From the sequence record NC_023593.1: a stretch of 64,000 bases of DNA; one strand, given 5' to 3'. This document shows, in pieces, positions 1-64,000 of the stretch; the first letter of the stretch is position 1; every line of letters starts with the position of its first letter. The notes under the pieces are model-generated. The model saw only the letters and a list, made by a program, of their open reading frames with translations, was not told where the DNA came from and made no database searches. The position numbers and the translations under genes were made by a program. The stretch is from Escherichia phage KBNP1711.

Positions 1-673
1 TCAGTACGGTTCCTCAGTCTACTACGGTGGTGGTGATTTACCAACTGGTATTGGATTCTACAGCGGGGACACGTCACCTTTTCCGGGAGGTAATGGGGCA
101 CCCTTCACATATGCGGAGATAATGACTATTGCTGAAGGTGGTCGTGGAGGTAACTGGTCCCAAATAGGGTTCTCTACTATCACATATGAAGCCCCTCGCT
201 ACAGACAAAGGACTAGTGACCCTTCTTTAATCACAAACTGGCGTGACTTCTTAGTAAGAGATTTGAACACTACCGTAGATGTTAATGGTTTTGTTAAGAT
301 TGCATCACCTATAGTCAAACTAAAATCTGACGGGTCTTCTGAAGTCAATGACCAAGCCCAAGGAGTAACAACCGAAAGATTAGATGTTGGTGTTTATAAG
401 ATCTCTGGAGTTCTAGGTTTTAACTCAGACCCTTCTTGGGGAGGTAATGGTGGCGGTTTCTCTATCCCTCAAAACTCTAATGGTTTGCCTTTGTTATGGG
501 TGGATTACGAAGTTGATGAAGAAGGTGATATTACTCTGAAAACTTACCATCGAACTCACGAGGGAGTTCCTTCTTTTGCAAGTAATGTAATAGAAGGTGT
601 GGTGGATGGAGAACCTATTGACATTCCAGAAGGACGTTGGGTAGATCTTCGTGTAGAGATGCCAGCCGAGTAA
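1..673 (+). CDS. virion protein, C-terminal part (5' end outside window); likely tail fiber/receptor-binding module
   Basis: Frame is open from base 2 to the stop at 671-673 (track ORF 122..673 is the Met-internal part); Gly/Asn/Ser-rich; directly upstream of a tail fiber gene. Confidence 0.45.
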   Translation, partial: QYGSSVYYGGGDLPTGIGFYSGDTSPFPGGNGAPFTYAEIMTIAEGGRGGNWSQIGFSTITYEAPRYRQRTSDPSLITNWRDFLVRDLNTTVDVNGFVKIASPIVKLKSDGSSEVNDQAQGVTTERLDVGVYKISGVLGFNSDPSWGGNGGGFSIPQNSNGLPLLWVDYEVDEEGDITLKTYHRTHEGVPSFASNVIEGVVDGEPIDIPEGRWVDLRVEMPAE

Positions 674-682
674 ATAATATAT

Positions 683-701
683 GCTCCCTTCGGGGAGCTT
701 T
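683..701 (+). terminator. stem-loop gctccc-ttcg-gggagc followed by TTT (terminator or RNA processing hairpin)
   Basis: Perfect 6-bp GC stem with TTCG loop read directly after the stop at 673. Confidence 0.3.
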
Positions 702-713
702 AAGGAGATTTTA

Positions 714-2840
714 ATGTCTAGAGAATTAATGCCCAAATCTGGCATAATGATGCCTCATGTTGTAATTAACCGAGATGCTGCGGTAGTGGGTGTTTCCACT
801 ATTGACGGTATTGCTGGTGCTGTAGATTTAACAGGAAAGTATCTACAGAAAACTGATGCTGCTGATACATACCTAACTAAAACAGATGGAGCTACTAAAA
901 CTTTTGTAACTGATGCAATAGGCCCTATCATGTCTGGTGCTTTGTTTAAAGACGACCCTGTTGTTGCAAACGATGTAGCTTTCCGTTCAGGTGGGGCCAA
1001 TGGTGTAGAATCTGTTGATATGATCAAAGTCACTCCGGAGAATACTATCAAGTTAGGTAGTTATGCTTCTTCCGTTCAGGGTGTAGAGATTCACTCAGCT
1101 GGTCGTCTTCAGGTTGTTGATCAAAACGACAGTGGTATAGAAACTAAATACCCTGTGTACTCTAAGCGCTATCGTCCTGAGATTGAAGATTTACCTTTTG
1201 CTGCAATTGGTTCTTATGTTAAGGATTCAAAAGGTCGTACTGTTGGTGTAACCCGTACCGGTATCAACTCTGATATCAAACAACTTACACAGAAAGTCAC
1301 TTTTACTCAACCTGTAACCGTAGCCGATGCTGTAGGCGATTATGATGCAGTGACACTGAGACAGCTTAAGAATCAGGGTGGTGGTTCTGGTGGTCCTACC
1401 ATGAGTGGTATTTCTAACTTTGGTATTGGTGATTTTCACCTACGTGACAGTCGTGCTTTCATCCCCGCTTTTGAGGTAGTCTCTGACGGGCAGCTTTTGA
1501 ATCGCGCTGACTACCCTGATTTATGGGCTTATGCTCAACTCTTAACTCCAATCAGTGACTCCCTTTGGTTAGAAGACCCTTACCAGAGAGGTAGGTATTC
1601 CACAGGGGACGGCTCCACCACTTTCCGTGTTCCAGACCGAAACGGTATTCAGCCTAATTCCCTTCCGGCTCTTTATGGACGAGGTGATGGTGGTGCTTCC
1701 GCAGCTAATGGTCAAGTGTTTGATTCTGCAGCCCCTGACATTATTGGCTCTGTTGCAGCATATTCTGCTGGAACTTATGCCCAGCTTTTTGGAGTAGCTG
1801 CCAATGCATTTGAATCTAGCAATGCCTTCTTTCCTCAAGGTACAGGGGATACAATACCTCCGGGGTCTGGGCCAGTCGATGGTCGATATAACACTATTGA
1901 GTTTAAGGCTTCCAGATATAATGGAGTTTATGGTCGTAGTAACACAGAAATCATGGGTCGTAACTTTGTCGGTGTGTGGACTATCCGTGCTCATGGTGGA
2001 TTCACTGCTGCTAATACTTCTTGGTCTGTTATTAACAGTGACACTGTTTTGCCAAACACTGGAACTTCTATTAACGGTGGCTCTATTATATCTGAGTACA
2101 AAGTGGGCACAAATGTTGAAGGTTCTGCTTCGTTCAAAATGGCCGGTGCAGTTGGGGCTGCCTATTCTGCTCGTATTACAGTTTCCAATAAAACTTCAGG
2201 ATCTAGTAAAACTTTTGATTTTTTAAGCGATGGAGACCTAAGCGTTCCAGGAAGCTTGCTTACTCTAGAAGGCAATGTCGACGCTAAAAGTCAACTGATA
2301 TCTCGAGGTGGTCGGATAGTTCTTGTAGGTAATAATGATCAAAGCCAATCTTTTATTGAATTTAACAGCAACAATGGTTATACTGTGTACGGAAGATTTT
2401 ACTCAGAACGTGATGGTGACATTACCCTATCAACATCTACAGCCGGAGCTAATCAAAAATATTTTCAATTTCTCAAGGATGGAAGTGCTACAAGCTCCGG
2501 AGGGTGGATCAATTCTTCTGATATCAGAATTAAAGAGAATATCGAACCTATTAAAAACCCACTAGACAAAATGAGGAACATTAAAGGTGTTTCTTGGAAA
2601 CTTAAAAATGGAGGGAAGGTAGGATTTGGTTTTATAGCGCAAGACGTCGAAGTAGATTTCCCTGATGCGATTTCTGTTTCGGGTGATATGGAGATGGCAG
2701 ACGGGTCTTTAGTGAAGGATGTGAAGTCTGTTAATACCTATGGTGTTGCAGCTGCTTTACACCACGAAGCTATTCTTGAACTTATGAAGCAGGTTGAAGA
2801 CCTCAAGAAAGAGGTGTCAGAGCTTAAGTCTAGTAAGTAA
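714..2840 (+). CDS. tail fiber/tailspike protein with C-terminal intramolecular chaperone (peptidase S74-like) domain
   Basis: C-terminus SSDIRIKENIEPIKNPLDKMRNIKGVSWKLKNGGKVGFGFIAQDVEVDFPDAISV matches the self-cleaving chaperone domain of phage fibers; ATG at 714 preceded by AAGGAG; track ORF starts upstream at 681. Confidence 0.7.
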   Translation: MSRELMPKSGIMMPHVVINRDAAVVGVSTIDGIAGAVDLTGKYLQKTDAADTYLTKTDGATKTFVTDAIGPIMSGALFKDDPVVANDVAFRSGGANGVESVDMIKVTPENTIKLGSYASSVQGVEIHSAGRLQVVDQNDSGIETKYPVYSKRYRPEIEDLPFAAIGSYVKDSKGRTVGVTRTGINSDIKQLTQKVTFTQPVTVADAVGDYDAVTLRQLKNQGGGSGGPTMSGISNFGIGDFHLRDSRAFIPAFEVVSDGQLLNRADYPDLWAYAQLLTPISDSLWLEDPYQRGRYSTGDGSTTFRVPDRNGIQPNSLPALYGRGDGGASAANGQVFDSAAPDIIGSVAAYSAGTYAQLFGVAANAFESSNAFFPQGTGDTIPPGSGPVDGRYNTIEFKASRYNGVYGRSNTEIMGRNFVGVWTIRAHGGFTAANTSWSVINSDTVLPNTGTSINGGSIISEYKVGTNVEGSASFKMAGAVGAAYSARITVSNKTSGSSKTFDFLSDGDLSVPGSLLTLEGNVDAKSQLISRGGRIVLVGNNDQSQSFIEFNSNNGYTVYGRFYSERDGDITLSTSTAGANQKYFQFLKDGSATSSGGWINSSDIRIKENIEPIKNPLDKMRNIKGVSWKLKNGGKVGFGFIAQDVEVDFPDAISVSGDMEMADGSLVKDVKSVNTYGVAAALHHEAILELMKQVEDLKKEVSELKSSK

Positions 2841-2846
2841 TCTAGT

Positions 2847-2865
2847 AGCCCCTTCGGGGGCTTTA
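2847..2865 (+). terminator. stem-loop agcccc-ttcg-ggggct after tail fiber gene
   Basis: Perfect 6-bp GC stem, TTCG loop, weak T tract. Confidence 0.3.
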
Positions 2866-2936
2866 GTAGTGAGTATGTTCAAGAAGTAATGAAACTACTA
2901 TATCACAAAAGGAATACACATAGGAGATACGAAGAG

Positions 2937-3155
2937 ATGAAAATGATGAAACAAATCAGTTATGGGTTAGCTTGTGTTGCTACCGGTTTTGCTGTGTCAG
3001 TGGCTGTTCCTGTTAACGCTGTGCATCCTCTGGTAACACAACCTGCACCTGTTGAGAAATTGAGTGCATCATGCAAGCAGCGTACAATTCAAAATAATCT
3101 TGTGGTTATTTGTCCGGACTCTGATTCTAGTGCTCTGAGAAATATGCTTCAGTAA
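2937..3155 (+). CDS. small exported protein (signal peptide, two Cys)
   Basis: MKMMKQISYGLACVATGFAVSVAVPVNA signal-like N-terminus; TAGGAGA 9 nt upstream of ATG 2937. Confidence 0.4.
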   Translation: MKMMKQISYGLACVATGFAVSVAVPVNAVHPLVTQPAPVEKLSASCKQRTIQNNLVVICPDSDSSALRNMLQ

Positions 3156-3185
3156 TTCAGGGCTGACTAGAAAGGGAGGTGAAAA

Positions 3186-3677
3186 ATGGATAATGTCGCA
3201 TTGCCACCGATACAACTGAGCTTAAGCCCAGAAGGGATGGAATTCATCATGAAGCATGAAGGTATGAGAACTCGTGCTTACCAAGATTCCGCAGGTATCT
3301 GGACGATATGTGTTGGGGCTACGCGCGATATGAATGGGTATCCAGTTAGACAGGGATTAACGTATTCTATAGAGGATTGTCTAGCTCTGCTAGATAGAGA
3401 CACACAAGACTCTGTTCGTGCCACTCAGAAAAATATTAGGGTTCCTTTGTTAACCCACGAGTTTGATGCTCTCACCTCTTTCAACTTCAACGTTGGTGGT
3501 GGAGCTTTATCAACTTCTAAACTTAGGAAAGTTATTAACGGGGATGTGAAGGGTGATGTTTATTCTGAGTTCCTCCGTTGGGATAAAATTACAGTTAAAG
3601 GTAAGAAGATTAGTAGTCCGGGGTTGAAGAATCGTAGAACTGCTGAAGCTGATCTTTACACTGAAGGTAAATACTAA
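3186..3677 (+). CDS. lysozyme (glycoside hydrolase family 24-like muramidase)
   Basis: EGMEFIMKHEGMRTRAYQDSAGIWTICVGAT motif typical of phage GH24 lysozymes; GGGAGGTG RBS. Confidence 0.8.
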   Translation: MDNVALPPIQLSLSPEGMEFIMKHEGMRTRAYQDSAGIWTICVGATRDMNGYPVRQGLTYSIEDCLALLDRDTQDSVRATQKNIRVPLLTHEFDALTSFNFNVGGGALSTSKLRKVINGDVKGDVYSEFLRWDKITVKGKKISSPGLKNRRTAEADLYTEGKY

Positions 3678-3688
3678 AAGGAGTTGTC

Positions 3689-4492
3689 ATGGCAGTAGAA
3701 ACTAATGCTAACACAATTAATGACCTCAACCCCCTGTACCCTCGTGACAGGGATTATCTTTACGAAGGGGCGGCTCAGATTCGCCTTGTTAAACAAGTAT
3801 TGCAGAATACTTTTCCAAACGTAACAGAGCCAGTTCAGTTGGACTCAGATTCTCTCAATATTCTGGCTAGCAAAGTTACCTTTACTGGTGACTCTATGGA
3901 TGTTGGTGGGTTGATGATCAAGAATGCCACTCCGGGCACAGGTGATAGAGATGTTGTTACTAAAGGCCAGATGGAAGCTTTCATGCAGAACTGGATGGCT
4001 AACAAAGTATTCAGAATTGGTTCTTACTATATCACTGAAGAAGATATTAACCCTGGTGATAGTTCTTCTCTTGGTTTTGGCTCTTGGGCTAAAGTGACTG
4101 GCGTTATCATGGGTTCTGGTGTAGTAAACCCTGATGGTTCTGTTCCTAATGCTCAGCGTGTTGAATTCCAAGCAGGTGGTACAGGTGGTCGTGTGTTTAA
4201 CACTGTCCGTTCTGATAACCTACCTCTTGTAACTATTAACGGTTCAAGCTTCTCAGTGTCTAGTAACACACACAGTCATAACATGGTGTTTGGTCGTGGT
4301 GACGCAAGTGGTCATAACAGTTCCCCTAACTGGTATAGTCCGGGTGGTGGTTATAATCAGAGAACTGAAAATGATACACACTCTCACACAATCTCTGGTT
4401 CTGTATCTTTTGGTCGTGATGATGTTTCTCGTCAACCAATCAATACTTTACCACCTTTCCGATCTGCACACATCTGGAGACGTATTAGCTAA
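3689..4492 (+). CDS. tail fiber protein with tail-collar-like C-terminal region
   Basis: THSHNMVF...HSHTISGSVSF...QPINTLPPF pattern resembles the phage tail collar domain. Confidence 0.5.
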   Translation: MAVETNANTINDLNPLYPRDRDYLYEGAAQIRLVKQVLQNTFPNVTEPVQLDSDSLNILASKVTFTGDSMDVGGLMIKNATPGTGDRDVVTKGQMEAFMQNWMANKVFRIGSYYITEEDINPGDSSSLGFGSWAKVTGVIMGSGVVNPDGSVPNAQRVEFQAGGTGGRVFNTVRSDNLPLVTINGSSFSVSSNTHSHNMVFGRGDASGHNSSPNWYSPGGGYNQRTENDTHSHTISGSVSFGRDDVSRQPINTLPPFRSAHIWRRIS

Positions 4493-4501
4493 GGAGGAAT
4501 T

Positions 4502-7500
4502 ATGGCGTTATACCCTATAAAATCACTTGGGGCTATCGGTGTTATCGCTGATCAGGCACCAACTGATTTAGCACCTAACGCTTTCACCAACGCTATGAAC
4601 GCTCGGTTTGTTGAGCAGAGAGTTTTTAAGACGGGGGGCAATGCCCCTCTTTCTTACGTGGAAGAAGACAAAGATCTGACTCCACTCTCTTTTGTCTCCA
4701 TGCCTTTCGATTATTATAGCGCAGGAAATAGCTTCCTTGTAGTAGGTACAGATAAGAAGTTATATAAACTGACAGATGAAAGCTTAACCGATATCAGTCG
4801 TAAAGTTGCTACGGTAACTAAGAAAGCTTCTGCTATCATAAAGATCTATCCAGTGGTCTCAAGGATTGTTCCTAAAGAGAGCACTGTCACAATGAACTTT
4901 AACCAGACAAAAGAGTTAGAAGTTCAGGTTTTTCCAGAGGATGCTAATAATGCCAATCTGACTTGGGAAGTAAGTAACCCTTCTTATGCCAGTATTGCAG
5001 TAAATCCTACAGATTCTAAAAAAGCCACCCTTACTACGTTGTCTACAGAAGGAACACTGTCCATTACTGTTTCCACTGAAGATGAATCTGTGACAGCTCA
5101 AATCTCCGTTAACATTGTTGATGGGGATACGGGTATCTTCTTGAGTCAAGACACAATCACAATTCGAAGAGGTGGTACAACAACTCTTACTGCTATCTCA
5201 GGTAAGACTCCTATCACTTGGATTAGTAGCAATGGTGGTGCTTTGTCTGTGACACCTAATGCCAATACACTAACTACTGTTCTCAATGCCATGGGAGAAG
5301 GAACTTTTACTGTTACAGCTGATAATGGCTCTAAGTCTGCTACCTGTACAGTTAATGTGATACCTCAGATTGATTCTATTTCTCTGAGTCAGACAGATGT
5401 TCAGATGGATAGAGGGACTCAGTATGTTCTAACTGCAACAGTCAATCCTGCTGATGCTCCTAATAAAGCAATCACTTGGACTTCCTCTAATCCTAATATT
5501 GCTACAGTATCAGGGACAAGTACAGAGGCTACAATTACTGGACTTCTGGCTGGGTTTACAGAGATTACAGCAGTAACAGAGGAAGGTAGTCGTTCAGCTG
5601 TTTGTACTGTTCGTGTCAACCTAGCAGGTAGAATGCTAAATACCAGAAGTCTAGCGATGGCTGCTAGTGCACCTCTAGTAGAAGAGTTCAAAGAGGAAGA
5701 AGAACCAGTTGTACAGAATGAAGAAGTTGTTTACTTCATGTCTGACTCTATGGGAATTGATACCTCTGGCATGGCTGAAGGCAACAACTTCTTTGACTAC
5801 TCTAACGTATTCGATATGGAAGGTTTTGCTCGTGCTGCGGAGAACTCAAGAGCTGTTCCTCTGACAAATGTGACATTAGATATTGTTGAAGCTTCTCTAG
5901 ATGTAGGTGAAGAGATTGTCATAACTGCTACAGCAGCTCCAGAAGGAGATTACTCTTATCAGTGGGTTGTTGATAAAAGTGGTTATGTTTCTACTACCTC
6001 TACAACTGGTAGGTCTTTGAAACTTACAGCTGTTCGTAAAGGCGAGATTAAAGTTACATGTACGGCGAGTCAGATGACTCAAAGAGATTACGATGCTTTT
6101 GATGATTACCCTTGGTATCATGCAGTAATCTCTAACTGTGCAGTAGCGACAACTCACTATGAAACTCCTCAGGTTAAAGAATTCGAATCTGAATACTTTA
6201 CAGACCTTCCGGGATGGGGTGAACAGACAGTTGTTGATGGTGACGGAAACCCTTCTGTTCGTAAATTTAACTGGAAGTGCGAAAGGGTTAGAGCTTTTAA
6301 CAACAGGCTATTTGCTCTGAATATGAGAGAATCTAATGCCTCTGGTGTTACCACTCATTATCCTTTACGTCTTCGCTGGTCTAACTTTGCGAATGAGAAC
6401 AAGGCTCCTACTTTGTGGGATGATTATGCTTACGACCGACTGACAACTTCTGATCTTTCAGCGAACATTGTTGGACAGACTGAAGCTCTTGAGAATGGTT
6501 ATGCAGGATATATTGATCTGGCTGACTCTAATGGTAGTTTGATTGATGTTCTCCCTTTGAAAGATTACTTATTTGTTTACACCGAGTTTGAAACCTACAT
6601 TGGTTCTCCTACTAACAACACATACCAGCCTCTGATGTTTAAGAAGCTGTTTAATGATTCAGGTATTCTTGCTCCTGAGTGTGTGGTTGAAGTAGAGGGT
6701 GGTCACTTTGTTGTAACCCAGAACGATGTGATTCTTCATAACGGTGCATCTAAGAAATCTATTGCATCTAACCGTGTCAAGAACATGCTCATTAATGAAG
6801 TGTGTTTGGTAAACCCTCTAGCGACTAGAGTTCACTTGCACCAAGATAAGAAAGAGGTTTGGGTCATGTATGTTGGGCCGGGAGAGCCGAAAGAAAGTTT
6901 TGCTTGTACAAAGGCTGCGGTCTGGAATTACGAGTTTGACACTTGGTCTTTCCGTACTATCCCTTATGCTCAGTGTATTGGTCTTGTAGATCCTCCTGTT
7001 CTCGAAAGAGGTCCAGTGTGGACTGACTTCCAAACTATCACTTGGGATGACCCTGCTATTGATAAGCTGGTGTGGAGAAAGGATGCAACTAACTTCCGTC
7101 AGAGAATTACTATCGTAGGCTCTTTCTTAAGGGGTTTCTATCAAGTAGATGTTGGTGCTTTGGATTATTTCTATGACAGAGCGAATGACAAAATAATAGA
7201 GCGTCCTCTGGAAATGAGGTTAGAGAGAACGGGGATTGATTTTGATAACGTTACTAACGAATGGAATCAAAAACATATCAACCGATTCAGACCTCAGACT
7301 ACAGGTTCTGGTACGTATATCTTTGAAGCTGGAGGTAGTCAATTCTCTAATGAGTATGGTCACAACCACACAACTAAGAGTTATACGATTGGAGTTGATA
7401 GGCACGTAGCTGTGAGACTGAACCATCCATACCTATTCTATAATGTTATAGATAATGATGTTAACAGTAACGCAGCCATAAATGGGCTGACAATAGAGTT

Positions 7501-7522
7501 TAATGTTGGCGGTCGAAGATAA
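4502..7522 (+). CDS. large virion structural protein with tandem Ig-like (Big_2-type) domains
   Basis: 1006 aa; repeated ~80-aa units ending ...SATCTVNV / ...SAVCTVRV typical of bacterial Ig-like group 2 domains. Confidence 0.55.
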   Translation: MALYPIKSLGAIGVIADQAPTDLAPNAFTNAMNARFVEQRVFKTGGNAPLSYVEEDKDLTPLSFVSMPFDYYSAGNSFLVVGTDKKLYKLTDESLTDISRKVATVTKKASAIIKIYPVVSRIVPKESTVTMNFNQTKELEVQVFPEDANNANLTWEVSNPSYASIAVNPTDSKKATLTTLSTEGTLSITVSTEDESVTAQISVNIVDGDTGIFLSQDTITIRRGGTTTLTAISGKTPITWISSNGGALSVTPNANTLTTVLNAMGEGTFTVTADNGSKSATCTVNVIPQIDSISLSQTDVQMDRGTQYVLTATVNPADAPNKAITWTSSNPNIATVSGTSTEATITGLLAGFTEITAVTEEGSRSAVCTVRVNLAGRMLNTRSLAMAASAPLVEEFKEEEEPVVQNEEVVYFMSDSMGIDTSGMAEGNNFFDYSNVFDMEGFARAAENSRAVPLTNVTLDIVEASLDVGEEIVITATAAPEGDYSYQWVVDKSGYVSTTSTTGRSLKLTAVRKGEIKVTCTASQMTQRDYDAFDDYPWYHAVISNCAVATTHYETPQVKEFESEYFTDLPGWGEQTVVDGDGNPSVRKFNWKCERVRAFNNRLFALNMRESNASGVTTHYPLRLRWSNFANENKAPTLWDDYAYDRLTTSDLSANIVGQTEALENGYAGYIDLADSNGSLIDVLPLKDYLFVYTEFETYIGSPTNNTYQPLMFKKLFNDSGILAPECVVEVEGGHFVVTQNDVILHNGASKKSIASNRVKNMLINEVCLVNPLATRVHLHQDKKEVWVMYVGPGEPKESFACTKAAVWNYEFDTWSFRTIPYAQCIGLVDPPVLERGPVWTDFQTITWDDPAIDKLVWRKDATNFRQRITIVGSFLRGFYQVDVGALDYFYDRANDKIIERPLEMRLERTGIDFDNVTNEWNQKHINRFRPQTTGSGTYIFEAGGSQFSNEYGHNHTTKSYTIGVDRHVAVRLNHPYLFYNVIDNDVNSNAAINGLTIEFNVGGRR

Positions 7523-7527
7523 CAACT

Positions 7528-7556
7528 AAGGGGCTTCGGCCCCTTTTCTTGTTTTT
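7528..7556 (+). terminator. rho-independent terminator (aaggggc-ttcg-gcccctt + T run)
   Basis: 7-bp GC stem, TTCG loop, followed by ttcttgttttt. Confidence 0.55.
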
Positions 7557-7573
7557 AAACTTTGGAGGTACTT

Positions 7574-8542
7574 ATGGGTGCTGGAGGTTTTCGTAAGAAT
7601 ACTGGACGCAACAACACCACACTTCCCTATAATGTTGGGTTTCTTAATAGGGTAGAGGATACAGAAACATATAACACCGCTGTCTATGATGAATTACAGA
7701 AAGTCAGTACAGCAACTAACCAAATGTTCCAAGCAATCGACGAGATTCATGATGAGATTGATGTTCGTATCAAAGCTCTTAATGCTATGAACCTCCAGTT
7801 TGATGAGCTTGAGAATAGAATTACTACAGAGATTGAAACAGCTATTGCAGATATTATCACACAGATGGGTAATTTATCTACTGAAGATATTTGGGATAAT
7901 TCAACCGTTCCTCCTACTAAACTGGATGGTACGGTAGCTGGTATTAAAACTAGCATTGAAGGGAATGATGTAAAGATTCAAACTGTTCAGGGGATTGTTA
8001 ATGAGCAGGGAGAGGAGATTGCTTTAGTTCAAACAGAACTTTCTAACATTAATAGCAGTCTTTCTCAGTATATGAAGCTCACGGACTACGAAGCTACTTG
8101 GGGTGTTAATTCTAATGTTAATGGTCGATACGCTGGAGTTAAATTAACTAACAACGGAACGAACAGTGCTTTCCAAGTGACTGCTCAGAAGTTTATTGTC
8201 GGTGATGGTAGCTCTGGTAACACCCCTTTCGTCTTTGAGAATGGTAGGGCTAGAATGGAGTTCGCTGATATAAAGAATGTCAATATCACAACTGCCATGA
8301 TTGCTAATGCTCGTATTCAGTTTGCTCAGATTGATAACGTGTGGATTACTGACGGTCAGATTGCTAACCTTACTGCTAACAAGATTACTGCTGGTTCTAT
8401 GAGTGGTTCTAATTGGAGACTTACAGTAGGTGGGGATTTTGTGATGGGTGGTACAGGTGGTTCTCAATTGTGGATGAATGGTAATAGAATAGATTTTTAT
8501 GATGGGAGTGGGACTCTTCGCATAAGAATAGGGAGTTGGTAA
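7574..8542 (+). CDS. putative tail fiber/tail-associated protein
   Basis: GGAGG RBS then ATG 7574 (track start 7562 is TTG); N-terminal coiled coil, Gly/Asn-rich beta-type C-terminus. Confidence 0.45.
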   Translation: MGAGGFRKNTGRNNTTLPYNVGFLNRVEDTETYNTAVYDELQKVSTATNQMFQAIDEIHDEIDVRIKALNAMNLQFDELENRITTEIETAIADIITQMGNLSTEDIWDNSTVPPTKLDGTVAGIKTSIEGNDVKIQTVQGIVNEQGEEIALVQTELSNINSSLSQYMKLTDYEATWGVNSNVNGRYAGVKLTNNGTNSAFQVTAQKFIVGDGSSGNTPFVFENGRARMEFADIKNVNITTAMIANARIQFAQIDNVWITDGQIANLTANKITAGSMSGSNWRLTVGGDFVMGGTGGSQLWMNGNRIDFYDGSGTLRIRIGSW

Positions 8543-8543
8543 T

Positions 8544-9578
8544 ATGGCATATGGAATATGGACAAGACCTGTTGGTCCAGGTCCGGCGGCACCTGCTGAC
8601 ATTTACATCGATAGTGGTAGCACGTTTCCTCAACTCAAGAATAGAGTTAGCGGTAACTTTGCATTTAGTGGAAACATATGTGACCTCCCTATAAACGGGT
8701 GGGATGGAAGTGGTCAAATAGTTATTGTCCCGACAGGTTCTGTGGTATGGGAAAGATACATACCGCCTAATGTGACCTCAGACGTATACTGGATAAACAA
8801 TATCTCAGTTATTAATAACTCTACTTTTCGAGTTACTATGGATTATAATGTTAATGGGTGGGTCTTTGATATGGCTTTTAATGTATATCAGATATGGCCT
8901 AGAGCTAATAGAAACTACGGAATTACTTTTTCTAACACAGCTGATTACTTCTCTATTTCTGACTCTGGCACTGTTGGTCAGTGTATCTGGGCTTGGGAAG
9001 GTGATATAAACGGCTCTCTTCAGATACCAGATATTGGAGGTTTTGATATGAGCCGGGCAACTGTTTATGCAAACTGGAGTCACGGAGGGGCTGGGTTGTT
9101 GTATAACCCATCTAACAGAGTTGTTTATGTGTACCAAAACAGATCTCACGATAATAGTAACACAAACCAAACAGGGTCTATTGGTGGTGTTAGGATTGCT
9201 GTTTTCTGCGATGGTTCTGGAGTACCAACTCACAACGGTGGCCTAAATATCTTTTCCCCAAATGGGTCTCAGTGCGTATTCTCTACCTACAGAACCCCTT
9301 TTAGTGTTGAAGGGTTTATGCCTATGAGTGGAGGTAATACATCTCTGGCCTATCCAATGATACCACTGTCTTATGGGGCTGGGGCTATACGAGGAAGTGC
9401 TAGTGGTTGGTACTTTCAACACACAAGATCTCATATGATGAATGGATCTTCTTTTGGGACAGGGTATGGAAGAATGATATACTCTTGGTCAAATCAGTAT
9501 GATCTCGGTGGTGGGGGTGCTCTAGGATTAAGTATTCCGGTATTAGACGCCAAGAAGATTTTTAGAAGCATACAATAA
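8544..9578 (+). CDS. hypothetical virion protein
   Basis: 344-aa ORF tightly coupled to neighbours in the structural operon. Confidence 0.4.
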   Translation: MAYGIWTRPVGPGPAAPADIYIDSGSTFPQLKNRVSGNFAFSGNICDLPINGWDGSGQIVIVPTGSVVWERYIPPNVTSDVYWINNISVINNSTFRVTMDYNVNGWVFDMAFNVYQIWPRANRNYGITFSNTADYFSISDSGTVGQCIWAWEGDINGSLQIPDIGGFDMSRATVYANWSHGGAGLLYNPSNRVVYVYQNRSHDNSNTNQTGSIGGVRIAVFCDGSGVPTHNGGLNIFSPNGSQCVFSTYRTPFSVEGFMPMSGGNTSLAYPMIPLSYGAGAIRGSASGWYFQHTRSHMMNGSSFGTGYGRMIYSWSNQYDLGGGGALGLSIPVLDAKKIFRSIQ

Positions 9579-9587
9579 GGAGAGGAT

Positions 9588-10382
9588 ATGGATAGAATTT
9601 TAGGAGTTTCAGAACTAGACCCACTGGTTCAACAAGCTGCTAAGAAGTATGGTATTCCTGCTGCTCTTGTTCATGCGGTTATTCAGAGGGAATCTAGTGG
9701 CAAACCCTCTGCTGCTTCAGGAACAGGGCCAGTAGGATTGATGCAGATTAGTAAAGGTTTGGCAAAAGATTATGGTTACAAATTAGAAGATCGTCTAGAC
9801 CCAGCTAAGAATATCGACATGGGTGCTAGATACATCAGGGACAATCTAAAAGCGTTTAATGGTGATGTAAGAAAGGCAATGGTAGGTTATTCAGAAGGGA
9901 CTGGTGGTGCTAAGCAAATGTTTGCTGGTAAGAAAGGGTTCACCCCTCAAGCACTAGACTCCATGAACAACAAACACTTCCTCCCTTTCTTTAACCCTAA
10001 TGATGCAGCAAGACAGACAGCAAACCCTGTAGGAGCTTTACAGGAGGCTCAAGTTGTAGATCAATACAATCCATCAACACTAACTCGTGAGGGTGCTGCA
10101 AACGCTCCTACACAGGCTGAGGTGATGGCTAGTAAGACAGGCGCTCTTGGTGGGAAACCTGCTGAGTTCTACGCTGAAGAAGTGCAAGGTCAAGACCAAC
10201 AAAGACCTCAGAATTTTGGTAATGCTGCACTTGCTGCTGCTGCAATGCTGGCTGGTAAAGTTCCTAACTCACAGACTGTTCAAAGAGCGCATGCACCTAC
10301 TGGAGCTTCCTCTAATTACAGTCCTCAAACTCAAGCGGTGCTCAGACGTTTAGCAAGCATCGGTACAGACATTTACAGGTAA
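9588..10382 (+). CDS. lytic transglycosylase (SLT domain), virion-associated
   Basis: AAKKYGIPAALVHAVIQRESSGKPSAASGTGPVGLMQI is the canonical SLT catalytic region. Confidence 0.75.
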   Translation: MDRILGVSELDPLVQQAAKKYGIPAALVHAVIQRESSGKPSAASGTGPVGLMQISKGLAKDYGYKLEDRLDPAKNIDMGARYIRDNLKAFNGDVRKAMVGYSEGTGGAKQMFAGKKGFTPQALDSMNNKHFLPFFNPNDAARQTANPVGALQEAQVVDQYNPSTLTREGAANAPTQAEVMASKTGALGGKPAEFYAEEVQGQDQQRPQNFGNAALAAAAMLAGKVPNSQTVQRAHAPTGASSNYSPQTQAVLRRLASIGTDIYR

Positions 10383-10391
10383 GGAGGTTCT

Positions 10392-11435
10392 ATGTCTCTC
10401 TTCGGTTCTTCGGCTAAATCTAAAGTTACAGTAGCGCCTTCTTCTCAAGTAGATGCTCTGTTACGTCAGATTGTTTCCAATGCTCAAGGAATGAATAACG
10501 GTCAATTTGTTGGTCGTGAAATGGCAGGATTCAATCAGAATCAAAGTGCTGCTCTATCAGGTTTGGCTAACTCTGATGTACAGAAACAATTAGCTGCTCT
10601 TTATACACCCCGTACTCAGCAAGGATTAGACCAGATGAATACTCTGGCTCAGCGTTATCAAAGTATGGCAAATGGTGGTGTTACTGGTCAAGCTGTTAAT
10701 GATTACAGCAAATCCCTGAATAACTCAGCTCTTGCACAAGCCACAGGTAAAGCAGCTTCTAATGTATCTCTTGGCAATGGCTCTGATTCTGGTTCACTCC
10801 GTCGTGCTAGTGCTCAAGGTGCTGCTCTGGCTAGTGCAAACACTAACCTCTCTCGTAGTATAGATGGTAAGAACATGGGGATTAATAACCTCCAGAACAA
10901 TGAAGCTTTCCAACGTGGTATCCTAGGTGCTCAGACAGGTCTGGCCGGTCAGAATCTTAACTTGGGTGCACAAGGTGTTCAGGCTACTCAGCAAGCCATT
11001 CAGAATCAGCTCTTGGCTGGTAATCTGCAACAGCAGCAAGACCAGACTCAGGCTAACCTTAATTGGGAGAATGCTATTGGTAATCAACAGTTCGGTTGGA
11101 ATCAACTCAACAATCAGCTTAATGTACTTAACTCAGTAAGTCCTATGGCTGGGTACACAATCAAGAATGCACAACCCGGTGTTAGTCAAGGACAGCAATT
11201 GCTTGGTGCAGGTGTGACTGGACTAGGTATTGCAGGTCGCTTAGGTGCTTTCACTCCTAATGCTCAGACTCAGAATGCTTGGAACTCTTACAACGCTTCT
11301 GGCGGACAATCCGGTATGGCTGGTCCTATGATTGGTGGGTCTAACCTTTCTAACCAACAGAGTCAAAACAACTGGCTATCTACCGCAGGTAATAATATTT
11401 TAGGTGGTGTTCTTGGGGCATTCGGGGCTAACTAA
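10392..11435 (+). CDS. Gln/Asn/Gly/Ala-rich virion protein
   Basis: 347-aa low-complexity ORF with AGGAGG RBS. Confidence 0.45.
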   Translation: MSLFGSSAKSKVTVAPSSQVDALLRQIVSNAQGMNNGQFVGREMAGFNQNQSAALSGLANSDVQKQLAALYTPRTQQGLDQMNTLAQRYQSMANGGVTGQAVNDYSKSLNNSALAQATGKAASNVSLGNGSDSGSLRRASAQGAALASANTNLSRSIDGKNMGINNLQNNEAFQRGILGAQTGLAGQNLNLGAQGVQATQQAIQNQLLAGNLQQQQDQTQANLNWENAIGNQQFGWNQLNNQLNVLNSVSPMAGYTIKNAQPGVSQGQQLLGAGVTGLGIAGRLGAFTPNAQTQNAWNSYNASGGQSGMAGPMIGGSNLSNQQSQNNWLSTAGNNILGGVLGAFGAN

Positions 11436-11447
11436 GGAGAAAACTTT

Positions 11448-12416
11448 ATGGCTTTATTCGGTGGTGGGGGTGGTTCTACTACCTCCAAAATGACAAGACC
11501 TGACTATATTCAGAGTTACATTGATCAATTAGTTAATCAAGTAAATAACACTAGTTCAGGCGATTATGTTTATCGAGAGAACGTAGGATTTAATAACAAC
11601 CAGAACCAAGCTCTTAATGATCTTGCTCAATCTGGTGCCTTAGGTGCCCTCTCTTCTCGATATATGGATGCAGCTGGTCAAGGGTTAGGTTATATGGATA
11701 ATGCCTACCAAGGCTTTAATAACCTCTCCGGACAAGGGCCTATCTCAGCAGAACAGATTGGTGCTCTTGCTGGTGAACTCTACGACGATGCTGCTGTACA
11801 AGCAGCTATCACTGCTAACAACGAACAAACTCAACAGAGTCTGGCACGTAATGCTCTTCCTCAACTGGCTCAGCAATATGCTGGTCAACAAGGCTCTGGT
11901 GCTCGTATGGCTAAATCTTTTGCTCAGGGTGATGCTCTGAATCAGATGCAGAATACAGCAACCAACATTACTAACAGTGCTTATGACTCTGCTCTAGGAC
12001 AAGCTCAGAACATCCTCTCTGGAAACAGACAGAACCAAGCAGCTGCTCTTAGTGGACTCTCTAACATTGGTGGTAACTTGGCTGGTCTTGGTCAGCAAGG
12101 TGCTCAGTTGTCACAACAGCAATTAACTAATCAATGGGGTGCTGGTTTGCAGCAACAGCAACAGCAACAAGCCGGTTTGGATAATGCTTATCAGAATGCT
12201 CAGAACGCAGCTAATTGGGGATGGCAAGATATTAATAACCAACTAGGTGCAGCAGGTGTCCTTAATGGTGCCCTCGGAACAACCACAACTACTAAAACAA
12301 CTGGTGGCGGTGGTGGTTTCCTTGGTGGAGCAGCAAGCGGTGCAGCAGCTGGTTCAGCGTTTGGCCCTTGGGGTGCATTAGCTGGCGGTGTTATTGGTGG
12401 CTTAGCCTCTACCTAA
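11448..12416 (+). CDS. Gln/Gly/Ala-rich virion protein (similar composition to previous)
   Basis: 322-aa ORF; Gly-rich C-terminus. Confidence 0.45.
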   Translation: MALFGGGGGSTTSKMTRPDYIQSYIDQLVNQVNNTSSGDYVYRENVGFNNNQNQALNDLAQSGALGALSSRYMDAAGQGLGYMDNAYQGFNNLSGQGPISAEQIGALAGELYDDAAVQAAITANNEQTQQSLARNALPQLAQQYAGQQGSGARMAKSFAQGDALNQMQNTATNITNSAYDSALGQAQNILSGNRQNQAAALSGLSNIGGNLAGLGQQGAQLSQQQLTNQWGAGLQQQQQQQAGLDNAYQNAQNAANWGWQDINNQLGAAGVLNGALGTTTTTKTTGGGGGFLGGAASGAAAGSAFGPWGALAGGVIGGLAST

Positions 12417-12430
12417 CTAGGAGATTAATT

Positions 12431-14095
12431 ATGCAACAAACTTCATACGCGTACCTCCGCAGTCGAGACCCACGCAATCAGATTTATGGTGTAAATCAGG
12501 GAGGGGCACAAGCCTCTCCTTATGTTCCTCGTCCTGCTTACCCACAAGCAGATATGTCTGTTTATACCCGTCCTAATATGGCTCCTGCTGGATTAGCTGG
12601 ATTGGTTTCTCAGGCTAACGAAGATCAAGAAGCAATGCTTGGTCCAAACAAACAAATTGTTCAGGGTGCTAACATCCAACCTGATATCCCTAACGAAACT
12701 CCTGTAGCAGCTCCTCAGTCAGCTTCTCCTTTTGCTAACGATGAAAGCATGGTTGCTGCTGGCCTTTCTCCAGAAACTGCTTCTCAAGAGTTCTCAGACC
12801 CTCTGCCGGTAAGTGCTCCTCCTAAACCGTTGGAACCTACTGATACAGAGTTTACTCAAGACCAAGTTAAACAGGCACAACAGGTTATGTCAACCCTTTC
12901 TTCTGGTTTACCTGAAGCTGAAGGTATGGCAGGTGCTTCTCGTAGCGCTGACCAAGAACGTGTTAACAAGGATTTGATGGAAGTGGCTAAGGCTAAGAAT
13001 CCGATGGAAGAGTGGGGTAAGCTACAGAAACAACCTTTCTATCAGAACTCTAGTTTCTATACAGGCTTGATGGGTGTAGGTCTTTCTATCATGTCCGGTA
13101 AATCCCCTATTGAAGCTTTCCAGATTGGCTCTGGTATGGCTGCACAGGATGAGACTAAGAATCAACTTGAAGCTAACCGCGAATCTCTTATCGAACAAGG
13201 TTACTCTCCAGACTCAGTTGCTGCTGCAATTGCTACTGGTGACCCTTCTGCTTTGAAGATTCGTCAGATTAGCCCTCAAGAGAAACTTGCTTTGTCTGCT
13301 ATTGAAGATGAGAGAGCTAACCGTGAATGGGACAGACGTCAGCAGGTTAACGAACAGTCTATGAGTCGTAGAATGGATGCAACTCGTCAGGCTGCTGAAC
13401 AGCGTGCACAAGAACAGTTTGCTCGTCAGAAAGATCTTATCAACTATCGTGATAAAGTGAAAGCTGATCGTGCTGAACAGATGGCTCAGAGTTTTAACTT
13501 TAATACGAAAGAGATTCGTAACGCCCAGAACACTGCTGAAGGCACGATTGCTAAACAGTGGGCAGAGAAAGGTGGTCTGTTTAACCAGTCTCATAAAGAC
13601 TTGGACTTGGCTGATCAGGCAGTTAAGGATAAAGATTATCAGACAGCTCGTTCTGCTTACATGCAAGCAATTATGAACTCCGCAAGAGCTGAAATTGGTT
13701 CTACTCGTTCTCTAACTGAAGAAGACTTACGTCACTTTGCAGAAGACCCTTCGATCTTTGTTAAGGTCGGTAATACTTGGTCTCTGAAAGGTGGGTACCG
13801 TCCCACTGATGCCGCTCTTGCTTATGCTCGTAAACAGGCAACTGTTGGTCACACTTCAGCGATGAAGGGTGTTAAGGATGCTAAGAGGGATACTATCAAT
13901 GCTTATGTGGGTTCTGGTATGGATAAGAAACGTGCTACTGCACTTGTTAACCGTGCTATACCTTCTGGTGGTTTCTATGACCCGCTGGGTACATTTGAAG
14001 CACAGGCAGAAGAGGCTGTTGGTGGTGATGCTACTAATCCACGCCTGAATGGTGCTCTTTCAGCTTCTGAAGATACTAGCTGGTTCACTCAATAA
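12431..14095 (+). CDS. hypothetical virion/internal protein
   Basis: ATG 12431 after taggaga RBS; the track start 12368 overlaps the upstream gene and is rejected. Confidence 0.45.
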   Translation: MQQTSYAYLRSRDPRNQIYGVNQGGAQASPYVPRPAYPQADMSVYTRPNMAPAGLAGLVSQANEDQEAMLGPNKQIVQGANIQPDIPNETPVAAPQSASPFANDESMVAAGLSPETASQEFSDPLPVSAPPKPLEPTDTEFTQDQVKQAQQVMSTLSSGLPEAEGMAGASRSADQERVNKDLMEVAKAKNPMEEWGKLQKQPFYQNSSFYTGLMGVGLSIMSGKSPIEAFQIGSGMAAQDETKNQLEANRESLIEQGYSPDSVAAAIATGDPSALKIRQISPQEKLALSAIEDERANREWDRRQQVNEQSMSRRMDATRQAAEQRAQEQFARQKDLINYRDKVKADRAEQMAQSFNFNTKEIRNAQNTAEGTIAKQWAEKGGLFNQSHKDLDLADQAVKDKDYQTARSAYMQAIMNSARAEIGSTRSLTEEDLRHFAEDPSIFVKVGNTWSLKGGYRPTDAALAYARKQATVGHTSAMKGVKDAKRDTINAYVGSGMDKKRATALVNRAIPSGGFYDPLGTFEAQAEEAVGGDATNPRLNGALSASEDTSWFTQ

Positions 14096-14160
14096 GACCT
14101 AAGTCCTGCCTTCTATAATGTATATAGGGGGTAGGACATTTTTATTTATAAGGAGACGTT

Positions 14161-17100
14161 ATGGCTAACATTAAATCTTGGGAAGAAGCATCGAAAAGCC
14201 CCAAGTATATGAATGCAACTCCTGAGCAACAGGCTCAGTTGAGAGAGCAATATAAAGCGGCAGGTGGTACAATCCCTGAAGATAAGCCAGTACAACCACA
14301 ACAAGAAGAGCGTGGCTTAGTTGGTGAGTTCGCTCAGGGAGTGTCTAATGCTATCGAATCTGGTGGAGCTAGTATTGCAGCTAGTACCGCTCGTGGTTTA
14401 GGTGGTCTGGTTGAAATGGGTGAGAACGTTCTCGGTTCCCAAACAAGTTATGGTAAAAGAATTCAAGATAACGCAAAACAAGTATTAGAAAAGCGTATGG
14501 CTGGTATCGAGGATGGCTTTGGTAAGACTGCTGGGCAGTATGCTGGAGTGGCTGCTGATATTGGTTTGACGGTTGCTAACCCAGCTTTAGCTGCTGGTGT
14601 TATTGCGGGTCGTGAAGCAGGTCGTGCTTATGCAGACCAGACTCCAGAAGAGGGAGAAGACAAGTCAGTGTTAGATGCTGCTCTTGTTGGTGGTGCTAAC
14701 TTTGCAGCTCAGAAGATTCTTCCGGGTTTTACAGGAACATCTGAATCTACTTTAGGTCGTATTGGTCAGAGTGCTGCTTCTAACGCCGTGGCTGGCGCTA
14801 AGGGTGGTGCTCTCGTAGGTGCTGCTGAAGCTCAGAACAAATATGGTGATGACACTACACTTGCCAATGTACTAGAAGGTGCAATTGATGAAGGTGTTGC
14901 TGGTGCTGCTTATGGTGGTGCTATCGGTGGTGTTCATGGTGCGATTAGTCGCCCTAGTCCTCAAGTGTTTGATAAGACTCCTGAGAATGTTAAGACTGAT
15001 ATCTCCGCTGAAGATGAAGCAATTCGTAGTGCGAAGAATGCTGATGAACTCCGTGAAGCTTACTCTCAAGCCGATACTGCTAACACAGCTTCCGCTCTTA
15101 ACCTGCTAGACCAGAACGATTTCCGTATTACAGATGCTGTGGCTATGGATTCTCCAGCTGCTCAACGTATCCTTAATACTGACCAGACTCGTGCTGAGAA
15201 AGCTGCTTCCTCTCTTACAGAGCGTTCTAACATTCCGGGTCTTAATCCTCTTGCTTCTCCAAGTAAGGTCAAGGGTAAAGCTTTTGCGGATAACGAACAT
15301 AACCAGAAGCAAGCTGTAGCAATGAAAGATGCAATGGCTGACTACACTAAAGACAACACCAAGACTCTTAATGATGTTCTTGATAACCTAGACCGAGAGT
15401 TGAATGACCTTCGTGTTCGTGGTGACTTTACTGGTAGTGCTATTGACATTAAGAATCAGACTCGCAATGATCGTGATTTCATTGATGCTTACAAGAACTT
15501 CTACACTGAAGCAAACAGATTCAAAGCTCGTGATGGTGAAGACTTTAATAACTTTGTAGAGAAAGCTACTGAACTACAGAAACTTGCTGACAATGTTTCT
15601 CCAGAGATGAAGAAAGCTATTGGTGGTTTGAAGAAACTCAAAGGTATGCCTGAAGGTTTCAACCCTATCCAAGATGCCTTTACTCTGAACAACACAGCTA
15701 AGCTAATGAGTAACCAAGACCGTGGTTGGACGACACTGACAGATGATGGTTTCCGTGAAGCCTCTTCTCCAAGCTTTGTTATGAATACCCTAGGTGCTGC
15801 TAAGTATGCTCTGAACCGCTTCTCTTCAGAGAGGGCTAGGTCTCAACGTGCTCGACAGCAGGATTCAAATAGTGAAGCAATTCGCTCTTTGGCTCGTGGT
15901 GATTTAGAGGTTGCTCGTGCTCGAAGTGCAGCAGCAAAAGCACGCGAAGAAATGGAAGCCGAACCGGTTGTTGATGACGTCCAATTTAAGACGCAAGCTG
16001 ATGACCAAAATATGGCTGGTTCTGAACCCTCTTCTCCAGCTACTGTGACGGAAGATTTCTCTCCTTCTCCAGCTCCTTTAACTGCTCGTGATTTGGTTGC
16101 TCAAAGGCGTGCTATCCGACAGGCGGAACAACGTCGTGCAGAGGAAGAAGCACAAGCTGCTCAGAATGCTCCAGTTGAACCAGAAGCTCCAGCAGAAACT
16201 CTGCCTACGCGTAACCCTCTTGAGGAACGTAGAGTGCAAGAAGCTGAGATGGAACAACAGCGTGCAGCAGAAGAGGCTGCTAAAGCTCCTGAGACGCCCG
16301 TAGAAGAGCCTACAGCTAAAGCTGAGCCATTACCTGCTCGTGCTCCTAAAGCTCCTAAGGAAGCTGCTCCTGAGGTTAAACCGGCTACTGGTGTAGAGCG
16401 TCTTGCTGCTATGTCAACAGCTGCTCGTCAGGCTACTAAAAACCGTGCTGAACGTTTTGCTCGTTCTCTGTATACTGCCGGTGCTAAAGCTAAAGCTACT
16501 GCGGAAAACTTCTTGGCTTATAAAGGGGACCCGAAAGAGCTGATGCGTCGTATCCGTCAGGAAGACCAAGCGAACAATGCTGCTCGTCATGAAGAGATGG
16601 CTCGTAACCAATTAGCTTCTCAGCAAGGTATTGCAGCTGCTAAGTCTAACCGAGTCCGTTCTGCATTCTCCGATTGGGTTAAAGAACGTGGGCTACCTTC
16701 TGAAATCGCCTCTAAAGCTCTTCGTGCTGAAGAACGTGGATTAGACGGTAACGTGTCAAGTCTAGACTCTCTGAAGCGCAGAGCTGAGCGTATGTATCAG
16801 AAAGAGCGTGATGATGAGTTTGATAGGATGTATCGTGAAGCTCTGGAAGAAAATAAAGCTTTCGATAAGAAAGATGCACCTAAGCTGAAAGATCAGAAGG
16901 CTGAGTTCCAGTCAGAGATTGATTCTCTGCTTGAGAGCGAACCTCTTCGTCCTGCTCAGAAAGATGCAATGCGTAAGATGATGAGTGATTTTGTTGATGG
17001 GAAGTTTAAAGCGGCTGAGAAAGCTGGAAGGGAAGAAGCTTTAGAGGTTGGTCAAATGAAGGACTTGTGGGATGGATTTATTAATACCTACAATCGTGAA

Positions 17101-18582
17101 GTTGGCATGTTCAATAAAGCTAACAAGAACTCTCAGTATGAAGCAGCAGCTAAGCATCTACAAGCTCGTGAAGAACGTCTTACCTCTTTACGTAACAGAG
17201 CAGAAGCTCGTGCTCAAGCGAAAGCTACAGCAGAAGCTGAACGTCAGTCACTCGAAGCTATTGCTGGTCAGAAGACTGAGATAGAGAAGATGTTTGATGC
17301 GTTACCTAAACCTGTCCGCGAGGCTCAGGAAAGCCGTACTCTGAAACAGCTTGCAGCTCACCATGATAAGAACTCCCCTGTTCCTCCAGAACGTTTCCGT
17401 AGTATTATCGAACGTATCCACAACGCAGAGTCTGACTACCTTGATCGTAAGCGTCGTCTCACTGATGCAGAGGAAGATGCTCGTGAAGCTAAGTGGAACA
17501 AGATGTATGAACAAGCAGAGGAGATGAACCGTAAGTTCGATATAGATGCTCGTGTATCTCGTGATAAGAGCCTCAAAGAAGCCCAGGAGCGACAGAATGA
17601 TCTCATGGCAGTACAACGCCAACGTGATGACATTCACAGCCGTCTGGTGCGTTCTATCGAAGATAAGGGCATACCTAAAGCTGATGCTGAAGCATTTGCT
17701 GGTTCTTATATGGATAATCGTTATGCTCTTCTTGAAAAACCTATGACCCCTACCGAACATCAGAATGCTCGTGCACGTATTGAGTCCGATGTAGAGAAGT
17801 TTGCTAAGAAGTATGAAAGCTTGTCTCCTATCGAGAAAGACGTGGTTAAGATTACTGGTGATGTGGAAGGTAAACTGGATGGGTTGGATGCTGAGACTGT
17901 GAAGGCAGTTGAGGAAGCTAGGAAGGTTGACTCTGATATTAAGAAACTTCAGGATGAAGAGTTGGAGATGGAGAAAGTCCGTTCAGCTTTACCTGATGAT
18001 GAAAAGTCTCAGGCAAATTCCGACATTCTGGAAAGCATTAAAAAACAAGAAGATAAGTTTGCAGGGAAGGTTGAGAAGGCATTCTTGGAAGGCAAGGACT
18101 TGAAGGAACTGGCTAGTGTTGCAGAGGTTCTGGATAGGGTTCATGGTGCTGACAAGGCTGGGAACAACCGTAGATTTGTTCGTGCTCTACAGACTGCTGC
18201 TGACAACAAGAAGAAGTATGGTGATAATCCGGTAGCTTGGTTTAGTGCTGATGATTACTCTGCTATTGCTAAACTTGGTGCTGCATCAGCGGGTGGTAAC
18301 AAATCAAGAGCGTTGGAGAAGATCTTTGGTTCTACAGCAGATCAAGCTAAGGCTAAGCTTTTGGGGAGAGATGATGTAGCGAAGATTAGACGTGTGATTG
18401 AAGCGAATCCTGAAATCAAGATTCCTTCTTACAAGACTACTACTCGTCAAGAGTATTTACAGTTCTTGGAGAAGTATAATGATGAGGGAGTGTTGAAAGT
18501 CAAACGTGGTTCTCTGTCTGACAAGTTGGAAAGGAATAAGCGTCAAGCTAGACTTCGTGTTAGAGTTCGCTCGAAAGAGTAA
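14161..18582 (+). CDS. large internal virion/ejection-type protein (1473 aa, Ala/Glu/Lys/Arg-rich, coiled-coil)
   Basis: AAGGAGA RBS; last gene of the + strand operon, immediately before a strong terminator. Confidence 0.5.
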   Translation: MANIKSWEEASKSPKYMNATPEQQAQLREQYKAAGGTIPEDKPVQPQQEERGLVGEFAQGVSNAIESGGASIAASTARGLGGLVEMGENVLGSQTSYGKRIQDNAKQVLEKRMAGIEDGFGKTAGQYAGVAADIGLTVANPALAAGVIAGREAGRAYADQTPEEGEDKSVLDAALVGGANFAAQKILPGFTGTSESTLGRIGQSAASNAVAGAKGGALVGAAEAQNKYGDDTTLANVLEGAIDEGVAGAAYGGAIGGVHGAISRPSPQVFDKTPENVKTDISAEDEAIRSAKNADELREAYSQADTANTASALNLLDQNDFRITDAVAMDSPAAQRILNTDQTRAEKAASSLTERSNIPGLNPLASPSKVKGKAFADNEHNQKQAVAMKDAMADYTKDNTKTLNDVLDNLDRELNDLRVRGDFTGSAIDIKNQTRNDRDFIDAYKNFYTEANRFKARDGEDFNNFVEKATELQKLADNVSPEMKKAIGGLKKLKGMPEGFNPIQDAFTLNNTAKLMSNQDRGWTTLTDDGFREASSPSFVMNTLGAAKYALNRFSSERARSQRARQQDSNSEAIRSLARGDLEVARARSAAAKAREEMEAEPVVDDVQFKTQADDQNMAGSEPSSPATVTEDFSPSPAPLTARDLVAQRRAIRQAEQRRAEEEAQAAQNAPVEPEAPAETLPTRNPLEERRVQEAEMEQQRAAEEAAKAPETPVEEPTAKAEPLPARAPKAPKEAAPEVKPATGVERLAAMSTAARQATKNRAERFARSLYTAGAKAKATAENFLAYKGDPKELMRRIRQEDQANNAARHEEMARNQLASQQGIAAAKSNRVRSAFSDWVKERGLPSEIASKALRAEERGLDGNVSSLDSLKRRAERMYQKERDDEFDRMYREALEENKAFDKKDAPKLKDQKAEFQSEIDSLLESEPLRPAQKDAMRKMMSDFVDGKFKAAEKAGREEALEVGQMKDLWDGFINTYNREVGMFNKANKNSQYEAAAKHLQAREERLTSLRNRAEARAQAKATAEAERQSLEAIAGQKTEIEKMFDALPKPVREAQESRTLKQLAAHHDKNSPVPPERFRSIIERIHNAESDYLDRKRRLTDAEEDAREAKWNKMYEQAEEMNRKFDIDARVSRDKSLKEAQERQNDLMAVQRQRDDIHSRLVRSIEDKGIPKADAEAFAGSYMDNRYALLEKPMTPTEHQNARARIESDVEKFAKKYESLSPIEKDVVKITGDVEGKLDGLDAETVKAVEEARKVDSDIKKLQDEELEMEKVRSALPDDEKSQANSDILESIKKQEDKFAGKVEKAFLEGKDLKELASVAEVLDRVHGADKAGNNRRFVRALQTAADNKKKYGDNPVAWFSADDYSAIAKLGAASAGGNKSRALEKIFGSTADQAKAKLLGRDDVAKIRRVIEANPEIKIPSYKTTTRQEYLQFLEKYNDEGVLKVKRGSLSDKLERNKRQARLRVRVRSKE

Positions 18583-18589
18583 ACAGGAA

Positions 18590-18630
18590 AAGCCCCCAAG
18601 GATATTCTCCAAGGGGGCTTTATTTTTAAA
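18590..18630. terminator. bidirectional rho-independent terminator at the convergence of + and - strand transcription
   Basis: aagccccc...gggggctt stem flanked by an A-run upstream and T-run downstream. Confidence 0.6.
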
Positions 18631-18823
18631 TCTTTTTGTAGGTAATCGTTCCTTCTTTAACTGCCCTCTCATAAGATTCTTTAAACTTACGCATAGCAGC
18701 TATTTTACCTTCTCGGATTTTATCATAATCAGGTTTATCTGTTTTCATGGGTAGTATCCTATTTAAGTTTTAGAAACCATCAAATTCGTCATACATCCCA
18801 GCACTCTTCATTCATACAACCTC

Positions 18824-19078
18824 CTAAATTAAATCATAATATTGAATAATATCTTTCAGAGCAAAGTCACGAATCTGATCTTTCTCTGTATCGTAGGCTG
18901 TCATAATCCAGCAAGGATTCCCGTCATTGTGATAAACGGAAACACCAACTGAAGTTCGGATAGGAATAACGGCTCGGTCTGCAACCTCACCTCTCCAATT
19001 ACGATAGCGAAAGCGAAGAATTTGTTTCGTAGAGACTGGAGCATCAGTTGTTTCCTTTTTTAAATTGTTTTCTAGCAT
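18824..19078 (-). CDS. hypothetical protein
   Basis: Track ORF 18824..19186 trimmed to internal Met to limit overlap with the HNH gene. Confidence 0.3.
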   Translation of the reverse strand: MLENNLKKETTDAPVSTKQILRFRYRNWRGEVADRAVIPIRTSVGVSVYHNDGNPCWIMTAYDTEKDQIRDFALKDIIQYYDLI

Positions 19079-19445
19079 TATTTTCTTCTTGAGTTTTAGT
19101 TTTATGGCAAGGTTCTTTACAAAGCACTTGGAATCCGTGTTTCTCAACAAGTGCCCTCTGAATAATTTCATCCCAAGTAGCTTCATGGTCGATAGGGACC
19201 AGAGGCTCTATATGGTCAATAGCCATTTCTTTAACAGGGTGGTCGTTGCCACACATAGCACATTGATAGTGCATTGCCAGCTTCCCTGTCTTGGGGTTTA
19301 TCTTGCGTTCTGTTTGAGCATCTTTAAGAGCATCGAACATAGGCTTCCACTTCCTAGTCAGAGAACGAATCCCTGACTTGATGAAGGAATTGTATCGAGC
19401 TTCTGTCCAAGTGCCACTACAGCGAGTCTTCTCAACCTTCGCCAT
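19044..19445 (-). CDS. HNH endonuclease
   Basis: CAMCGNDHPVKEMAIDHIEPLVPIDHEATWDEIIQRALVEKHGFQVLCKEPCHKTK contains the HNH His/Asn and Cys zinc ligands. Confidence 0.7.
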   Translation of the reverse strand: MAKVEKTRCSGTWTEARYNSFIKSGIRSLTRKWKPMFDALKDAQTERKINPKTGKLAMHYQCAMCGNDHPVKEMAIDHIEPLVPIDHEATWDEIIQRALVEKHGFQVLCKEPCHKTKTQEENNARKQFKKGNN

Positions 19446-19618
19446 AACCTATATCCATATCATCCTCCTGCCAGACTCGTTTATTAACACGGTGACTAAC
19501 CTTGTCAGCCTTGGGGATACGACCGGTACGTTGATCAAACAGTTGGTGTTTAATCTTCTGATCTTTACGAGTTTCACGGTTAGGTGAAGTTTCATCATAA
19601 GTACGGTAGTTGAATTTG

Positions 19619-20458
19619 TTACCCATTATCAATATCCTTATTCCAAATTTTATCAAGCCATGACCACTCGAAGAGGTCTTCTGGTGTTTGACCTACGAAT
19701 AGGAGACGAGCATTTTCAAGCATCTTTTCTTCCCATTCTGTATCAAACTTCTTATAATATTCCATTCGCACTATATGATAAAGAGTCCACTTATCATTTA
19801 CACCTTGTAAAAGGTTGATAGCGGCTTTCTTTCCAACCCCTTGACGACGGAGTTGTAACTTACCTCCCCACATAACTTCCTCACGTTCACCACAACCGGG
19901 AATGTTATCTGTTCCATCACCAATGAGCATTTGATAAAAGAAGTTTTGCCAAGCAACCTCATCTGATACATAGTGAGGAGGAACCTCTTTCTGTCTTTCT
20001 CCACATGCCCACCGATAGTGCCATCCGGGAGTTATCAATAAGTCTTTGTCTCGTGTACAGATGATAGTGTTCTTGTCAGTTCGCTGTCTTTCTGCTAATG
20101 CATCATCAGCTTCTCTTCCATAAACATCTACATACTCGTAATTGTTTTTAATGTAGTCACCAACGTTCTGCCAGTGGAAAGGTCTTTCTCCCGGAGGTCG
20201 GTTGGCTTTGTATCCTTGCTGCTTTGCTACATCAAAACGGAAATTACCGCCTTCGCTGAAGTAGAAGATTGTCTTTCGACAGCCAGCGCGAGCAATGATT
20301 GTATCAAGTTTGTTTTGAAGTCGTTCAATTAGAAACCCATAATCTACTGGTGTACGTCCTGTATCCAGAAAAGGATGCTCCTGAGTCAGAGCACCCACTT
20401 CGTATCGGAGAACATCAGCATCCACTAGAGCTACTTCAGGATACTTAACGTCTTCCAT
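19619..20458 (-). CDS. 5'-3' exonuclease (T7 gp6-like, FEN/H3TH family)
   Basis: YKANR, TRDKDLL and IGDGTDNIPGCG motifs match 5' nuclease active-site and H3TH regions. Confidence 0.7.
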   Translation of the reverse strand: MEDVKYPEVALVDADVLRYEVGALTQEHPFLDTGRTPVDYGFLIERLQNKLDTIIARAGCRKTIFYFSEGGNFRFDVAKQQGYKANRPPGERPFHWQNVGDYIKNNYEYVDVYGREADDALAERQRTDKNTIICTRDKDLLITPGWHYRWACGERQKEVPPHYVSDEVAWQNFFYQMLIGDGTDNIPGCGEREEVMWGGKLQLRRQGVGKKAAINLLQGVNDKWTLYHIVRMEYYKKFDTEWEEKMLENARLLFVGQTPEDLFEWSWLDKIWNKDIDNG

Positions 20459-20459
20459 A

Positions 20460-20996
20460 TCACTCCCCTAAAAGTTTACGAACTTCTTTCTTGAATGTTT
20501 CATACTCTTCAGGGTATTCAAACCCACACTCTAACATTGCATAGTGAACAACCTTAAGCAAGTCTTGAACCTTGTTCTTATCTTTGTGTCGATAAGCATA
20601 CTTGATCATGTTACATTGCTGGAAATTAAGCTGAGGGTTAGCTGCATAGAATTCAATAGGTTGAATCTTCTTGGAGTCAGGGTCATAATGAGCACCGCCA
20701 ACCATTACATCTAGTGCTGGACTTCTTTGGCTAGTCTTCTCAGTTGTATTCTTAAAACTGACCACAGGAACAGAAGAGTAAACTATATACTCTTCCCCTA
20801 CTGGTGGTTTTACTCTTAGTCCACGCATGGCATATTCAATCTTTATGTCAGCGGAACCTGAAGCGACCTCTTCAATAGATTTTCGATAGCTGTCAATAAC
20901 TGCCCTTAGCATAGAGATTGTTTTGGTCATATCTTTTACTTTCTCATTCAGTACAACAATCTCTGATTCTTTGAAATCGAACAAATTCATTTCCAC
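20460..20996 (-). CDS. hypothetical protein
   Basis: 178-aa ORF; NMIKYAYRHKDKNKVQDLLKVVHYAM resembles a recurrent phage motif of unknown function. Confidence 0.45.
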   Translation of the reverse strand: MEMNLFDFKESEIVVLNEKVKDMTKTISMLRAVIDSYRKSIEEVASGSADIKIEYAMRGLRVKPPVGEEYIVYSSVPVVSFKNTTEKTSQRSPALDVMVGGAHYDPDSKKIQPIEFYAANPQLNFQQCNMIKYAYRHKDKNKVQDLLKVVHYAMLECGFEYPEEYETFKKEVRKLLGE

Positions 20997-21379
20997 TCTC
21001 CAATGATTTCCATATCAAATTTATCTCCTTTCTTCGTAAGGAGTATTGCCGGTTTATCTTTACTTTTCATATACTCAAACATGTGCAGAGACCCTCTTGA
21101 CTCTCCATCCCAGAAGACTATTGCTGAGTCAGCATACTCTCCCATGTCTACGTTTCGAAGGATACCAGCTTTCTTTCCTAAGGTTGTCCAAGAAGGGATA
21201 AACCTTTTAACCCCAAGGCCGTTGTGCTTAGCAACAATCTCTCCGTGAGAGTCTGGCCCTGTTGCTCCTCCTGATACAACTTCAGTGAAGAGCTTAGGTA
21301 TTTCTTTGGGGAGTAAATCCCACATCTGAATAAAAGAAGGCCAGTCAATAGACCGGCTTCCTGCTATAATCACTTTCAT
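20987..21379 (-). CDS. Rossmann-like protein, SLOG/DUF2493-like
   Basis: N-terminal MKVIIAGSRSI and GGATGPDSHGE glycine-rich loop. Confidence 0.4.
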   Translation of the reverse strand: MKVIIAGSRSIDWPSFIQMWDLLPKEIPKLFTEVVSGGATGPDSHGEIVAKHNGLGVKRFIPSWTTLGKKAGILRNVDMGEYADSAIVFWDGESRGSLHMFEYMKSKDKPAILLTKKGDKFDMEIIGEWK

Positions 21380-21380
21380 A

Positions 21381-22022
21381 TTAAGACCCTTGGAATTCTT
21401 CTTTGTCGAAGTGCTTCTCTACCACATACTCATACAGATCTTTATACTCTGCATAACGACGGTAGAATGTACCGTGTGAGATGCCTAATTCTTTCTGAAT
21501 GGAATCGTGAGGGATACCTAAGAAGAGCATTGAGAACATGCTTGCGAGCTTCTGTGTGTCCATTGTATCACTCAAATCTTGGAAGAAGTAGAAGATACGA
21601 GATTCCATGAAAGGGTCCCCAACTGAATCATGCTTATTAACTGCATATTCCAGAGGACCTTCTGAGTAAATGTCAGGGTTGTTAAACATATCTGCTTCTG
21701 GAATAGCATAGATACGTCGATCACCAACTGTCTGTCGATTAGAACGGATAGACCAGATGATATTCTTCACACGATAGGTCATGTGCTCAATCTCTACCTC
21801 ACCTTCTAGTAGAAGCTCTTCTTGCTTGGAATAGATGAAACGCCAAGCATTAAGCAACACCTCTTGAGCTACATCCTCTGCTTCATGATAGTCACGAATG
21901 TCGTACATAAAGAATTTGTGAACCACTTTCCAGTTCACCTTATAGAACTCATCGAAGGTTGGGAAGTATTTGATTGGAATACCGTGAATACGATACCGAG
22001 TAGGTGTTGTTTTCTTAGCCAC
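21381..22022 (-). CDS. sigma-70 family (ECF-like) sigma factor-like protein
   Basis: [16 protein letters not shown] resembles sigma region 2; C-terminal HTH-like [15 protein letters not shown]. Confidence 0.55.
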
Positions 22023-22052
22023 AAGTTATCCTTAACTTTGTTGGTTTTAAAT

Positions 22053-22262
22053 TTATACGCTGATCAAGTAAATAGCCGTTTCGGGGTTTGGTGTGTGTTG
22101 TTGTGGTGTTCCGAGGATACGAATCCACTCATCGTTTTCTGGTTCGTAATACAACCAAGCATCTGTGAATTTGAAAGTTTTTCCAAACACTTTGTTATCG
22201 TGTTCCCAAATTACGTGAACATTTCGAGTTCCTTGTGGTAGAACTGATTGCGCTCTAATCAT
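22053..22262 (-). CDS. hypothetical protein
   Basis: 69-aa ORF packed between neighbours. Confidence 0.35.
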   Translation of the reverse strand: MIRAQSVLPQGTRNVHVIWEHDNKVFGKTFKFTDAWLYYEPENDEWIRILGTPQQHTPNPETAIYLISV

Positions 22263-22519
22263 TGGATACCTCTTTCTTTCAGAGCCTCTATTAACCCGTT
22301 GTGGTTAGCAGCACACTCTGTGTATTGGTCTTGATACCACTCTAGTGTTGTTGATAGTGCAACACCTTGTGGACCTTCTAGCATCGGTAAATCTACCCTA
22401 CACTCAGCTTTTAGGTTTGTTGGTAAGGGCATTAATTGCCTGCTGTTGTCGCTCATTGAACAACTTGACATACTCATCACTAGCGCAAACATTATAAAAA
22501 ACTGGCTTAGTCTTTTCAT
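22259..22519 (-). CDS. lipoprotein, o-spanin candidate
   Basis: MKRLSQFFIMFALVMSMSSC signal with lipobox-like MSSC followed by Pro-containing segment; starts inside the upstream gene in another frame. Confidence 0.4.
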   Translation of the reverse strand: MKRLSQFFIMFALVMSMSSCSMSDNSRQLMPLPTNLKAECRVDLPMLEGPQGVALSTTLEWYQDQYTECAANHNGLIEALKERGIQ

Positions 22520-22754
22520 AGTGCATCTCTTTGTAAACTGTCTCAGTGTTCTTCTTCCAGTCTGATAGACCATTGAGAACTCTCATAGCAACCTCATCAG
22601 CTGCTTTGTTTCTCTCTATCTCTAATTCTTGCTGATGTTTCTCTTTGTCCAGATTGTTACTATCTGTTTGGTATTCGTTAAACTTCATACCACCAAAGAA
22701 CACAAGAGCTGAAAAGACGATGAACCCTAAGTTATCGCTTAACGTGTTTTGCAT
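22404..22754 (-). CDS. membrane-anchored coiled-coil protein, i-spanin candidate
   Basis: ATG 22754 with GGAGA RBS; one N-terminal TM segment (LGFIVFSALVFFGG) then charged helical region; overlapped by the lipoprotein ORF. Confidence 0.45.
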   Translation of the reverse strand: MQNTLSDNLGFIVFSALVFFGGMKFNEYQTDSNNLDKEKHQQELEIERNKAADEVAMRVLNGLSDWKKNTETVYKEMHYEKTKPVFYNVCASDEYVKLFNERQQQAINALTNKPKS

Positions 22755-22772
22755 ATTATCTCCAACGAAAAA

Positions 22773-22790
22773 AGCCACCCGAAGGTGGCT
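22773..22790 (-). terminator. - strand terminator after SSB gene (agccacc-cgaa-ggtggct)
   Basis: 7-bp stem with T-run on the - strand side. Confidence 0.45.
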
Positions 22791-22812
22791 AAACTATTAC
22801 AAGGAGAGATAC

Positions 22813-23553
22813 TTAGAACGGAGATTCGTCTTCTTCAAAAGTAGACTCAGGCTCACGGTCGATAGTAGGGATAGAAGCAACCGGCTCTTTCTGCTCGTTC
22901 TCAGAAGCCTTAGTGACTTCACGACCAGCGAGAGGAATGTTCTTAGCGTCATTAGCTTGGGTAAGCAGGTTACGCTGGAATGGGAAGATTACCTGGTAAG
23001 CAGCTACGTTATCATCTGTTTCAGCATACGGTTCGAAGAAGACCAAAGGACTGCGAGCAGCAGCAACAGCTTCACGATACTTGGTAGGAATCGGAGTAAT
23101 CTGTTTGATAGAATTCTTAACTTCACCAGCTTTGTTGGTGTAAGAGTTAATCAGAACGTTTACAGGCTGACCTAACAGCATTTCTTTAAACCAAGCTAAA
23201 TCACCTTTCAGTGCTTGGATGCTAGGGTCAACCATCTTAATTAGGTTGAGAATACCAGAGTTCTTAGCTCGTGGGTTTACATCGAAGCTCTTAAATTGAC
23301 ATGCAGGGCGCGGGTCAAGAGCGTTGCCTTCAGAGTCCTTACCGGTTGCATCAACACTAATCAGTTCAAACGCCAAGTCCATACGGAAAGCTGGGTTCTT
23401 AGGAGTAACTGCTTTAGTTTTAGGGTCAACCCAAGGGTCACGATTGTGAACACCAAGACCAACAACACGAACGATACGAGCTTCGTACTCACCATCAGGG
23501 ATTACGTCGTAGTTGGATTTACGGGAAACGGACATAGTTGGGATAGAAGACAT
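22813..23553 (-). CDS. single-stranded DNA-binding protein (T7 gp2.5-like)
   Basis: Acidic C-terminal tail ending EEDESPF; AAGGAA RBS. Confidence 0.6.
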   Translation of the reverse strand: MSSIPTMSVSRKSNYDVIPDGEYEARIVRVVGLGVHNRDPWVDPKTKAVTPKNPAFRMDLAFELISVDATGKDSEGNALDPRPACQFKSFDVNPRAKNSGILNLIKMVDPSIQALKGDLAWFKEMLLGQPVNVLINSYTNKAGEVKNSIKQITPIPTKYREAVAAARSPLVFFEPYAETDDNVAAYQVIFPFQRNLLTQANDAKNIPLAGREVTKASENEQKEPVASIPTIDREPESTFEEDESPF

Positions 23554-23778
23554 ATTTTAATTTCCTTATTTAATTTAAGATTGTTGCTCACTTTGAGCGG
23601 TTATGTATAGTATACATTACACCTATACCGATAAGAGTGCTATGTAGTATAAGCATCAGTGGTAGTAGATATTGACTACTAGTAATGTATATATTGTATA
23701 GATGATAATTCTATTGCAGGCTTGTATATTGGGCAATTCTCAGAATCCCTTGCAAGTACCGAAGGGCAGGAGACACCT

Positions 23779-23843
23779 GCGAGATAAAAATAGAGAATTA
23801 AGGAATCCTTGATTTAGGTTGTGGGGACTCCTAGGGACTTTGA
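23779..23843. repeat. perfect 11-bp inverted repeat AAATAGAGAAT / ATTCTCTATTT around a 43-bp core
   Basis: Read directly in the 414-bp ORF-free region upstream of the SSB gene. Confidence 0.5.
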
Positions 23844-23967
23844 TTCTCTATTTAAAAGATTAATAATTACTTACTACCTAAATAGTTAACTAACTTACTT
23901 AAACCAAATTCAATAATAATAGATAAAAAGATTATTCCTAAGAAAGCTAAGATGTAAAGAACATAAG

Positions 23968-24138
23968 TTACCATTCCATCATTCCTTTTAATCTAGATTC
24001 TTCTACTATTCGCTGATAAAGTAAGTTAGATTCAGCTTGATCTTTTAATATCTTACTATATTGATCTCTGAGACTATCTTTATAAACAACAGGTGGTTTA
24101 AATAGTGATGATACCTTGTTCTTTTCTTCTTTCATCAA
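23968..24138 (-). CDS. hypothetical small protein
   Basis: Track ORF 23968..24219 trimmed to internal Met; overlaps upstream gene end. Confidence 0.25.
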   Translation of the reverse strand: MMKEEKNKVSSLFKPPVVYKDSLRDQYSKILKDQAESNLLYQRIVEESRLKGMMEW

Positions 24139-24604
24139 AGGTCTTCCTAATCTCTTGCAGAGATACAGCTTTAAAGTTGATTTGTTCCATCGAAGTACAG
24201 AAGTATCTCCAATCATCAATCACATGATTATGAGTATGAGCATAGATGTTGAACTTCCCTCTCATTTCATCAGAGTGAATAGGAATGTGAGTTACCCAAA
24301 ACTCTTTGTACTTGAAGTCACCTGATACAGTTCTGAACACTTTCATAATCTGTGGTAATAAATCCAGCCTGTCATGGTTCCCTAAGACAAGATGTTTCTC
24401 ACCCTTAATCTCATAGATGATATCCAGTGCATATGGTTCAAACACCCAATCACCAGTAAAGAAAGTCTTATCACGTTTAGTCACATGGTCAAACGCTGAA
24501 AGAATTGCTTTGTCATGTTCTTCAATACTGCCGAACTGTTTACGAAACTTGCAGATGTTACGATGACCTAAGTGACCATCTCCTGCGAAATATACCTCAG
24601 CCAT
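24098..24604 (-). CDS. calcineurin-like metallophosphoesterase
   Basis: GDGHLGH, GDW, GNHD and HTHNH metal-binding motifs. Confidence 0.7.
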   Translation of the reverse strand: MAEVYFAGDGHLGHRNICKFRKQFGSIEEHDKAILSAFDHVTKRDKTFFTGDWVFEPYALDIIYEIKGEKHLVLGNHDRLDLLPQIMKVFRTVSGDFKYKEFWVTHIPIHSDEMRGKFNIYAHTHNHVIDDWRYFCTSMEQINFKAVSLQEIRKTFDERRKEQGIITI

Positions 24605-24613
24605 AGAGACCTC

Positions 24614-24814
24614 TTAGATAGTACAACCATCACATACGAAATCCCCGCTCAGGGATTCTTGTAATAAACGACTTTGTTCGTCAGATACTAGTTGATTAAC
24701 TACTTTCTGTAACTCCAATAGTTGATCAAAATCTATATATTGTCCTTCCTCAAGAACGTTAGTTTCAATCCCCCATAAAAGTGATGGCATGTTTCCGCTT
24801 GCATTAAAGATCAT
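24614..24814 (-). CDS. hypothetical protein
   Basis: 66-aa ORF, co-oriented and abutting neighbours. Confidence 0.35.
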   Translation of the reverse strand: MIFNASGNMPSLLWGIETNVLEEGQYIDFDQLLELQKVVNQLVSDEQSRLLQESLSGDFVCDGCTI

Positions 24815-25035
24815 AATGTAGTCCTTTGTTTATTATTAATAACATCCAACGCAGTGTAAGCTTTACCTGTTCCTAAGTATTCTAGAACTGGCGGACTCTT
24901 CTTTTCTTCAGCAACCTCAACGTAGGTTTTAACTTCACCTTTCAGAACTTCTTGAGAAGCAATAGCACTTTCTTCAGAGTGGTGTACAACAGTAATTACT
25001 TTCTTTCCAATCTTATAAGTATGAACCCAAATCAT
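24811..25035 (-). CDS. hypothetical protein
   Basis: 74-aa ORF with stop/start overlap to downstream gene. Confidence 0.35.
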   Translation of the reverse strand: MIWVHTYKIGKKVITVVHHSEESAIASQEVLKGEVKTYVEVAEEKKSPPVLEYLGTGKAYTALDVINNKQRTTL

Positions 25036-25217
25036 TTAACTTCCTCAATATCAACTAATTCAAAACTTCCTATTTCTTCAAGCTGGATAATCTCTTTAAC
25101 CTTCTCAACAGCTTTAATAGGGTTTTCTTCTTCTACAACTTTACACCCTGACACTTCAAGACTACCTGTTCCACGAAGGTATAGATTTAACTTGTAGATC
25201 ACTTTGTAATATTTCAT
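25032..25217 (-). CDS. hypothetical protein
   Basis: Track ORF 25032..25238 trimmed to internal Met. Confidence 0.3.
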   Translation of the reverse strand: MKYYKVIYKLNLYLRGTGSLEVSGCKVVEEENPIKAVEKVKEIIQLEEIGSFELVDIEEVK

Positions 25218-25407
25218 CGTATTCCCAATTTCTTTCATAATATCCAGAGTTGTAGTTTAGGGCGCATTTCTCGGCCTCTTCTATGTCATCTGTGTTTAGG
25301 ATATTAACCCAACCACCAACTTCATCAAAACCCTCTTCTTCTTCATTAAACCATACGCTGTATTTCTTCATCTTGATAAGACTCTTCCCCAATCTTTTAC
25401 ATAGCAT
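25162..25407 (-). CDS. hypothetical acidic protein
   Basis: 81-aa ORF. Confidence 0.3.
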   Translation of the reverse strand: MLCKRLGKSLIKMKKYSVWFNEEEEGFDEVGGWVNILNTDDIEEAEKCALNYNSGYYERNWEYDEILQSDLQVKSIPSWNR

Positions 25408-25543
25408 CGACCGTTAACCCACTTTGTATCTGACTTAAATTCTTGAGACAGTCTCACTTCACAATCTTCTCTACTGGCATCCCCTCCGATATCAATCAGA
25501 TACAGGAATAGGGCTATACCTAAAGCCCAAAGAATTAACTTCT

Positions 25544-25936
25544 TCATCGAATCACCAAAGGCTCATCAGAATACACAGGAGCGGCTATTTCTACAGGAGG
25601 TGCTGCTTTAAGGTCATTGAGTCTTACACCCTTTAGCATCCCATCTAGGTGGTCCATCTTGGGGATTCCAACAGGGAAGTCATCAATCCAAATATCTACA
25701 AAGAAACCAAGCTGCCGACAAACATCATCTTTCTGTACACCATTACAAAAGATAATAGGAATCTGCAAGCACTCTGCATCAATCTTAATGTCGTGGTTGT
25801 CGTACCCATTAGGCTCTGCAAAGCGATAAGTTACGAATCGTACATCATAACCCTTCGACTGCATTAATGCTACCACAGAACGCCACAGCTCTTTATCAGA
25901 GGTGTAGGTATCATCGTAATCTAAACCAATGTTCAT
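25544..25936 (-). CDS. HAD-superfamily phosphatase-like protein
   Basis: N-terminal LDYDDT (DxDxT) and later IWIDD motifs. Confidence 0.5.
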   Translation of the reverse strand: MNIGLDYDDTYTSDKELWRSVVALMQSKGYDVRFVTYRFAEPNGYDNHDIKIDAECLQIPIIFCNGVQKDDVCRQLGFFVDIWIDDFPVGIPKMDHLDGMLKGVRLNDLKAAPPVEIAAPVYSDEPLVIR

Positions 25937-25958
25937 ATCTAATCCTTAGACAAGAAAA

Positions 25959-25974
25959 GCCGCCCGAAGGCAGC
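25959..25974 (-). terminator. GC hairpin gccgcc-cgaa-ggcagc with T-run on - strand
   Basis: Intergenic between two - strand genes. Confidence 0.35.
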
Positions 25975-25982
25975 TCTTTAGT

Positions 25983-26180
25983 TTATGCTTCTTGTTCTTC
26001 TGGCTCTTCAGCATTCAGCTGTTCCAGTCGATCATTCTCAATACTCAGATCGATAACTACACCAGTGAGTTCTACTACAGCCTGACGCAGTGCATCTTTA
26101 CCCATCGAGTTAACTTGGGTCATGAAGAATGCTTTACCTTCTTCTGTGGATAGGGTTTCTTTAAGTTCAATAGGGGTCAT
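25983..26180 (-). CDS. hypothetical acidic protein
   Basis: 65-aa ORF. Confidence 0.35.
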   Translation of the reverse strand: MTPIELKETLSTEEGKAFFMTQVNSMGKDALRQAVVELTGVVIDLSIENDRLEQLNAEEPEEQEA

Positions 26181-26183
26181 TTA

Positions 26184-26348
26184 TTATCTCTCATAAATTC
26201 GGGTCACTGTACCACCCGCAGCTTCTACTTGAGCTACGAATGAATCACGCTCTTCATCTGTATAAACCAGCTCATTCAGGAACGTTCCTTCAGAGTCTTG
26301 GTACAGGATGTTCCACTTAGGCAGGGGCTTACGGATCAAGTCCATCAT
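26184..26348 (-). CDS. hypothetical small protein (54 aa)
   Basis: ATG with GGAGG RBS 7 nt upstream; translated by hand, below the track size cutoff. Confidence 0.3.
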   Translation of the reverse strand: MMDLIRKPLPKWNILYQDSEGTFLNELVYTDEERDSFVAQVEAAGGTVTRIYER

Positions 26349-26527
26349 TCTTTATCCTCCCGTTCTTTCCACAGTTGGGCTAGTTCTAAATAATACTCAG
26401 CTTCGTCAGTGCGTCCTTGTTCTTTACAGATGCTATACTGACGGAAGCACCAATCTGAAGGTTGCTCTTCCACTTCCTTGTCTCCTTGAGAAGTAATCAA
26501 TAAGACTACTTCATTTGTTTTTCCAAT

Positions 26528-26719
26528 TCACTCTTCCATTTGAGGAATCTCTAAATGCTTTATAGAGAAGTTTTTATTTGGGAAAGTCTTTATTAGCCAA
26601 GCTGCTTCTTGGATAGCTTTGTTTTCTTTCTCGTAAATACAAAGCCGAGAATCCAATGAAACAATCCTCCCGGTTTCGCTGAAGATAGCCCATGTTTTGT
26701 ATGTGTAAGTAGGTGTCAT
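26528..26719 (-). CDS. hypothetical protein
   Basis: 63-aa ORF. Confidence 0.35.
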   Translation of the reverse strand: MTPTYTYKTWAIFSETGRIVSLDSRLCIYEKENKAIQEAAWLIKTFPNKNFSIKHLEIPQMEE

Positions 26720-27091
26720 TTATTTCTCCAACACCGAGATGCTATATCTATCGTGTAAGGTTTTTCTAACCCAAGCAATGCGTTTAGGGTTTTTGTGATG
26801 AGAGCCTGTGTAACGTTCTCTGTGGTATGTGTCACAACCGAAAGGGTATACCGGGTCCTCAAACCCTTCGTGTTCAAACATATACGTCAGATCATTAAAG
26901 TCCGTATGTTTTGTGAAGAAGTAATAGCTTTTATAACAACGGTAGTTGAAACACAAACCGTGCTCAGGACTGAACCATTTTGGGTATTCGTCTGTCTGAG
27001 AGATGTTATAATACTGGAGGAGGAAATCCTCCATCCCCCTTTCTTTGGCAATACATCTTAGTGTTCGGTAAATAATGTTACTTTGTTTCAT
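26720..27091 (-). CDS. hypothetical protein
   Basis: 123-aa ORF. Confidence 0.4.
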   Translation of the reverse strand: MKQSNIIYRTLRCIAKERGMEDFLLQYYNISQTDEYPKWFSPEHGLCFNYRCYKSYYFFTKHTDFNDLTYMFEHEGFEDPVYPFGCDTYHRERYTGSHHKNPKRIAWVRKTLHDRYSISVLEK

Positions 27092-27100
27092 TGTGAATTC

Positions 27101-27586
27101 TCAATGTGTGTGATTCCAGTTTAATCCTATCTGACAATCAGATGCCAGAGGACATTCCATCTTGAGGTACTCACCAGCTTTCTTAACACAAAGCTCTGTA
27201 AGCTCTTTTAGCTTTTGTGCATCATTACGGTGAACAGAGAACTGCCCTTCATCGTGCATGTCAATAACCTTCGCACAACGAACACCATCACGCTCAATCC
27301 ACTTGTTAAGGAAAAGCATGGCATACTTCATAACAATCGCACCAGCACTCTGTAATAGGGTATTCAGTGCTTTATGAACCATTACCTTACCTGTTGCATC
27401 ACGTCTCATTGTAACACGACGACCATCAACACCCAAGATATAACCTTGAGCTGCCTTCTCTGTCATACGTTCAATAAGAATTGCAATACAAGGATTCTCT
27501 GCCAAGAAACGTGCTCTCATTACTGCACCTTCTTCAGAGCCTCCACCAACGATAGAACCGAGCTTAGCATCACCTGCCCCATCAAT
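27101..27586 (-). CDS. DNA polymerase (family A, T7 gp5-like), exon 2 / C-terminal part
   Basis: Reading frame open upstream of the track Met gives ...IDGAGDAKLGSIVGGG... then HKALNTLLQSAGAIV and HDEGQF (motif C), colinear with T7 DNA polymerase after motif B; 5' boundary approximate. Confidence 0.65.
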   Translation of the reverse strand: MDGAGDAKLGSIVGGGSEEGAVMRARFLAENPCIAILIERMTEKAAQGYILGVDGRRVTMRRDATGKVMVHKALNTLLQSAGAIVMKYAMLFLNKWIERDGVRCAKVIDMHDEGQFSVHRNDAQKLKELTELCVKKAGEYLKMECPLASDCQIGLNWNHTH

Positions 27587-28367
27587 AGTTCAAGCAAAGG
27601 CGCTACTCTTTGCTCCGTTCTCTTATGAACTGCTTACAGTTTCCTGTAAGATCGGACTATATCTTCATCTCCACCTTTACGTGCTGAGAGACAGGCGCTT
27701 CCGTAACACTTGTTACGTACTCCCTTCCGGGATAGTCTCTGAACTTTCCGTGACACAAACTTTTCTACATAGATCAATGAACTGAGCATCAGATAGTTTA
27801 CCTTTTGCATTATTCACTTCCCAAGTTACCCATTGGACATTTCCAATTTCGTAACCTTTCGAATTATCCTTCCTATCTAAAGAAAGTTTATTCGGATGTC
27901 CGCTGACGAAAGATAGTGAATCTCCTGTCAAGGCACATTTGTAGTTTTGCTGAGAAAGAAGCTCGAATAAATAGTCTTGAGTAATCGTGAACTCAAAACC
28001 CCTTTCTCTAGCTCTGTGATGGGAGTTGTGATATCTCTCACGAACCGCTCCACCCCAAGTTTGTCGATATTGTCCCATAGCAGCAGATGCTGCACTTCTG
28101 TTTCGACGTCTCCACTCATTTGAAGCAATGAGAGCACAATTTTTTACATTGACATTGCTTTCCATCTTTACTCTTAGATGAATTATGGAAACTGTCGAGT
28201 GGCTTTTCTTCGCCACAGCTTGAACATATCTTTGTCATAAACACCTCCTTGTGTTGATGTTTATGTCACGGCTTAGCTGCTGATTGGCATATCTTTCGAC
28301 TTAGCTTTCCAGCAATTCACCTGTTTTGCTTCTGCACATTTCTATGCAGTGAACCAATTATTTAGTT
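27587..28367 (-). mobile_element. intron (group I-like) carrying an HNH homing endonuclease ORF, inserted at polymerase motif B
   Basis: Polymerase frame broken by stops between ...RDNAKTFIYAF and IDGAGDAKLG...; intervening ~780 nt has its own RBS and endonuclease ORF; boundaries +/- about 10 nt. Confidence 0.55.
27713..28238 (-). CDS. intron-encoded HNH homing endonuclease with apparent frameshift
   Basis: ATG 28238 with AAGGAGGTG RBS encodes MTKICSSCGEEKPLDSFHNSSKSKDGKQCQCKK then stops; HNH domain (HNSHHRARERGFEF...DRKDNSKGYEIGNVQWVTWEVNNAK) continues in another frame after an A6 run near 28140. Confidence 0.6.
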
Positions 28368-29729
28368 AAAGGCATATATAAATGTCTTCGCATTGTCACG
28401 AGTAGGAAGACCAGCAAGTCTCTGATTATGAGAATGGATATCACCTTCTAACAGAATATCACGATACATAACAGCAGAAGCTAAACCACGTTCAGCTAAT
28501 GCTTTCTTACCAGCGTTACCTTCTGCAATTGCTTCAGCAAGCATGTCTCTACACTCTTTAATGAGGTAGTGAGCAAGCATACGAAGCTCTAATCCAGAAC
28601 CATCATAACCTAGGAAGAGTTCTCTACCAGCTGGTACATAATACTTATATAACCCTACTGGTTTGTCTTTCTTTCCGGGTTTTCCACGTTCGTAGATAAC
28701 GTTTGTATTTTTTCGTAAGTAACACCCATCAGGGATATTGTTGGTAATGATGAAAGGATAGTTATGACTATCATCTGTGGAGTAGTTAGATTGAAATAAA
28801 CTCCTACACTCGTGACCAAACAGACCGCGAGAAGGAATATTAACAACAATGCGATGTTTAAAACGAAATGTCGGAGTAGCGCAGCTATTAGCTTCCGCTG
28901 AGAGTTTACCATCTGGACGTTCCTTATCAATCAGTCCATTAATCAAGCCTAGTCTGTGAGCCGCTACAACACGTCTCTTAAGCAGACTTCCCACCTTACC
29001 TAGATCACCCTCAAGACCTTCTTCAAGAGTCTCTTCGAGGTTTGTAGGAGCTGTGGGCCACTTGTTCGAAGTAGCTAATGCTCTCTTAATTTCATCAAAG
29101 GTTACAGGTTTCTTCCTGTTAGGGTTTAAACCTAAACCAAAGACATAAGCCTTCATGTAGTTGACAGTTTTGTGACGAAAGTGCTTATCCAAGAATTTCT
29201 TGATATCAGCATCAACCATCTGAGCTGTCTGTCGCTCTTTCTCATTGCCACGCATCCAAGAGTTGTACCATTCTTGATACGTTCCACACTTACGCAAGGC
29301 TCGCTTAATCTCAAATGTGTTCCAAGGCTTCTTAGATGTATTAAATTCTGGAGGAAGAAAACCTTCATCCATCAGTGCTTCTTTAACTCGTGCATCCTTT
29401 GATGGGTCAAAGTCAACATACTCAACACAAGTAAAAGCTCCACCGATATCTTCCCTCTTTAACCCCACTCTGTCACAATATAATTGAGGCCACTTCTGAA
29501 GAGCACCAGTCTTCTTAAAGGGTTTCATGTAAGTAGAACCATCAACCCTCATCTTAGGTAACAGAGGAATCAGCTCTCTGTCGATGTTAACGATAATCTC
29601 TCTGAGAAGGTGAACATACCACCGTGCATTCCTCCGATTAAAGTTGACACCACTCTTCGCTTGCTTTGAAATTATATCAGCGACAGTCATCTCCGTTAAG
29701 AACGGAAGTACATCAGGGTTCTCCATCAC
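28368..29729 (-). CDS. DNA polymerase (family A, T7 gp5-like), exon 1: polymerase domain through motif B
   Basis: GYDGSGLELRMLAHY (motif A) and LPTRDNAKTFIYAF (motif B/O-helix) align with T7 gp5 GIDASGLELRCLAHF / LPTRDNAKTFIYGF. Confidence 0.7.
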
Positions 29730-29741
29730 CCTCTCCTTTTA

Positions 29742-30119
29742 TTATCGGTATAGTAAATCTGTAAACGCTTGGTTGTCTGCTATTACGTCCAAAGCCTCAT
29801 CCGTGCTAGGAACTTCAGTTGCTTCCACTTGGTACGCAACTTCACGTACACGGAAAGCTCTTGCAGGAACCCTAAAGTCTGCATGTCTCTCCATAACATC
29901 TTTCTGAACCTGTGCAAGCTTCATACCCCACACTTCTTCATAAAGCTCTGGATGTTTGTTACTAATAACTACATACTGACGGTGTATGGATTTTGACTCT
30001 CTGACCTTAGCTAGTAGATCATTAAATAGATCTAACTCTTCTTCTGAGAGCGCATCTACAACGTCTTCCCACTTCTCTACACAGAAGCGGTGGGCATGTC
30101 TGATAGGTAATGGCATCAC
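29742..30119 (-). CDS. hypothetical protein
   Basis: 125-aa ORF. Confidence 0.4.
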   Translation of the reverse strand: MMPLPIRHAHRFCVEKWEDVVDALSEEELDLFNDLLAKVRESKSIHRQYVVISNKHPELYEEVWGMKLAQVQKDVMERHADFRVPARAFRVREVAYQVEATEVPSTDEALDVIADNQAFTDLLYR

Positions 30120-30398
30120 TCACCCCTTAGGAAAAGGAATCAACAAATCAACTGCTGCTTGAATATCTTCTTGCACTTTAGGGTTTTTGTAAGAAACAAA
30201 ACGGCCTTTGCTGTCTCGAAGCATCACATTAGTGCGGGCAGTTTCTTTAAACATTAAGATATTTTCAGCGGCATCCCTCTCTTCCATCATACCAAAATCC
30301 ATAATATCTTCTGGAGCTGAGGCGATTTTGAGCTTGAAGGTCTGGCCTGTGCCGTTGTCGTAACGATCACTGATCTGGATAGTTTTCACCAGAGACAT
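30120..30398 (-). CDS. hypothetical protein (tandem paralog of 30400..30657)
   Basis: Shares TARTNVxLR..G.F.SYKN..V.......L.PFPKG with neighbour. Confidence 0.45.
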   Translation of the reverse strand: MSLVKTIQISDRYDNGTGQTFKLKIASAPEDIMDFGMMEERDAAENILMFKETARTNVMLRDSKGRFVSYKNPKVQEDIQAAVDLLIPFPKG

Positions 30399-30399
30399 A

Positions 30400-30657
30400 T
30401 TAAACTCCTTTAGGGAAAGGAAGAAGATTTTCTACTGCAACACGATAAACCTTTTCTACGTTTTTGTTTTTATAAGAGATGAACTTGCCATCAGCACCAC
30501 GAAGGATTACGTTAGTTCGAGCTGTCTTTGGGTTATGAGAAATCTGATTAGCAATGATAGACGCGTTAAGAGCATTCTCAGCATAATTAGTGAAGTTCCA
30601 TTTAACAAGTTTAGTAGAAAGAGAATCGATGATAGTTACAGTTTTTACGATAGACAT
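30400..30657 (-). CDS. hypothetical protein (tandem paralog of 30120..30398)
   Basis: Shared motif as above. Confidence 0.45.
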   Translation of the reverse strand: MSIVKTVTIIDSLSTKLVKWNFTNYAENALNASIIANQISHNPKTARTNVILRGADGKFISYKNKNVEKVYRVAVENLLPFPKGV

Positions 30658-30691
30658 ATTTTATTACCTAAAGGATTTGTATAAAAGAAAA

Positions 30692-30711
30692 GGCCACCCA
30701 AATGGGTAGCC
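30692..30711 (-). terminator. hairpin ggccaccc-aaat-gggtagcc with T-rich tail on - strand
   Basis: Intergenic; same GCCACCC stem family as at 22773 and 55503. Confidence 0.35.
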
Positions 30712-30716
30712 TCTGA

Positions 30717-31031
30717 TTAACTTGAGCTTAAAGCCCCTTTGCGACCGCCAGCTGATTTTCCAGCGCGATCTCCACTTTTGCCGCCAGCTGAACGATTTCC
30801 GCTGACTGTCTCAACACGTAAGTTGCTTGACGCATTAGAGCCTCCTGATTTAATGGCTCGTTTGTGTCCGACATCTTTACCTTTGAGTGCAGATTTTCCA
30901 ACGCGTTTTTCAACGATGCGACGTGCACGGTGGCGCTGAGCATCTCCGCTCTTACTTCCAACTCCCGTTTCACCTCTTGCGATGGCTGTACGTCTTTCTT
31001 GTGCATAATCTCTTTTAGCCTTATCAGTCAT
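30717..31031 (-). CDS. highly basic Gly/Ser/Lys/Arg-rich protein (possible nucleic-acid binding)
   Basis: AAGGAG RBS 6 nt before ATG 31031; overlapping alternative-frame ORF 30728..31006 lacks an RBS. Confidence 0.45.
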   Translation of the reverse strand: MTDKAKRDYAQERRTAIARGETGVGSKSGDAQRHRARRIVEKRVGKSALKGKDVGHKRAIKSGGSNASSNLRVETVSGNRSAGGKSGDRAGKSAGGRKGALSSS

Positions 31032-31102
31032 TTACAACTCCTTAATATATCAGTGTACACTAAGGAGTATACATTATGAGAGGGTAGCTTTAGTTGCCAG
31101 CT

Positions 31103-31288
31103 TTAGTCACACCACCCTGTAGGTGGTACAAAAGTGTCAGGAACATCAATAATAGTTGGTTCACCATCATTTACACAGGTATCTTCATTAAATTCTTCAC
31201 ACTCAAAACATGCTTGTTCAATGTTTTTGTAGAAGTCAATGGTAGAAGTACCATCACCACAGTCTCGGATAACTAGGGCAACTTGCAT
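31103..31288 (-). CDS. small acidic Cys-rich protein
   Basis: 61-aa ORF with CxxC-type spacing. Confidence 0.35.
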   Translation of the reverse strand: MQVALVIRDCGDGTSTIDFYKNIEQACFECEEFNEDTCVNDGEPTIIDVPDTFVPPTGWCD

Positions 31289-32029
31289 TTAATTACCACC
31301 CTTTTCCATAGCTTTAACGATTGCTTTACAGAAACCAGAACGAACAATATCATCTGAGTCGCCATCAACAATATCAGCGAACTCGTACAGGTCGTGATCG
31401 TCAATGAACTCAGTAGCCCAAGTAAGACCGCTCTCTCGGCCTTTCATATCGTGCTGGTTAGTGTCACCCATGCAGAACAGCTGGGATGTTTCACCCAAGC
31501 GAGTCATAATAGAGAATGCTTCATCTTTGGTTGTATTCTGGAACTCATCCACAATAACAATGGCATCATTGAAAGAGCGACCACGGAGATATTCCAGAGG
31601 CACAAACTCAATGTTCCCATTACCAAGCTGACATTCATAGAAACCTTTACCATACCGCTGAGTGATTACATCAACAATAGGCATCAGGTATGGTTCGAAC
31701 TTATCACGAAGCCCACCCGGAAGTAATCCAAGAGAGTTACCCATGCCAACAGAGGGTCGGCTAATGATAATCTTTTGAATCTTACCACTCTTCAGTGCAT
31801 CAATGACAGTAGAGGTGATGACGAACGTCTTACCACAGCCCGCAGGAGCGTCTGTGAACACCACTTGTTTAGTCTTGATAGCATTGAGTAGCTCAGATTG
31901 AAACTGATTCTGAGGGACCACTGGCTTCGCTAAAACAACCTCTTCATACTCACGCTTACCTTTCTTAGTGACTAAGGCTTCACGACGTAAATCTTTACGA
32001 GATTCTCTACGGGACTGTCTACGGCTCAT
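31289..32029 (-). CDS. phoH: PhoH-like ATPase
   Basis: Walker A FTDAPAGCGKTF and overall PhoH-like length and order. Confidence 0.8.
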   Translation of the reverse strand: MSRRQSRRESRKDLRREALVTKKGKREYEEVVLAKPVVPQNQFQSELLNAIKTKQVVFTDAPAGCGKTFVITSTVIDALKSGKIQKIIISRPSVGMGNSLGLLPGGLRDKFEPYLMPIVDVITQRYGKGFYECQLGNGNIEFVPLEYLRGRSFNDAIVIVDEFQNTTKDEAFSIMTRLGETSQLFCMGDTNQHDMKGRESGLTWATEFIDDHDLYEFADIVDGDSDDIVRSGFCKAIVKAMEKGGN

Positions 32030-32211
32030 TTTCGCTCTCCTAGCTCTTCGTAATTAAATACAGAGGTTCGACAATCTTTACATGTTGTTGTATAGACCCG
32101 AACATTAATGAACTTCTTGTTCTTCCCTTTGGTGGGTGAGCCTTTAGCAAGCTCGCTGATAACTTTAGAACTTAAGTTTAGGTTTGTTCCTTCACATTTA
32201 GAACACTTCAC
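32026..32211 (-). CDS. small zinc-ribbon protein
   Basis: CSKCEG...CKDC Cys pairs. Confidence 0.4.
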   Translation of the reverse strand: MKCSKCEGTNLNLSSKVISELAKGSPTKGKNKKFINVRVYTTTCKDCRTSVFNYEELGERK

Positions 32212-32378
32212 TCCGGCTCACCAACAGTAACATCCCATACAACTTGGGAGATGATGTTGTTAATCTGTTTGATTTGCTCGTGAGTCAGTTGCATACCTTT
32301 CATTTTCCGAGAGGCATTACTTCGTGCTCTTCGCTGACGATAGAAGTTATTCTTTTTAGTAGAGTGTAAGCTACTCAT
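32205..32378 (-). CDS. small basic protein (57 aa)
   Basis: ATGA stop/start overlap with upstream gene; translated by hand. Confidence 0.3.
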
Positions 32379-32560
32379 TTCACAACCTTAAATTTGAATG
32401 TTGTTGGGTGATAATAATGCAACCTGTTAATGGTGTGCTTTGTTTCAAGATATGTCCTACAGGAGTGACACATAACATGAGACAAACCAGTCACAGGATT
32501 GGGCTTAAAATTGATGATAGTCTTCTCTTTCTTACAGAAGCTACACACTTTCTTATCCAT
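32375..32560 (-). CDS. small zinc-ribbon protein
   Basis: CSFC...CHSC Cys pairs. Confidence 0.4.
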   Translation of the reverse strand: MDKKVCSFCKKEKTIINFKPNPVTGLSHVMCHSCRTYLETKHTINRLHYYHPTTFKFKVVK

Positions 32561-32708
32561 CTTCTCTCCTGCTAATCCTCTGAGTTGTGGGAACAGCAGT
32601 ATTCACATACTCCACAACAAGGACAAATCTCTACACTTGGGTCATATGCATCATCAACTGTCATCCCACACTTGGTGCAGAACACATCATCATCATCTTC
32701 TTCCAATA

Positions 32709-33365
32709 TTAATTCTCCAAAGTTTTCTTCAGAGCTGCCCACGAGATTGGGTAGAGTTTAGCCATCTCTTCATCCAGAGATTGAGCAAACACTCGAACTT
32801 CGTATTGAGCGTGAGAGGAGAGTCGCTGACGACACAACTCAAACCAGCCATACAAAGAACCAGTCCACACCCACTCAGTGATCATTCCCTGAGGAAGAAC
32901 AAATCGAGCTTGCTCTGGTGCAACGAATTCAATCAACTTGTCATATGCTGCTAGAGAGGCTTCATATGCATCGTTAATCAACATTAATGCTTCAGCTCGC
33001 TCTCCATCAATGAGTTGAACCCCTGAACCTGCATGGAGGTCCGAAGGTCTCGCAAAAATCTCTTTAGGGATGAAGACTTCAACTGCTCCATCTTTATACC
33101 TCCGGGACATTTCGTTCCACGAGAATCCAACCTGATGCTTGCCCAGCTGTCTCGCAATTGCGATAGGTGCTTTGCATCGGAAACTGACTTGCGGGTGCCT
33201 GAAAGGCGTGACATGCTTCTCTCTTGCGAGGAAGTTGATGAGACGTTCATCACGTTCATTTAAATCACCTTCACGGGTTACGCCAAAGGAAACTCGAGCT
33301 GCGTTTACTACGCTACGATCACTTCCCATAGCTTCGATTAATGTTGCTTGTAATTGTTCATTCAT
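32709..33365 (-). CDS. thyX: flavin-dependent thymidylate synthase (ThyX)
   Basis: FRHPQVSF...ARQLGKHQVGFSWNEMSRRY resembles the ThyX signature region. Confidence 0.75.
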   Translation of the reverse strand: MNEQLQATLIEAMGSDRSVVNAARVSFGVTREGDLNERDERLINFLAREKHVTPFRHPQVSFRCKAPIAIARQLGKHQVGFSWNEMSRRYKDGAVEVFIPKEIFARPSDLHAGSGVQLIDGERAEALMLINDAYEASLAAYDKLIEFVAPEQARFVLPQGMITEWVWTGSLYGWFELCRQRLSSHAQYEVRVFAQSLDEEMAKLYPISWAALKKTLEN

Positions 33366-33380
33366 CCGTGAATTTCCTTA

Positions 33381-33590
33381 TTAATATTCTTTTACATAAT
33401 AAACCACTAAGGTTCCCATCTCTGACAATGTTGATTTATGTAAGCTTACTTTACTATAAATCTTTGGAGCCATCTTAAGAGCCTTCTTAAAACGGCGAGC
33501 ATCTTTACGAGTAGCAAAGTGCTCTGTAACAGGTATAGACAGATCTTGGTAGATATAATATACCACCGTCCAATATTTTTTCATAATCAA
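33381..33590 (-). CDS. small basic protein, paralog family B
   Basis: KKYW...TRKDARRFKK...VYYV pattern shared with 35447..36083 genes. Confidence 0.4.
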   Translation of the reverse strand: MIMKKYWTVVYYIYQDLSIPVTEHFATRKDARRFKKALKMAPKIYSKVSLHKSTLSEMGTLVVYYVKEY

Positions 33591-33859
33591 ACACCTAGGG
33601 CAGTAGTTAAGAATGCTTTCAGGTTTGCTTCAGTCTGCATACCAGAGATGCTGTAGTGTGCACCACTGTTACGGTCAGGCACAACGAAAGCAGGGATACT
33701 TCGTACACCATACTTAACAGCTTGTTCACGACCATCACCTTCAAGGATATTAATCTCTTCCACTTCTACATCAAACTCCTTAACAACCTTCTCAAAGGTA
33801 GGAGCCATTGCTTTACATGGAGCACACTGATCACTATAAAACTTAATTACTTTACTCAT
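33587..33859 (-). CDS. thioredoxin-like protein (CAPC active site)
   Basis: KFYSDQCAPCKAMAP...GVRSIPAFVV; ATG 33859 with AAGGAA RBS. Confidence 0.6.
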   Translation of the reverse strand: MSKVIKFYSDQCAPCKAMAPTFEKVVKEFDVEVEEINILEGDGREQAVKYGVRSIPAFVVPDRNSGAHYSISGMQTEANLKAFLTTALGV

Positions 33860-34049
33860 TCTATTCCTTGTTAATAAACAGGTTGATATGATGCTGGGTA
33901 GCAGGAACAACAATAAAAGATTTATACTGACCTTTTGCTAAGTCATGAGCAATCTTCTTTGTCTGACCAAGACCCATCACACAGCCGCTAACGATAATGG
34001 CATGTGCTTGTAATTCTTCAGGTAGGTTTAGTTTCACTCTTTGGATTCC

Positions 34050-34235
34050 TTATAGCATACAAAGAATAATAACAAGAGGTAGTGTTATAGCAAAATGTAC
34101 CAGAACAACACTACCTAGCTTGATAGCTTTAACATCCTCTTCTGCTGGGTTTTCTTTAATTGCTAAATTTCGAGCTTTATATATAACAGTACCAACTATT
34201 AACGACCACACGGCCCACACAATCAGTGAAATCAT
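34050..34235 (-). CDS. small two-TM membrane protein (paralog pair)
   Basis: IVWAVWSLIVG...KENPAEE...AIKLGSVVLV pattern. Confidence 0.4.
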   Translation of the reverse strand: MISLIVWAVWSLIVGTVIYKARNLAIKENPAEEDVKAIKLGSVVLVHFAITLPLVIILCML

Positions 34236-34244
34236 ATCAAACCC

Positions 34245-34424
34245 TTATGCAGTCCACAGGTGGAGAAGGAAAGGAATCACAATAGTACAAACTACCAGAG
34301 CGATGCTGCCATGTTTAATAGCTTTAGCTTCACTTGGATTTTCTTTAAGCATCTGCTTCTGGGCCAGATAGACGATACCACCAATAATGATTGCCCAAAA
34401 AGACCATACGATTGCTGAAAACAT
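34245..34424 (-). CDS. small two-TM membrane protein (paralog pair)
   Basis: Internal Met of track ORF 34245..34631; IVWSFWAIIIG...KENPSEAKAIKHGSIALV. Confidence 0.4.
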   Translation of the reverse strand: MFSAIVWSFWAIIIGGIVYLAQKQMLKENPSEAKAIKHGSIALVVCTIVIPFLLHLWTA

Positions 34425-34485
34425 ATTCACATCCTTATAAAGAAGTTCGCCCCACCTCGGATTAGGAGACAGGGCGGAGGTTTGA

Positions 34486-35070
34486 TTAGTAAGACACGTC
34501 ACCACTGGAGTGGGACATGTTGCTCTTGACGAAGTAACAGAACTTTCCAAGACCTTCATTAATTTCTTGAAGCATACTCTGATCAACTGGATAGGTGCAC
34601 AAGTCTGAATCAAACTCGTCCATCTTCTCAATGATACACATAAGAGTCATGCACATGTCAGAAAGCATACCGTCCATGTCGAGATCAGCGTTACCTTCTC
34701 GGAACCAAGCACAACCAAGATAGCTACTAGCTGTTGCATCCACTTTAATGCAGTGATAACGCATTCGCTCTGCTACCCGATCACCAGTTTCACGAGCATA
34801 ATCTTCTAGTTCATCGAACATACCGTGAACACCTTGGAAACCAGCTCCAGAGACGTTCCAGTGATAGTTCTTTGATTTGATGTGTAGAAGTTCAAGGTTA
34901 GCCTGCACACCACACAGGATGTGCTCTAGGCTGTTACCGCTAATCAATTTATTCATTCCCTCTAGACGAGAGATAGAAGAGTCAGTTGTAGAGAATGGGT
35001 TGCTAGAACCCACTCGTGTCAGTTCAGGTAAGTCGAAGACATTATTATGCATTAGGTTCATCTCCTTCAA
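34486..35070 (-). CDS. Dps-like ferritin-fold protein
   Basis: YHWNVSGAGFQGVHGMFDELEDYARETGDRVAERM matches the Dps helix B/C signature. Confidence 0.5.
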   Translation of the reverse strand: MKEMNLMHNNVFDLPELTRVGSSNPFSTTDSSISRLEGMNKLISGNSLEHILCGVQANLELLHIKSKNYHWNVSGAGFQGVHGMFDELEDYARETGDRVAERMRYHCIKVDATASSYLGCAWFREGNADLDMDGMLSDMCMTLMCIIEKMDEFDSDLCTYPVDQSMLQEINEGLGKFCYFVKSNMSHSSGDVSY

Positions 35071-35374
35071 GCTCAGTAGAGTTAGCTACATTTCGTTCCA
35101 GATTTGAGATTACCTGTTGGGTGATAACGATGCAGTTCTGTGGGTCAACTGACTTAGAACGTCCCATCTCAGGGTCATACACCTTAACACGTTTTGCTGT
35201 AGAACCAGTTACCTGTAATACCTTGAGAAGATAACCCTGATTCCCGATAGACCATGCAACAACATCACGATTCTTGATGAATCGACCAAGCATATCACGA
35301 TGATAGAACTGCTGCATAACCTTTGATTTATTAATCTCTTCGGCTGGCGGAGCCACTTTACTCAAATCTAACAT
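35045..35374 (-). CDS. hypothetical protein
   Basis: 109-aa ORF. Confidence 0.4.
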   Translation of the reverse strand: MLDLSKVAPPAEEINKSKVMQQFYHRDMLGRFIKNRDVVAWSIGNQGYLLKVLQVTGSTAKRVKVYDPEMGRSKSVDPQNCIVITQQVISNLERNVANSTELEGDEPNA

Positions 35375-35446
35375 TTCACTCTCTCCTGTTTAACACAATA
35401 TTCTTATACTGTATATACATTTGAGAGTGATCATATCTACTACCAA

Positions 35447-35656
35447 TCAGTAGTAAATTACTTTAGACATAAAAGAACCAGTGTTAGGGTCTTCATGCCA
35501 GCGATGTATGTCAGCGCTTTTTACTATTGTGCCCAGAGTCTTCAACTGTTTCTTAGCAATACGAGCCTCTTTGCGAGTGTCAAACAATTTGATGTTATCT
35601 TTTCTCATATGTTGCTCAAGATCCCAAACAACATGAATAGCCCACATCTTTTTCAT
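35447..35656 (-). CDS. small basic protein, paralog family B
   Basis: Tandem array member. Confidence 0.45.
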   Translation of the reverse strand: MKKMWAIHVVWDLEQHMRKDNIKLFDTRKEARIAKKQLKTLGTIVKSADIHRWHEDPNTGSFMSKVIYY

Positions 35657-35871
35657 TAGTAATGTACCTTTCCGCTGATATAAATACGGCCTGAGGTATA
35701 CTCATAGCCCTTGAGAATCTTAACAGAGGTAGTGGAGCCATCGTTTAGTGCACAGATTGACTTCTTAAGATTGCGTGCATCTTCTCGTGTCTTCTGGTAG
35801 GTCATGGTCACACCCCCACTCTTCCACTCTGTTTTAACTAACCAAACTATTTTCATAAGACCTGCTCTCAT
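35656..35871 (-). CDS. small basic protein, paralog family B
   Basis: Tandem array member. Confidence 0.45.
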   Translation of the reverse strand: MRAGLMKIVWLVKTEWKSGGVTMTYQKTREDARNLKKSICALNDGSTTSVKILKGYEYTSGRIYISGKVHY

Positions 35872-36083
35872 TAGTAGTACACCTTGCTACCAGCCATAAA
35901 TGCCCCTGTTGAGTTTATCATGGCTTTGCTGATAGTAACTTTCTTACACCGTAAACATACCTTCCAGTTCTTTTTACAGATTCGAGCTTCTTGTCGAGTG
36001 TTACAAAAAATAGCCGAAGATATTTCTTGGGTGTTGTTATCATAAACACGAACACACCACTTTTTCATTGTTCCAAACTCCAC
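35871..36083 (-). CDS. small basic protein, paralog family B
   Basis: Tandem array member. Confidence 0.45.
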   Translation of the reverse strand: MEFGTMKKWCVRVYDNNTQEISSAIFCNTRQEARICKKNWKVCLRCKKVTISKAMINSTGAFMAGSKVYY

Positions 36084-36283
36084 TATCTGTCAACCGATTC
36101 AGGGACAAACTGCATTACACAGACCTGATTACGAGGAAGGTTTATTTCACAAGCGGCTTTTCTATCAGCAACCTTAGATGACGAGTTAGGGCCAATTTGA
36201 GCCATCATTAATCCCATAGCTAACATGCCGAGGATTACACCAATTGCTAAAGATGCTACAGTTTCTTGTTTCATCTTGATCAC
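36083..36283 (-). CDS. small membrane protein
   Basis: Hydrophobic ASLAIGVILGMLAMGLMMA segment. Confidence 0.35.
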   Translation of the reverse strand: MIKMKQETVASLAIGVILGMLAMGLMMAQIGPNSSSKVADRKAACEINLPRNQVCVMQFVPESVDR

Positions 36284-36813
36284 ACCCCTTTAGATGCAAC
36301 TACACCTTCAGAATTATTATAACGACCCTTCACTGCATATGAATGTTCCCCTGCATGAGAGTGCTCAAACATAACCATCTGACCAACACGCATACCAGCA
36401 CGAACTCGTAAGCTATGATGCTTGGTTACGTTATGGAATTCAAATGTCAGCTTACTGCTATTAAACCCTGCGTCTGCCCACCCAGCGTGGAGATGGTTCA
36501 AGCCACAACGAGCCATCGAAGACCGCAGGACAAACAAACTGGAGATGTTATCTGGAAGGTTAAACTCTTCCATCGAGTGAGCTAAGAAGAATTGTCCCGG
36601 AGTAATGATAATACCGTCTTCAGGGATTTTTACTTCTTTCCACTTGAGATTTTCTTTCGCATCAATGTCAACAATCCCATCAGCCTGTTCTTCAATAAGG
36701 ATAGTATCACCAATACGGATATCCACACTAGCAGCGTTAACATACTTATGCTCCGCATCCAGAAAACCGTTATCGATAACGTCGTGTAATTCCATGCTTC
36801 CTAATAAACTCAT
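36280..36813 (-). CDS. dCTP deaminase/dUTPase-family protein
   Basis: ASVDIRIGD and HAGWADAGF motifs. Confidence 0.65.
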   Translation of the reverse strand: MSLLGSMELHDVIDNGFLDAEHKYVNAASVDIRIGDTILIEEQADGIVDIDAKENLKWKEVKIPEDGIIITPGQFFLAHSMEEFNLPDNISSLFVLRSSMARCGLNHLHAGWADAGFNSSKLTFEFHNVTKHHSLRVRAGMRVGQMVMFEHSHAGEHSYAVKGRYNNSEGVVASKGV

Positions 36814-36827
36814 TCTTATTCCTTATG

Positions 36828-38108
36828 TTAATCTGTGATACTGTCGCTTTCGTCAACCCAGACTGGATTATTAATCTGTCCTAAACGACGAGCTGATGTT
36901 TCGTTAATAGAGTTAACCCCTGCTGTGCGAGGGTTTGTGTACCACGGTCGGACTATGCTACCCGACTGAATTGCTTGGTTTGCTTCTACATGCCACCTGT
37001 TTGATACCGTGTTGGCTTCAAAGTTACCACCCGCTCCACCACTGATAGGCACAGCTTGAGCTGGTTGATTTACTCGGTTAGTTCCTGCCCCAAAGGCTGC
37101 TGCAAATTCAGACACACGTGCACTAAATGAAGAACGAGCACGCTGAGGAGGTGATATATCATTTCGTGTATCTACTGCACGAGGCATAGCCCAAGTATCA
37201 TCTGTTGAGATATCAGGGGTAGGCTCTTGCTCTAGAGGTTGAAGATTAGCTGTCCATTGACTATTCAGTATACGATAGAAATCTGCACCATAACCACTTC
37301 GGATAACATCCTCTCTGACACCAAAGAAGCGACTGATATCCCCACCGATTCGGGCTAGTTTGTCATTGTATGCAGGTATGATTATTCCACCCTCTGTCAC
37401 TAAATCAGAGACACGACTTGTTGTAAGTGGTGAAGTGATCCAACAATAATAATCAGTAATGTGACCATCGTATCCGAAGAATGCAATCTCTGCATCAGGC
37501 CATTTCTTGTGGACATATGCCACTTCACGGTTAGAACAAACAGGGATTGCACCTGTTTCAGTCATTGCATAGAAGCCGTCAGAAGAGAACCAAAGTGAAT
37601 CTAGTGCTAAGAATCCACGACACACGCTCGGGAAAGTAGCAGCCAGCGCCCCAAGTGAGGTAGGTTCATTGAACATTAACTGAATCTTTGCACTCTGATA
37701 ATTAATCTCTAGGATATCTACAAAATTCAAAGAAGACCCAGGGGCATATTGATTATTACTTCGTCCAATATCCTGCTCAATGAGAAGAGATCTTGTTTCA
37801 ACACCATGAGCCTCTGCCCACTCTTTGAAATCTTCAAGGAACAAGCGAGCCTTAGCTCGCCACATCGACCGATCAGTTACAGACTGTCTCGGCAATCCAC
37901 CCTCTGTAGTGATGAGAAAGATATCAATGTCGTGAGGTTCACGCGTCTGAAAGATTGCATCCCTAACAGCACCACCTGCAATGATAGGGTACACACCATC
38001 AGGGATTAAACGGTTTGCAATCAACTCGTTAATTAACGTAAGACCAGACACAAGCTGCGGACTATCATCAATCCGACGACGAATTAGTGCATTAGGGATA
38101 TTATACAT
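36828..38108 (-). CDS. nucleotidyltransferase with CCA-adding-enzyme-like head domain
   Basis: IIAGGAVRDAIFQTREPHDIDIFL = GGxVRD...DxD motif of the Pol-beta-type tRNA nucleotidyltransferase/poly(A) polymerase head; long C-terminal region of unknown type. Confidence 0.5.
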   Translation of the reverse strand: MYNIPNALIRRRIDDSPQLVSGLTLINELIANRLIPDGVYPIIAGGAVRDAIFQTREPHDIDIFLITTEGGLPRQSVTDRSMWRAKARLFLEDFKEWAEAHGVETRSLLIEQDIGRSNNQYAPGSSLNFVDILEINYQSAKIQLMFNEPTSLGALAATFPSVCRGFLALDSLWFSSDGFYAMTETGAIPVCSNREVAYVHKKWPDAEIAFFGYDGHITDYYCWITSPLTTSRVSDLVTEGGIIIPAYNDKLARIGGDISRFFGVREDVIRSGYGADFYRILNSQWTANLQPLEQEPTPDISTDDTWAMPRAVDTRNDISPPQRARSSFSARVSEFAAAFGAGTNRVNQPAQAVPISGGAGGNFEANTVSNRWHVEANQAIQSGSIVRPWYTNPRTAGVNSINETSARRLGQINNPVWVDESDSITD

Positions 38109-38657
38109 TTACATTTTCCAATATAAAGATGGGGGGTCATTTGGGTCAAAGTTTGCAATATGGCAAAGATATTTATAAACCTTAACCGTTAAGTTTACGT
38201 CCTGTTCACAATAAGTAAACATGTCCTCTGTAAAGGCATCCCATGCTTCTTCCTGTTCACCGTAATCACCCTTAAGCTCTTCTAAGAACTCACCCCATTG
38301 CTTTAAGCCATGACCTCTTGGGCCATGTCTAGGGTCGCCTTTCGGATACTCAGGACTGTCACCAATACGGTCAGGTTTAAGATACCGACTCAGACATAAA
38401 GTGTCTAGGACGTTGAATTTGTAATCAATCAAATCAGGGTACATCTTCTTCAGAGCACATAAGTCGAAGTCAATAACGTTATGACCTACAACAACATCAG
38501 CCTCTGTAAGTTTCTTGATACCCTCTTCAATCTGGTGAGGGCGAAATCCCCACCGTTCACCAGTTGATATATCGAAGATAAAGATACACCATACGTTTGT
38601 GATATTGTCGTACAGTGCATCACTCTCAATATCAAATGCGTAGACTTTCTTTACCAC
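38109..38657 (-). CDS. 3'-5' exonuclease homologous to the proofreading domain of T7 DNA polymerase, encoded as a separate gene
   Basis: [36 protein letters not shown] align with the Exo I-III motifs of the T7 gp5 N-terminus. Confidence 0.75.
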
Positions 38658-40441
38658 GGGCTTTTCTCTCCATCTTGAGCAAGAAGTGATGCTGCATCCT
38701 CTCCATTTGTCAGCGAGAATGGGTTTTCTTCATCAATTTCATGATCTTCACGCTCAAGCAACCGTCCCGTCTCTCCTACATACTTCGTATAGCACACCCC
38801 TGTTTGTCCATAGTTACGCTCTTTGAGGAGTCGTATAATGGAGAGGTTCTTAGCCAGACCATCTGCTTGTTTGTCACGTTCAAAACCGATGATACATTGA
38901 CACCAACGCATAAGAGAACGAGAGCCAGTAAACTGTACCTCTCGAACCTGACCACCTTCTTCATGAGGTGCACCACCTGCCGGAGCATTGAGGTGAGATA
39001 GTACGAATGCTGTGAAGTTTAATTCTTGACACATACCAGCAAGCTCGGAAGCAATCTTACTGATTTCAGTGTTAATCTCTGAAGGTGTTAAATGAGACAC
39101 CAGAGCGGTAATGTTATCAAGGATGATAAACTTACACTGGTTTTCAACAACCCAGAAACGGATACACTGTTTAATGTCGGCCCATTCATTCTGACCAAAG
39201 TTATCATAGAGGAAGAATTTATCTGCATATCGAAGAGCTTCGTTACGCAATGTATCTTCATCATACTCAACATCAGGTCTATGGAAAGGAATAGATGCTG
39301 ACTTGCCTGCAATGTTCTTAACGGACATTCCGACCTTCTCTTCCAAGAAGAATCCGCCACCATTAAAACCATGCTCAAGGCAAAGCCAAGCAACCAGTTC
39401 ATGTGCAATCAATGTTTTACCAGAGCCTACACCACCACCAATTGCTACCATTTCTCCCCAACGAATACCGTAGGTCATCTCATTAAGAGTTTTCCACGGG
39501 TATGGGATACCCCACTCTGCTTTCTTCAGAGCATCATCTAAGCAATCAAAAACAGTTACAGCACCAGCTGGAGATTCCCGCTTCGCTGAATATTTAAGAA
39601 TGTTAAACAATTCCTGACCACGACCAGAGAGGAGCATATCATTCGCATCTTTAAGCTCTTTCTCAACACCGTTGTACTGGAAAGAACCTTTAGGAATACG
39701 AGCAAACTTCACATGTGGGAACAGAGCACGCCCTTTGGTAAGAGCAATCTCACCAGCATCATCGTTGTCCATACAAAGGACAACCTCTTCAAAACCATTC
39801 AAGAACTCACGGTTGCGAGACAGAACGGAAGAAATCGACCCTGCACCGAACGGTAAAGAGACACACGCTGGTTTAATGTTTGTTGCATTTGTAAAAGCTG
39901 TAAGAACGTGGAAGCCAGACATGCAAGACAAGGGGTCTTCAAAGATGAAGAGCTTCTTATTATACACATCTCCACGTTTAGCCTGTGCCATACCAAACAA
40001 ATCAGCTTCTTTCACACTACCGATGTAATAAAACTTTTTACTATCAAGTAGTTTAACCTCGTAACCGACAATGTTTCCGTCACGTTCACGAGGAAAGAAG
40101 TAACTGTCCGGTGTCTGACCATCAGTTTGACTGAGACCAATACGACATTCAAAACGCTCTGATACAGCTTTAGGGATTAATCGACGAGTGAGTTCTCCTT
40201 GAGGTAACTCCAAGCAATCATCCAAGACCTCTCGAAGTTCTTCAGGGGACAGCTCTTTCTTTTCATTTGGTGTAGGTGTCGTGCCTTTCTCAAAGACTTC
40301 GTAATTACCACACCGGTTACAACTACCCCACTCTTCACCGGATTCCTCATTACGGAAGAGAATCATGTGATTGTGGGTTTTATCACGACCATGAGAGATG
40401 CACTCCTTACAGCCTGTGTCTCCCAAAATGATCTTTGACAT
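38651..40441 (-). CDS. DNA primase/helicase (T7 gp4-like)
   Basis: N-terminal Cys4 zinc motif, primase region, Walker [10 protein letters not shown] and DnaB-like helicase motifs. Confidence 0.8.
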
Positions 40442-40478
40442 GCTCTATCCTCCTTGGATTCTCCTTGAGCAAACTACC

Positions 40479-40688
40479 TTACTTATAAAAACTTCGAATC
40501 ATGTCCCAGATTTCTTCCTGCTGGACCCTAAAGAAAGCTAAACGTGTCGATGTACGTTCGATAAACTCTTCACTATGCTTTTCTCTATCTAGCATACTGA
40601 CAAGCTTTTCGTATTTATTGATCTTCCATCGCATTTTTAAATAGTCTGATTCTAGTGTCCTTAACCTCTGACACTCAATCAAATCCAT
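40479..40688 (-). CDS. hypothetical protein
   Basis: 69-aa ORF. Confidence 0.35.
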   Translation of the reverse strand: MDLIECQRLRTLESDYLKMRWKINKYEKLVSMLDREKHSEEFIERTSTRLAFFRVQQEEIWDMIRSFYK

Positions 40689-41107
40689 CAGTTATCCTCT
40701 GACAGATAAAGAGACCAGTCACCAGATTCAACCAGTTCATCTTGCTCTTCATCAATGTGATAAATCCAAGCAGTGACAGTTTCACCACTATCCAGAACCA
40801 CTTCGATAGGTGTACGCTTGTAGAAAGTGTGTGGGTTGTCATTACCACGATGCCCTTCCAGCATGTCATAAGCGCCCTCAACACCATCCATATCCGTCTT
40901 AAACACTTCAACACGAACAGGTTTACCGTTACTGCTGTGTTCCAGAGAAACACTTGGGAAGTATGAACCACCGTAGCGGTACAGGTTGTAGTTTTCTTTA
41001 GTGAAACCTTCACCAATCGATTCAGCACCTGCACGAGCATTCACTCGGAAGTTAGCCTGACCAGTACGAAGAGAACCATAAGTTGCTACATAAATTACTT
41101 CTGACAT
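40688..41107 (-). CDS. gamma-glutamyl cyclotransferase-like (AIG2/GGCT fold) protein
   Basis: N-terminal VATYGSLRTG motif and length typical of GGCT-like proteins. Confidence 0.45.
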   Translation of the reverse strand: MSEVIYVATYGSLRTGQANFRVNARAGAESIGEGFTKENYNLYRYGGSYFPSVSLEHSSNGKPVRVEVFKTDMDGVEGAYDMLEGHRGNDNPHTFYKRTPIEVVLDSGETVTAWIYHIDEEQDELVESGDWSLYLSEDN

Positions 41108-41178
41108 TTTAAATACCTTTGTTCATTGTTTAGTTAATCCGAACTAGCCTCCTCTTTCGAAGAAGCTAGAGCAGATTG

Positions 41179-41361
41179 CTATGCTGTGAAGTTTTTGATT
41201 ACACCGCAAATAACATCTGTTTCAAACGTACCCACCAGAACATCGTCTCGGTAGAAGTTAATCGCTCTACCGTCTCGGTTAAAGTGATCTGCTTCAATGA
41301 GCATTGACTGTACCTGACCATCTGGAGTGGAGGTTCGAAAGATGACGTTATACTGACTCAT
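41179..41361 (-). CDS. hypothetical protein
   Basis: 60-aa ORF. Confidence 0.3.
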   Translation of the reverse strand: MSQYNVIFRTSTPDGQVQSMLIEADHFNRDGRAINFYRDDVLVGTFETDVICGVIKNFTA

Positions 41362-41600
41362 AAAGAAGTTACTCCCTTATCTTCTTGGGCGATAGAGATG
41401 ATACGACTCACACACTGCATTGAGTACTCATCTCCACGCTTTAGGAACGTTACGATAGCAGAGAATTGATTACCAATCATCCGCTCATTTGTGATACCGA
41501 ACTCTTTGCAGAGTTCTTTCAGTTTGCTACGAGAACCAATAATCAGAGGCTCTTTTTCTTCAGTCATTCCGCGACTAATCAAATCTTCAATAGACAACAT
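41358..41600 (-). CDS. hypothetical protein
   Basis: 80-aa ORF. Confidence 0.35.
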   Translation of the reverse strand: MLSIEDLISRGMTEEKEPLIIGSRSKLKELCKEFGITNERMIGNQFSAIVTFLKRGDEYSMQCVSRIISIAQEDKGVTSL

Positions 41601-41623
41601 AATTCCATTCCTTGGGGGTTTAA

Positions 41624-42841
41624 TTAAAAGTTTACTACTTCACCATTAACGGTAGTTACTGATGCAAGACGACGAACACGACCAATCTGTTCACGACTAA
41701 TTGGAGTGTTCCAACCAGAGCGATAGAAGTTGCGACCGCAGAAGAATACAACAACATTAGAAGCAATCCGTCCGTAGTTACGATCAGGGTGGTTGATATT
41801 CGCTAGGTAATATCCACGGGTCAGGTTTGCATTTTCATTAATGGGACGAGCATTTGGTGCAGTTGTTTCAGCTTGCATCACTTCTTGAACTTCTTCAACA
41901 ACAGGCTCAACTGTAGGAGTATCACCAGCTAAAGCAAAGTTCTCATCAGCAGCCTCTTCTGCATCATCTTCCAGCTCCACAGTTTCCTGAATAACTGGCA
42001 GAGGGTATGCTACACGATACTCAGGGTTTTGACCACGGAGAGACTCAACATACTGCAAGAAGTTGTGCTGGTAAGTTTCCAGAGTCGTACCAGTCAGGCC
42101 CGGAGCGGTGTTAACTTCTAACACCCATGCTTCCTCGCCTTTACTGATAATGTCAACAGCACCAAAGTTAAGACCGAGTGCTTGTACTGCTTTGTGCGCT
42201 TGAATCAGAACCTGATCATTTGGTGAATCATTAAAAGCATTTGAATAAACCCAACCAGTGTGATGATTACGAACATCTTCACGATAGTCAGGGTTATCAC
42301 GATACCCATTACGACGAATCTTCTTCTGTACGTAAGTAATAACACCTTCAAAGACATGAACACGCCATTCACGACGTGGGCCAGTGATTGCTTTCGTGTA
42401 CAGAGGAGCCTCTGCAATACCTTCACGAGTAAGACGAACAGTGATACCTTCACCAGAGTGACCGTTCAGTACACCACGTTCATAAACAATACTATTTCGG
42501 TTCCAGTTCTGTGCTTCTTCACGATTAGTGGTATATTCAACAGTCTTGACTTCCGCAAGACGCATAGTATTGAAAGCTGCAACCTTGTTCGCCGCACGAT
42601 TCAACGCTGCTACGTTGTTCAGGACCGTTGCACCTTCGAAGAAGGATTCTTGATAACGACGGTTTCCGTAGTTGATGATCACATCACCAGAACGAGCACG
42701 GAATCGGCTGGTTCCATCAGACAGAAGAGCCATTGCGTTAGCATTGATTCGGTTGTCACGGAGATGTTGATTCAAGCTGGACACCAGAGCATTAACAGAA
42801 TCAGAAGGGCCATAAGGGAGAACACGGATACGAGTAGTCAT
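41624..42841 (-). CDS. ATP-grasp family ligase
   Basis: EWRVHVF and LGLNFGAVDIISKGEEAWVLEVNTAPGL match the ATP-grasp C-terminal nucleotide-binding motifs. Confidence 0.55.
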   Translation of the reverse strand: MTTRIRVLPYGPSDSVNALVSSLNQHLRDNRINANAMALLSDGTSRFRARSGDVIINYGNRRYQESFFEGATVLNNVAALNRAANKVAAFNTMRLAEVKTVEYTTNREEAQNWNRNSIVYERGVLNGHSGEGITVRLTREGIAEAPLYTKAITGPRREWRVHVFEGVITYVQKKIRRNGYRDNPDYREDVRNHHTGWVYSNAFNDSPNDQVLIQAHKAVQALGLNFGAVDIISKGEEAWVLEVNTAPGLTGTTLETYQHNFLQYVESLRGQNPEYRVAYPLPVIQETVELEDDAEEAADENFALAGDTPTVEPVVEEVQEVMQAETTAPNARPINENANLTRGYYLANINHPDRNYGRIASNVVVFFCGRNFYRSGWNTPISREQIGRVRRLASVTTVNGEVVNF

Positions 42842-42843
42842 TT

Positions 42844-43077
42844 TTAGATACCTTTAAGTTTAAGAATTTCGTTGCGAGTACGTTGGATACGTTCTTCAAG
42901 AGTGTGATAATCAAAGATGCAGATCTCTTCTGCTTCATCAGAAGGTGCATCCATTAAACCCATAGCAATCGGATACACTTTTCGCTGTTCCGTTGTCATG
43001 TTCTGTAGCCGGAGTCGTTGATACTCCAGCAGGGTAATTTTCGGCTTGTTAGTTTCCTTGCTTGACATGAGGCTCAA
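42844..43077 (-). CDS. hypothetical protein
   Basis: 77-aa ORF. Confidence 0.3.
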   Translation of the reverse strand: MSLMSSKETNKPKITLLEYQRLRLQNMTTEQRKVYPIAMGLMDAPSDEAEEICIFDYHTLEERIQRTRNEILKLKGI

Positions 43078-43282
43078 CCTTGATACCTTTCAGTTTCACA
43101 TAGTCAGCCAGCACGTTGTTAATAACTGTTGGGAAAGGAATCTCAACAGGTGCATTAACTAACCCACCAATACCCTCTTGCATCCACTTCTGGATTGCAC
43201 GAAGGTTATCACATCCTGTGCTTGTCATTGGAATACGGCGAGTGGTTACAACGTTATCCAACATCATCTTACGAATTTCCAT
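43049..43282 (-). CDS. hypothetical protein
   Basis: 77-aa ORF. Confidence 0.3.
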   Translation of the reverse strand: MEIRKMMLDNVVTTRRIPMTSTGCDNLRAIQKWMQEGIGGLVNAPVEIPFPTVINNVLADYVKLKGIKVEPHVKQGN

Positions 43283-43292
43283 AATACACCTC

Positions 43293-45311
43293 TTAATTAT
43301 GACCTTTACAGTGCACTGAATCGCACACCACTTGATTGGTATTGTTTAGTGTGCAGAGTTCTGCATCACGCCACGGAATCTTTTTAAAACAGACTGCACA
43401 AAACCCCAAAGTAGACCAGAGGGCTTTTGTGAAGGTTGCTGAACGGTTTCCATCGGAAGAGGCAACTGTTCTGGTAATTGAGACTTTTGACTCACGAAAG
43501 GTTTCCGCTACTGGAGCGGATTCCTCCTTTGGGGTAGTCACTGCAATAGCATAAATACCACCCCAACGCTTCTCAATGTAAGCACCGAATACATCTTCCA
43601 GAGTGATTTCACTCTTACGCTTGGTTGAGGATTCCATGACAACCATGTTGTCCAGAATCTTTTGATCGACACGAAGAGCTACTTCAGGACGTCGAGCACT
43701 TGTTGTATCAACACACTTAGTCCAAACATAACCCTCTTTCAGGGTGACTTGAGTTGCTTGCTTCTTTGCTTTATTAGCACAGATTTTACAAACATCGTCA
43801 CCACGAAGTTTACTGAACTCTTCATCAAATTCAAAGTCAGACTTCACTTCACCGCACACCGAACAAACACCGATAGGAATCTCATCCTCTTCAACGTCTT
43901 CTACTTGCTTCTGGATAGAATCAAAACAAGCTTTATGCCAATATGCTTGGTATGCGAAGATTGCACTTGGGGCTTCTTTCCAGTCGATGTGCTTATCACA
44001 GCCACCACAATCACCATGGGAATGGGCTTCCCAGAACTTACGAGTGATAGTCACCCCATTCTTGCTGACAAAACTATCCTCTGCATCAAAAGGGATATCA
44101 TCATCGAAATCAGCTGTAGTGCTTTCCGGCTCCTTTTTCGACAAGTCAAAGAAGTGACCAGAGATCAACACCAAACGAATCATGCTATTAACTTCAGAAA
44201 TACAGCCAACCGTACCACGGTAAACCATATGCTTATTCTTAAGAGCAGCTTCGTAATCAGTTTGCAGGATGTTATGAACATCACCCTCAATATACTCTTG
44301 AGCTTTGTCATCATAAATATAACCAACCATCTTACCGCGATCGGTATCTTTATAACAAACAAACTCGTGAGGAATAATATCAACCTGCATATCACGACGG
44401 ATATCAACACCTTTGTCAGATGCGATCTTGTTTTGTTTCAAGATTGCTTCACGACGACGTACATCACCTGCGGTTACGCCGGGCTTTCTTTGCTCGTCGC
44501 TGTTCCCGTTTACGTAACTTTTTATCCCGCTTGAGTGATTGTTGCTGTAGCTGTTCGAGTAATAACTTCCCCAACGCGTTGCTACCGTAAAAACCGGGAG
44601 TTCATGTACGACCTCCTCTACCAAAGTCATCTTGTTGTCAGAAACATCAAAGATGTACTCTGTACCGACTTTACACTCAAAGTGCTCATCGATTCGATTC
44701 TTGTGGCTCTTAGAACGCTGAAGAATCCACATCAACATAGCTTCTTCTGAAGCACCAAACCATGAAGTTCCCAGACGGGCCAGATGGAATGGACGCTCAT
44801 CGTTGCGAATGATGTGAAGACGGTTATCACTTGCATCATGCCAGATCAGAGTGAATGCACCATCCAACTTCTGAATAGTCTCTGCTGCACCAATCTTGTT
44901 AATAGAGTGGCAGATGTTCTCACTATCAACCTCAAAAACCTTACTGTCAGGCAGAAGGTCTTGATCAACTAAGGTTCCGTTATGAACCAGAGTGATGTTT
45001 CCGTGAGAGAATGGGTGAGCGTTACGTGAGTTAATAGCACCTTTCGTAGCATGTCGGCTATGACCAACAATCCATGAAGGAGGCACTGTGTAATTAGTAA
45101 GGCCAGTTGTCAGCTCGGTGTACTCTTTCTGTAACATGAAAGCATAGGAAGGTAGTGCTTCTTTGTAAGAGAACACAGATCTTTCGCTTTTACGCTGACC
45201 GAAAATACCAGTTGAGTGTTGACCACGAAATACACCAGCATAAAGAAGCTGGTTGTAAACATCTAAGTCATAACTTGAGAGGCTTCCACCTGCTAATACG
45301 ATACCACAAAT
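43293..45311 (-). CDS. class-II (Ntn) glutamine amidotransferase domain protein with long Cys-rich C-terminal extension
   Basis: Hand translation upstream of track start gives (ATT)-CGIVLAGG...VFRGQHSTGI...HNGTL; SD AGGTGG 8 nt before ATT 45311; track ORF begins at GTG 45176. Confidence 0.6.
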   Translation of the reverse strand: MCGIVLAGGSLSSYDLDVYNQLLYAGVFRGQHSTGIFGQRKSERSVFSYKEALPSYAFMLQKEYTELTTGLTNYTVPPSWIVGHSRHATKGAINSRNAHPFSHGNITLVHNGTLVDQDLLPDSKVFEVDSENICHSINKIGAAETIQKLDGAFTLIWHDASDNRLHIIRNDERPFHLARLGTSWFGASEEAMLMWILQRSKSHKNRIDEHFECKVGTEYIFDVSDNKMTLVEEVVHELPVFTVATRWGSYYSNSYSNNHSSGIKSYVNGNSDEQRKPGVTAGDVRRREAILKQNKIASDKGVDIRRDMQVDIIPHEFVCYKDTDRGKMVGYIYDDKAQEYIEGDVHNILQTDYEAALKNKHMVYRGTVGCISEVNSMIRLVLISGHFFDLSKKEPESTTADFDDDIPFDAEDSFVSKNGVTITRKFWEAHSHGDCGGCDKHIDWKEAPSAIFAYQAYWHKACFDSIQKQVEDVEEDEIPIGVCSVCGEVKSDFEFDEEFSKLRGDDVCKICANKAKKQATQVTLKEGYVWTKCVDTTSARRPEVALRVDQKILDNMVVMESSTKRKSEITLEDVFGAYIEKRWGGIYAIAVTTPKEESAPVAETFRESKVSITRTVASSDGNRSATFTKALWSTLGFCAVCFKKIPWRDAELCTLNNTNQVVCDSVHCKGHN

Positions 45312-45385
45312 TTTCTAATCCACCTGAAGGGTAAACCCTTTCATCTAATTAACCTTTAATTGTGCCCCTTTCGAGGCACCCATTG

Positions 45386-46486
45386 TTACAGCAGTCGTTC
45401 TAACTGAATTTCCAAGTGGTCTGGAATATACTCAGTGACGTTGTTATCAGAGACGCCAGATTCACGCATCATGTTGAGCATGTTACGAATCTGCCCTTCT
45501 GTTGCTTCACGAGTTTCACTAATCTCTGTTTCATACAGAGCCATGATCTCGTTATGAACATCTTGAGCATTACCACGGACATATCCGAGGAAGCCATAGA
45601 AGTCAGACATATCACGAAGGGATACAACTACCGACCCACTACTATCAAGAGTTTGTAAACGAATACGCCCAACCTGACGCACAGATCGGTTACGACAGAA
45701 CAGGATATCACGAGCCAGACGATAACCGCTATCAAGATCTTCGTGTCTTGGGGTGTAGTCCAGAGGTAGGTGCGGGAGCATAGGGTCAAAACGAACCCTG
45801 TTGAGCATCTCAACAAACTCTTCATTGTCCATCTCTGCATTTTCAACTGCTAATTTCTTAAGAACCAAGAAGCGGTTTACCAGATTTAACAGCTGACCTT
45901 TCTTCCACTTAGGCTCTGAGATACGGAACTCAACAGAACCGAACTGAGCCAGAGGGAGTAGGTTGAGTGATGTGTACTTATCCCAACGGTCGACGATATG
46001 TCGGAAGAAGTTCTCACCTTCGTAGTTAAATGCTTCAGAAGCGTTCATTACTTGAGCCTGAACCACTGCAAAAGCAGGACAGAAATTACTACGGTAACGG
46101 TGATAACCAGAGCACTTAAACATCAATGCTTCATAGAAAGTCCACCCAAGGATAACTTTCTTAACGATATTGCTATCAGCATCTCGCATATCCATATGAA
46201 CGTGAGTGGAACATCGCCAAGTCCCTTCTGCTTCGGACTCCATCACTGCCTCACTCAGATTGTTGATAGCGTCAAACAGTTCTACACCATTGTAAGGGCG
46301 AGAACAGACCATTTCACATCCGTTGCGAAGCGAGCCATCCTCTGTACATTCCCACATATCTGCTTCGATATGATCGTCACCTTCAAGCTCCAGCTCAATA
46401 CCAATACCGCATTGGAATGCGATACTCGGATGTGCTTCACTCAGACGATTACTACGGTATCCAAAAGCTTGCGCTACAGTTGTCAT
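45386..46486 (-). CDS. glutamine synthetase-like amidoligase (carboxylate-amine ligase) candidate
   Basis: IGIELELEG near N-terminus and CSTHVHMD resemble the Glu-x-Glu and His-x-His metal motifs of GCS2/amidoligase enzymes. Confidence 0.45.
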   Translation of the reverse strand: MTTVAQAFGYRSNRLSEAHPSIAFQCGIGIELELEGDDHIEADMWECTEDGSLRNGCEMVCSRPYNGVELFDAINNLSEAVMESEAEGTWRCSTHVHMDMRDADSNIVKKVILGWTFYEALMFKCSGYHRYRSNFCPAFAVVQAQVMNASEAFNYEGENFFRHIVDRWDKYTSLNLLPLAQFGSVEFRISEPKWKKGQLLNLVNRFLVLKKLAVENAEMDNEEFVEMLNRVRFDPMLPHLPLDYTPRHEDLDSGYRLARDILFCRNRSVRQVGRIRLQTLDSSGSVVVSLRDMSDFYGFLGYVRGNAQDVHNEIMALYETEISETREATEGQIRNMLNMMRESGVSDNNVTEYIPDHLEIQLERLL

Positions 46487-47097
46487 AACGACTCCACTAA
46501 CTCCACAGTGTATTGGTTAAAATCACTTTCAATATGCTTGAACTTGTCAAGCAGTTGTACGGTCTGACGACCACGGCTGTCATATCCAGCACTAAGAAGC
46601 ACACGACCAACATGTGCACCTTTATAATAAACAAGACCATCAGAAGGATTGATGAAGATAAAGCGAGTCAACAAGCCTTCAAAGGATGGGTTAAACAGGT
46701 TATAAACCATCTCACCAGAGATGTTACGACCTAGAGAAGTTACGCCACGGAGTTTGTTACCCATCAACCCCTTAGCTCGCTGACGAACTGGATTGATGTG
46801 AGTCCAACTTACCATGTTACGTCCGTGTTGAAGATAACCAACATCAGGGGATTCCAGAATCAGGTTAGGGTTGAAAACCCCAATCTGAACTGTTGTACGG
46901 TTAAACCCTGAGTCTGTTTTAAACCAACGCTCTGCTTCGAACATCAAAGCCATCTCTGCTTCATGAGAGAAGTCATCACGAGAGAACTCACCTTGTTGGA
47001 ATACGTTCATAACAAACAGTGGGATGTTTAAGTTCCCACGTCTTTCAGCAATCCATGTCCCACAATAGTAATGAGAGAAGTCAGTTACTAAGCTCAC
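46483..47097 (-). CDS. hypothetical protein
   Basis: 204-aa ORF inside the ligase cluster; Cys at position 12. Confidence 0.4.
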   Translation of the reverse strand: MSLVTDFSHYYCGTWIAERRGNLNIPLFVMNVFQQGEFSRDDFSHEAEMALMFEAERWFKTDSGFNRTTVQIGVFNPNLILESPDVGYLQHGRNMVSWTHINPVRQRAKGLMGNKLRGVTSLGRNISGEMVYNLFNPSFEGLLTRFIFINPSDGLVYYKGAHVGRVLLSAGYDSRGRQTVQLLDKFKHIESDFNQYTVELVESL

Positions 47098-47106
47098 GAT
47101 AACCCC

Positions 47107-47913
47107 TTACGCTACCTGTAAACGTTTCAAGAACACATCTGCTTCACGAACATCGTTGGTGTTGATGATCTGGTGCAGCTTTTCAATCGGAAGGCGAGAG
47201 TGGAGGCTCATCAAGAACTCCATGTCGCTATTTTGTACAACCTTGTCAACTTGATCGTACACGAATTGACGATCTTCTTTCTTGCCAATCCAGAAGTTCG
47301 ACAGAGAGCGATACTCAATGCCATAAGGTTTGTAACGGATTGCGGATGCTTTACCGTACAGCTCTTTACGTCGAGTATCACCATCCATCAGAACAGCAGG
47401 CAATGACAGGAAGTAATCACACAGAACGCCCAGCATCATCTGAACCTTCTTATTCACATCCAGAGAGCCAGTGACACCAATGTGCACATGACCACCTGCT
47501 GTACGCAAGCCCTTGTTCTCTGAAGTTGGAGAAGCATTCTTTTGACCAGTGAATGCGTTGAAGTCTGGAGTACAACCAAACACGAAAGCGGACGGATGGA
47601 ATGATTCCAATTCCTCTTTAGAGAAGATATGAGAACTTACACCCAGAGCCGCTTCCATGTCCTGTTTCTTCAGAACTTCGTTGGTAAGATCAATACCGCG
47701 CTGAACGTTGTCATTAAACGCTTCAAAACCTTGTTGTGGGTTGATATCAAACTCAGCCAGCACGTTGTCTTCTTGGAGACGTACATCCTTAGCCAGATCG
47801 ATTTTATTTTCTTTAGAACAACCCAGCTTGCCAGCAACAGAGGTGATGATGCCAGAAGAAGTACGAACAAACATCTCTGGGTCCGTTCCAATTAAAAAGA
47901 TGCGCTTAGTCAT
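47107..47913 (-). CDS. glutamine synthetase/GCS2-like amidoligase candidate
   Basis: Internal Met start MTKRIFLIGTDPEMF and RTAGGHVHIG motifs. Confidence 0.45.
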   Translation of the reverse strand: MTKRIFLIGTDPEMFVRTSSGIITSVAGKLGCSKENKIDLAKDVRLQEDNVLAEFDINPQQGFEAFNDNVQRGIDLTNEVLKKQDMEAALGVSSHIFSKEELESFHPSAFVFGCTPDFNAFTGQKNASPTSENKGLRTAGGHVHIGVTGSLDVNKKVQMMLGVLCDYFLSLPAVLMDGDTRRKELYGKASAIRYKPYGIEYRSLSNFWIGKKEDRQFVYDQVDKVVQNSDMEFLMSLHSRLPIEKLHQIINTNDVREADVFLKRLQVA

Positions 47914-48835
47914 TATAGTATTCCACCAATTCTTTAAAGAGGGATATGATTGTTTCTTTGTTGCTCTCCATATTAGAGCCGCAACGACTTTCAATACGTT
48001 CTAAGAAACCATTTACATTGATGTTAGAAATCTTTTCATCAAGAGATGAACGTTTCCAACCAGTGCTCATAGACCAAACTCTCAAAAAGGTACTCATTGA
48101 AGAGTACATCTCTGCGTTTTGGTTTCGACGACGAGCAATACGACGAAGAGCTGCACGGTCATGGTTTCGGATATACCCTGATGTGTTATCACCTTCTCCG
48201 ACTTTGTTTTGCAACCAAACGTCGGTTGAAAACTCACCTGTATTGCAAATAATCGGAAGAAATGCAAATGCTGGTAAATCATGCGGTAAATAGATAGATG
48301 TTGATTCGTCAGTGGAGTCATTAACTCTATCAAAGTTAAGCTCCCCAAAGAAGTCCTTACTTACCCCAGCAAGAGCTAGAGCTAATCCAACACGACGACG
48401 GAATAGCCATTCTTCTCTATCATCAACTCCCTCTGAAAGAAAATCCATAGATTCATACTCGCAATCGAGATAGCTACGGAAAGTCATTAGTCCTGTAAAA
48501 ACTTTATCTGCTGCGTGTTCACGAAGATCAACCTCTACACTATTAGCAGAAGTTATTGTGAACATATCTTTGTACATAGAACAGGAGTTCAGTACATCAG
48601 CAGTATCCACCAAATGAGACTCAGTCTCATCCATGTTGCAGTGGGGCCAGTAGTTAATCTTACCCATGTGCGCTGTGAAGTTATCCAAGCTGGTTCGAGT
48701 ACTCAGGCCGTTAATGTCACGAGTGCTAAAGTTGTGCATAGAGTTGTGGATACCGAAACAAACTCGGCTCGCAAAACTCTGCTCACCCAACATATCACTA
48801 ACTTCTACAGGAGCTAATGTTGTGGAAATTGCCAT
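47906..48835 (-). CDS. hypothetical protein
   Basis: 309-aa ORF. Confidence 0.4.
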   Translation of the reverse strand: MAISTTLAPVEVSDMLGEQSFASRVCFGIHNSMHNFSTRDINGLSTRTSLDNFTAHMGKINYWPHCNMDETESHLVDTADVLNSCSMYKDMFTITSANSVEVDLREHAADKVFTGLMTFRSYLDCEYESMDFLSEGVDDREEWLFRRRVGLALALAGVSKDFFGELNFDRVNDSTDESTSIYLPHDLPAFAFLPIICNTGEFSTDVWLQNKVGEGDNTSGYIRNHDRAALRRIARRRNQNAEMYSSMSTFLRVWSMSTGWKRSSLDEKISNINVNGFLERIESRCGSNMESNKETIISLFKELVEYYND

Positions 48836-48847
48836 TGTCTTTAACCT

Positions 48848-50041
48848 TTAATTTCCTAAGAAAAGTTTCGTGAGAATTGAATCCCACTCCGTACTAGGCA
48901 GCACATCAAAGCTGCTATTATTTGACAAATTCGACTGTTGAAAGTGGCGAATCAGTGTGTAAGTGTTAACACGGTCATTACCAAATCGAGTATACAACAA
49001 CTCGTTTCGAGTCTTGTCTGATAGGGAAATAGCTTTGGCAAAAGCTACAATCAGCATAGGCTCTTTGAGGGCACGATCTTGAAGGGCTTCTGGTTGAATA
49101 ATAGGTAAGAACATCGAGTTGTTTACATACAGCTCATGCTCTTCGTGTCCGGGAACGTCATACCAAATACTCTGGTAGTCTTCATCACGAAAATGTCCTT
49201 CACCAGCCATATATGACGGTTGACGCCACGCGGTCTGGCGAGGTTCTGCCATATTAGCTCCGATACCCACTGTGTACAGTGTTACAGGGAACAGGCAGTT
49301 GTCATATTCGTTACCAGTAAAGGCAACTCGTACTTCACCAAACAGGTTCTCTTTTGCGTTAATCAATCGAGAATAGGCAAGAGCTTGTAACGGAGACCAA
49401 TTATCCATGTAGAGCTTATCAAGGAAAGTCCACACGTTTGCTTGTTCGTCTTCTTGATAGAACAGACGATTCACCATAAGGTAGAACAGGCAACGATCAG
49501 CAGGAACTGGTTCAGATACATCTTCTGTTACTACACCCATAAAACCTTTTTCATGCCAAACAAGACATGAAGGACGATCTTTATCCATGAAAGCTTCAAG
49601 CGCTTCCATAACTGACTTGACAGTTACATCAGGACGTTCACGATATTCAGCCCAAAGCTCAACTGCATTCTTAGGCTTTTCATCCCCTACATCAGCGTGA
49701 TAGAAAGCATATTGGAAGGAGATGATGTTGTTGCTCCCATCCTTTCCACGCATAGGGATGTGGGTTCCAGAGTTCCAGATAATACGAATATCTTCCATTG
49801 ACATATTTCTGCTCAGGACTTCATCTCTGCCTGAGCTTTGCATCAAGCTATAGCTGCTATCCCAAACATGGACATACTGCGTCCAGCCTTCATTGGCTTC
49901 GTAGGTAATGGGGTCGTAATAGTCGTCATCTTCATCACAATCATCACCACCATGGTAGTTGTCGTGCTGAAGAAATCCATAGCAAGGAGGCCAGACTGTT
50001 AATACGTTGTCGTGCTTATCCTGCAATGTTACTGGAAACAT
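48848..50041 (-). CDS. hypothetical protein
   Basis: 397-aa ORF with acidic Cys-containing N-terminus. Confidence 0.45.
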   Translation of the reverse strand: MFPVTLQDKHDNVLTVWPPCYGFLQHDNYHGGDDCDEDDDYYDPITYEANEGWTQYVHVWDSSYSLMQSSGRDEVLSRNMSMEDIRIIWNSGTHIPMRGKDGSNNIISFQYAFYHADVGDEKPKNAVELWAEYRERPDVTVKSVMEALEAFMDKDRPSCLVWHEKGFMGVVTEDVSEPVPADRCLFYLMVNRLFYQEDEQANVWTFLDKLYMDNWSPLQALAYSRLINAKENLFGEVRVAFTGNEYDNCLFPVTLYTVGIGANMAEPRQTAWRQPSYMAGEGHFRDEDYQSIWYDVPGHEEHELYVNNSMFLPIIQPEALQDRALKEPMLIVAFAKAISLSDKTRNELLYTRFGNDRVNTYTLIRHFQQSNLSNNSSFDVLPSTEWDSILTKLFLGN

Positions 50042-50052
50042 TTTGAAACCTC

Positions 50053-50415
50053 TTATTGTTGTTTGATCAACTCAACGGACTTACGGATGTAAAGAATATC
50101 ACGGAAGTTACGATAGTTGTTCATGAATTGATGCTTCTGGAACTCAGCTTCAAGCAGAGATTCTTTGGCACTTTCATAACTCTTACGGGCAAGATACACA
50201 ACCCGCTCTGGTAATACGTTTGCACGACGGATGATATACTTGTGAGCTTTCATATTGCTCTGCTCACGAGCTATCTTACTTTTTGCTACCGTAATGCCAT
50301 TTGCAAGCCAAACAAGCTCTTGCTCAAGCTCTTCGTTGGACATTCCACCGAGGTTTGATGCAACCTTGTTCAGAGTTTCAATGTTAACGTTGCCCTTGAT
50401 GGGACGTGTATTCAT
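50053..50415 (-). CDS. hypothetical protein
   Basis: 120-aa ORF. Confidence 0.4.
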   Translation of the reverse strand: MNTRPIKGNVNIETLNKVASNLGGMSNEELEQELVWLANGITVAKSKIAREQSNMKAHKYIIRRANVLPERVVYLARKSYESAKESLLEAEFQKHQFMNNYRNFRDILYIRKSVELIKQQ

Positions 50416-50417
50416 AC

Positions 50418-50573
50418 CTACTCCTGTTGTTTACACTCACCAATAACCCACTGATAAGAAGTGGATTGACCTGAAAAGAAACACTGAATAAATCCAGACG
50501 TTCTCTGCGTTACCAGTGCTAGTGCACATATCACTACCGCTGCTGCTAGCAGTTTCATATCTAATTTAGACAT
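50418..50573 (-). CDS. small exported protein
   Basis: Internal ATG 50573; signal-like MKLLAAAVVICALALV. Confidence 0.35.
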   Translation of the reverse strand: MSKLDMKLLAAAVVICALALVTQRTSGFIQCFFSGQSTSYQWVIGECKQQE

Positions 50574-50685
50574 ATTTCCTCTCTTTGAATTTAAAAAAGG
50601 ACTCTCCGAAAAGAGCCAAGCTTTAAATACAAAAAAGATATTACCCAATATCTGTGGATAACCTGCTCTTAAAATATCTATCCGA

Positions 50686-50802
50686 CGGATGTTCGAGGAC
50701 TGTCCCTCTCCCTAGCATCGGCCCCATACGGGAAATATATTAAGATTAGGTTAGTTGAGTCAGAATAACTCACATAGCCCTCCGGAGGGAAGGCTATAAA
50801 TG
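50686..50802. repeat. intergenic element copy 1 (CGGATGTTCGAG ... CTCTCCCTAGC ... hairpin CACATAGCCC...GGCTATAA)
   Basis: Second copy at 55920-56028. Confidence 0.5.
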
Positions 50803-50811
50803 TCACTCTAT

Positions 50812-51027
50812 CTAAAAATCGCCTGATTTTACAAAATCATCACTAAGGATTTCATCAATTTCTTTGCTGGTTAGGTCTTTTCTGAACCAACAACAAGGAA
50901 CATCCACCCATTGACCAGAATTGTTTTCTACAGAGCATCTGTTTCCTGTCTTACTTTTGCATTTATAAGACTTCCCTTTATCTAGGCGATAATGGATTCT
51001 ATAAACAATTGACACAAGTTCTATCAT
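50812..51027 (-). CDS. small Cys-rich protein
   Basis: Internal ATG 51027; Cys-rich C-terminal half. Confidence 0.35.
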   Translation of the reverse strand: MIELVSIVYRIHYRLDKGKSYKCKSKTGNRCSVENNSGQWVDVPCCWFRKDLTSKEIDEILSDDFVKSGDF

Positions 51028-51028
51028 A

Positions 51029-51271
51029 CTATTTATCCCCACCAAAGGCAAGGTAGGCATCTTTGATTTCAGTAACCTGTGAATCAGGTTTGAATGCAGA
51101 CAAATGCCCTGTGTTCAGATTAACTGCGTTGGCAGGGATGATGCAACCCTCTACTTTAGTGTCAGGGATTTTCATGTAGTAGCTTGAAAAGTGCTCTGCT
51201 GAGAAAACTTCCCCAATAGAGATATCACTAATCTTCGCTAGAACATCCTTAGCTGGTTTCCCTATTTTCAT
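51029..51271 (-). CDS. small protein, paralog family A
   Basis: Shares L..G.VF...F/Y..K...C..L..G with seven other genes. Confidence 0.4.
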   Translation of the reverse strand: MKIGKPAKDVLAKISDISIGEVFSAEHFSSYYMKIPDTKVEGCIIPANAVNLNTGHLSAFKPDSQVTEIKDAYLAFGGDK

Positions 51272-51528
51272 TACTCACCTTTCTTAGCACGATCTTTGGC
51301 AGTTTTGCCAGTGCGGATACGATGGGAAACGTTAACCAGAGTGCCACCTTCAACAATGGTAACGCTCTTGTTCTTGGCAACGTCAAACACAGACTTCTCC
51401 GTGCCACCCAAGCGAATCTGCTTAGGCTCACTGAAGGTTTGTGTGGACTTGGACTGGATGTTGAACGGCTGACGGATTGCATCGATTGCACTTACTTTAC
51501 TCATGGGGGAATAGCTCCTAAAAATCAT
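51271..51528 (-). CDS. hypothetical basic protein
   Basis: 85-aa ORF. Confidence 0.35.
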   Translation of the reverse strand: MIFRSYSPMSKVSAIDAIRQPFNIQSKSTQTFSEPKQIRLGGTEKSVFDVAKNKSVTIVEGGTLVNVSHRIRTGKTAKDRAKKGE

Positions 51529-51737
51529 GACTGCGTAGAGGGAATTCCCTACGCAAAAACGACGCTAAAAGAAGCGTCACAGTAGTTGAAAAGAGGTACA
51601 GAAACAGAGGTTATTTAGCTACCTTTTTCTGACCGTTTACGAACCAGATAATTGAACCGTCGGGCTGTCGTTGACCGAAGCCTTTCATGGTTAGCATGTC
51701 TTCCGAAAACTCTTTAAAAGTAATCACTTGCTTACCC

Positions 51738-51983
51738 TTACATTGGAGTTAATACAATCTCTGCTTTGGCAAACCTCTCGCCAACTTCGAGAGTATCAGC
51801 AACAGGACGAGGCACACCAGTACCCAAACAAACAGCCCTTCGATACCCTCCAGTCACAGGCATCATCAAATAGATGACCTGATTATCATCTTCTTTTAAA
51901 GTGAAGATGTCAGCGATTGATAAGTCTTTAACAAAGAGTTTCTTTTCTTCTTTGTTGTGAACCTTAATATGTATTGTGCTCAC
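51738..51983 (-). CDS. small protein, paralog family A
   Basis: Family motif. Confidence 0.4.
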   Translation of the reverse strand: MSTIHIKVHNKEEKKLFVKDLSIADIFTLKEDDNQVIYLMMPVTGGYRRAVCLGTGVPRPVADTLEVGERFAKAEIVLTPM

Positions 51984-51985
51984 AC

Positions 51986-52231
51986 CTACTCCTGAACCAC
52001 AGACATACGAATCATTTCCACCTGAGTGTCACCTTTCATAACACCCAGCACACCAGTCAGAAGGTTAACTGTAGTAATCCAACCCTCTTCTACAGAGATC
52101 TTGTTGGACACATTATTAACACGCATGTAATACTGAGGTGATGCTGTACCCCGCTGAACTACGAAAGGGTTTCCGGGGATGATAGTATCCAGCGGATGTG
52201 TGTTATCTTTGACCTTGGGGATAATTTTCAT
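51986..52231 (-). CDS. small protein, paralog family A (divergent)
   Basis: Family motif, weaker. Confidence 0.35.
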   Translation of the reverse strand: MKIIPKVKDNTHPLDTIIPGNPFVVQRGTASPQYYMRVNNVSNKISVEEGWITTVNLLTGVLGVMKGDTQVEMIRMSVVQE

Positions 52232-52239
52232 CTTGATTC

Positions 52240-52551
52240 CTATTTAAGTTTGAGGCTAATGTTGAGGTGCATACATGCCCTGTTCTGTACAGCAGCATAA
52301 CTTCTACCGAGCATGTCAGCCATTCTCTGAATAGACATGAACCCAGCATTACGGATAAGGAACTGATCTTCTTCTTTAGACCACTTAACTCGGATTACAG
52401 CTCTAGAGATACCGAACTTAGTGCAAGCTGTATTAACTGCATTCTCCGTTACATTCATAATCTGAGCAACTTCTTGAACGGAGTACTCTTTGATTAGTCT
52501 CCGAAGATTTTCAATCTGCATCGGAGTCCATATAGTTCTTCGTGCTTTCAT
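52240..52551 (-). CDS. DNA-binding protein with two tandem helix-turn-helix (Myb/SANT-like) repeats
   Basis: Two ~45-aa repeats each starting with W and containing helix-turn-helix-like segments. Confidence 0.45.
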   Translation of the reverse strand: MKARRTIWTPMQIENLRRLIKEYSVQEVAQIMNVTENAVNTACTKFGISRAVIRVKWSKEEDQFLIRNAGFMSIQRMADMLGRSYAAVQNRACMHLNISLKLK

Positions 52552-52982
52552 ACATCCTCCAATTAAACATTTATATAAGACTTGCTTAGATAAAGATTCA
52601 ATAAAATAGGGGGAGGGGACGAATCCTCCCTTATCCTATTAATTAATGTTGCATGTAAGATCTAACAATCGGTTGCCTTTGTAGGAATAAGCATTATGCT
52701 AATCCAGCACTAAACTCCCGCCCCCTTAGTGGGCTGGGTTATTAAAGGGTAACGCCCTTATGGGCTAGTTACGTGAATGTTAGTTTGATAGGAGATCTGA
52801 AGTCCTATCTCAAAGGACTCTCGTAAGAATCCTTCACGATATTACTTATTCATTTCTCGTCGGCTATCTCTCCAAGCCAACCAAGTGTAGGTTTTCAGCT
52901 CTTCAAAGTCTTCTGGAGAGAATAGATATTCTTTGAAGGTGTCACTAAACCACTCTAAAAATTCTTCAGTCATAATAACCTC

Positions 52983-53156
52983 TTAACAATACTGATCACA
53001 TGGCTGATCACCACATGTCTTACAGATCACTGGAGAGTAACTACAGGCAGGATATACTGACACACCATCAAACGTTTCACACCCACAATCAGGGCATGTA
53101 CCATTGGATTCCATGTCATCGTCATCATACACTTCTCCGCCACCATAACAGCTCAT
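52983..53156 (-). CDS. small Cys-rich zinc-binding-type protein (57 aa)
   Basis: AAGGAG RBS 5 nt before ATG; CPDCGC...CKTCGDQPC; + strand ORF 53000..53185 is judged its shadow. Confidence 0.4.
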   Translation of the reverse strand: MSCYGGGEVYDDDDMESNGTCPDCGCETFDGVSVYPACSYSPVICKTCGDQPCDQYC

Positions 53157-53165
53157 ATGAACTCC

Positions 53166-53387
53166 TTAGTAGACCAAACCTATAGCCTTTGCATCAGGCT
53201 GAGGGACTACTTTTGCACTAGGGCGATAGCCATCCACTGAACCATTCCAAAGATTGACACAGGTGATATACCCATCGCTCAAGTAGTCTGTTTTAATCCA
53301 GAAGTGTTTATCATGACCAAAAATACTTCCGTTTGGCAGCGTGGACAGTTCAACAGTTTTAAGGGATTGTTTAGAATCTAATTTCAT
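53166..53387 (-). CDS. small protein, paralog family A (tandem duplicate)
   Basis: About 50 percent identical by eye to 53397..53618. Confidence 0.5.
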   Translation of the reverse strand: MKLDSKQSLKTVELSTLPNGSIFGHDKHFWIKTDYLSDGYITCVNLWNGSVDGYRPSAKVVPQPDAKAIGLVY

Positions 53388-53396
53388 ATAAGTTCC

Positions 53397-53618
53397 TTAA
53401 TATACCAAACCTACAACCTTTGCATTAGGTTGAGGGGTTACTTCAGCGGATGGAGAAAAACCATCAACAACACCGTTGCAGATATTGATGCAGGTGATAT
53501 ATCCTCCAACCTCTTGATTTCCTTTAATCCAAAAACCGTTATCATGTCTAAAAGCACTCCCACTAAGAAGTCTAGACAAAGGAACTACCGGCAATGTTTG
53601 CTTGGCTTCAACTAACAT
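53397..53618 (-). CDS. small protein, paralog family A (tandem duplicate)
   Basis: As above. Confidence 0.5.
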   Translation of the reverse strand: MLVEAKQTLPVVPLSRLLSGSAFRHDNGFWIKGNQEVGGYITCINICNGVVDGFSPSAEVTPQPNAKVVGLVY

Positions 53619-53627
53619 AACAACTCC

Positions 53628-53876
53628 TTAATTATCGTAGCATGTATCCCAATACATATAGTTAACGTATGTTCTCGGTTTGAGTCCGTACATGATGAAG
53701 TGAGTCTTCTTAATTCTTTCCTTCAGGGTATAATAAAGGCCATCACTGAAGTTACCAATCTTTACTTGGAAGCGTAAAGATCGAGCATCCATTCGAAGCA
53801 TAGAGATTAGCTGTACTCTACTACCCCCAGCCATCTCTTCAAGAAGCTTCTTTGTATTCCAATAATGAGCTGTCAT
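53628..53876 (-). CDS. hypothetical protein
   Basis: Internal Met of track ORF 53628..53933. Confidence 0.35.
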   Translation of the reverse strand: MTAHYWNTKKLLEEMAGGSRVQLISMLRMDARSLRFQVKIGNFSDGLYYTLKERIKKTHFIMYGLKPRTYVNYMYWDTCYDN

Positions 53877-53877
53877 A

Positions 53878-54183
53878 TTACCACTCCTTACCGGTCGTAA
53901 TCGTAGAGCCACCACACCACAACGCTGTATCAATCACAACATTGTCTGGCGTAGACTTCTCTTCGTTGATAGACGGGTTGGCATTAGAACAGGTTGCTCC
54001 GTTCCAGCGCATATCAATCTCACCAGAAGGAACCTTCTCACCTTTATGCCAGCGAGATACACAAATACCGTCCACTGCTACCGCACACCATCCATCAGGA
54101 CGGCTCTGTACGCAGCCTGTAAGGGCCACACAGACAAGGAAGATACAGATTAAGGATATTACACCACCCCAACTCATAAGCAC
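53878..54183 (-). CDS. lipoprotein (Cys-rich)
   Basis: Signal peptide with lipobox LTGC (ICIFLVCVALTGC). Confidence 0.5.
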   Translation of the reverse strand: MLMSWGGVISLICIFLVCVALTGCVQSRPDGWCAVAVDGICVSRWHKGEKVPSGEIDMRWNGATCSNANPSINEEKSTPDNVVIDTALWCGGSTITTGKEW

Positions 54184-54196
54184 CTCCTAATTAATT

Positions 54197-54271
54197 TGGC
54201 GTCCCCACTAGGACTCGAACCTAGAATGGATTTTTAGAAGAAATCTGTTATATCCTTTTAACTATAGGGAC
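54197..54271 (-). tRNA. tRNA-Arg (anticodon UCU)
   Basis: Hand-folded cloverleaf: 7-bp acceptor stem, D stem GTTA/TAAC, anticodon stem GATTT/AAATC with loop CTTCTAA, T arm CTAGG-TTCGAGT-CCTAG, encoded CCA. Confidence 0.8.
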
Positions 54272-54280
54272 TTATTTTAT

Positions 54281-54445
54281 TTAGATCATATCTCGCTTGG
54301 TGATATGACCACATATTTTACATCGAAGTATGTAACGAGTTCCTGTGTCTTCTAGTTTACCGAACTCATCATACACATTTAAACGAATCTCTTTTATAGT
54401 TTCCCATTCATGGAGATGGAAGAGATATTTAAACCACTTGAACAT
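54281..54445 (-). CDS. small zinc-finger protein
   Basis: Internal Met of track ORF 54281..54619; CKICGH. Confidence 0.3.
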   Translation of the reverse strand: MFKWFKYLFHLHEWETIKEIRLNVYDEFGKLEDTGTRYILRCKICGHITKRDMI

Positions 54446-54452
54446 AATAACC

Positions 54453-54704
54453 TCAAGCACAAGCAGGGAGTGTGATGATTTTATACTGACCTTCGAACTC
54501 TCCAAATAAACCCAAGAATGTAGGACTGTAAGTACCAGTACAAACAAACTCATCAAACAGGGCGTTATAGCTAGGCTTAATCTTCCAAGCCCATACATAA
54601 CCCATCTTGTCAATTGCAATGTAACGAGCGTTCAGAGGAACAGTCATCATCACATCATCAACTTCGATCACTTTAGTGATTGGTGCAGCTTGGAAGTTTT
54701 TCAT
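54453..54704 (-). CDS. hypothetical protein
   Basis: 83-aa ORF. Confidence 0.4.
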   Translation of the reverse strand: MKNFQAAPITKVIEVDDVMMTVPLNARYIAIDKMGYVWAWKIKPSYNALFDEFVCTGTYSPTFLGLFGEFEGQYKIITLPACA

Positions 54705-54925
54705 CCTACTCTCCTAACATTTAGGGTAGCTTGATAAAATTTGACAGGGCAAGTCCTATCAAATGTAAATCTTGTTTCAGGATTCTTTATACAGATAGCA
54801 TGTCTGTGCATAACCTTCATGTATAAAGGAGGTTTTGTATCCCCGTCCACTTCTAGAGAGAACACATCACCATTACGTAGACTACCAAAAGTATTATCTT
54901 TAGGTTCAGAATGGACAATAATCAT
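54701..54925 (-). CDS. small protein, paralog family A
   Basis: Family motif (LRNGDVFSL...LYMKV). Confidence 0.4.
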   Translation of the reverse strand: MIIVHSEPKDNTFGSLRNGDVFSLEVDGDTKPPLYMKVMHRHAICIKNPETRFTFDRTCPVKFYQATLNVRRVG

Positions 54926-55107
54926 ACTTTACCTTTAATGAAAATATCATTACCACAGACATAGCATGAACGAACAACAGTAGCGCCACGCTGAACGATA
55001 CGAACCTCTTCCTTAACCAGATTAACACGAGCACCACAGCAAGGAGAGTTAACATAAGAGTAACCAGCTTGTGTATTCTTGATTGTTTGCTTAGACATTT
55101 GATTCAA
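54922..55107 (-). CDS. small zinc-ribbon protein
   Basis: PCCGARV...CYVCG. Confidence 0.4.
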   Translation of the reverse strand: MNQMSKQTIKNTQAGYSYVNSPCCGARVNLVKEEVRIVQRGATVVRSCYVCGNDIFIKGKV

Positions 55108-55447
55108 GATCTCTCAGTTGTTTAGCCAATTGTTCGCACTCGTTGATGCAGAACTCTTCTGTTCTTGGAACCCCATTAGGGTTGAACCGTGTCTTATCAC
55201 CTGCATGGGCACAATCAAATCCGACTGTATTTAAACCACCCATTTCTTCGAGAGAATCCTGCCACGTAACACCGCCATGGACGTTGACATAACAAACCTC
55301 TTCATCGTCCCCATTATATCCGGTGAAGTTTTTACTGCTCAGAGTGTCTGGTAACTCTACATACCCACATAAGTGTGAGTTGTTCATGTTTATAATCACA
55401 GCACAAAGACCTGATTTAGTTACCCAATCTTTAACTATTCGTCTCAT
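55091..55447 (-). CDS. hypothetical protein
   Basis: ATG 55447 preceded by AAGAGGTG RBS. Confidence 0.45.
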   Translation of the reverse strand: MRRIVKDWVTKSGLCAVIINMNNSHLCGYVELPDTLSSKNFTGYNGDDEEVCYVNVHGGVTWQDSLEEMGGLNTVGFDCAHAGDKTRFNPNGVPRTEEFCINECEQLAKQLRDLESNV

Positions 55448-55531
55448 ATAAGCACCTCTTGTTAGTTTAAGTAAGAGTTGTCCCTTAATTAAAACAACAA
55501 AGGCCACCCGATTGGGCAGCCTTTTTACTTA

Positions 55532-55672
55532 TTAACTGTTATATGTCCAATTACCTTGCTTGTTACGAATAGCCGACATAGCATGAAGCCAGAAGCCTTC
55601 CAGTTTCAGAGCACCGTTAGCTACTACATCCATACGTTCAGGGCGGTTCATACGTTTGGTTGATACTTTCAT
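55532..55672 (-). CDS. small basic protein (46 aa)
   Basis: Hand-translated ORF in a region with no track ORF; weak SD. Confidence 0.25.
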   Translation of the reverse strand: MKVSTKRMNRPERMDVVANGALKLEGFWLHAMSAIRNKQGNWTYNS

Positions 55673-55919
55673 ACCTATCTCTCTTTGTTAGTGGAGGCAT
55701 TATTGCCAGTTGATATAAGGGATAGCCCTAGTCAGTAGACTAATCCTGACCGCGTACTCATTGCCGACCTTCTCTGCCTAAGAGTTCAGGTTCTAGAGCT
55801 ATCTCTTATTCCAACTGGTGAAGACTCCCTACCCCTAGGAAGTCTCCTGAATCCCAAACCAATATGTACCCCTACATATTAGAAAGTCTTTCGAAAATTA
55901 ACAGGTTTTAGTCTAACAC

Positions 55920-56028
55920 CGGATGTTCGAGCAAGCTCTCCCTAGCGGTGTGGCATATGCCTGAGTTAATAATTTAATGAGGAACACCCTCACATAGCCC
56001 TCTGATGGATACAAGGGCTATAAGTCGG
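55920..56028. repeat. intergenic element copy 2 (CGGATGTTCGAG ... CTCTCCCTAGC ... hairpin CACATAGCCC...GGGCTATAAG)
   Basis: Matches copy at 50686-50802. Confidence 0.5.
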
Positions 56029-56030
56029 TG

Positions 56031-56249
56031 TTACTTTTGGGATAAACACAGATCGGGACGTGGCATAACAGTGGTTGATAGACCGAAGACTGCAACAGAG
56101 CCACTGTTCAGATCAGCGGCCTTACACAAACCGTCAGGAGTTTTATCTTCTAGCATCAGCCAGAAACGTCTATCGTAAGAGAAAACATCACCACCTTTAA
56201 CATCTTCTGCATTTGCATATTTAGGATAATCAACTACTTTAATTTCCAT
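56031..56249 (-). CDS. small protein, paralog family A
   Basis: Family motif (VKGGDVFSYDRRFWLM). Confidence 0.4.
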   Translation of the reverse strand: MEIKVVDYPKYANAEDVKGGDVFSYDRRFWLMLEDKTPDGLCKAADLNSGSVAVFGLSTTVMPRPDLCLSQK

Positions 56250-56507
56250 CTACTTACCTTTATTGGTAATTACTGCATCTGGGATAAGGATTACAGGAAG
56301 ACTCGAATCAAGCTTCATAACCTGATTAGTACTTAAACTAAGTACAACTGTTCCAGAATCTTTCTTGTTTGACTCTGTTACGTGTGGAGTAAATAAACCA
56401 ACAACCAAATAGTGACCGAAGCGTGTAGCTTTAACTTGGAATACATCGCCAAGCTTTAAATCACCAACTGTAAGATCTGGGTCTTTTAGTTCAAGATCAA
56501 TCTTCAT
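56250..56507 (-). CDS. small protein, paralog family A
   Basis: Family motif (LKLGDVFQV). Confidence 0.4.
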   Translation of the reverse strand: MKIDLELKDPDLTVGDLKLGDVFQVKATRFGHYLVVGLFTPHVTESNKKDSGTVVLSLSTNQVMKLDSSLPVILIPDAVITNKGK

Positions 56508-56757
56508 CTTTAGCCTCGATGTTAGTTATGTGGAGATCATTACGAACTTGGCAGACTTCATCACGCTTAATAGGGACTAGCTTTCCAGTGACAACATCAA
56601 CGCAGTTCACGTAATTGTCTGCGTATAAAGAGTCGGTTCGAATATAAAGGAACCCTTTAGACTCAAAGAGAACCCCCGGCTTCATATTATTTAAGCGAAG
56701 CATTGTACGGTTAGATTTAATATTAACCTTCACTATTGATCTCCTGTTGCTTGGCAA
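56497..56757 (-). CDS. small protein, paralog family A (divergent)
   Basis: Family motif (MKPGVLFESKGFLYIR). Confidence 0.35.
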   Translation of the reverse strand: MPSNRRSIVKVNIKSNRTMLRLNNMKPGVLFESKGFLYIRTDSLYADNYVNCVDVVTGKLVPIKRDEVCQVRNDLHITNIEAKDED

Positions 56758-57028
56758 TAGCTACTCGCAAGTCTTCATTAGCACGAGCAAGGCGTTTAAC
56801 TTCATGATCAAGGCTGATAAGGCGCTTATTTCTATCCTCAACCTGTTCAACCAGATCAAAAAGCTCAAATCTCACCTTTTCTGTATACATCTCCTCTACT
56901 TTAACCAGACTGTTATAGCGACGTTCCCAGCTGGCTGCTTTGTTTCTTAGGATAATAAAACCCAACACAGCAACAGTTAACAGCAATACAAGTAAGAATT
57001 TATATACTTCAATACTCATCTTATTCAC
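56723..57028 (-). CDS. type II membrane protein with coiled-coil ectodomain
   Basis: One TM (FLLVLLLTVAVLGFIIL) then heptad-rich charged helix; follows the SleB-like hydrolase gene. Confidence 0.4.
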   Translation of the reverse strand: MNKMSIEVYKFLLVLLLTVAVLGFIILRNKAASWERRYNSLVKVEEMYTEKVRFELFDLVEQVEDRNKRLISLDHEVKRLARANEDLRVAIAKQQEINSEG

Positions 57029-57217
57029 CTTTAAAGTAAGTTATTATAAGAAATATTATTTAGAATTATTATTTTCTAAACATAATTTCTATAATCTTTT
57101 TCAGAGGTCTATATACAGTCATTACCCCTAGTTCCAAATTGCTTCCACTTTTCAGCGACTATTTTCTAAGTCGCTGTTTTATAAGGGAATTTAGTTTGTC
57201 AATTCTGGCACCTATGA

Positions 57218-57607
57218 TTATTCATGAGCATCATTATTGAACACTAAATCACCACAATACATCGGATTGGTATACCACTTTGGCACCCCCTCGCTCTTAC
57301 TCTGAAAGTAGGTTCCACTATACAGAGGAACATAATTCTTCTTGAGAGCACGTCTAGCAAGCTGCTCGCTTTCTCTTATGGCTTGTTTAGTCATAGGATT
57401 ATCATCACGAATCAGCTTTACATAACGTTTATAAGGTTTCTCCTGTTTTAATAGTACCGGAATCCACTCAAACTGGTTCTTTTGTCTTATCACCTGTTCA
57501 GCGGTCAGTTTTCGTTGGGCCATTCTATTTATCACGGTATCCGCAACTAAAGCCTTACATGCGGTTGGCTGATTCCCTGCCTCATAATAAATAGTCAATG
57601 TCAACAT
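57218..57607 (-). CDS. cell wall hydrolase (SleB/Hydrolase_2-like)
   Basis: IYYEAGNQPTACKALVADTVINRMAQ...QFEW resembles the SleB-type hydrolase core. Confidence 0.55.
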   Translation of the reverse strand: MLTLTIYYEAGNQPTACKALVADTVINRMAQRKLTAEQVIRQKNQFEWIPVLLKQEKPYKRYVKLIRDDNPMTKQAIRESEQLARRALKKNYVPLYSGTYFQSKSEGVPKWYTNPMYCGDLVFNNDAHE

Positions 57608-57687
57608 TAGCTGGGCCGTTGTTATCAGAACTTGATACCTCCTGTTTTACGGGCATAAAAAAGCCCCAGCCGTAGCCGGGGCGGTTA

Positions 57688-57810
57688 TTAACGTGATACT
57701 GCTTCCATGAATCCTATCATAAGTATCAATAAGGTGATAATAACACCAAAAAGCATACCACATAGGAAGAAAAATCCACCTTCACCTAGATATGAAATAG
57801 CTGATTCCAC
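57688..57810 (-). CDS. small hydrophobic membrane protein (40 aa), holin-like candidate
   Basis: GTG start with AGGAG 6 nt upstream; almost entirely hydrophobic; immediately upstream of the hydrolase. Confidence 0.35.
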   Translation of the reverse strand: MESAISYLGEGGFFFLCGMLFGVIITLLILMIGFMEAVSR

Positions 57811-57831
57811 AGATAACTCCTACAGCAACAC

Positions 57832-57853
57832 AAAAAGCCGCTCAAAGGCGGCT
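57832..57853 (-). terminator. - strand terminator (agccgc-tcaaag-gcggct + T run)
   Basis: 6-bp stem; T-run on - strand. Confidence 0.45.
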
Positions 57854-57929
57854 ATGTGGAAGCTTCAAATGGGGAGAGGGCACGGGGCACAGAGAAACGT
57901 CACAGTAGTTGCAAAGAATCCACTCGCTA

Positions 57930-58373
57930 TTACTTAACTCTTGCCTCTTTGATAGGGTCAATATACTTTTCAACTCCCCACTTATGTTTGCTGTCTGCGT
58001 AGAATACGTCAGGTGCACACTGGCTTGTTTTAGGGAAGGCTTGCGGGTCTTTGGTGCTCCCTTTAAACTTCTGTTTACCACGGGTGCGACCATTACAGAA
58101 GATTTCTAACTTCTTCTCTTCTTCTGTTTTAGCTCCCCCGCTCTGTAACAAAGAGCGTTTATGATCAGCTAACAATAACGCATCAGCACGATGAACGCGA
58201 TGGCCTACACGTTTTGCCACACTAGAAGGAATATGAGATTCAGCCTCAGCCCTTGCAGCACGACGTTTTAAACTACGCTTACTGACGTGATTGGTTGCCT
58301 TTGGTTTTTCTTTCTCCAGTTCAGAGATAGCAAAACAGCGCCCGCCCTTCATGCTGATTTTAGATTTAGCCAT
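57930..58373 (-). CDS. basic Lys/Arg-rich protein
   Basis: 147-aa ORF. Confidence 0.4.
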   Translation of the reverse strand: MAKSKISMKGGRCFAISELEKEKPKATNHVSKRSLKRRAARAEAESHIPSSVAKRVGHRVHRADALLLADHKRSLLQSGGAKTEEEKKLEIFCNGRTRGKQKFKGSTKDPQAFPKTSQCAPDVFYADSKHKWGVEKYIDPIKEARVK

Positions 58374-58442
58374 TATCTAATTCCTTTCAGTGATAAGTTA
58401 TATCGTGCAAGCCCATCATAGGGATAGGCTTAACCAAATAAC

Positions 58443-58652
58443 TCAATTGAGTAAACTAAATGATTTCCAACTACGCAACAAAACTGTTCCGTCATCCATT
58501 GCTACACTTAATTGTAGTAACTTCTTATTAATACTGCTTACTGTTAAAATCCGTCCAGTTGTAGATTTACCTTTATTGCTATAAAGATACACGACACGAC
58601 GACTCAATAAACGGGATGGCGCTTTCTTAAATTCAGATATATTGGTGATCAT
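58443..58652 (-). CDS. hypothetical protein
   Basis: 69-aa ORF. Confidence 0.35.
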   Translation of the reverse strand: MITNISEFKKAPSRLLSRRVVYLYSNKGKSTTGRILTVSSINKKLLQLSVAMDDGTVLLRSWKSFSLLN

Positions 58653-58873
58653 GATGCTTGATACCTTTGAATGTATTCAATACGGGTGGATTGAGCAAAT
58701 GACGCTTTAACCGCCATCTTTCTAACTTCTTCTTTACGCTGGTTAGTGTGTACAGTATCCCAATGCTTGTTATCACGTTGGCGCTGTAGTATCTTACTGC
58801 ATTTTCGATGGTTTCCCGTGCTGCGATGTTTCTCACAAATAGGACACTTGCCAAAATTGCTACTGAATATCAT
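58649..58873 (-). CDS. small basic zinc-finger-like protein
   Basis: CPICEKHRSTGNHRKC; preferred over the overlapping frame 58633..58854. Confidence 0.35.
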   Translation of the reverse strand: MIFSSNFGKCPICEKHRSTGNHRKCSKILQRQRDNKHWDTVHTNQRKEEVRKMAVKASFAQSTRIEYIQRYQAS

Positions 58874-59097
58874 TTTCTTAATCCCAGCTTTCTTAAGATA
58901 CGGCCTAACGTTGTTTCTTGCGTGATAATATAGCTGATCGCTTCACGTTCCAACGTTTCAATCTTCATCGGCGACGGATACCATTCACCGGTAATAACGC
59001 ACTTACATTCAACGCCATACTTTTCAGATAGGCGGTAATGTTGACCGTTGACAAGATTTCTATAAACCGTGGTATGTGTAGTTAACATGATCGTCAC
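58870..59097 (-). CDS. hypothetical protein
   Basis: 75-aa ORF. Confidence 0.35.
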   Translation of the reverse strand: MTIMLTTHTTVYRNLVNGQHYRLSEKYGVECKCVITGEWYPSPMKIETLEREAISYIITQETTLGRILRKLGLRK

Positions 59098-59150
59098 CTT
59101 TGATTAAATTCTTTGATTAATGCACTGAATCAATGCACTGATAAAAGAAA

Positions 59151-59176
59151 AGGCGCTACCCGTTAAGATAGCGCCT
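59151..59176. terminator. hairpin with perfect 8-bp stem AGGCGCTA/TAGCGCCT, A-run upstream and T-rich downstream
   Basis: Read directly; lies between two - strand genes. Confidence 0.45.
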
Positions 59177-59199
59177 TATGTTTATTTAGATTGTCTTAC

Positions 59200-60099
59200 T
59201 TATGCTGCGTTACGTGCTGCCATGATCTCAGCTGCCTTGCGCAATACTTCTTCTTCCTCAGCTTTTGCAGCTTGTTCGGTACGGATTGCTACCGTTGAAG
59301 AGATACGACCGCGCAGGCTTTCTAACTTCTCCTGCATTTTGGCAATGGTGGATTCCATTTCATCGGCATACGAATCCAGTGATTCCAGTTCCTTGCTTGA
59401 TGCGTTCATCAGATAATCATCAGAGATCGCTACCGTTGAAGCCGTGACTTTCTTGATGAGTGAGTCAAAGGACTTCTTAACCTTGCCTACTTCTTCACTC
59501 AGGGCAATAGTATTATCACTGGTAGCGCCGTTACGCTCATCAGCCAACAATTTTGCTTCAATACGGATTGCATTTAAGCGTTCAACCAAAGCGTAAATAT
59601 CTTGGTTAAAATCTTCCTTGTTTTTCGCCGGGATTTGCAGGTGTGCCGCCACGTTGTCATTGCAACCCTTGTAAAAGTTAGGGTTATCTACTTCAATTTC
59701 ACGACCTAACGCAAAGTTTTCGAAAGCGTTCGACCAGCGAGCGCGATTCTGTTCCATTTTGGCCTTAATTTGCGCTTCTTTCGCATCTTCTTTCGCTTTC
59801 GCTTCACCTTCCAGATTAATCCACTTTTTACGACCGTTTGCCGCATCGGTGTTAAACTTGACAGGAGTCAGGAAAGTGATTGCAGTGGCGATCACATCCA
59901 TATCACGAAAACGCTCGGTTAACAGAAAATCGACCGCCGCCTGCAATACGTCTAACTTTTTACCGTTGCTGCGGAAGTGCTGCAAATGACCTAACAGAAA
60001 ATTAGAAACATCTTGCTTAATCGCCGCGTTATTGCTACGAATGTTGTTAGCCAGTGCGTTAAAACCAGACTCTTTTACCAGATTAAAAATTTTAGCCAT
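59200..60099 (-). CDS. hypothetical protein (300 aa, helical, Ala/Lys/Glu-rich)
   Basis: ATG 60099 with AAAGGTG upstream; track start 60108 is GTG; first gene downstream of the ORF-free region. Confidence 0.5.
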   Translation of the reverse strand: MAKIFNLVKESGFNALANNIRSNNAAIKQDVSNFLLGHLQHFRSNGKKLDVLQAAVDFLLTERFRDMDVIATAITFLTPVKFNTDAANGRKKWINLEGEAKAKEDAKEAQIKAKMEQNRARWSNAFENFALGREIEVDNPNFYKGCNDNVAAHLQIPAKNKEDFNQDIYALVERLNAIRIEAKLLADERNGATSDNTIALSEEVGKVKKSFDSLIKKVTASTVAISDDYLMNASSKELESLDSYADEMESTIAKMQEKLESLRGRISSTVAIRTEQAAKAEEEEVLRKAAEIMAARNAA

Positions 60100-60108
60100 G
60101 ATATTCAC

Positions 60109-62064
60109 CTTTCAATTGTAAGGGCACTATGCCCCGCTCTCTATGAGCTTTTTAAGTCGCCATTGACTTATCAATATCCACTCATTGTTAAGTAATTATT
60201 GATAAGTGGGGCGGTCTTATCAGAAGTTAACCTTGCCGCCCCTTTATCTGTGATGTTTCATCTGGTATCTTTAATTAGTCGCTATAAACGAAGCCGACCT
60301 GATAGCGATGATCAATCATCACAATAAGGCAGTGCGTCCGACTCTAATTAGTTACTTTATTGTAACCGTCGGCAATATCGTCTACTTTGCTTTCGCTCTC
60401 GCCTATCCTTTTATACTAACTCTCAATCGCTAACCATCGCCCACTACGGGAGGTTATTGCGAAAGAGTCATTAGCCGTCTAATATTCCGACGTTTTATAT
60501 CTTTCGGCAAGTTTACTACATAACCCGACTATGTACTTTCATCTTGTGATGAATCTCAAGCCGTTCGCATCGTAAACGTTCACACTAAACCTTATTGTTA
60601 AATAGCAATTTGCCACTTTTTAACCACTCCCCGCCGCTCTCAATTGAGCGTTAATTAGTCGGGCTTGCCTACCCTGATTAACTTCTTTCACTGTAGCACC
60701 ATGTTAGCGATGGCCGCCGCTACCCTTAACCGTGGGCGATTAGTTTAAGCCTTTGCGTGTACTCAATGAATCCGCTTATCAGTGGTGACGTTTCCAGTTA
60801 AGGGATTGTGAGATTGTTTTCTCTGATAGTCTAGAGAATCTCACACCGTTTTATCTGGTATGCTGTCCGATGGTTATTATCTTCCAGCATATTTAACCGA
60901 TATAGGAGAATGTTTAAATTGTTAAAGAGCGGTAAATCTATCAACGTGCTTTCTCACGTTATGCAACTGTTAGCCGTTGTTACGCTTTTCACTGAAGCGG
61001 TGATTTGCTTAAGTGGTGCTCATTATGGACCATGTTGTTTTTGCCGTCAATCACTTTTTTAATCTTTTTCGTCGTTCCCGCTATTGGGAGGATATATCAA
61101 CCCGCTTTATTGGGTTGAAGATTAAGCGATGAGGCTTAACCCATGATTCATACTGTTAAAGAGCGTTTAGCCTTTTATAGTGTCTGCTAATCACTGCATC
61201 ATTAAAGGCTTACTTATTCATTAACGGGGCGCCTAAGCCCGAACTACCCGCTGCACTATGTGCCACCTTTCCCGCGATACGTTGATTTGGGAACTAGTTA
61301 ACGTTGTTTTGTTAACTTGTGGTTAGTATGGACTACCTTAACCACGTTTGCAACCTCTTTTTTATCATCTTCTTTTATTCTTTTCCCTTATCTCGCGTGA
61401 ATCTATGCGAAAGGGCAAGATGATAAGTCTGATTTGTCTTTTAGGAATCTAGTGCGCTTTCAAGCATTGACCATTTGAAAGTATCGAACAAATGAGGCTT
61501 ATTTTGTTGCTCATCGTCCGCCTGTTCACGTATGAATCAGGAATCAATTCTAGTGGTCAACTAAGCGCCTTATAGTAATGACGTTCCCGCCACCTGTAAG
61601 ACAAATCATATTTTTAAAGAGCGGGATTTTTCAAGTCATCGCTGACTATGCTCACTATATATCAGGCTTTTTCCGGTGTCAATACTCTTTTTCAAGTATT
61701 TTCACTTTCTAGCCTGATTTTTAAAGAGCGGGGCAATTTCTTGCCTTGTATGTTTTACATCGTACCCGATGAAATGAAGTATACATTAATCAGATGAGGT
61801 TGCAATAGGGTAAAGCAAATTATTTTAAACTTTTTGAAAGGTGGGAAGTATAAGAGAATGCGCGCGGGATAACATACCCAAAACAGGCTGTAAATCACTT
61901 TCTAACGTCCTGTAAGCCATTCTAATGAGCTAAAAGGAGGCAAGGTATACAATCACCTTAGAAAAGAAAAAAGCCTCATAGCGAGGCTTACAGGAAGGAT
62001 TAGAGAATCAGATAGATTATGACCATAGGCATGACCACGGCACAATATAAGAGAAAGATTAAGC
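60109..62064. other. 1.9-kb ORF-free region with dispersed short repeats; candidate origin, terminal or regulatory region
   Basis: No ORF of 60 aa or more in any frame; four TTAAAGAGCG copies (60931, 61165, 61614, 61731); inverted repeat CTTATCAATA/TATTGATAAG at 60176-60214. Confidence 0.5.
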
Positions 62065-62430
62065 CTATGGATTTATACATTGACCGTTACCGGATGCCAC
62101 TTCATTCATAGACTCATCGAACAAGGTTAGGGATGAGCGTAACAGGTGATCAATCGTGATTTGTTTACCAGTAGTTTCATTTACCAGTAAAATAGTTTTA
62201 CTATCTGATTGCACATGATCAAAATCATTTAAATGCAAAATAATAACCTTAGGTGACTTTTTACCAGTCGAATAGTTTTCTATCAAATAGGTGCACTGTA
62301 AACCTTCCACCGTATCATGGGAGAATGTTGCAGCCTTAACGCTACCCACAGCCGATAGGAGCACACCCAGCAGGAGAACGACCAGAAAAAACCCTACAAC
62401 CGTTTTAACGACGAATTTAATAAACCACAT
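62065..62430 (-). CDS. exported or membrane-anchored protein
   Basis: ATG 62430; N-terminal hydrophobic segment FLVVLLLGVLLSAVGSVKA. Confidence 0.4.
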   Translation of the reverse strand: MWFIKFVVKTVVGFFLVVLLLGVLLSAVGSVKAATFSHDTVEGLQCTYLIENYSTGKKSPKVIILHLNDFDHVQSDSKTILLVNETTGKQITIDHLLRSSLTLFDESMNEVASGNGQCINP

Positions 62431-62619
62431 AGTAATCAACCTTCAATAATAAGTTTAAGAATATCGAAAGCGGCAACAATCAATAAATAGTTTAAAGAAA
62501 TGAAGCCAATGACAAACAAAAACAGAAACAACACAACCGGACCTCAAAGGATGTAAGAATAAAGCATATCAGCGACGAATATCGCCACTGTAACGACGAA
62601 CAAGCAACGCCAGAAACAA

Positions 62620-62883
62620 TCATGAAGCATCATTGACACCCTCAACAAAAAATGATACGCTGATTTGTTCCACTTCTTCCAGCGACAACAGAATCCCACA
62701 TCGGGCTAAATACTTCCCAATGGTCAAATAGTCCTGTACTAAATAGACCGCAGGAAAGCTAATGGTTTTTATCTCACCCTTAGTTAGAAAGGACAAATAA
62801 GTGTAGTCGATTGACTCATCAAAGGAGAGCGTAACGCCACCATAATTATGCGTGTCAATCAGCGCAATAGTTTCAGTTCCCAT
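62620..62883 (-). CDS. hypothetical protein
   Basis: Track ORF 62620..62988 trimmed to internal Met to limit overlap. Confidence 0.3.
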   Translation of the reverse strand: MGTETIALIDTHNYGGVTLSFDESIDYTYLSFLTKGEIKTISFPAVYLVQDYLTIGKYLARCGILLSLEEVEQISVSFFVEGVNDAS

Positions 62884-63139
62884 TAGTATCATCCCCATTA
62901 AGCCCATGATTAAGCAGGTTGGCCAGTGATAAGCCACCGTCAAAATAAATTGAACGGAAGTCATCGCGGGTAATTTCAAGATCAGCAAACATTAGCCAAT
63001 TTTTAGCCTGCTTAAAACCCATCTTGCAAAAAGTGATAATAGGCACTGTTAATTGACCATCCAGAGTATTAAACATAATTTCGGAACGACCGACAAAACA
63101 AGAAAAACCATTAGTAAACTTAACTTCTTTGATAGCCAT
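62873..63139 (-). CDS. hypothetical protein
   Basis: 88-aa ORF. Confidence 0.35.
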   Translation of the reverse strand: MAIKEVKFTNGFSCFVGRSEIMFNTLDGQLTVPIITFCKMGFKQAKNWLMFADLEITRDDFRSIYFDGGLSLANLLNHGLNGDDTNGN

Positions 63140-63153
63140 AATTATAACTCCTA

Positions 63154-63645
63154 TTATTTAGCACTGATGCAGTTAGATAGGTTAATATGTACAGTATAAA
63201 CCGCATTATTTTCGCTATTGTAAACCGTGGTGGCAAACATTGATTCGTTCATCGGGCCATAACTAACCAGATTCGTGACAGCTTTCGCATGACTGTAACG
63301 TTGTATAGTGCCGAAGGTAACTAGTTCGGGATCGTTATCAGTACGCTTGAGAACTAGATCACTGTTAGGCTGATTGTCTAGTGTTTTGGTACTAACGACC
63401 AGACCATCACGGGAAACGTTACTGAATTTAACTTTTAACACGATTTGATTGGTGTCACTATCCGCACCGTTACAGACTAGCCATTGCTTAGGTGCATCCT
63501 TAACGAATAGACTAGCGGCATCACTAGCAACAGGAGCAGGACTAGCAACAGCGTTATCAGAAAAAGAAGTTACCAGTGCACTGACACCGATGACTGTAAC
63601 CAGCGCATAACTTGCCAGATTAATAGCCTGCATTACTTTCGCCAT
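63154..63645 (-). CDS. secreted protein with N-terminal signal peptide
   Basis: MAKVMQAINLASYALVTVIGVSALVTSFSDNAVA signal-like N-terminus. Confidence 0.45.
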   Translation of the reverse strand: MAKVMQAINLASYALVTVIGVSALVTSFSDNAVASPAPVASDAASLFVKDAPKQWLVCNGADSDTNQIVLKVKFSNVSRDGLVVSTKTLDNQPNSDLVLKRTDNDPELVTFGTIQRYSHAKAVTNLVSYGPMNESMFATTVYNSENNAVYTVHINLSNCISAK

Positions 63646-63766
63646 TTTTTGTTACTCCTTAGATAAAATCAATTAACTATCGCCACTATATAATAAAAGG
63701 AAAGAGCGACAACTGTTTATTTTTAGCTTTCTTATAACTCACTGAATCTTAAAGGAATTTAATTTA

Positions 63767-63973
63767 CTAAACTTTCCTACTCAGAGCATAGTTTACTACT
63801 TCTATTGTTACTTTATAACATAACGCCAGATCAACGGGGAGAACGTGCCGCATAAACAGACCTACGGGGCAACGGTACAACGTAACCAGCACGGGGGGAG
63901 TATAAACGGGTAGGTTATAATGTATGTTGTTACATGATGCTATTGTTAGCGGCTTGCGGAAGTAATATACCAA
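63767..63973 (-). CDS. hypothetical protein
   Basis: 68-aa ORF near window end. Confidence 0.25.
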   Translation of the reverse strand: MVYYFRKPLTIASCNNIHYNLPVYTPPVLVTLYRCPVGLFMRHVLPVDLALCYKVTIEVVNYALSRKV

Positions 63974-64000
63974 TCAAATAATTAACCCATCAAAATATCA

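Follow-up and report, generated by a model that had tools for sequence, protein, structure and literature searches.

Separate genes for a predicted proofreading exonuclease and an intron-split T7-like DNA polymerase in Escherichia phage KBNP1711

The DNA polymerase of phage T7, the product of gene 5 (gp5), is a single chain of 704 aa. A split polymerase was noted for phiEco32 and the LUZ24 group in a 2012 paper (PMC3517423), and according to a paper from 2023 (PMC9965538), separation of the polymerase from exonucleases is common to all phiEco32/Kuravirus-like members. In Pseudomonas phage LUZ24 (Bruynoghevirus), gp24 is the primase/helicase, gp25 is the exonuclease subunit, and gp34 and gp36 are labeled "DNA polymerase part II," while gp35, an EndoVII, is encoded within a group I intron whose splicing in vivo has been verified by experiment (PMC10914365). 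The record of Escherichia phage KarlSchell_Bas89 (PQ850613) likewise lists a "DNA polymerase exonuclease subunit," a joined polymerase CDS, and an intron "endonuclease"; the intron and the exonuclease are not discussed in the BASEL paper. The split layout is thus already known, being both published and annotated for phiEco32/Kuravirus-like and LUZ24-like phages. As a discovery, the locus described below carries little weight, since polymerase splits and motif B introns have been in the literature since 2008 to 2012 and are annotated in its nearest relatives. It would be well suited, as a natural system, to work on in trans proofreading by family A replicases.

We analyzed a stretch of 64,000 nucleotides from Escherichia phage KBNP1711 (NC_023593.1), referred to here as the window. 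It derives from a phiEco32/Kuravirus-like phage of the Gordonclarkvirinae, with Bas89 and EP335 as the nearest relatives, and all features discussed here lie on the minus strand. A T7 gp4-like primase/helicase gene (38651..40441; Pfam DnaB_C and Toprim_2, "DNA primase/helicase" in Bas89) is located directly upstream of the exonuclease gene (38109..38657). The two genes overlap by 7 nt, and the TAA stop codon of the former (38653-38651) falls inside the start of the latter. The polymerase gene follows only after a block of 8.4 kb (29730..38108) that holds nucleotide-metabolism and small genes and is syntenic with Bas89 and WFI101126. Within it, a nucleotidyltransferase (38108..36828) was recognized by PHROG only, and Pfam/PHROG matches were obtained for a dCTP deaminase-like protein (36813..36280), a ferritin/Dps-like protein (35070..34486), a thioredoxin (33913..33587), ThyX (33365..32709), and PhoH (32029..31289). 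These matches, together with a measured distance of 8380 nt between positions 38109 and 29729, bear out the sequence-only reading, which had placed the two genes about 8.4 kb apart with these same six functions in between.

The free-standing gene at 38109..38657 encodes a predicted proofreading 3′-5′ exonuclease of the DEDDy type, 182 aa in length, that corresponds to about residues 1 to 200 of T7 gp5. T7 DNA polymerase chains were its only PDB sequence matches (residues 4 to 182; E values of 2e-9 to 5e-8), and it matched the Pfam family DNA_pol_A_exo1 over residues 5 to 164 with 26.2 bits against a cutoff of 23.6. The PHROG label of the ORF is "DNA polymerase exonuclease subunit." Searching for the DEDDy catalytic patterns (Exo I, DxE; Exo II, Nx2-3[FY]D; Exo III, Yx3D) recovered all three, in the motifs DIESDAL (residues 9 to 15), GHNVIDFD (58 to 65), and YCEQDV (149 to 154). 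The catalytic residues line up with the DIE (Exo I), HN...YD (Exo II), and YNVQD (Exo III) elements of T7 gp5, and D9/E11, N60/D65, and Y149/D153 showed no variation in 15 homologues, down to 49% identity. In a fold search with an AlphaFold model of the protein (pLDDT of 88.4), the top 27 matches were all to T7 gp5, while the DnaQ-like nucleases RNase T and TREX reached only about 2e-4, far below T7 gp5. No DnaQ chain was found among the PDB sequence matches at E values of ≤10. A DnaQ/epsilon-type identity was therefore rejected, and the question of whether the exonuclease is nearer to a DnaQ-type or unrelated nuclease is answered in favor of the T7 gp5 proofreading domain, both by sequence and by predicted fold. 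The ORF is a complete T7 gp5-type 3′-5′ exonuclease domain with all catalytic residues, and its activity on mismatched primer ends is predicted; the alignment with this T7 domain had been proposed from the letters alone.

The polymerase gene consists of two exons. Exon 1 (28364..29729) begins at about T7 gp5 residue 200 and covers the thumb, palm motif A, and the part of the fingers that ends midway through motif B; translation likely starts at ATG 29726, downstream of the Shine-Dalgarno sequence AAGGAGAG, with GTG 29729 as an alternative. Exon 2 (27101..27582) supplies the remainder of motif B, the HDE of motif C, and the C terminus, reaches T7 gp5 residue 704, and matches Pfam DNA_pol_A at 1.6e-16. 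The spliced ORF comprises 615 codons without internal stops and contains family A motifs A, B, and C in order. Motif A, of the DxSxLE type (YDGSGLELR), is encoded at 28607..28581 and spans residues 375 to 383 of the spliced protein. Motif B, of the RxxAKxxxYxxxYG type, reads RDNAKTFIYAFN before and YG after the intron that cuts it (residues 444 to 457), and motif C is encoded at 27259..27242 (residues 564 to 569). The best PDB match of the polymerase is T7 gp5, by sequence (E value of 1e-31) as well as by fold (2e-25). The sequence-only reading had correctly recognized two exons, with motif A in the first and motif C in the second; its exon edges (28368 and 27586) were each 4 nt off, and motif B, which it had assigned to exon 1 as a whole, is split by the intron. 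Its further claim that the polymerase has no exonuclease of its own holds. No exonuclease domain or motif is present in the polymerase ORF, because its N terminus aligns to T7 gp5 only from about residue 200, with lengths of 369 to 618 aa for all of the 120 best homologues. A leftover exonuclease domain inside the polymerase was rejected on the basis of the same alignment.

The interruption is a group I intron of 781 nt (27583..28363), located between the first and second bases of the motif B Tyr codon (...KTFIYAFN/YGAG...). Its borders were set by comparison with the intron-less polymerases (614 aa) of WFI101126, EP335, and 172-1. Removal of the intron restores the frame, and across the junction the spliced polymerase corresponds, residue for residue, to relatives that have no intron. 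The splice sites show the expected signs, with U as the last base of the 5′ exon (28364), paired with G in P1, and G as the last base of the intron (27583). Rfam Intron_gpI (RF00028) gave two half-matches of 34.7 bits (28373..28075) and 48.1 bits (27890..27633), each below the gathering threshold of 50 bits because an inserted ORF splits the match. Two separate introns were considered and rejected, as both matches are halves of one intron parted by this ORF. The ORF-less intron copy of phage LAMP, which is 99.7% identical to that of the window over the shared parts, scored 100.8 bits. The inserted ORF (27713..28238), located in the P6 loop, encodes a putative HNH/EndoVII-like homing endonuclease. 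An AAGGAGG precedes its ATG at 28238, and PHROG matches were found to endonuclease VII (5e-30) and HNH families; Pfam returned no match, not even for the intact Bas89 protein. An additional A in an A-run near 28145 (+1 nt compared to Bas89) shifts the reading frame of this ORF in the window, whereas Bas89 keeps it intact with 174 aa. That an intron splits the polymerase gene had been anticipated from the letters alone. Introns recur in motif B within this polymerase clade, and this recurrence, the frameshifted intron ORF, and the ORF-less LAMP copy are what was seen here beyond the known layout.

The same arrangement was found in related phages, where a comparison of the locus had been suggested. 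The phiEco32-/LUZ24-type split layout of the window is shared by Bas89, WFI101126, LUZ24, and the metagenome contig L008. Bas89 resembles the window gene for gene (92.6% identity over the region and 98.3% over the polymerase gene plus intron) and differs in having several free-standing HNH genes that are absent from the window. Most Gordonclarkvirinae, which also include phiEco32 and YF01, have no intron, e.g., WFI101126, EP335, and 172-1; LAMP, another member, has the intron without its ORF, and the split arrangement is annotated there as well. The layout was detected at the DNA level in 97 phage records and also in independent metagenome contigs, and five distant exonuclease/polymerase pairs were located on equal-size contigs (81643, 86560, 88363, 112127, and 20510 bp). 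The free-standing exonuclease is conserved wherever the exonuclease-less polymerase occurs. The order of helicase, exonuclease, variable insert, and polymerase is also kept, the insert measuring 8.4 kb in the window, 3.2 kb in L008, and 2.3 kb in LUZ24. In all three, the exonuclease gene lies directly downstream of the primase/helicase gene, with a 7-nt overlap in the window, an 8-nt gap in L008, and a 17-nt overlap in LUZ24.

A genetic architecture consisting of a separate exonuclease gene and an intron-split, exonuclease-less polymerase gene is practically certain. We further propose, with a probability of about 0.7, that this architecture specifies a two-subunit T7-type replicase, in which three DNA pieces yield two polypeptides and the exonuclease associates non-covalently with the polymerase. 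The group I intron would self-splice from the polymerase mRNA, as is known for the LUZ24 intron at a neighboring site. Translation of the exonuclease may be coupled to that of the primase/helicase gene. The 182-aa protein would then bind the polymerase on the face that the exonuclease domain occupies in T7 gp5, and would proofread the primer end in trans.

Alternatively, the exonuclease could be autonomous, either proofreading in trans without being stably bound or serving in recombination, end processing, or host DNA degradation, which would leave the polymerase without attached proofreading. Many DEDD nucleases act alone, and the fold search finds such proteins at lower scores. The two genes are also 8.4 kb apart, and two strong terminator-like hairpins (34476..34448 and 30714..30689) both lie between them; therefore, exonuclease and polymerase need not be equal in amount or timing. 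A scan of positions 26800-41200 for promoters and terminators gave counts equal to the chance expectation. We nevertheless consider autonomy unlikely. The protein represents specifically the proofreading domain of T7 gp5 and extends through the linker region to about T7 residue 200; in distant lineages, too, it is found together with polymerases that lack an exonuclease. Moreover, in an exhaustive search with the exonuclease, 80 of the 150 best relatives had the size of fused polymerases (above 540 aa), and among the matches listed the exonuclease-like part was situated near the N terminus of these relatives in nearly all cases.

The position of the exonuclease gene next to the primase/helicase gene in the window, LUZ24, and L008 would also suit a protein tethered to the helicase instead of the polymerase, so that proofreading rides on the helicase. 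This order is the ancestral one of T7 gene 4 and gene 5, from which the polymerase half has moved away, and the adjacency thus needs no functional reason; furthermore, no sequence feature indicating helicase binding was found. Such a tether is accordingly quite improbable. A related and slightly fainter prospect is that the exonuclease is a regulated or sub-stoichiometric member of the replisome, or is joined to it via the helicase, and does not form a fixed part of the polymerase. Because it would be translated together with the primase/helicase from an upstream transcription unit, associations of these kinds could occur; if they do, fidelity would be tunable during infection, and the family A replisome would have an architecture not described for T7. 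The one real frameshift close by, in the intron ORF, might raise the suspicion that the split itself is an artefact of frameshifting or mis-assembly, or a decaying pseudogene arrangement. The six identifiable conserved genes between the two parts, the recurrence of the layout in phage records and independent metagenome contigs, and the invariant catalytic residues of the exonuclease rule out this explanation, to which we grant next to no probability.

In E. coli Pol III, polymerase (alpha) and 3′-5′ exonuclease (epsilon, DnaQ) are separate polypeptides; the analogy is functional only, since that polymerase belongs to family C and that exonuclease to another DEDD branch than the one in the window. 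Both parts find their top match, by sequence and by fold, in T7 gene 5 DNA polymerase (PDB 1T7P and others). Concatenation of the exonuclease with the spliced polymerase gives a chain collinear with residues 1 to 704 of T7 gp5, and a single BLAST HSP crosses the junction (residues 9 to 328 of the concatenate against T7 residues 5 to 373; E value of 3e-22). Exo I to III and motifs A, B, and C are T7-like, including the T7-type Tyr of motif B (KTFIY), and the gene order of primase/helicase, exonuclease, and polymerase follows that of gene 4 and gene 5. The window differs from T7 in encoding two chains instead of one; the coding break falls exactly at the exonuclease/polymerase domain boundary, at about T7 residue 200, where the nucleotide-metabolism block is inserted. 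Extra insertions are also present in the window polymerase: one of about 70 to 100 aa follows T7 residue 373, and motif A is flanked by one of about 44 aa on its N-terminal side and one of about 25 aa on its C-terminal side. Its counterpart of the thioredoxin-binding thumb insertion of T7 is about 30 aa shorter. Alongside this shortened T7-like insertion, the phage has a thioredoxin of its own. With LUZ24 the window shares the three-piece architecture and the gene order, the exonucleases being 35% identical (E value of 2e-31) and the polymerases of the LUZ24 group (phage tf and relatives) about 40% identical to that of the window. A comparison of the LUZ24 EndoVII ORF with the intron ORF of the window revealed no similarity. 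The LUZ24 intron likewise resides in motif B in phase 1, but its insertion point, after KTFI, precedes the site used in the window by four codons.

The free-standing exonuclease gene (38657..38109, minus strand) encodes a protein of 182 aa with matches in PDB, Pfam, and PHROG. The only PDB sequences that it matched at an E value of ≤10 were chains of T7 DNA polymerase, over residues 4-182 (E 2e-9 to 5e-8), the ORF passed Pfam DNA_pol_A_exo1, and the PHROG families that hold it are named "DNA polymerase exonuclease subunit." A tblastn search of the phage collection returned 1861 records; among the matches listed, nearly all fell under DNA polymerase annotations or, in LUZ24-like phages, under a polymerase part or 3'-5' exonuclease. 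Residues D9, E11, N60, D65, Y149, and D153 were invariant in 15 of 15 homologues, down to 49% identity. When the AlphaFold model (pLDDT 88.4) was submitted to Foldseek, the top 27 hits were T7 gp5 (E 5e-10 to 1e-7), with family B exonuclease domains (~1e-5) and the DnaQ-like RNase T and TREX (~2e-4) far lower. The sequence-only reading had taken this ORF for a T7 gp5-type proofreading domain. Since T7 gp5 is closer both by sequence and by predicted fold, a DnaQ-type identity was ruled out.

The polymerase gene had been read as intron split. Its 5' ORF (29729..28362, minus strand; 455 aa) runs into a stop directly after ...RDNAKTFIYAFN, and a second frame further downstream (27586..27101) gives a match to the last 160 positions of Pfam DNA_pol_A. 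Most relatives lack the intron; WFI101126, EP335, and 172-1 encode one 614-aa polymerase reading ...KTFIYAFNYGAGDAKLG... at this point. DNA alignment with relatives placed the junction: 28364 is the last base of exon 1, a U whose partner in the Rfam P1 helix is a G, the 781-nt intron (28363..27583, minus strand) ends in G, and exon 2 starts at 27582. The intron follows position 1 of the Tyr codon in the motif B "YG." Joining the exons restored 615 codons with no internal stops, which bears out the split, and in the records of phages Bas89 and LAMP the polymerase CDS is already annotated as joined. Full-length polymerase requires removal of the group I intron from the mRNA.

The spliced product aligned to T7 gp5 only from residue ~217 (BLAST) or 297 (phmmer) to residue 704, and its best 120 homologues measured 369 to 618 aa, none being ~700 aa long; the polymerase lacks an exonuclease of its own, as had been proposed. 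For a model of homologue P0033 (88% identical to the polymerase; pLDDT 90.7), the closest structure was T7 gp5 (E 2e-25). Placed end to end, exonuclease and spliced polymerase are collinear with T7 gp5 residues 1-704, the exonuclease C terminus SLYWKM lying opposite T7 TTFWSE at residues ~198-200, and one BLAST HSP spans the junction (positions 9-328 versus T7 5-373, E 3e-22). An intact proofreading domain and a polymerase without exonuclease are thus the products of two separate genes.

The Rfam group I model gave two separate hits, one at each end of the intron (34.7 and 48.1 bits, both under the 50-bit threshold), because an ORF inserted in the P6 loop splits the model. In LAMP (L004 2491-2754), this site is occupied by the same intron lacking the endonuclease ORF; this version of ~268 nt scored 100.8 bits, and the shared parts are 99.7% identical to the window. 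Between the window and Bas89, the intron is 99.4 to 100% identical and the flanking exons are 97.7% identical, a sequence pattern consistent with recent intron mobility. The HNH/EndoVII-like intron ORF (28238..27713, minus strand) is frameshifted in an A-run near 28145 (A6, versus A5 in Bas89), so that the good start AAGGAGG-N6-ATG at 28238 yields only a 37-aa zinc-finger-like peptide. The nuclease part falls in another frame. The frameshift, which leaves the intron core intact, reflects either decay of the homing endonuclease or a sequencing error in the homopolymer. Many distant exonuclease-less polymerases (44 to 79% identical), including those of Aeromonas phage BUCT695 and LUZ24, are called as products of ~440 to 460 aa ending inside motif B at one of two sites, past K(T/S)F(I) or past YAF(L/N) (homologues P0047-P0049, P0117, P0126, P0129, P0132-P0135, and P0148-P0150; L007 7129-7766). 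These repeated stops point to motif B as a recurrent target, in this clade, for what is presumably intron insertion, with unrelated endonuclease ORFs.

Every gene between 25 and 41 kb of the window lies on the minus strand. The 11.6-kb region matched 97 phage records, every one of them an Escherichia or Shigella phage belonging to the phiEco32/Kuravirus group (Gordonclarkvirinae); KarlSchell_Bas89 (81% of the region covered, at 92.6% identity) and EP335, of the genus Nieuwekanaalvirus, matched best. In its replication module, Bas89 carries three free-standing HNH endonuclease genes (L001 6333-6827, 11481-11990, and 16149-16640) that have no corresponding ORFs in the window and appear to be missing from it; they probably explain much of the 19% left unaligned. 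This fits the remark in the BASEL paper that the locus is syntenic except for homing endonuclease insertions.

We propose that the intron would self-splice from the polymerase mRNA and that the exonuclease would bind the polymerase at the site where the exonuclease packs in T7 gp5, proofreading in trans. Helicase, exonuclease, and "nucleotidyltransferase" genes are tightly packed: the exonuclease gene starts (GTG, 38657) ahead of the helicase stop (38653-38651), so that the two overlap, and the "nucleotidyltransferase" (38108..36828, minus strand; 426 aa; PHROG 12715, without a Pfam match) begins with an ATG immediately behind the exonuclease stop. Exonuclease translation would be coupled to that of the helicase. 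An exonuclease tethered to the helicase is less likely than a polymerase partner, and so is an autonomous nuclease. Two strong terminator-like hairpins with 11-bp stems and T-rich tails (34476..34448 and 30714..30689, minus strand) separate exonuclease and polymerase, so the two may sit in different transcription units. Two terminators are annotated in the corresponding interval of WFI101126 as well.

That the split is an artefact is less likely as well. Close exonuclease homologues (≥46% identity) are all free-standing, mostly of 163 to 193 aa, and for at least five distant pairs the exonuclease and polymerase matches lie on one contig. An exhaustive exonuclease profile search gave 4134 clusters. 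Of the 150 best, 46 do not exceed 300 aa. Another 80 are >540 aa, as long as fused T7-type polymerases, and nearly all of these match close to the N terminus; fused and split forms are thus both common. Primase/helicase is followed by exonuclease, a variable insert, and polymerase in the window, in a metagenomic relative (~47 to 50% identical; 3.2-kb insert including dCTP deaminase and ThyX), and in LUZ24 (2.3-kb insert), and T7 has the same order, gene 4 then gene 5. The simplest history would be gene fission at the domain linker through insertion of other genes.

A thioredoxin of the phage's own (33913..33587, minus strand) is encoded between the two polymerase parts. Polymerase residues ~56 to 110 (29564..29400) form an insertion at the position of the T7 thioredoxin-binding loop; it is ~30 aa shorter than that loop and predicted to be structured (pLDDT 86 to 90). 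For the relative Privateer, the phage thioredoxin was proposed to serve the T7-like polymerase, and a processivity pair was hypothesised (PMC7881722).

The observation made from sequence alone is confirmed and its interpretation supported, and the split and intron layout is already known and annotated. Polymerase and exonuclease are described as separate in every Kuravirus-like phage (PMC9965538). All LUZ24-group phages have polymerase and proofreading exonuclease as separate genes, and the LUZ24 polymerase gene contains an intron (PMC3517423, 2012); as stated there, Savalia 2008 reported a similar organisation for phiEco32. The LUZ24 record shows exactly the same three-piece layout as the window. 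Its intron, which splices in vivo (PMC10914365), is 669 bp long and interrupts the gene 1 nt past KTFI, four codons ahead of the window's site; the EndoVII ORF within it shows no relation to the intron ORF of the window.

Follow-up and report, generated by a model that had tools for sequence, protein, structure and literature searches.

The interrupted polymerase gene

The window, i.e., the whole 64,000-nt stretch of Escherichia phage KBNP1711 DNA that was analysed, carries on its minus strand a family-A DNA polymerase gene in two pieces. The polymerase frame terminates in ...RDNAKTFIYAFN, followed by TAA at 28364-28362, and a second polymerase-like frame picks up ~780 nt further downstream on the same strand. 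Both the stop and the resumption had been reported in a preliminary description of the locus; the ORF list confirms them, and comparison with phage EP335 sets the additional DNA at 781 nt. The gene and its insert are laid out as follows:

28364-29726, minus strand: DNA polymerase exon 1, with ATG at 29726 and the U of ...AACU (28364) as its final base (ORF list, string search)
27583-28363, minus strand: group I intron, subgroup IA2, 781 nt, starting AAAUAAUUGG and ending GAACUAUUG, with boundaries taken from the intronless EP335 allele
27583-27583, minus strand: intron-terminal G (omega G) at the 3' splice site, conserved in all copies
27101-27582, minus strand: DNA polymerase exon 2, beginning AUGGGGCAGG (27582), with the stop codon at 27103-27101 (ORF list, string search)

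In EP335 the gene is ~98% identical in the exons and reads GCG TTC AAC TAC GGA GCA where the window is interrupted. Exon 1 corresponds colinearly to residues 1-454 of EP335 and the first base of codon 455; once the insert is removed, the restored ORF measures 1845 nt (614 aa), as it does in EP335, with which it is colinear across ...FIYAFNYGAGDAKLG... Because the EP335 gene is uninterrupted and the extra DNA amounts to exactly 781 nt, the interruption is not a product of chance. The spliced protein reads FIYAFN-Y-GAGDAKLG at the junction. Elsewhere, the window phage is only ~94% identical to Bas89 (Escherichia phage KarlSchell_Bas89, PQ850613) and to EP335. The insertion lies in the codon aligned with Tyr530 of T7 gp5, in the O-helix of motif B (ungapped alignment, PDB 2AJQ numbering). 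The exon 2 boundary has neither a start codon nor an RBS, and the first in-frame ATG is found 20 codons downstream. From the correspondence of motif B, the T7 Tyr530 codon is taken here to be that of Tyr766 in E. coli Pol I.

By comparison with EP335, the 5' exon ends ...AACU (28364) and the intron ends ...UAUUG (27583), and the predicted spliced junction joins ...GCCUUUAACU to AUGGGGCAGG. These positions were fixed independently by EP335, yet they coincide with the conserved P1 U.G pair and terminal G of the Rfam model, and every copy has the U(28364).G pair at the splice site. The stop of the exon 1 frame, U/AA, straddles the 5' splice site (slashes mark splice sites). Several details of the preliminary description have to be revised accordingly. 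It had placed the element at 27587-28367, and the comparison gives 28363-27583; it had let the polymerase resume at IDGAGDAKLG, of which the ID is supplied by the last intron bases (AUUG/AU) and is in frame by coincidence; and its candidate splice sites, behind GCCTT on the 5' side and GCTTG on the 3' side, miss the true ones by 5 and 8 nt. Splicing after GCCUU and after GCUUG would yield FIYALTIDGAG, two residues more than in intronless EP335, and if the cryptic 3' site after GCUUG were used together with the true 5' one, the frame would stop at once. A backward extension of exon 2 to residues 429-435, seen by tblastn in some metagenome contigs and hinting at a duplicated exon, consists of stop-containing intron sequence and is alignment noise. 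The gene should be annotated as one joined polymerase CDS of 614 aa, not as two fragments accompanied by 'hypothetical proteins'.

Fold and covariation of the intron RNA

The insert RNA contains the following elements, given from 5' to 3':

28352-28367, minus strand: P1, in which exon AACU and the first intron A pair with UGGUU (internal guide); from cmscan and RNAalifold, one compensatory change
28332-28349, minus strand: P2 hairpin CUGCAUAGAAAUGUGCAG; in place of C-G, the L005 lineage has U-A and the L010 lineage A-U
28318-28324, minus strand: P3 5' strand (ACAGGUG), pairing with 27691-27697; C-G to U-A in two lineages
28277-28315, minus strand: P4-P5-P4' domain, invariant among copies and fitting the Rfam consensus
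28259-28271, minus strand: P6/P6a 5' strand (CCGUGACAUAAAC), forming a 13-bp helix with 27748-27760; the ORF insertion begins in the loop that follows
27748-27760, minus strand: P6/P6a 3' strand (GUUUGUGUCACGG), located inside the ORF
27733-27744, minus strand: J6/7 and P7 5' strand (GUUCAGAGACUA), conserved Rfam core; the P7 pairing with 27654-27659 is 100% kept and invariant
27702-27732, minus strand: P7.1 (UCCCGGAAGGGA), GUA linker and P7.2 (CGUAAC AAGU GUUACG), the IA2 signature; three compensatory pairs in P7.2
27691-27697, minus strand: P3 3' strand (CGCCUGU); from RNAalifold and pair counts
27668-27689, minus strand: P8 hairpin, one compensatory pair
27654-27659, minus strand: P7 3' strand (UAGUCC), after the conserved GAUGAAGAUA segment
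27592-27650, minus strand: hairpins P9 (27633-27650), P9.1 (27617-27630) and P9.2 (27592-27615); P9 has three compensatory pairs, P9.2 has two

The covariance-model search suggested in the preliminary description returned a group I match (Rfam RF00028, gathering cut-off 50 bits). The window copy gives two partial matches at the ends of the insert, scoring 48.1 bits (E 8e-11) and 34.7 bits (E 9e-7); it stays below the cut-off because a 476-nt ORF insertion in the P6a loop splits the model. Escherichia phage LAMP (MG673519) has at the same site a 304-nt derivative, a natural ORF-deleted copy from which precisely the content of the P6a loop is missing. Its ribozyme core is identical to that of the window, and it reaches 100.8 bits (E 3.7e-27), above the cut-off.

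A P1-P9 secondary structure, which had likewise been anticipated, can be folded. De novo prediction by RNAalifold yields P1-P6a and P7.1-P9.2; of its 89 pairs, 13 are compensatory and not one is broken. In a hand-built structure of 86 pairs, which includes the P7 pseudoknot, all pairs are kept (344/344 cells, 100%). Compensatory double changes occur in 12 of these 86 pairs, as against 0-1 in slid controls, and none of 500 shuffles reaches the observed value, in a covariation sample of three independent lineages. The helices P4, P5, P7 and P7.1 do not vary among the copies and are therefore uninformative for covariation. The P10 pairing is weak (~2 bp). The motif GCCTTTGCTTGAACTAT near the 3' end, considered as a duplicated target site, proved to be the 3' strand of P9.2, with compensatory changes.

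Introns of subgroup IA2 are recognised by two additional helices, P7.1 and P7.2, which lie between P7 and P3' and are connected by G-U-A (PMC3428280). The window has this arrangement, UCCCGGAAGGGA - GUA - CGUAACAAGUGUUACG, at 27732-27702. Taken together, the Rfam model, the covarying fold, the U.G and terminal-G junctions and the restored ORF bear out the earlier reading of the insert as a group I intron in motif B of a family-A polymerase. As judged from these features, the insert is presumably a self-splicing catalytic intron, for which splicing would depend on guanosine.

The endonuclease gene of the P6a loop

The loop of P6a holds an endonuclease gene, also on the minus strand, which is read in two frames:

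28242-28250, minus strand: endonuclease RBS AAGGAGGUG, strong (AAGGAGGTG), 3 nt upstream of the ATG at 28238
28116-28238, minus strand: endonuclease N-terminal fragment, frame 1, Zn-ribbon-like (CxxC...CxC), with a premature stop after the frameshift
28140-28145, minus strand: A6 homopolymer, the frameshift site, a 1-nt insertion relative to Bas89 (A5) and metagenomic copies (AAGAAU / AAGAGU)
27713-28139, minus strand: endonuclease C-terminal part, frame 2, with the nuclease domain CALTG...LDR..D..KGY...N.QWV...N..K and the stop UAA at 27715-27713 inside P7.2

The ORF list has these parts as 42 codons from a GTG (28244-28116; 40 from the RBS-served ATG at 28238) and as 167 aa from a GTG (28216-27713). 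The 3' end of the ORF overlaps P6a', P7, P7.1 and P7.2. The gene is split by the extra A in the window and intact in Bas89 and the metagenomic copies, and between intact copies synonymous codon changes outnumber non-synonymous ones (51/26, 48/29 and 45/39). The gene in the window phage is, from its sequence, probably dead. Programmed frameshifting at A6 is judged unlikely, as the orthologues are without the homopolymer and are read in a single frame. The annotation of the endonuclease should carry a 'disrupted' flag.

The ORF product matches the HNH fold (beta-beta-alpha-metal) in structure, and its active-site motif is of the PacI-like type "DR..GY..N..N". A canonical His...Asn...His/Asn motif was not found; an invariant Arg (D121-R122) stands in place of the first His, the general base. 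In the family N133 and N142 are invariant and Y129 nearly so. No family in Pfam or NCBIfam matched at E <= 0.1, a single-sequence PDB search gave a chance match only, and the match to a PacI profile is marginal (E 0.027, identity ~22%). Among PHROGs, the protein matches 1035 'endonuclease VII' (1e-43) and 3118 'HNH endonuclease' (1e-17). Because the motif aligns with that of PacI, an active enzyme of the HNH fold whose base is Tyr, the endonuclease is regarded as a PacI-like variant and not a classical H-N-H enzyme. The HNH endonuclease ORF with its own RBS of the preliminary description thus keeps its RBS and its fold, but it is frameshifted, lacks the canonical first His and has no Pfam HNH match.

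Distant homologues of the endonuclease (P0007, P0008, P0009) are free-standing genes in unrelated phage contexts and were of no use for intron covariation. The PacI-like HNH family has no Pfam model and is widely mis-annotated ('Srd anti-sigma factor', 'endonuclease VII', hypothetical), and it could supply new rare-cutting or nicking enzymes.

Mobility, alternative explanations and relation to known introns

The intron of Bas89 is 780 nt long, 99.6% identical to that of the window, and encodes an intact 174-aa 'endonuclease'. In the GenBank records of Bas89 and LAMP, both deposited phage isolates, the polymerase CDS is annotated as a two-piece join; the intron and its site are the same as here, and the RNA is neither annotated nor classified there. 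The BASEL paper on Bas89 makes no mention of an intron. Among 81 related phage records, a collection without the window phage, only 2 contain the intron. In intron-plus alleles, the intron is far more conserved than the exons and is found in several exon backgrounds: the segments retained in LAMP are ~99-100% identical to those of the window, whereas the LAMP exons are only 81-88% identical, and five metagenome contigs with differing exons share one and the same 781-nt variant. Flanking synonymous markers are common to all intron-plus alleles and absent from intron-minus alleles. Such patterns are signs of horizontal spread. The homing cycle leads from gain through fixation and endonuclease decay to loss, and the series of intact, frameshifted, deleted and intronless alleles matches this textbook scheme.

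The insert is very probably a mobile IA2 group I intron within the O-helix Tyr codon, in motif B of the family-A polymerase of a phiEco32-like coliphage. The polymerase gene and the intron would be transcribed as a single pre-mRNA, in which the intron RNA would fold into the P1-P9 ribozyme. Guanosine would attack after the exon-terminal U (28364), paired to G in P1, and the freed exon would attack after the intron-terminal G (27583), joining ...AAC U/AU GGG... and restoring the 614-aa polymerase. The stop U/AA at the 5' splice site would bar ribosomes from the ribozyme. The gene in the P6a loop, served by its own RBS, would encode a PacI-like HNH-fold nuclease, and this nuclease, when intact, presumably cuts intronless polymerase alleles in co-infection, after which repair would copy the intron (homing). 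In the window the endonuclease is probably dead, and the intron is therefore proposed to persist there as a splicing-only passenger.

An in-frame stop at the end of exon 1, separate polymerase parts listed by gene callers in metagenome contigs and in Acinetobacter phage KEN_01, and free-standing homologues of the endonuclease elsewhere could all be taken to mean that the polymerase is genuinely split, its parts being translated separately and assembling without RNA splicing, with the endonuclease as a free-standing gene between them. However, the break falls within the O-helix Tyr codon, exon 2 has no means of starting at its boundary (see above), the flanking non-coding segments form a conserved, covarying group I ribozyme that obeys the U.G and terminal-G rules, and LAMP dropped the ORF and retained exactly the ribozyme; a split gene is very improbable on these grounds. 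The frame also meets a stop at the junction and more stops within the insert, the domain search found no intein domains and the RNA evidence is strong, all of which leave a practically negligible probability to an intein or other protein-level element, even though inteins are known at conserved sites of replication proteins. It is also highly unlikely that the insert is a decayed, non-splicing remnant or a chimeric assembly and the polymerase non-functional. The endonuclease is indeed already decaying, but the ribozyme core is 100% identical to that of the isolate LAMP and 99.6% to that of Bas89, the 86 modelled pairs are all intact, and both exons, likewise intact, align colinearly with EP335.

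The single-A insertion might be a sequencing or assembly error, or be bypassed by slippage, in which case the endonuclease would be intact and active in the window phage. An added A in an A run, A6 as against A5, is a classic homopolymer error site, and the ORF otherwise differs from that of Bas89 only by an adjacent Arg-to-Leu codon and two synonymous changes. This explanation is nevertheless considered rather unlikely. The insertion is the sole uncompensated indel in ~6.5 kb compared with two close relatives, Bas89 and EP335, and because of this the assembly is not generally error-prone. The change of Arg36 to Leu, 9 nt away, is non-synonymous; endonuclease decay is the expected fate of fixed homing elements, and LAMP deleted the ORF; frameshifted intron endonucleases have been reported from Bastillevirinae. 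Efficient transcriptional slippage, moreover, usually occurs on runs longer than A6.

Phage polymerase genes have been known since 1990 to harbour group I introns with homing endonucleases, and the intron described here is ordinary biology, a selfish element of a well-known kind with little that is conceptually new. It extends polymerase introns to phiEco32-like coliphages and to the catalytically critical Tyr codon of the O-helix. These phages, which grow easily on E. coli, offer a natural series of intronless, intact, frameshifted and deleted endonuclease alleles in which homing and intron decay could be studied experimentally. In the literature searched, no paper describing an intron at the Tyr530 codon was found and the site is not listed; searches there for Bas89/KarlSchell and for introns in phiEco32-like or Gordonclarkvirinae phages gave nothing relevant. 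Other phages have independent group I introns 7 nt and ~17 nt upstream of the Tyr530-codon site, and in one metagenomic phage two tandem introns are separated by a 17-nt mini-exon. The prospects are even that the Tyr530/Tyr766 codon adds a fourth homing site to those of phage family-A polymerases, served by a biochemically uncharacterised family of PacI-like homing endonucleases, and that motif B is an intron hot spot. In this family the active site would be Asp-Arg...Gly-Tyr...Asn...Asn, with Tyr as the putative general base replacing His. If true, motif B as a whole would be the hot spot.

The td, nrdB and nrdD (sunY) introns of T4 are phage IA2-type ribozymes with an endonuclease ORF looped from a peripheral helix, like the intron here; they differ in their host genes and in having GIY-YIG or other endonucleases. 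PacI (PDB 3LDY / 3M7K) is a small homodimeric type IIP restriction enzyme and not a homing enzyme. Phages SPO1, SP82, Bastille, Pf-WMP3 and Xanthomonas phage phiL7 likewise combine group I introns and HNH-family endonucleases in the fingers region of the polymerase. Their sites are at Pol I 674 and 676, unlike the Tyr766 codon here, and their endonucleases are I-HmuI-like with canonical DH...N...N/H, in contrast to the DR...GY...N...N of the present enzyme, which has no Pfam match. I-HmuI, I-HmuII, I-BasI and I-PfoP3I (of SPO1, SP82, Bastille and Pf-WMP3) are nicking enzymes. As in the window, the ORF of Pf-WMP3 begins in P6a and extends into P7-P7.2, and the intron opens with a stop codon (PMC3428280).

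Introns at the same polymerase position had been ascribed to T7-like phages in the preliminary description. This does not agree with PMC3428280, which assigns the polymerase introns of the T7-like phages PhiI and W31 to E. coli Pol I position 881 and the remaining published ones to 674 and 676. The same paper describes an IA2 architecture for PhiI, W31 and Pf-WMP3, with P7.1-GUA-P7.2 and an ORF start in P6a, which the present intron matches. By this published description, PhiI and W31 share with the window an enterobacterial podophage host, a family-A polymerase, subgroup IA2 and, in P6a, an endonuclease ORF served by an RBS of its own, and they differ in their site, 881 as against the codon of T7 Tyr530 / Pol I Tyr766.

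The interrupted polymerase gene

By megablast, the window belongs to a phiEco32-like (Gordonclarkvirinae) E. coli phage whose closest relatives are KarlSchell_Bas89 (Bas89; PQ850613) and EP335, with ~98% identity around the polymerase and ~94% over a further 24 kb. The EP335 polymerase is unbroken (1845 nt, 614 aa) and reads ...TTT ATC TAT GCG TTC AAC TAC GGA GCA GGT... (FIYAFNYGAGD). In the window, a polymerase-like frame picks up ~780 nt downstream of the first ORF and runs to 27101 (minus strand), and the ATG at 29726 is the start matching that of EP335. The surplus relative to EP335 is exactly 781 bases, and the alignment gives the following features.

29729-28362, minus strand: polymerase exon-1 ORF as listed, 455 codons, starting with GTG and ending ...LPTRDNAKTFIYAFN then TAA
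28364, minus strand: end of exon 1, the T of AACT, by EP335 alignment
28363 (AAATAATTGG...) to 27583 (...GAACTATTG), minus strand: insert, by EP335 alignment
27582 (ATGGGGCAGG), minus strand: start of exon 2, by EP335 alignment

The joined exons read AAC T|AT GGG and encode a 614-aa product colinear with that of EP335; the stop that closes the exon-1 frame, U|AA, straddles the 5' splice site. The preliminary description had offered candidate junctions after GCCTT and after GCTTG, which are 5 and 8 nt off, since the EP335 alignment fixes the boundaries at 28363 and 27583. The 'ID' of its 'IDGAGDAKLG' is encoded by the last intron bases, in frame by coincidence, and is not exon.

GenBank already presents the polymerases of Bas89 and of the relative LAMP (MG673519) as two-piece joins, with an 'endonuclease' inside that of Bas89. 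The word 'intron' is absent from the BASEL paper describing Bas89, and the literature searched included no paper on an intron in phiEco32-like or Gordonclarkvirinae phages.

Ribozyme structure and alternative readings

The insert is a group I intron. Rfam gave partial support, with two minus-strand partial matches to the group I model RF00028, one per insert end (48.1 bits, E 8e-11; 34.7 bits, E 9e-7), but each below the 50-bit cut-off, which they just miss because the ORF divides the model. LAMP, in which the same intron lacks the ORF (304 nt), is a natural control for this splitting: its retained ribozyme segments are identical to those of the window, its polymerase exons are 81-88% identical, and it covers the whole model at 100.8 bits (E 3.7e-27).

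De novo folding of ORF-less cores (RNAalifold) yields P1 with the splice-site U.G, P2, P3, P4, P5, P6/P6a, P7.1, P7.2, P8, P9 and two terminal hairpins, with 13 of 89 pairs compensatory and none broken. A hand-built structure including the P7 pseudoknot has 86 pairs and standard pairing in all 344 cells. Both sides change in 12 pairs, compared with 0-1 in controls with the partners displaced by 1-3 columns, and none of 500 shuffles reaches the observed value; this covariation rests on three independent lineages, with P4, P5, P7 and P7.1 free of any variation. The subgroup is IA2, because the P7.1-GUA-P7.2 arrangement is the criterion quoted in PMC3428280.

The locus could otherwise be read as a split polymerase gene without splicing, an intein or a dead remnant. 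All three are very unlikely given the conservation and covariation of the ribozyme, an exon 2 without a start signal, stops in frame, and the same ribozyme in deposited phage isolates. Rfam matches, covariation and the EP335-restored ORF bear out the main point of the preliminary description, a group I intron with an HNH-type endonuclease gene at polymerase motif B. What it observed is real, but its coordinates needed correction and the endonuclease ORF is broken.

Exon positions -10 to -6 (GCCUU, 28373-28369) are complementary to +3 to +7 (GGGGC, 27580-27576) and are paired by RNAalifold. The pairing is kept by a double change (GCAUU/GGUGC) in one metagenomic lineage (L010), whereas it is interrupted by a mismatch in both of the intronless alleles examined. 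It could be a splice-site-aligning helix, or these bases may just be markers tied to the intron through co-conversion.

The endonuclease gene and intron mobility

The endonuclease gene is laid out within the ribozyme as follows.

28250-28242, minus strand: strong RBS, within the loop closed by the 13-bp P6a helix
28238, minus strand: ATG, in the same P6a loop
27715-27713, minus strand: stop in P7.2, after the frame crosses P6a', J6/7, P7 and P7.1

The endonuclease reading frame with its own RBS that had been proposed is confirmed, except that the ORF is not intact in the window. The ORF is whole (174 aa) in Bas89 and the metagenomic copies; at 28145-28140 the window has six A against five in Bas89 (AAGAAU or AAGAGU in other lineages), shifting the frame to leave 42-aa and 167-aa fragments. 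This is probably a real inactivating mutation. A sequencing error is less favoured, since comparison with Bas89 and EP335 over ~6.5 kb shows no other uncompensated indel, and 9 nt from the extra A there is a non-synonymous change.

In T4-like Klebsiella and other phages, proteins labelled 'Srd anti-sigma factor' or 'decoy of host sigma70' resemble this endonuclease family in its C-terminal nuclease domain (PHROGs 1400 and 4592). Either the labels are mistaken, or Srd-like proteins descend from this nuclease fold. A free-standing 'HNH endonuclease' gene upstream of the Bas89 polymerase (Bas89_0051; L001, 344-849) is absent from the window (~30734-30753) and EP335, so the homing-endonuclease content of the cluster varies.

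This intron occurs in just 2 of 81 related phage records. The window and Bas89 copies share 99.6% identity (genomes ~94%), and the segments retained in LAMP are ~99-100% identical (exons 81-88%). Two diverged lineages were found in metagenomes via endonuclease homologues: a 781-nt variant 85% identical to the window's, and a 779-nt variant (82.6%) carried by a phage with a polymerase just ~69% identical. Variation lies mostly within the ORF; ribozyme parts are strongly conserved, with compensatory differences. The 781-nt variant is identical base for base in five contigs from different samples (L005-L009) despite exons of 76-93% protein identity to EP335, which suggests very recent phage-to-phage spread. 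All phiEco32-like intron-plus alleles have the flanks GCCTTTAACT|ATGGGGCAGG, against GC(G/A)TTCAACT|ACGGAGC in EP335 and PAS59, the two alleles without the intron that were compared. These flanks differ at four synonymous positions between -8 and +5, as would be expected from co-conversion and/or target immunity. Intronless, intact, frameshifted (window) and deleted (LAMP) states together make up a textbook homing cycle.

In L019 (1684-2498; Logan SRR23967709) the 5' half of the intron recurs in more diverged form, with an enlarged P5 region, and the contig stops before the 3' half; its endonuclease is 66% identical to that of Bas89, and an ORF-bearing insertion lies upstream here too.

Insertion site and known polymerase introns

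The interrupted codon lies within motif B, in the O-helix, and corresponds to Tyr766 of E. coli Pol I. Ungapped alignment places it at T7 gp5 Tyr530 (PDB 2AJQ numbering), just downstream of Lys522 and Tyr526. Judging from the loci compared, motif B seems to attract introns.

For the T7-like Acinetobacter phage vB_Ab_1137_KEN_01 (L013, 1987-2643), the annotation gives the polymerase as two CDSs flanking an 'HNH endonuclease'; the junction, ...KPRAFA|NQYGAS..., falls in motif B, 7 nt upstream of the point where the window's gene is interrupted. The insert has a partial RF00028 match (32.5 bits) and appears to be a group I intron, different from the window's, that is missing from the annotation. 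Two tandem group I introns occupy motif B in a metagenomic phage whose polymerase is ~69% identical to that of EP335 (L010, 2174-3653, also L011 and L012; Logan SRR25400274 and related runs). Intron A, after ...AAGACGUU and ~17 nt upstream of the window-type site, contains a 161-aa ORF belonging to the DR..GY..N family of the window's endonuclease, and a 17-nt mini-exon (UAUCUACGCAUUUAACU, 2858-2874) separates it from the homologue of the window's intron. Another insertion, absent from the window, lies at EP335 residues 564/565 in PAS59 (L004, 3245-3851), where it is entered as separate genes, in L005 (3985-4591) and in L006; it has a 131-aa PF13392 HNH_3 ORF and a partial RF00028 match (30.9 bits) directly before the last exon.

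The window element is a mechanistically ordinary mobile group I intron, of modest interest for its insertion site, its PacI-like endonuclease family and its natural allelic series. Published polymerase intron sites, in E. coli Pol I numbering, are 674 (SPO1, SP82, Bastille, Pf-WMP3), 676 (phiL7) and 881 (T7-like PhiI, W31) (PMC3428280), so the precedent claimed earlier for T7-like phages at this position finds no support in that paper: the PhiI and W31 introns are at 881, whereas that of the window interrupts the codon equivalent to T7 Tyr530. The ORF layout, from the P6a loop to a stop in P7.2, is as described for the introns of PhiI, W31 and Pf-WMP3 (PMC3428280).

Follow-up and report, generated by a model that had tools for sequence, protein, structure and literature searches.

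A frame-split gene for a predicted PacI-like homing endonuclease in a group I intron of the Escherichia phage KBNP1711 DNA polymerase gene

The polymerase intron and its endonuclease gene

The DNA analysed here (called the window) is a stretch of 64,000 nt from the genome record NC_023593.1 of Escherichia phage KBNP1711, which is Kuravirus-like, comes from South Korea and has a genome of 76,184 bp that was deposited in 2013 and for which a Kuravirus review table gives no genome paper (PMC9965538). In the phage collection searched, the nearest genomes were those of EP335 (94.3%) and KarlSchell_Bas89 (94.1%), the latter called Bas89 below. The locus of interest, all features of which are on the minus strand, is a family A DNA polymerase gene interrupted by a group I intron that houses an endonuclease gene lying in two reading frames (Table 1).

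Table 1 Features of the polymerase intron locus in window coordinates.
Feature	Position	Strand	Basis
DNA polymerase (family A) exon 1, ending ...AAG ACA TTT ATA TAT GCC TTT AAC T	28364..29726	-	ORF list; alignment of the spliced product to EP335 and T7 motif B
Group I intron, 781 nt	27583..28363	-	Rfam RF00028; junction checked against EP335
DNA polymerase exon 2, starting AT GGG GCA GGT GAT, which completes the Tyr codon (...FN/YGAGD...)	27101..27582	-	ORF list; EP335 and T7 alignments
Endonuclease cassette in the P6a terminal loop, 477 nt here and 476 nt in intact copies	27776..28252	-	LAMP alignment
Shine-Dalgarno sequence AAGGAGGTG, 3 nt (TTT) before the ATG	28242..28250	-	Read from sequence
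5' endonuclease fragment, frame 0: ATG 28238..28236, 40 codons plus TGA 28118..28116	28116..28238	-	Sequence; ORF list; tblastn
3' endonuclease fragment, +1 frame: 142 codons plus TAA 27715..27713	27713..28141	-	ORF list; tblastn; family alignment; structure model
A6 run with one surplus base	28140..28145	-	Alignments with relatives
Private substitution 9 nt after the A6 run, CGC/CGA (Arg) to CTC (Leu)	28131	-	Alignments; private-substitution scan
ATG of the 150-aa GenBank 'endonuclease' (MESNVNVKNCALIAS...), out of frame inside the 5' fragment	28163..28165	-	Exact match to YP_009008745.1 / AHI60828.1

The ORF upstream of the intron ends in ...AKTFIYAFN and a stop codon at 28362, and the polymerase frame reopens near 27582. 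The 5' splice site follows the U of AACU (...TTTAACT, 28364), which pairs with GGUU in P1, and the last intron base is the G of ...CTATTG (27583; ...CUAUUG in the RNA). The junctions have the G.U pair in P1 and the terminal G of a group I intron, and removal of the intron restores the host frame exactly. The spliced polymerase aligned without gaps to the intron-less EP335 polymerase (614 aa), with 609 of 615 residues identical, across KTFIYAFN/YGAGDAKLG, where the slash marks the splice junction. In EP335 the region around the intron site reads ...TTTAACTATGGGGCAGG... Rfam model RF00028 matched both intron ends of the window (48.1 and 34.7 bits), neither half reaching the gathering score, as the match is split by a long ORF. 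The ORF-less intron of LAMP, which is 99.5-100% identical to the core of the KBNP1711 intron, gave 100.8 bits against a gathering score of 50. Since KBNP1711 was propagated and depends on its polymerase, the intron in the polymerase gene is presumably self-splicing.

Upon alignment with T7 DNA polymerase the intron was found to split the codon that matches T7 Tyr530, one of the motif B residues (R518, K522, Y526, Y530); T7 Y530 corresponds to Klenow Y766. An in-frame TAA lies almost directly after the 5' splice site (AAC T/AA ATA A, 28359-28366) and hence unspliced mRNA would yield a polymerase truncated in motif B. The Pf-WMP3 intron also has a stop right after its 5' splice site (PMC3428280). 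The intron sites given for phage Pol A genes in the 2012 I-PfoP3I paper are E. coli Pol I positions 674, 676, and 881 (PMC3428280). As the motif B Tyr530 site is absent from that list, the KBNP1711 intron occupies a different insertion site, and a literature search for Kuravirus introns gave nothing relevant. The element is of a known kind but had not been described before, and it combines a new polymerase insertion site with a nuclease predicted to be PacI-like.

The intact endonuclease gene of relatives has 174 codons and sits inside the intron P6a loop, the stem around the cassette being 5'-CCGUGACAUAAAC (loop) GUUUGUGUCACGG-3', whereas in the window the gene is in two pieces. The last 20 codons of the gene overlap the intron core. 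An earlier note, made from the letters of this DNA alone, had described a strong ribosome-binding site and an ATG at 28238 opening a frame that stops at 28116-28118, a second ORF at 27713-28216 and a switch between the two at TGT-AAAAAA-TTG-TGC; all of these coordinates and translations proved accurate. The frame 0 translation of the 5' fragment is MTKICSSCGEEKPLDSFHNSSKSKDGKQCQCKKLCSHCFK, which contains the N-terminal CxxC...CxxC zinc module as far as Cys31. The +1 frame is open from 28216 through to its TAA, and the 3' fragment holds a helical region plus the beta-beta-alpha-Me core (D121 R122 ... G128 Y129 ... N133 ... N142 ... K145). The frames meet at TGT (28148-28146), AAAAAA (28145-28140), TTG, TGC and a peptide spanning the frame junction would read ...QCQCKNCALIASNEWR.

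When the 174-aa Bas89 endonuclease was used as a tblastn query against the window, two adjacent HSPs in different frames were obtained, one of residues 1-32 with 100% identity (28238..28143) and the other of residues 31-174 with 98.6% identity (28147..27716). Therefore, the ORF pair is not a chance arrangement but one gene. Bas89, whose annotation has the endonuclease as one intact CDS (525 nt, 174 aa), is 99.5% identical to the window over the intron and is one base shorter, having A5 where the window has A6. These data establish the anatomy of the split gene and bear out the proposal of the earlier note that an intron endonuclease gene is frameshifted at the A6 run, the host being the polymerase group I intron. 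The note had also proposed that removal of one base would join the two parts to read CKKCALIAS. The surplus base was confirmed, although not that junction: relatives read ...CQCKNCARIAS... at the shift site and have A5 and thus the surplus base in the window is an A (A5 to A6). The repaired KBNP1711 protein would therefore read ...CQCKNCALIAS...

The public KBNP1711 annotation appears not to recognize the polymerase intron (27101-29729). Exon 2 is given as a 'DNA polymerase' of its own with 139 aa (AHI60827.1), and for the endonuclease a protein of 150 aa is listed that starts at the internal out-of-frame ATG. Three further proteins encoded in the window are likewise exact matches to KBNP1711 accessions. 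In the GenBank annotations of Bas89 and LAMP the polymerase exons are joined. The KBNP1711 record could be corrected on three counts: the unannotated intron, the polymerase given as two CDSs and the endonuclease started at an out-of-frame ATG.

The nuclease and its relatives

Pfam and NCBIfam assigned no family to the endonuclease and no Pfam HNH model matched it. In PHROGs residues 1-171 fell within one family, phrog_1035 (E = 1e-43), and the N-terminal Cys module alone matched modules that open other phage HNH proteins. Hence, both window fragments derive from a single protein. An invariant core is seen in the family alignment, CALTG ... S-[L/I]-D-R-x-D ... G-Y ... N ... N-x-x-K, within which D121-R122, G128-Y129, N133, N142, and K145 are invariant or nearly so. 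The position of the catalytic histidine (the first H of H-N-H, at the end of strand 1) is occupied by Arg122 in all 19 of the family members, whereas Tyr129, located in the loop between the strands, is nearly invariant.

Among proteins of solved structure, a family profile search ranked PacI first (E = 0.005), the core aligning with VDRSDSFEGY...N...CNRIK of PacI. An AlphaFold model (mean pLDDT 84.4) shows two strands (117-122 and 134-138) and a helix (139-145), the arrangement of the beta-beta-alpha-metal fold, and a Foldseek search with the model returned PacI as best match (E = 2e-4), with Cas9 HNH domains and HNH nicking enzymes such as that of Gme next. The PacI-type enzymes, group 20 of the His-Me fingers, are without the catalytic His and rely on a tyrosine of the loop between the strands (PMC5714182). 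The KBNP1711 family shares the features of that branch, having no His, a conserved loop Tyr and retained metal-binding Asn residues. Given the alignments and the structure model, the endonuclease is predicted to be a His-less PacI-like variant of the HNH (His-Me finger) enzymes, and by analogy Tyr129 may have a catalytic role. The description of the product as a typical HNH endonuclease in the earlier note is therefore right at the superfamily level (the fold is that of the superfamily), but the protein is not typical, since no Pfam HNH model matches, the His is absent and the relationship is to PacI.

The resemblance to PacI (PDB 3ldy/3m7k) extends to the D-R ... G-Y ... N ... N-x-x-K core, to Arg in place of the catalytic His, to the conserved Tyr in the loop that supplies the PacI nucleophile and to an N-terminal Cys-rich zinc module. 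In contrast, PacI is a bacterial rare-cutting restriction enzyme whereas the KBNP1711 nuclease is intron encoded, identity is only about 17% and the TM-scores are modest (0.43/0.52).

A search of 5.8 billion protein clusters showed the endonuclease to belong to a small family of proteins of 170-174 aa with 83-98% identity. In the 90% cluster that contains the KBNP1711 product, 14 of the 15 listed members (of 19) have 170-175 aa, the KBNP1711 entry being the only truncated one. Comparison with homologous endonuclease genes, which the earlier note had put forward as a check, gave a continuous endonuclease ORF in Bas89 and in each of the 25 metagenome loci fetched (at least 23 distinct contigs; loci and contigs are designated by L numbers below). 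The near-identical alleles have A5 and then CTCG[C/A]. In diverged alleles the site of the A-run reads AAGAAT or AAGAGT in the DNA, and AAAGAT is implied by other protein variants. Exact-pattern scans for the A5 and A6 alleles gave zero matches in IMG/VR and in JGI metagenomes, and a protein-guided scan of IMG/VR found a single distant relative of 28% identity. An uncalled stretch in L038 was considered as a second broken copy and rejected, since it is an ORF-less intron.

The dN/dS ratio among diverged intact endonuclease alleles was 0.10-0.16, and pN/pS was about 0.17 in the 33 codons before the shift site. These ratios (dN/dS about 0.1) indicate that the intact endonuclease gene of the relatives is under purifying selection. 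Judged from the alleles compared, selection maintains the gene at full length in a single frame, and the KBNP1711 record alone has the split.

Distribution and mobility of the intron

The intron with an intact homing endonuclease gene (HEG) was found in Bas89, L016-L025, L030, L031, and L037. LAMP and five metagenome contigs (L032-L035 and L038) have the same intron lacking exactly the 476/477-nt cassette (28252..27776). This ORF-less intron is 304 nt long, and in the five contigs intron positions 1-111 and 589-781 are contiguous. Contigs with an identical neighbor gene, gp044, show four states at the polymerase locus: intron with intact ORF (L030, L031, and L037), ORF-less intron (L032-L035 and L038), no intron (L039; EP335 is also intron-less) and, in L036, a different insertion of about 696 nt (L036:3218-3915) located ~15 nt upstream of the KBNP1711 intron site. 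The L036 insertion has an ORF of 164 aa that is 28% identical to the KBNP1711 endonuclease family (LDRVDSDKGY...N...NRIK). As the two insertions are only ~15 nt apart, the motif B region looks like a hotspot for different intron/HEG pairs. The endonuclease gene thus has the setting of a homing endonuclease gene, a peripheral intron loop, the intron being mobile and polymorphic for presence and absence at one site, and the gene product is a predicted homing enzyme.

Recent horizontal spread of the intron was established by the disparity between intron and exon 1, the signature of homing. Across comparisons the intron is 99-99.7% identical where exon 1 is ~80% identical; in L016, L017, L019, and L023-L025 the intron is 99.0-99.4% identical to that of the window whereas exon 1 is only 80.5-81.5% identical. 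In L019 the identity to the window rises abruptly from 80.5% over exon 1 to 99.0% over the intron and is 97.5% over exon 2, a jump that is consistent with recombination or with a co-conversion tract brought in with the intron.

Goddard and Burt are said to have modeled the life cycle of HEGs as invasion, fixation, degeneration and loss, reportedly drawing on eukaryotic organellar introns. The likeness here is that an empty site, an intact HEG, a frameshifted HEG (KBNP1711), and an ORF-less intron are all found at one site; the difference is that the degeneration stage is represented by one record, which may be an artefact. Known phage systems of this type are the group IA2 Pol A introns with HNH HEGs, namely those of I-HmuI (SPO1), I-HmuII (SP82), I-BasI (Bastille), I-PfoP3I (Pf-WMP3), and I-TslI (T7-like PhiI/W31). 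The KBNP1711 element differs from these in its site (the Tyr530 codon), in its PacI-like nuclease (I-HmuI-type nucleases are presumably HNH_3-like) and in having a frameshifted gene. It resembles them in that an essential phage Pol A gene is broken within a conserved motif by a group I intron, presumably self-splicing in KBNP1711, and in that the ORF begins in P6a and extends into the core, with a stop directly behind the 5' splice site (PMC3428280).

A further insertion, located in polymerase exon 2, is found in many relatives (L016:4718-5744; also L006, L007, L017, L021, L023-L025, and L031). It carries a 131-aa HNH_3 gene (Pfam E = 9e-12) that divides the C-terminal part of the polymerase into pieces of 95-98 aa and 51 aa. 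It is missing from the window, in which 27101-27520 is uninterrupted. Two contigs that carry the exact PhoH protein of the window end within the intron, L027 after 133 nt and L028 after 47 nt; such contig breaks arise in assemblies when intron-plus and intron-minus or ORF-less variants coexist.

Origin of the frame split

Only two window-private positions are present in the 781-nt intron, the A6 run and 28131. They are 9 nt apart, and the chance of such closeness is about 2-3%. Apart from these two positions, the closest intact introns, those of L020 and L022, are the same as that of the window. Site 28131 belongs to an Arg codon (CGC/CGA) in all nine close relatives that cover it, and Arg or Lys occupies the position of the private Leu in all 18 of the close homologs covering the site. 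No intact allele with the private Leu (CKNCALIAS or CKKCALIAS) was found among 15 billion proteins. In the shifted frame the change is silent (TCG to TCT). No copy of the changed 20-mer was found elsewhere in the window at up to three mismatches and hence the linked pair of changes is not accounted for by gene conversion from a paralogous copy. Inspection by eye found no quasi-palindrome that could template both.

We favor, with modest confidence, real decay by a non-programmed loss-of-function frameshift in the homing endonuclease gene. A sequencing or assembly artefact deserves serious consideration, although we hold that explanation only tentatively: the phage would have A5 and an intact gene, the consensus would have over-called the run and perhaps a G 9 nt away would have been miscalled. 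Changes in homopolymer length are a classic consensus error of 454, Ion Torrent, and Nanopore sequencing, and a +1 change in one of the longest homopolymer classes of the window (no run in the 64 kb exceeds 6, and there are 11 A6, 8 T6, and 3 G6 runs, hence 19 of A/T) is what such an error would give. The A6 allele comes from a single record, a 2013 submission with no genome paper in the review table cited above, and is unique among more than 25 related sequences; moreover, two private changes 9 nt apart, the only differences from the L020 and L022 introns, are as expected of a poor-quality patch. However, of the 110 Bas89 CDSs checked in the shared region, 92 have intact single-frame orthologs in the window and the endonuclease gene is the only one that is frame-split, the other 17 flagged CDSs having either no match (11, of which seven are free-standing HNH genes) or a partial, divergent or paralogous one (six). 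The window has 116 A/T runs of five or more and only a single A5 run falls in the endonuclease gene, so that a random homopolymer error would strike this gene about once in 116 times (about 1%), whereas real frameshifts persist only in dispensable genes such as a homing endonuclease gene. Over ~11.4 kb around the locus, comparison with the closer relatives gave roughly 45 window-private substitutions (0.4%) and, outside one hypervariable patch, no window-private single-base deletions, in a scan that did not reliably score window-private insertions and missed the known extra A. A G-to-T miscall is atypical of homopolymer-prone platforms and, were only the A wrong, the intact gene would have Leu where others always have Arg or Lys. 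That same change from Arg to Leu is expected if the gene was already dead and its constraint relaxed. A private divergence of about 0.4% would leave time for a frameshift mutation, and the ORF-less and intron-less relatives with identical gp044 indicate that the KBNP1711 lineage can lose the endonuclease gene. The extra A is thus probably in the phage DNA and not in the record alone, and the enzyme is probably inactive.

The remaining explanations retain a function for the split arrangement. The earlier note had offered programmed +1 frameshifting as one reading, and in its general form programmed recoding would be +1 frameshifting on AAA-AAA-U or transcriptional slippage on A6 that keeps the nuclease low. 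A-runs are known slippery sequences, a tRNA-Lys on AAA in the P site would pair equally well after moving one base downstream and the resulting CKNCAL... fits the family sequence. Nevertheless, the two-frame layout is not conserved, every homolog being a single continuous frame, and the diverged alleles keep no slippery run (AAGAAT, AAGAGT, AAAGAT). Since the split is unique and the A-run is not conserved in diverged alleles, programmed frameshifting was rejected. The context is also unfavorable, in that the next 0-frame codon is UUG with the stop eight codons downstream, no 0-frame stop or rare codon is found at the site and inspection found no SD-like stimulator before the A6 run. E. coli RNA polymerase slips efficiently at runs of about 8-9 or more, and A6 is shorter than these. 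Having neither a conserved arrangement nor a stimulatory context, programmed recoding is scarcely credible. A real but leaky A6 allele, in which occasional +1 slippage or loss of an A from the transcript would restore CKNCA... and give a trickle of full-length nuclease, is hardly less improbable; were it true, a single-base homopolymer change would be an attenuator or on/off switch for an intron homing endonuclease. It is quite unlikely, although the least so of these three, that the gene is split but partly functional, with the 150-aa product (from the ATG at 28165) or both fragments together keeping nuclease or homing activity. The downstream frame retains the whole beta-beta-alpha-Me core plus the helical region, and the ATG, annotated by the depositors, has a weak AAGAG upstream. 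However, the 150-aa product would be without three of the four conserved zinc ligands (C5, C8, and C31) and would open with nine out-of-frame residues, its start codon is within an upstream ORF that is itself translated, no relative is so arranged and the product is recorded only from KBNP1711. A functional 150-aa GenBank product is thus unlikely.

Real decay would proceed as follows. The group I intron in the essential family A DNA polymerase gene houses, in its P6a loop, a mobile gene for a predicted PacI-like HNH homing endonuclease, and one A would have been gained in the A5 run of that gene. Ribosomes starting from the strong ribosome-binding site and ATG would read 40 codons and halt at the UGA, giving a 40-residue peptide with an incomplete zinc module (C5, C8, and C31 of the four conserved Cys, C34 being lost), and the nuclease domain in the +1 frame would not be made at useful levels. 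As the extra A is in a peripheral loop, the intron RNA would be unaffected whether the change is real or an artefact, and therefore polymerase expression and phage viability would be untouched. The allele would represent the degeneration stage of the HEG life cycle, at which a dispensable selfish gene loses function, and a neutral Arg-to-Leu change 9 nt downstream would have followed or accompanied the frameshift.

A broken or mis-sequenced homing endonuclease gene is in itself a routine finding. The near-identical Kuravirus-like phages, however, show every stage of the homing cycle and offer a compact natural system for the gain and loss of introns and HEGs in coliphages.

Several other differences between the window and its relatives were observed. 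Seven free-standing HNH genes of Bas89 have no counterpart in the window. Bas89_0084 (HNH), which is placed within the 5' end of a ligase gene whose parts the annotation joins, is exactly missing from the window (47888-47910 versus Bas89 59440-59921), and an overlap of 23 nt between the alignments on either side suggests that a short target was duplicated. At 30120-30700 the window has two small paralogous ORFs in tandem, of 92 and 85 aa, both ending ...LLPFPKG. The hypervariable patch mentioned above is at 30495-30700, where the window differs from all seven of the relatives that cover it at dozens of positions, which suggests recombination or diversifying change.

Follow-up and report, generated by a model that had tools for sequence, protein, structure and literature searches.

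Four small basic paralogs on the minus strand

The window analysed here, a 64,000-nt stretch of DNA from a phiEco32-like E. coli phage, carries on its minus strand four genes for small basic proteins, A, B, C and D, all of which match phrog_4939 over profile positions 1-67 or 2-67 of 67. Paralog A (33381..33584; 67 aa, MKKYWTVV...YVKEY; E 4.5e-25) is a separate copy in a variable slot between the thioredoxin and ThyX genes. Paralogs B (35447..35656; 69 aa, MKKMWAIH...KVIYY; E 3.4e-28), C (35656..35856; 66 aa, MKIVWLVK...GKVHY; E 1.3e-22) and D (35871..36068; 65 aa, MKKWCVRV...SKVYY; E 4.8e-26) follow one another in the order D-C-B. B is the ortholog of phi32_69 of phage phiEco32, and C and D are by position the orthologs of phi32_70 and phi32_71. 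A first-pass annotation of the window had proposed these four ORFs as a family of small basic paralogs with three copies in strict tandem, and this description holds: the ORFs are present where it had placed them, pI is 9.76-9.85 across the four products, and pairwise similarity among them is backed by shuffle tests as well as by the HMM matches. A six-frame HMM scan of the whole window picked out A, B, C and D alone; a further copy was looked for and none turned up. The products are cytoplasmic proteins of 65-69 residues; a signal peptide or membrane location was rejected for all four, the maximum 15-residue hydropathy being at most 0.84.

The start codon first assigned to B was kept, but those of A, C and D were probably set too far upstream, as judged from the local sequence and the lengths of orthologs. 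In A the likeliest start is the ATG at 33584. For D, the most likely start is the ATG at 36068, which has GGAG 9 nt 5' of it on inspection of the sequence, rather than the GTG at 36083; D orthologs are 65 aa long. C most likely starts at 35856, the alternative at 35871 being one that would overlap the D stop (TAATG). Ribosome-binding sites and TAATG start/stop overlaps are seen at these genes, and the start of B overlaps the stop of C in this way. The stop/start abutment described for the tandem is thus right in that one-base TAATG overlaps can be read at both D/C and C/B, but with a C start at 35856 the D stop and the beginning of C are 14 nt apart.

Several other small genes lie close by on the same strand. 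The pair of two-transmembrane (two-TM) paralogs noticed earlier is genuine: the genes at 34245..34424 (59 aa; phrog_9296 E 5.4e-32) and 34050..34235 (61 aa; phrog_9296 E 2.3e-30) each encode two hydrophobic segments, and their products are 43% identical. Directly upstream of D, and outside the four-paralog family, is a minus-strand gene for a single-TM protein of 63-66 aa (36083..36283; phrog_7508 E 8.9e-29; hydrophobic segment at residues 4-28), which has homologs in some kuraviruses only and, among eight loci compared, in IME267 alone.

Promoters and transcription

Directly downstream of B lies a minus-strand AATGTATA element (35414..35421), a middle-promoter element of the phage-sigma (gp36-type) class that corresponds to P68 of phiEco32. 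A P68-type element is found at the same place in all nine related loci examined, phiEco32 included, and marks the boundary between the D-C-B unit and the one to which A belongs. The AATGTATA octamer occurs 9 times in the window versus 2.9 expected. A second minus-strand copy, at 38102..38109, is a candidate promoter by its consensus only; no candidate lies closer on the upstream side of the nucleotidyltransferase - dCTP deaminase - TM66 - D-C-B unit. The promoter consensus has been given as tAATGTAtA (PMC8948821), P68 has served as a middle promoter in published work (PMC12276001), and the corresponding part of the phiEco32 genome is assigned to the middle class (PMC8948821; PMC9965538), the expression class of genes 69-71 being taken from secondary descriptions. 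We infer middle-phase transcription for all four genes, D-C-B as the end of the unit carrying the nucleotidyltransferase and dCTP deaminase genes and A as part of a P68-driven middle unit. All four sit among replication and nucleotide-metabolism genes.

A lineage-restricted family with two to four copies per genome

The four proteins are anciently diverged copies of one lineage-restricted phage family, PHROG 4939, which is limited to E. coli/Shigella Gordonclarkvirinae, has 2-4 copies per genome and forms 35 clusters at 50% identity among 1.84 billion proteins. It is conserved at full length over about 97 phage genomes and many metagenomic contigs. Identity between paralogs is 22-33%. The 51 database matches sort cleanly by best match into A, B, C and D groups, and for each of the four, proteins from the same slot are closer to one another than to the paralogs, as expected of orthologs. 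B is 100% identical to KBNP1711 gp071 and 97% identical to the phiEco32 copy (phi32_69), and is present in 93 phage records. A match in the C slot occurs in 97 of 97 kuravirus-like phage records, the C allele itself being at least 99% identical in phage 4E8 alone; D is 98% identical to the 4E8 copy. The genes phi32_69/70/71 of phiEco32 and SU10_069/070/071 belong to PHROG 4939 and have the same gene order as this window, which has four copies versus three in each of those phages. The copies in the window do not differ in kind from PHROG 4939, although the C allele is rare. Both phi32_69 and phi32_70 are among the genes common to phiEco32-subgroup phages (supplement, PMC8948821).

The family genes are real and conserved, but have already been catalogued as 'hypothetical' and are therefore a modest lead; at present PHROG 4939 is an ordinary "conserved hypothetical" family. 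Pfam gave scattered single-member noise only (four proteins, E up to 1; 38 members, E up to 10), and NCBIfam gave no match for the family. PADLOC, a collection of defence and not anti-defence proteins, had no match for A, B, C or D at E up to 1, and there was no significant sequence or fold match to any PDB chain. No discussion of the family genes or their paralogy was found in the literature covered, a scope outside which the primary phiEco32 papers fall (PMC2587145, PMC3275717).

The order dCTP deaminase gene, tandem, P68 promoter, gp68 homolog is kept in phiEco32, SU10, EP335, PAS59, IME267, 4E8 and four metagenomic contigs. The A slot is far less stable. The copies in NJ01 and 172-1 match A at 94-95% identity, but the gene in this slot of 4E8, otherwise the closest phage, reaches only 39%; phiEco32 and SU10 have no gene in the slot, and in EP335 and PAS59 an HNH endonuclease occupies it. 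Identity of the dCTP deaminase is 88-98% at six of the eight loci, and that of ThyX (69-99%) and thioredoxin (45-98%) varies without regard to which A allele is present. Two proteins, P0044 and P0046, are of B type with a C-type C-terminus. As seen in these sequences, the history of the family appears to be one of old duplication, followed by cassette-like allele replacement and copy-number change (2-4) between phages.

The 'diversifying pressure' once suggested for the family is not borne out, as pairwise NG86 dN/dS is below 1 in the measurable pairs. D gives 0.03, C 0 to 0.32 and B 0.21-0.70; the upper end of the B range stems from very few substitutions, and few pairs overall are neither saturated nor nearly identical. 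Each ortholog group also keeps strongly conserved residues of its own. Neighbour genes mostly fall at 0.03-0.26; the Dps-like/L009 pair gave 1.48, which we judge to be an artefact of a gapped codon alignment. Because dN/dS is below 1, the family is under purifying, perhaps somewhat relaxed, selection, and positive selection was rejected for the usable pairs.

Conserved residues and predicted fold

The central motif, at first written T-[RK]-x-[ED]-A-R-x-x-K-K, stands except for its second residue, which is always R, giving T-R-x-[ED]-A-R-x-x-K-K; TR..AR..K is found in 123 of 128 family members. The C-terminal Tyr pair proposed with it exists as YY in B and D, but is HY in C and EY in A, the conserved feature being the terminal Tyr (118 of the 128 proteins). 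Over 38 diverse members pI ranges from 9.47 to 11.10. In an alignment of 38 sequences with a mean column identity of about 31%, W5, T27, R28 and R32 never vary and A31 and K35 hardly do, and paralogs that are about 25% identical all keep the core and motif residues unchanged. W5, A31 and the C-terminal Tyr form a small hydrophobic core common to all paralogs; T27 is the helix N-cap, and R28, R32, K35 and K36 are the basic helix residues in all of them. On a helical wheel these basic residues, together with a conserved K/R on strand 3, would form one ridge along the helix flank. Strand residues of the sheet are conserved inside each ortholog group and different between groups. As for the N-terminal MKK, what is under selection there may be translation initiation and not the protein itself. 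A zinc site in the Cys-rich paralog D was considered and rejected, as only C5, C22 and C31 are conserved among D orthologs and they make no zinc motif.

AF2 models of B (pLDDT 83.8) and C (pLDDT 87.0) have the same beta-beta-alpha-beta-beta order. Independent BFVD kuravirus models of matching length and low identity superpose with TM 0.80-0.87, among them WFI101126 (67 aa, 29% identity) and an SU10 protein (69 aa, 23% identity). The predicted fold of the family is a four-stranded antiparallel sheet with a single helix packed against it.

Comparison with known proteins

Outside the family, the nearest resemblance is to gp065 of Cronobacter phage GAP52 and related 73-80 aa proteins of 7-11-like phages (Grimontviridae), which have the W-x-V strand and the D/P-T-R-x-x-A-R helix start in common with it. 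The hhalign comparison gave E 3.7e-4 over 49 columns at a probability of 36%, the GAP52 gp065 family consisting of six near-identical members and being too shallow for a strong profile; Foldseek aligned the BFVD model of the GAP52 protein with the family at TM 0.70 and E 0.019. Its gene lies in a replication module and adjoins DNA polymerase I. Unlike the family, gp065 has 80 aa, ends in KKAR instead of Tyr and is single-copy. From these likenesses, homology between the two groups is plausible.

The family profile also gave a sub-threshold match to the RNP1-strand/helix-2 unit of both RRMs of CELF1 (E 0.024; per-domain i-E 6.7 and 130, neither significant), a weak hint of an RNA-binding-like unit. 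RRM and other ferredoxin-like sandwiches (CELF1 RRMs, bS6) are beta-alpha-beta-beta-alpha-beta, whereas the family is beta-beta-alpha-beta-beta with one helix; it has no RNP1 or RNP2 motif, and none of 38 members matched a Pfam RRM at E up to 10. A pattern similar to that of the family, W-x-V ... F-x-T-K-x-E-A ... I-H-x-x-G, characterises DUF2188 (PF09954), and the 'F-x-T-x-x-E-A' strand-to-helix motif is shared by DUF2188 and the RNase H1 N-terminal domain. Both candidates were rejected: PF09954 was reported for none of 38 members at E up to 10, and Cauli_VI, for the RNase H1 N-terminal domain, was matched by one member only (E 0.15) in the 38-member Pfam scan. We treat 'F-x-T-x-x-E-A' as a generic capping motif.

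Similar in size are AcrIIC3, the p56 Ung inhibitor and T4 Dmd, which like the family are phage-specific alpha+beta mini-domains. The gp79 protein of phiEco32 is likewise a small protein of the same phage group; it is a transcription factor, an example of how kuravirus mini-proteins can be potent regulators, and is built of four alpha-helices (PMC12276001). A relation to gp79 was rejected since gp79 is all-helical and the family is mainly beta with one helix, and the family HMM gave no match to the gp79 ortholog expected in the window by synteny.

Possible functions

The early guess of 'nucleic-acid or protein-binding regulators' fits the uniformly high pI and the Arg/Lys positions conserved on the helix; searches of Pfam, NCBIfam, PADLOC and the PDB found no homology between the family and characterised binders. 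The reading we tentatively prefer, while holding it at somewhat less than an even chance, is that the proteins are accessory nucleic-acid-binding factors of the replication/nucleotide-metabolism module rather than enzymes. The common basic ridge would bind a polyanionic ligand, most likely the phosphate backbone of replication-phase DNA or RNA; the paralog-specific sheet faces would provide a separate target or partner for each copy; and the family would evolve by duplication, recombination between copies and cassette replacement. Against this reading, an acidic surface on a protein would be just as good a ligand for the ridge, which might also serve to hold the C-terminal carboxylate of the same chain; the CELF1 match is not significant for either domain and comes with a different topology; and cassette-like allele turnover with variable copy number is commoner in host-interaction genes than in core replication factors.

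A close rival, though on balance unlikely, is that the paralogs serve host takeover or anti-defence, each of them a small protein that binds a host target of its own and inhibits or modulates it. Candidate targets would be nucleases, components of restriction or other defences, and factors of replication or transcription, and the family would diversify because these targets differ between E. coli strains. Small size, lack of enzymatic motifs, lineage restriction and 2-4 copies per genome all suit such a role, as do very divergent alleles in one slot between flanks that are 78-100% identical, recombination between paralogs (P0044, P0046) and sheet surfaces that are paralog-specific yet conserved. 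Gordonclarkvirinae are moreover unusually resistant to restriction-modification, and they have no known inhibitor or DNA modification (PMC11990801). Yet the genomic location is the middle (replication) region and not the far-right stretch of early host-takeover genes (PMC9965538), and dN/dS below 1 gives no signal of positive selection in the measurable pairs. Neither PADLOC nor Pfam yielded a match. Some classical anti-restriction proteins, such as Ocr and ArdA, are acidic DNA mimics, whereas this family is strongly basic. The feature most conserved is the one common to all paralogs, which argues for a common ligand and so against inhibitors of different host proteins.

That the proteins are accessory subunits or regulators of phage nucleotide-metabolism or DNA-modification enzymes, for example a scaffold for dNTP synthesis, we consider improbable. 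Their partners would be the dCTP deaminase, the nucleotidyltransferase-like protein, thioredoxin, ThyX or the Dps-like protein, and the tandem does always follow the dCTP deaminase gene, as A always lies between the thioredoxin and ThyX genes; the inferred cotranscription with these enzyme genes fits too, and the TAATG coupling suggests co-ordinated expression. Against this, copy number and alleles vary while the dCTP deaminase stays 88-98% identical (six of eight loci), variation in ThyX and thioredoxin does not track the A allele, some phages have nothing or an HNH endonuclease in the A slot between unchanged flanks, and the possible distant relative in GAP52 adjoins DNA polymerase I, not these enzymes. 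It is very improbable that the ORFs have little or no function, whether as selfish or decaying ORFs in intergenic hot spots or as annotation artefacts. The A slot is indeed a hot spot that also takes homing endonucleases, and the family has no known function or domain, but full-length conservation in about 97 phage genomes and metagenomic contigs, dN/dS below 1, core and motif residues that stay invariant across paralogs at about 25% identity, confident fold predictions (B, C) and the presence of phi32_69 and phi32_70 among the phiEco32-subgroup common genes (PMC8948821) all speak for functional proteins.

Kuraviruses are frequent phage-therapy candidates and are now in the BASEL collection, yet they lack a known function for about two thirds of their genes. 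The PHROG 4939 family is multi-copy, is kept in essentially every member of the group and lies beside the dCTP deaminase and nucleotidyltransferase locus, which is the proposed basis of the striking restriction resistance of kuraviruses. Four ortholog slots, a basic motif and a predicted fold make its members compact and readily testable targets, and with genes of about 200 bp deletion designs are viable. If they are nucleic-acid or host-factor binders, they would add a new small-protein fold to phage accessory factors. It is a long shot, but they might even be a new class of basic mini-protein that binds the phage's replicating DNA or a host nuclease and so contributes to the broad restriction-modification resistance of Gordonclarkvirinae. 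Separate paralogs and alleles would then cover separate host defences, and the anti-restriction principle would be new, a basic protein that coats or blocks instead of an acidic DNA mimic.

Four small basic paralogs

The paralogs A (33381-33584), B (35447-35656), C (35656-35856) and D (35871-36068), all on the minus strand, are real, conserved and lineage-restricted small basic alpha+beta proteins that represent four old paralogs within a replication and nucleotide-metabolism region. The four ORFs are present as the first-pass annotation described them, and their paralogy is borne out: each matches phrog_4939 ("unknown function") over its full length (E 1.3e-22 to 3.4e-28), pairwise identities are 22-33%, and an HMM built from the four picks up exactly these among the 1003 six-frame ORFs of the window. 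They are basic, again as first described, with pI values of 9.76-9.85 and net charges of +6 to +10, and 38 of 38 diverse relatives are basic too (pI 9.47-11.10). A search for hydrophobic segments found none in any of the four.

Not every detail of the initial description stood. Only B (69 aa) keeps its proposed start codon; reading of the DNA together with ortholog lengths moves the start of A to the ATG at 33584 (MKKYW, 67 aa), that of D to 36068 (MKKW, 65 aa, with GGAG 9 nt upstream) and that of C, probably, to 35856 (MKIVW, 66 aa). The strict stop/start abutment reported for the D-C-B tandem holds, as TAATG overlaps at the D/C and C/B junctions, provided the longer reading of C is used. The proposed C-terminal tyrosine pair occurs in B and D and is lacking in A and C; the invariant C-terminal feature is a tyrosine as final residue, found in 118 of 128 family proteins, while the central motif TR..AR..K is present in 123 of them.

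Databases already list these sequences as hypothetical proteins, B matching KBNP1711 gp071 exactly, and group them as one PHROG. Added here are the explicit sorting into four ortholog slots, revised start codons, the common motif and terminal tyrosine, a confident predicted fold without a specific known relative, the placement of the genes relative to the middle promoter P68, and the finding that the A slot behaves as a cassette. Although no surprise to a phage genomicist, the four proteins make a clean and easily testable target set.

Genomic setting and promoters

A 4-kb query around the paralogs has matches in 97 phage records, every one of them from an Escherichia or Shigella phage; the closest is Escherichia phage 4E8 (Gordonclarkvirinae, Kuravirus), with 90.7% identity across 83% of the query. 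Gene order in the window is that of phiEco32: primase/helicase, polymerase exonuclease subunit, nucleotidyltransferase-like protein, dCTP deaminase, small genes, Dps-like protein, thioredoxin, ThyX and PhoH, with the primase/helicase-to-PhoH genes on the minus strand throughout. A lies between the thioredoxin gene (33587-33859, minus) upstream and ThyX (32709-33365, minus) downstream.

Secondary sources assign this part of the genome to the middle class (PMC8948821; PMC9965538). The phage sigma factor gp36 recognises the phiEco32 middle/late promoter element tAATGTAtA (PMC8948821), and the gp36-type core AATGTATA has nine copies in the window where 2.9 are expected. One copy (35414-35421, minus) sits in the 72-nt spacer after B and before the gp68 homolog, is kept at the equivalent place in nine of nine related loci, phiEco32 included, and is the counterpart of P68, which served as a middle promoter in PMC12276001. 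Another (38102-38109) lies upstream of the nucleotidyltransferase gene, so D-C-B would close one transcription unit and A would fall in the next. The copies other than P68 are at 8880, 14117, 23611, 23684, 31068, 38102, 61780 and 62074; several fall on the borders of gene clusters, where the other middle and late promoters of the phage may lie.

Several neighbouring features deserve mention. The phi32_68 homolog just downstream of P68 (35045-35374, minus, 109 aa, phrog_10984) is without known domain and among the most uniformly conserved genes of the stretch, at 91-93% identity in all eight loci compared. The nucleotidyltransferase gene (36828-38108, minus, 426 aa), called CCA-adding-type in other annotations and without a Pfam or NCBIfam match here, is strongly mosaic: identity is 96% with the EP335 copy, but only 29-42% with those of other kuraviruses, parts of which cannot be aligned to it. 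A terminator-like hairpin (34448-34476, minus; 11-bp stem with seven G-C pairs, weak T tract) separates the Dps-like gene from the first two-TM gene.

Predicted fold and conserved residues

The AlphaFold2 model of B, with the family alignment as input (mean pLDDT 83.8, pTM 0.67), comprises a strand (residues 2-11), a short turn, a second strand (20-25), a helix (28-40) and two further strands (45-56 and 60-63). C, the most divergent paralog, is modelled with the same order of elements (pLDDT 87.0), and independent BFVD models of length-matched, low-identity kuravirus proteins, among them WFI101126 (67 aa, at 29% identity) and one from SU10 (69 aa, 23%), superpose at TM 0.80-0.87. Searches of Pfam, NCBIfam and PADLOC with the family matched nothing, and the best hit among PDB sequence profiles, the unit of RNP1 strand and helix 2 in both CELF1 RRMs, reached only E 0.024, neither domain being significant alone.

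In 38 sequences whose columns average 31% identity, W5, T27, R28 and R32 are invariant and A31 and K35 nearly so; K36 and the terminal tyrosine are also invariant within a closer sequence set. Judging from helical periodicity, the hydrophobic stripe A31, A34, L38 and L41 should face the sheet, with R28, R32, K35/K36 and K39 probably on the flank beside it. Also common to the paralogs is a lysine or arginine in strand 3, at the H-[KR] position. The strands include residues with at least 90% conservation inside an ortholog group that differ between groups (for example WLV..EW / TYQKTRED / SVKILK / KVHY in the C group; WCVR.YDN.TQ / TGAFMAG.KVYY in the D group). The picture suggested by this pattern is of one common site and four surfaces that differ from one another, each conserved in its own right.

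Distribution

Searching 5.8 billion clustered proteins with a profile gave 51 clusters, all falling into the four ortholog groups, and HMMER, run exhaustively against 1.84 billion representatives (50% identity), returned only 35 at E <=0.001, with lengths of 47-82 aa and no fusion to another domain. Adding these to a second profile search gave 88 clusters. All retrieved genomic contexts are kuravirus-like with unchanged synteny. By tblastn against 50,697 phage records, B is found in 93, a C-slot match in 97 and A in 39, all of them E. coli or Shigella phages; the A copies form no fewer than three highly divergent allele classes, with 80-95%, 52% and about 37-40% identity to that of the window.

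Twelve related loci scanned with an HMM hold two to four copies per genome, and only in two positions: two or three in tandem after the dCTP deaminase gene, and none or one between thioredoxin and ThyX. By position in the annotated phiEco32 record, phi32_69, phi32_70 and phi32_71 are B, C and D; the first two are listed among the genes common to the phiEco32 subgroup (supplement, PMC8948821). GAP52 gp065, an 80-aa protein whose gene adjoins DNA polymerase I in a 7-11-like phage, may be a distant relative, the likeness being suggestive and not established (hhalign E 3.7e-4, probability 36%; Foldseek against its BFVD model, TM 0.70, E 0.019).

Selection and cassette turnover

The diversifying pressure initially proposed finds no counterpart in NG86 dN/dS ratios against related loci, where no positive selection is evident: D gives 0.03, C 0 to 0.32 and B 0.21-0.70, the higher B values reflecting very few substitutions. 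For neighbouring genes the ratio is mostly 0.03-0.26; one Dps-like pair reaches 1.48, in our view because of gaps in the codon alignment. The family itself may be under somewhat relaxed selection.

Variation is mosaic. Between the window and 4E8, C is 100% and D 98% identical, but the gene in the A slot only 39%. Thioredoxin and ThyX of SU10 and of two other related loci (L002 and L005) are 97-99% identical to the window's, yet the slot is empty in SU10 and A is only 34-40% identical in the other two. EP335 and PAS59 carry an HNH_3 homing endonuclease there, and where phiEco32 and SU10 lack a gene a 15-nt spacer remains. The 3' junction is identical wherever it is readable (window, phiEco32, SU10, L002, L005): TAATAAGGA[A/T/C]ATTCACGG, followed by the ThyX ATG. 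The slot (33366-33586 in the window; also in related loci L008, L009, L010 and L012) behaves as a cassette hot spot. Two B-type database proteins (P0044 and P0046) carry a C-type C-terminus (...RGSYISGDVHY), which indicates recombination or gene conversion between paralogs. Some relatives have an HNH_3 endonuclease gene inserted after the dCTP deaminase gene and ahead of the tandem (6953-7462 in L002, 7367-7876 in L005), making this another point adjoining family members where homing endonucleases insert.

Possible functions

Because the paralogs have a common invariant basic site and uniformly high pI, they may well bind one polyanionic ligand, most simply nucleic acid, and the paralog-specific sheets would then confer differing specificities or partners; we favour this reading tentatively. 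A close rival, itself rather doubtful, makes them host-takeover or anti-defence factors that bind proteins; cassette turnover and copy-number variation fit it. So does the resistance of Gordonclarkvirinae to restriction-modification, which has no known mechanism (PMC11990801); the suspected cause is the dCTP deaminase and nucleotidyltransferase locus (PMC11990801), which adjoins the family. That the proteins serve as accessory subunits of neighbouring enzymes is improbable, and that the ORFs are non-functional is very improbable indeed.

Elsewhere in the window, a lone tRNA-Arg (anticodon TCT; 54197-54271, minus) should by position belong to the early region. Downstream of ThyX are three more small Cys-rich ORFs (32375-32560, 32026-32211 and 32572-32742, all minus), two of which resemble CxxC...CxxC zinc ribbons. 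The product of 32375-32560 has a Pfam match to Lar, a restriction-alleviation protein, at E 0.0034 and 18 bits, below the cut-off of 28.6; since these phages resist restriction in a way not yet explained, this match may be worth attention.
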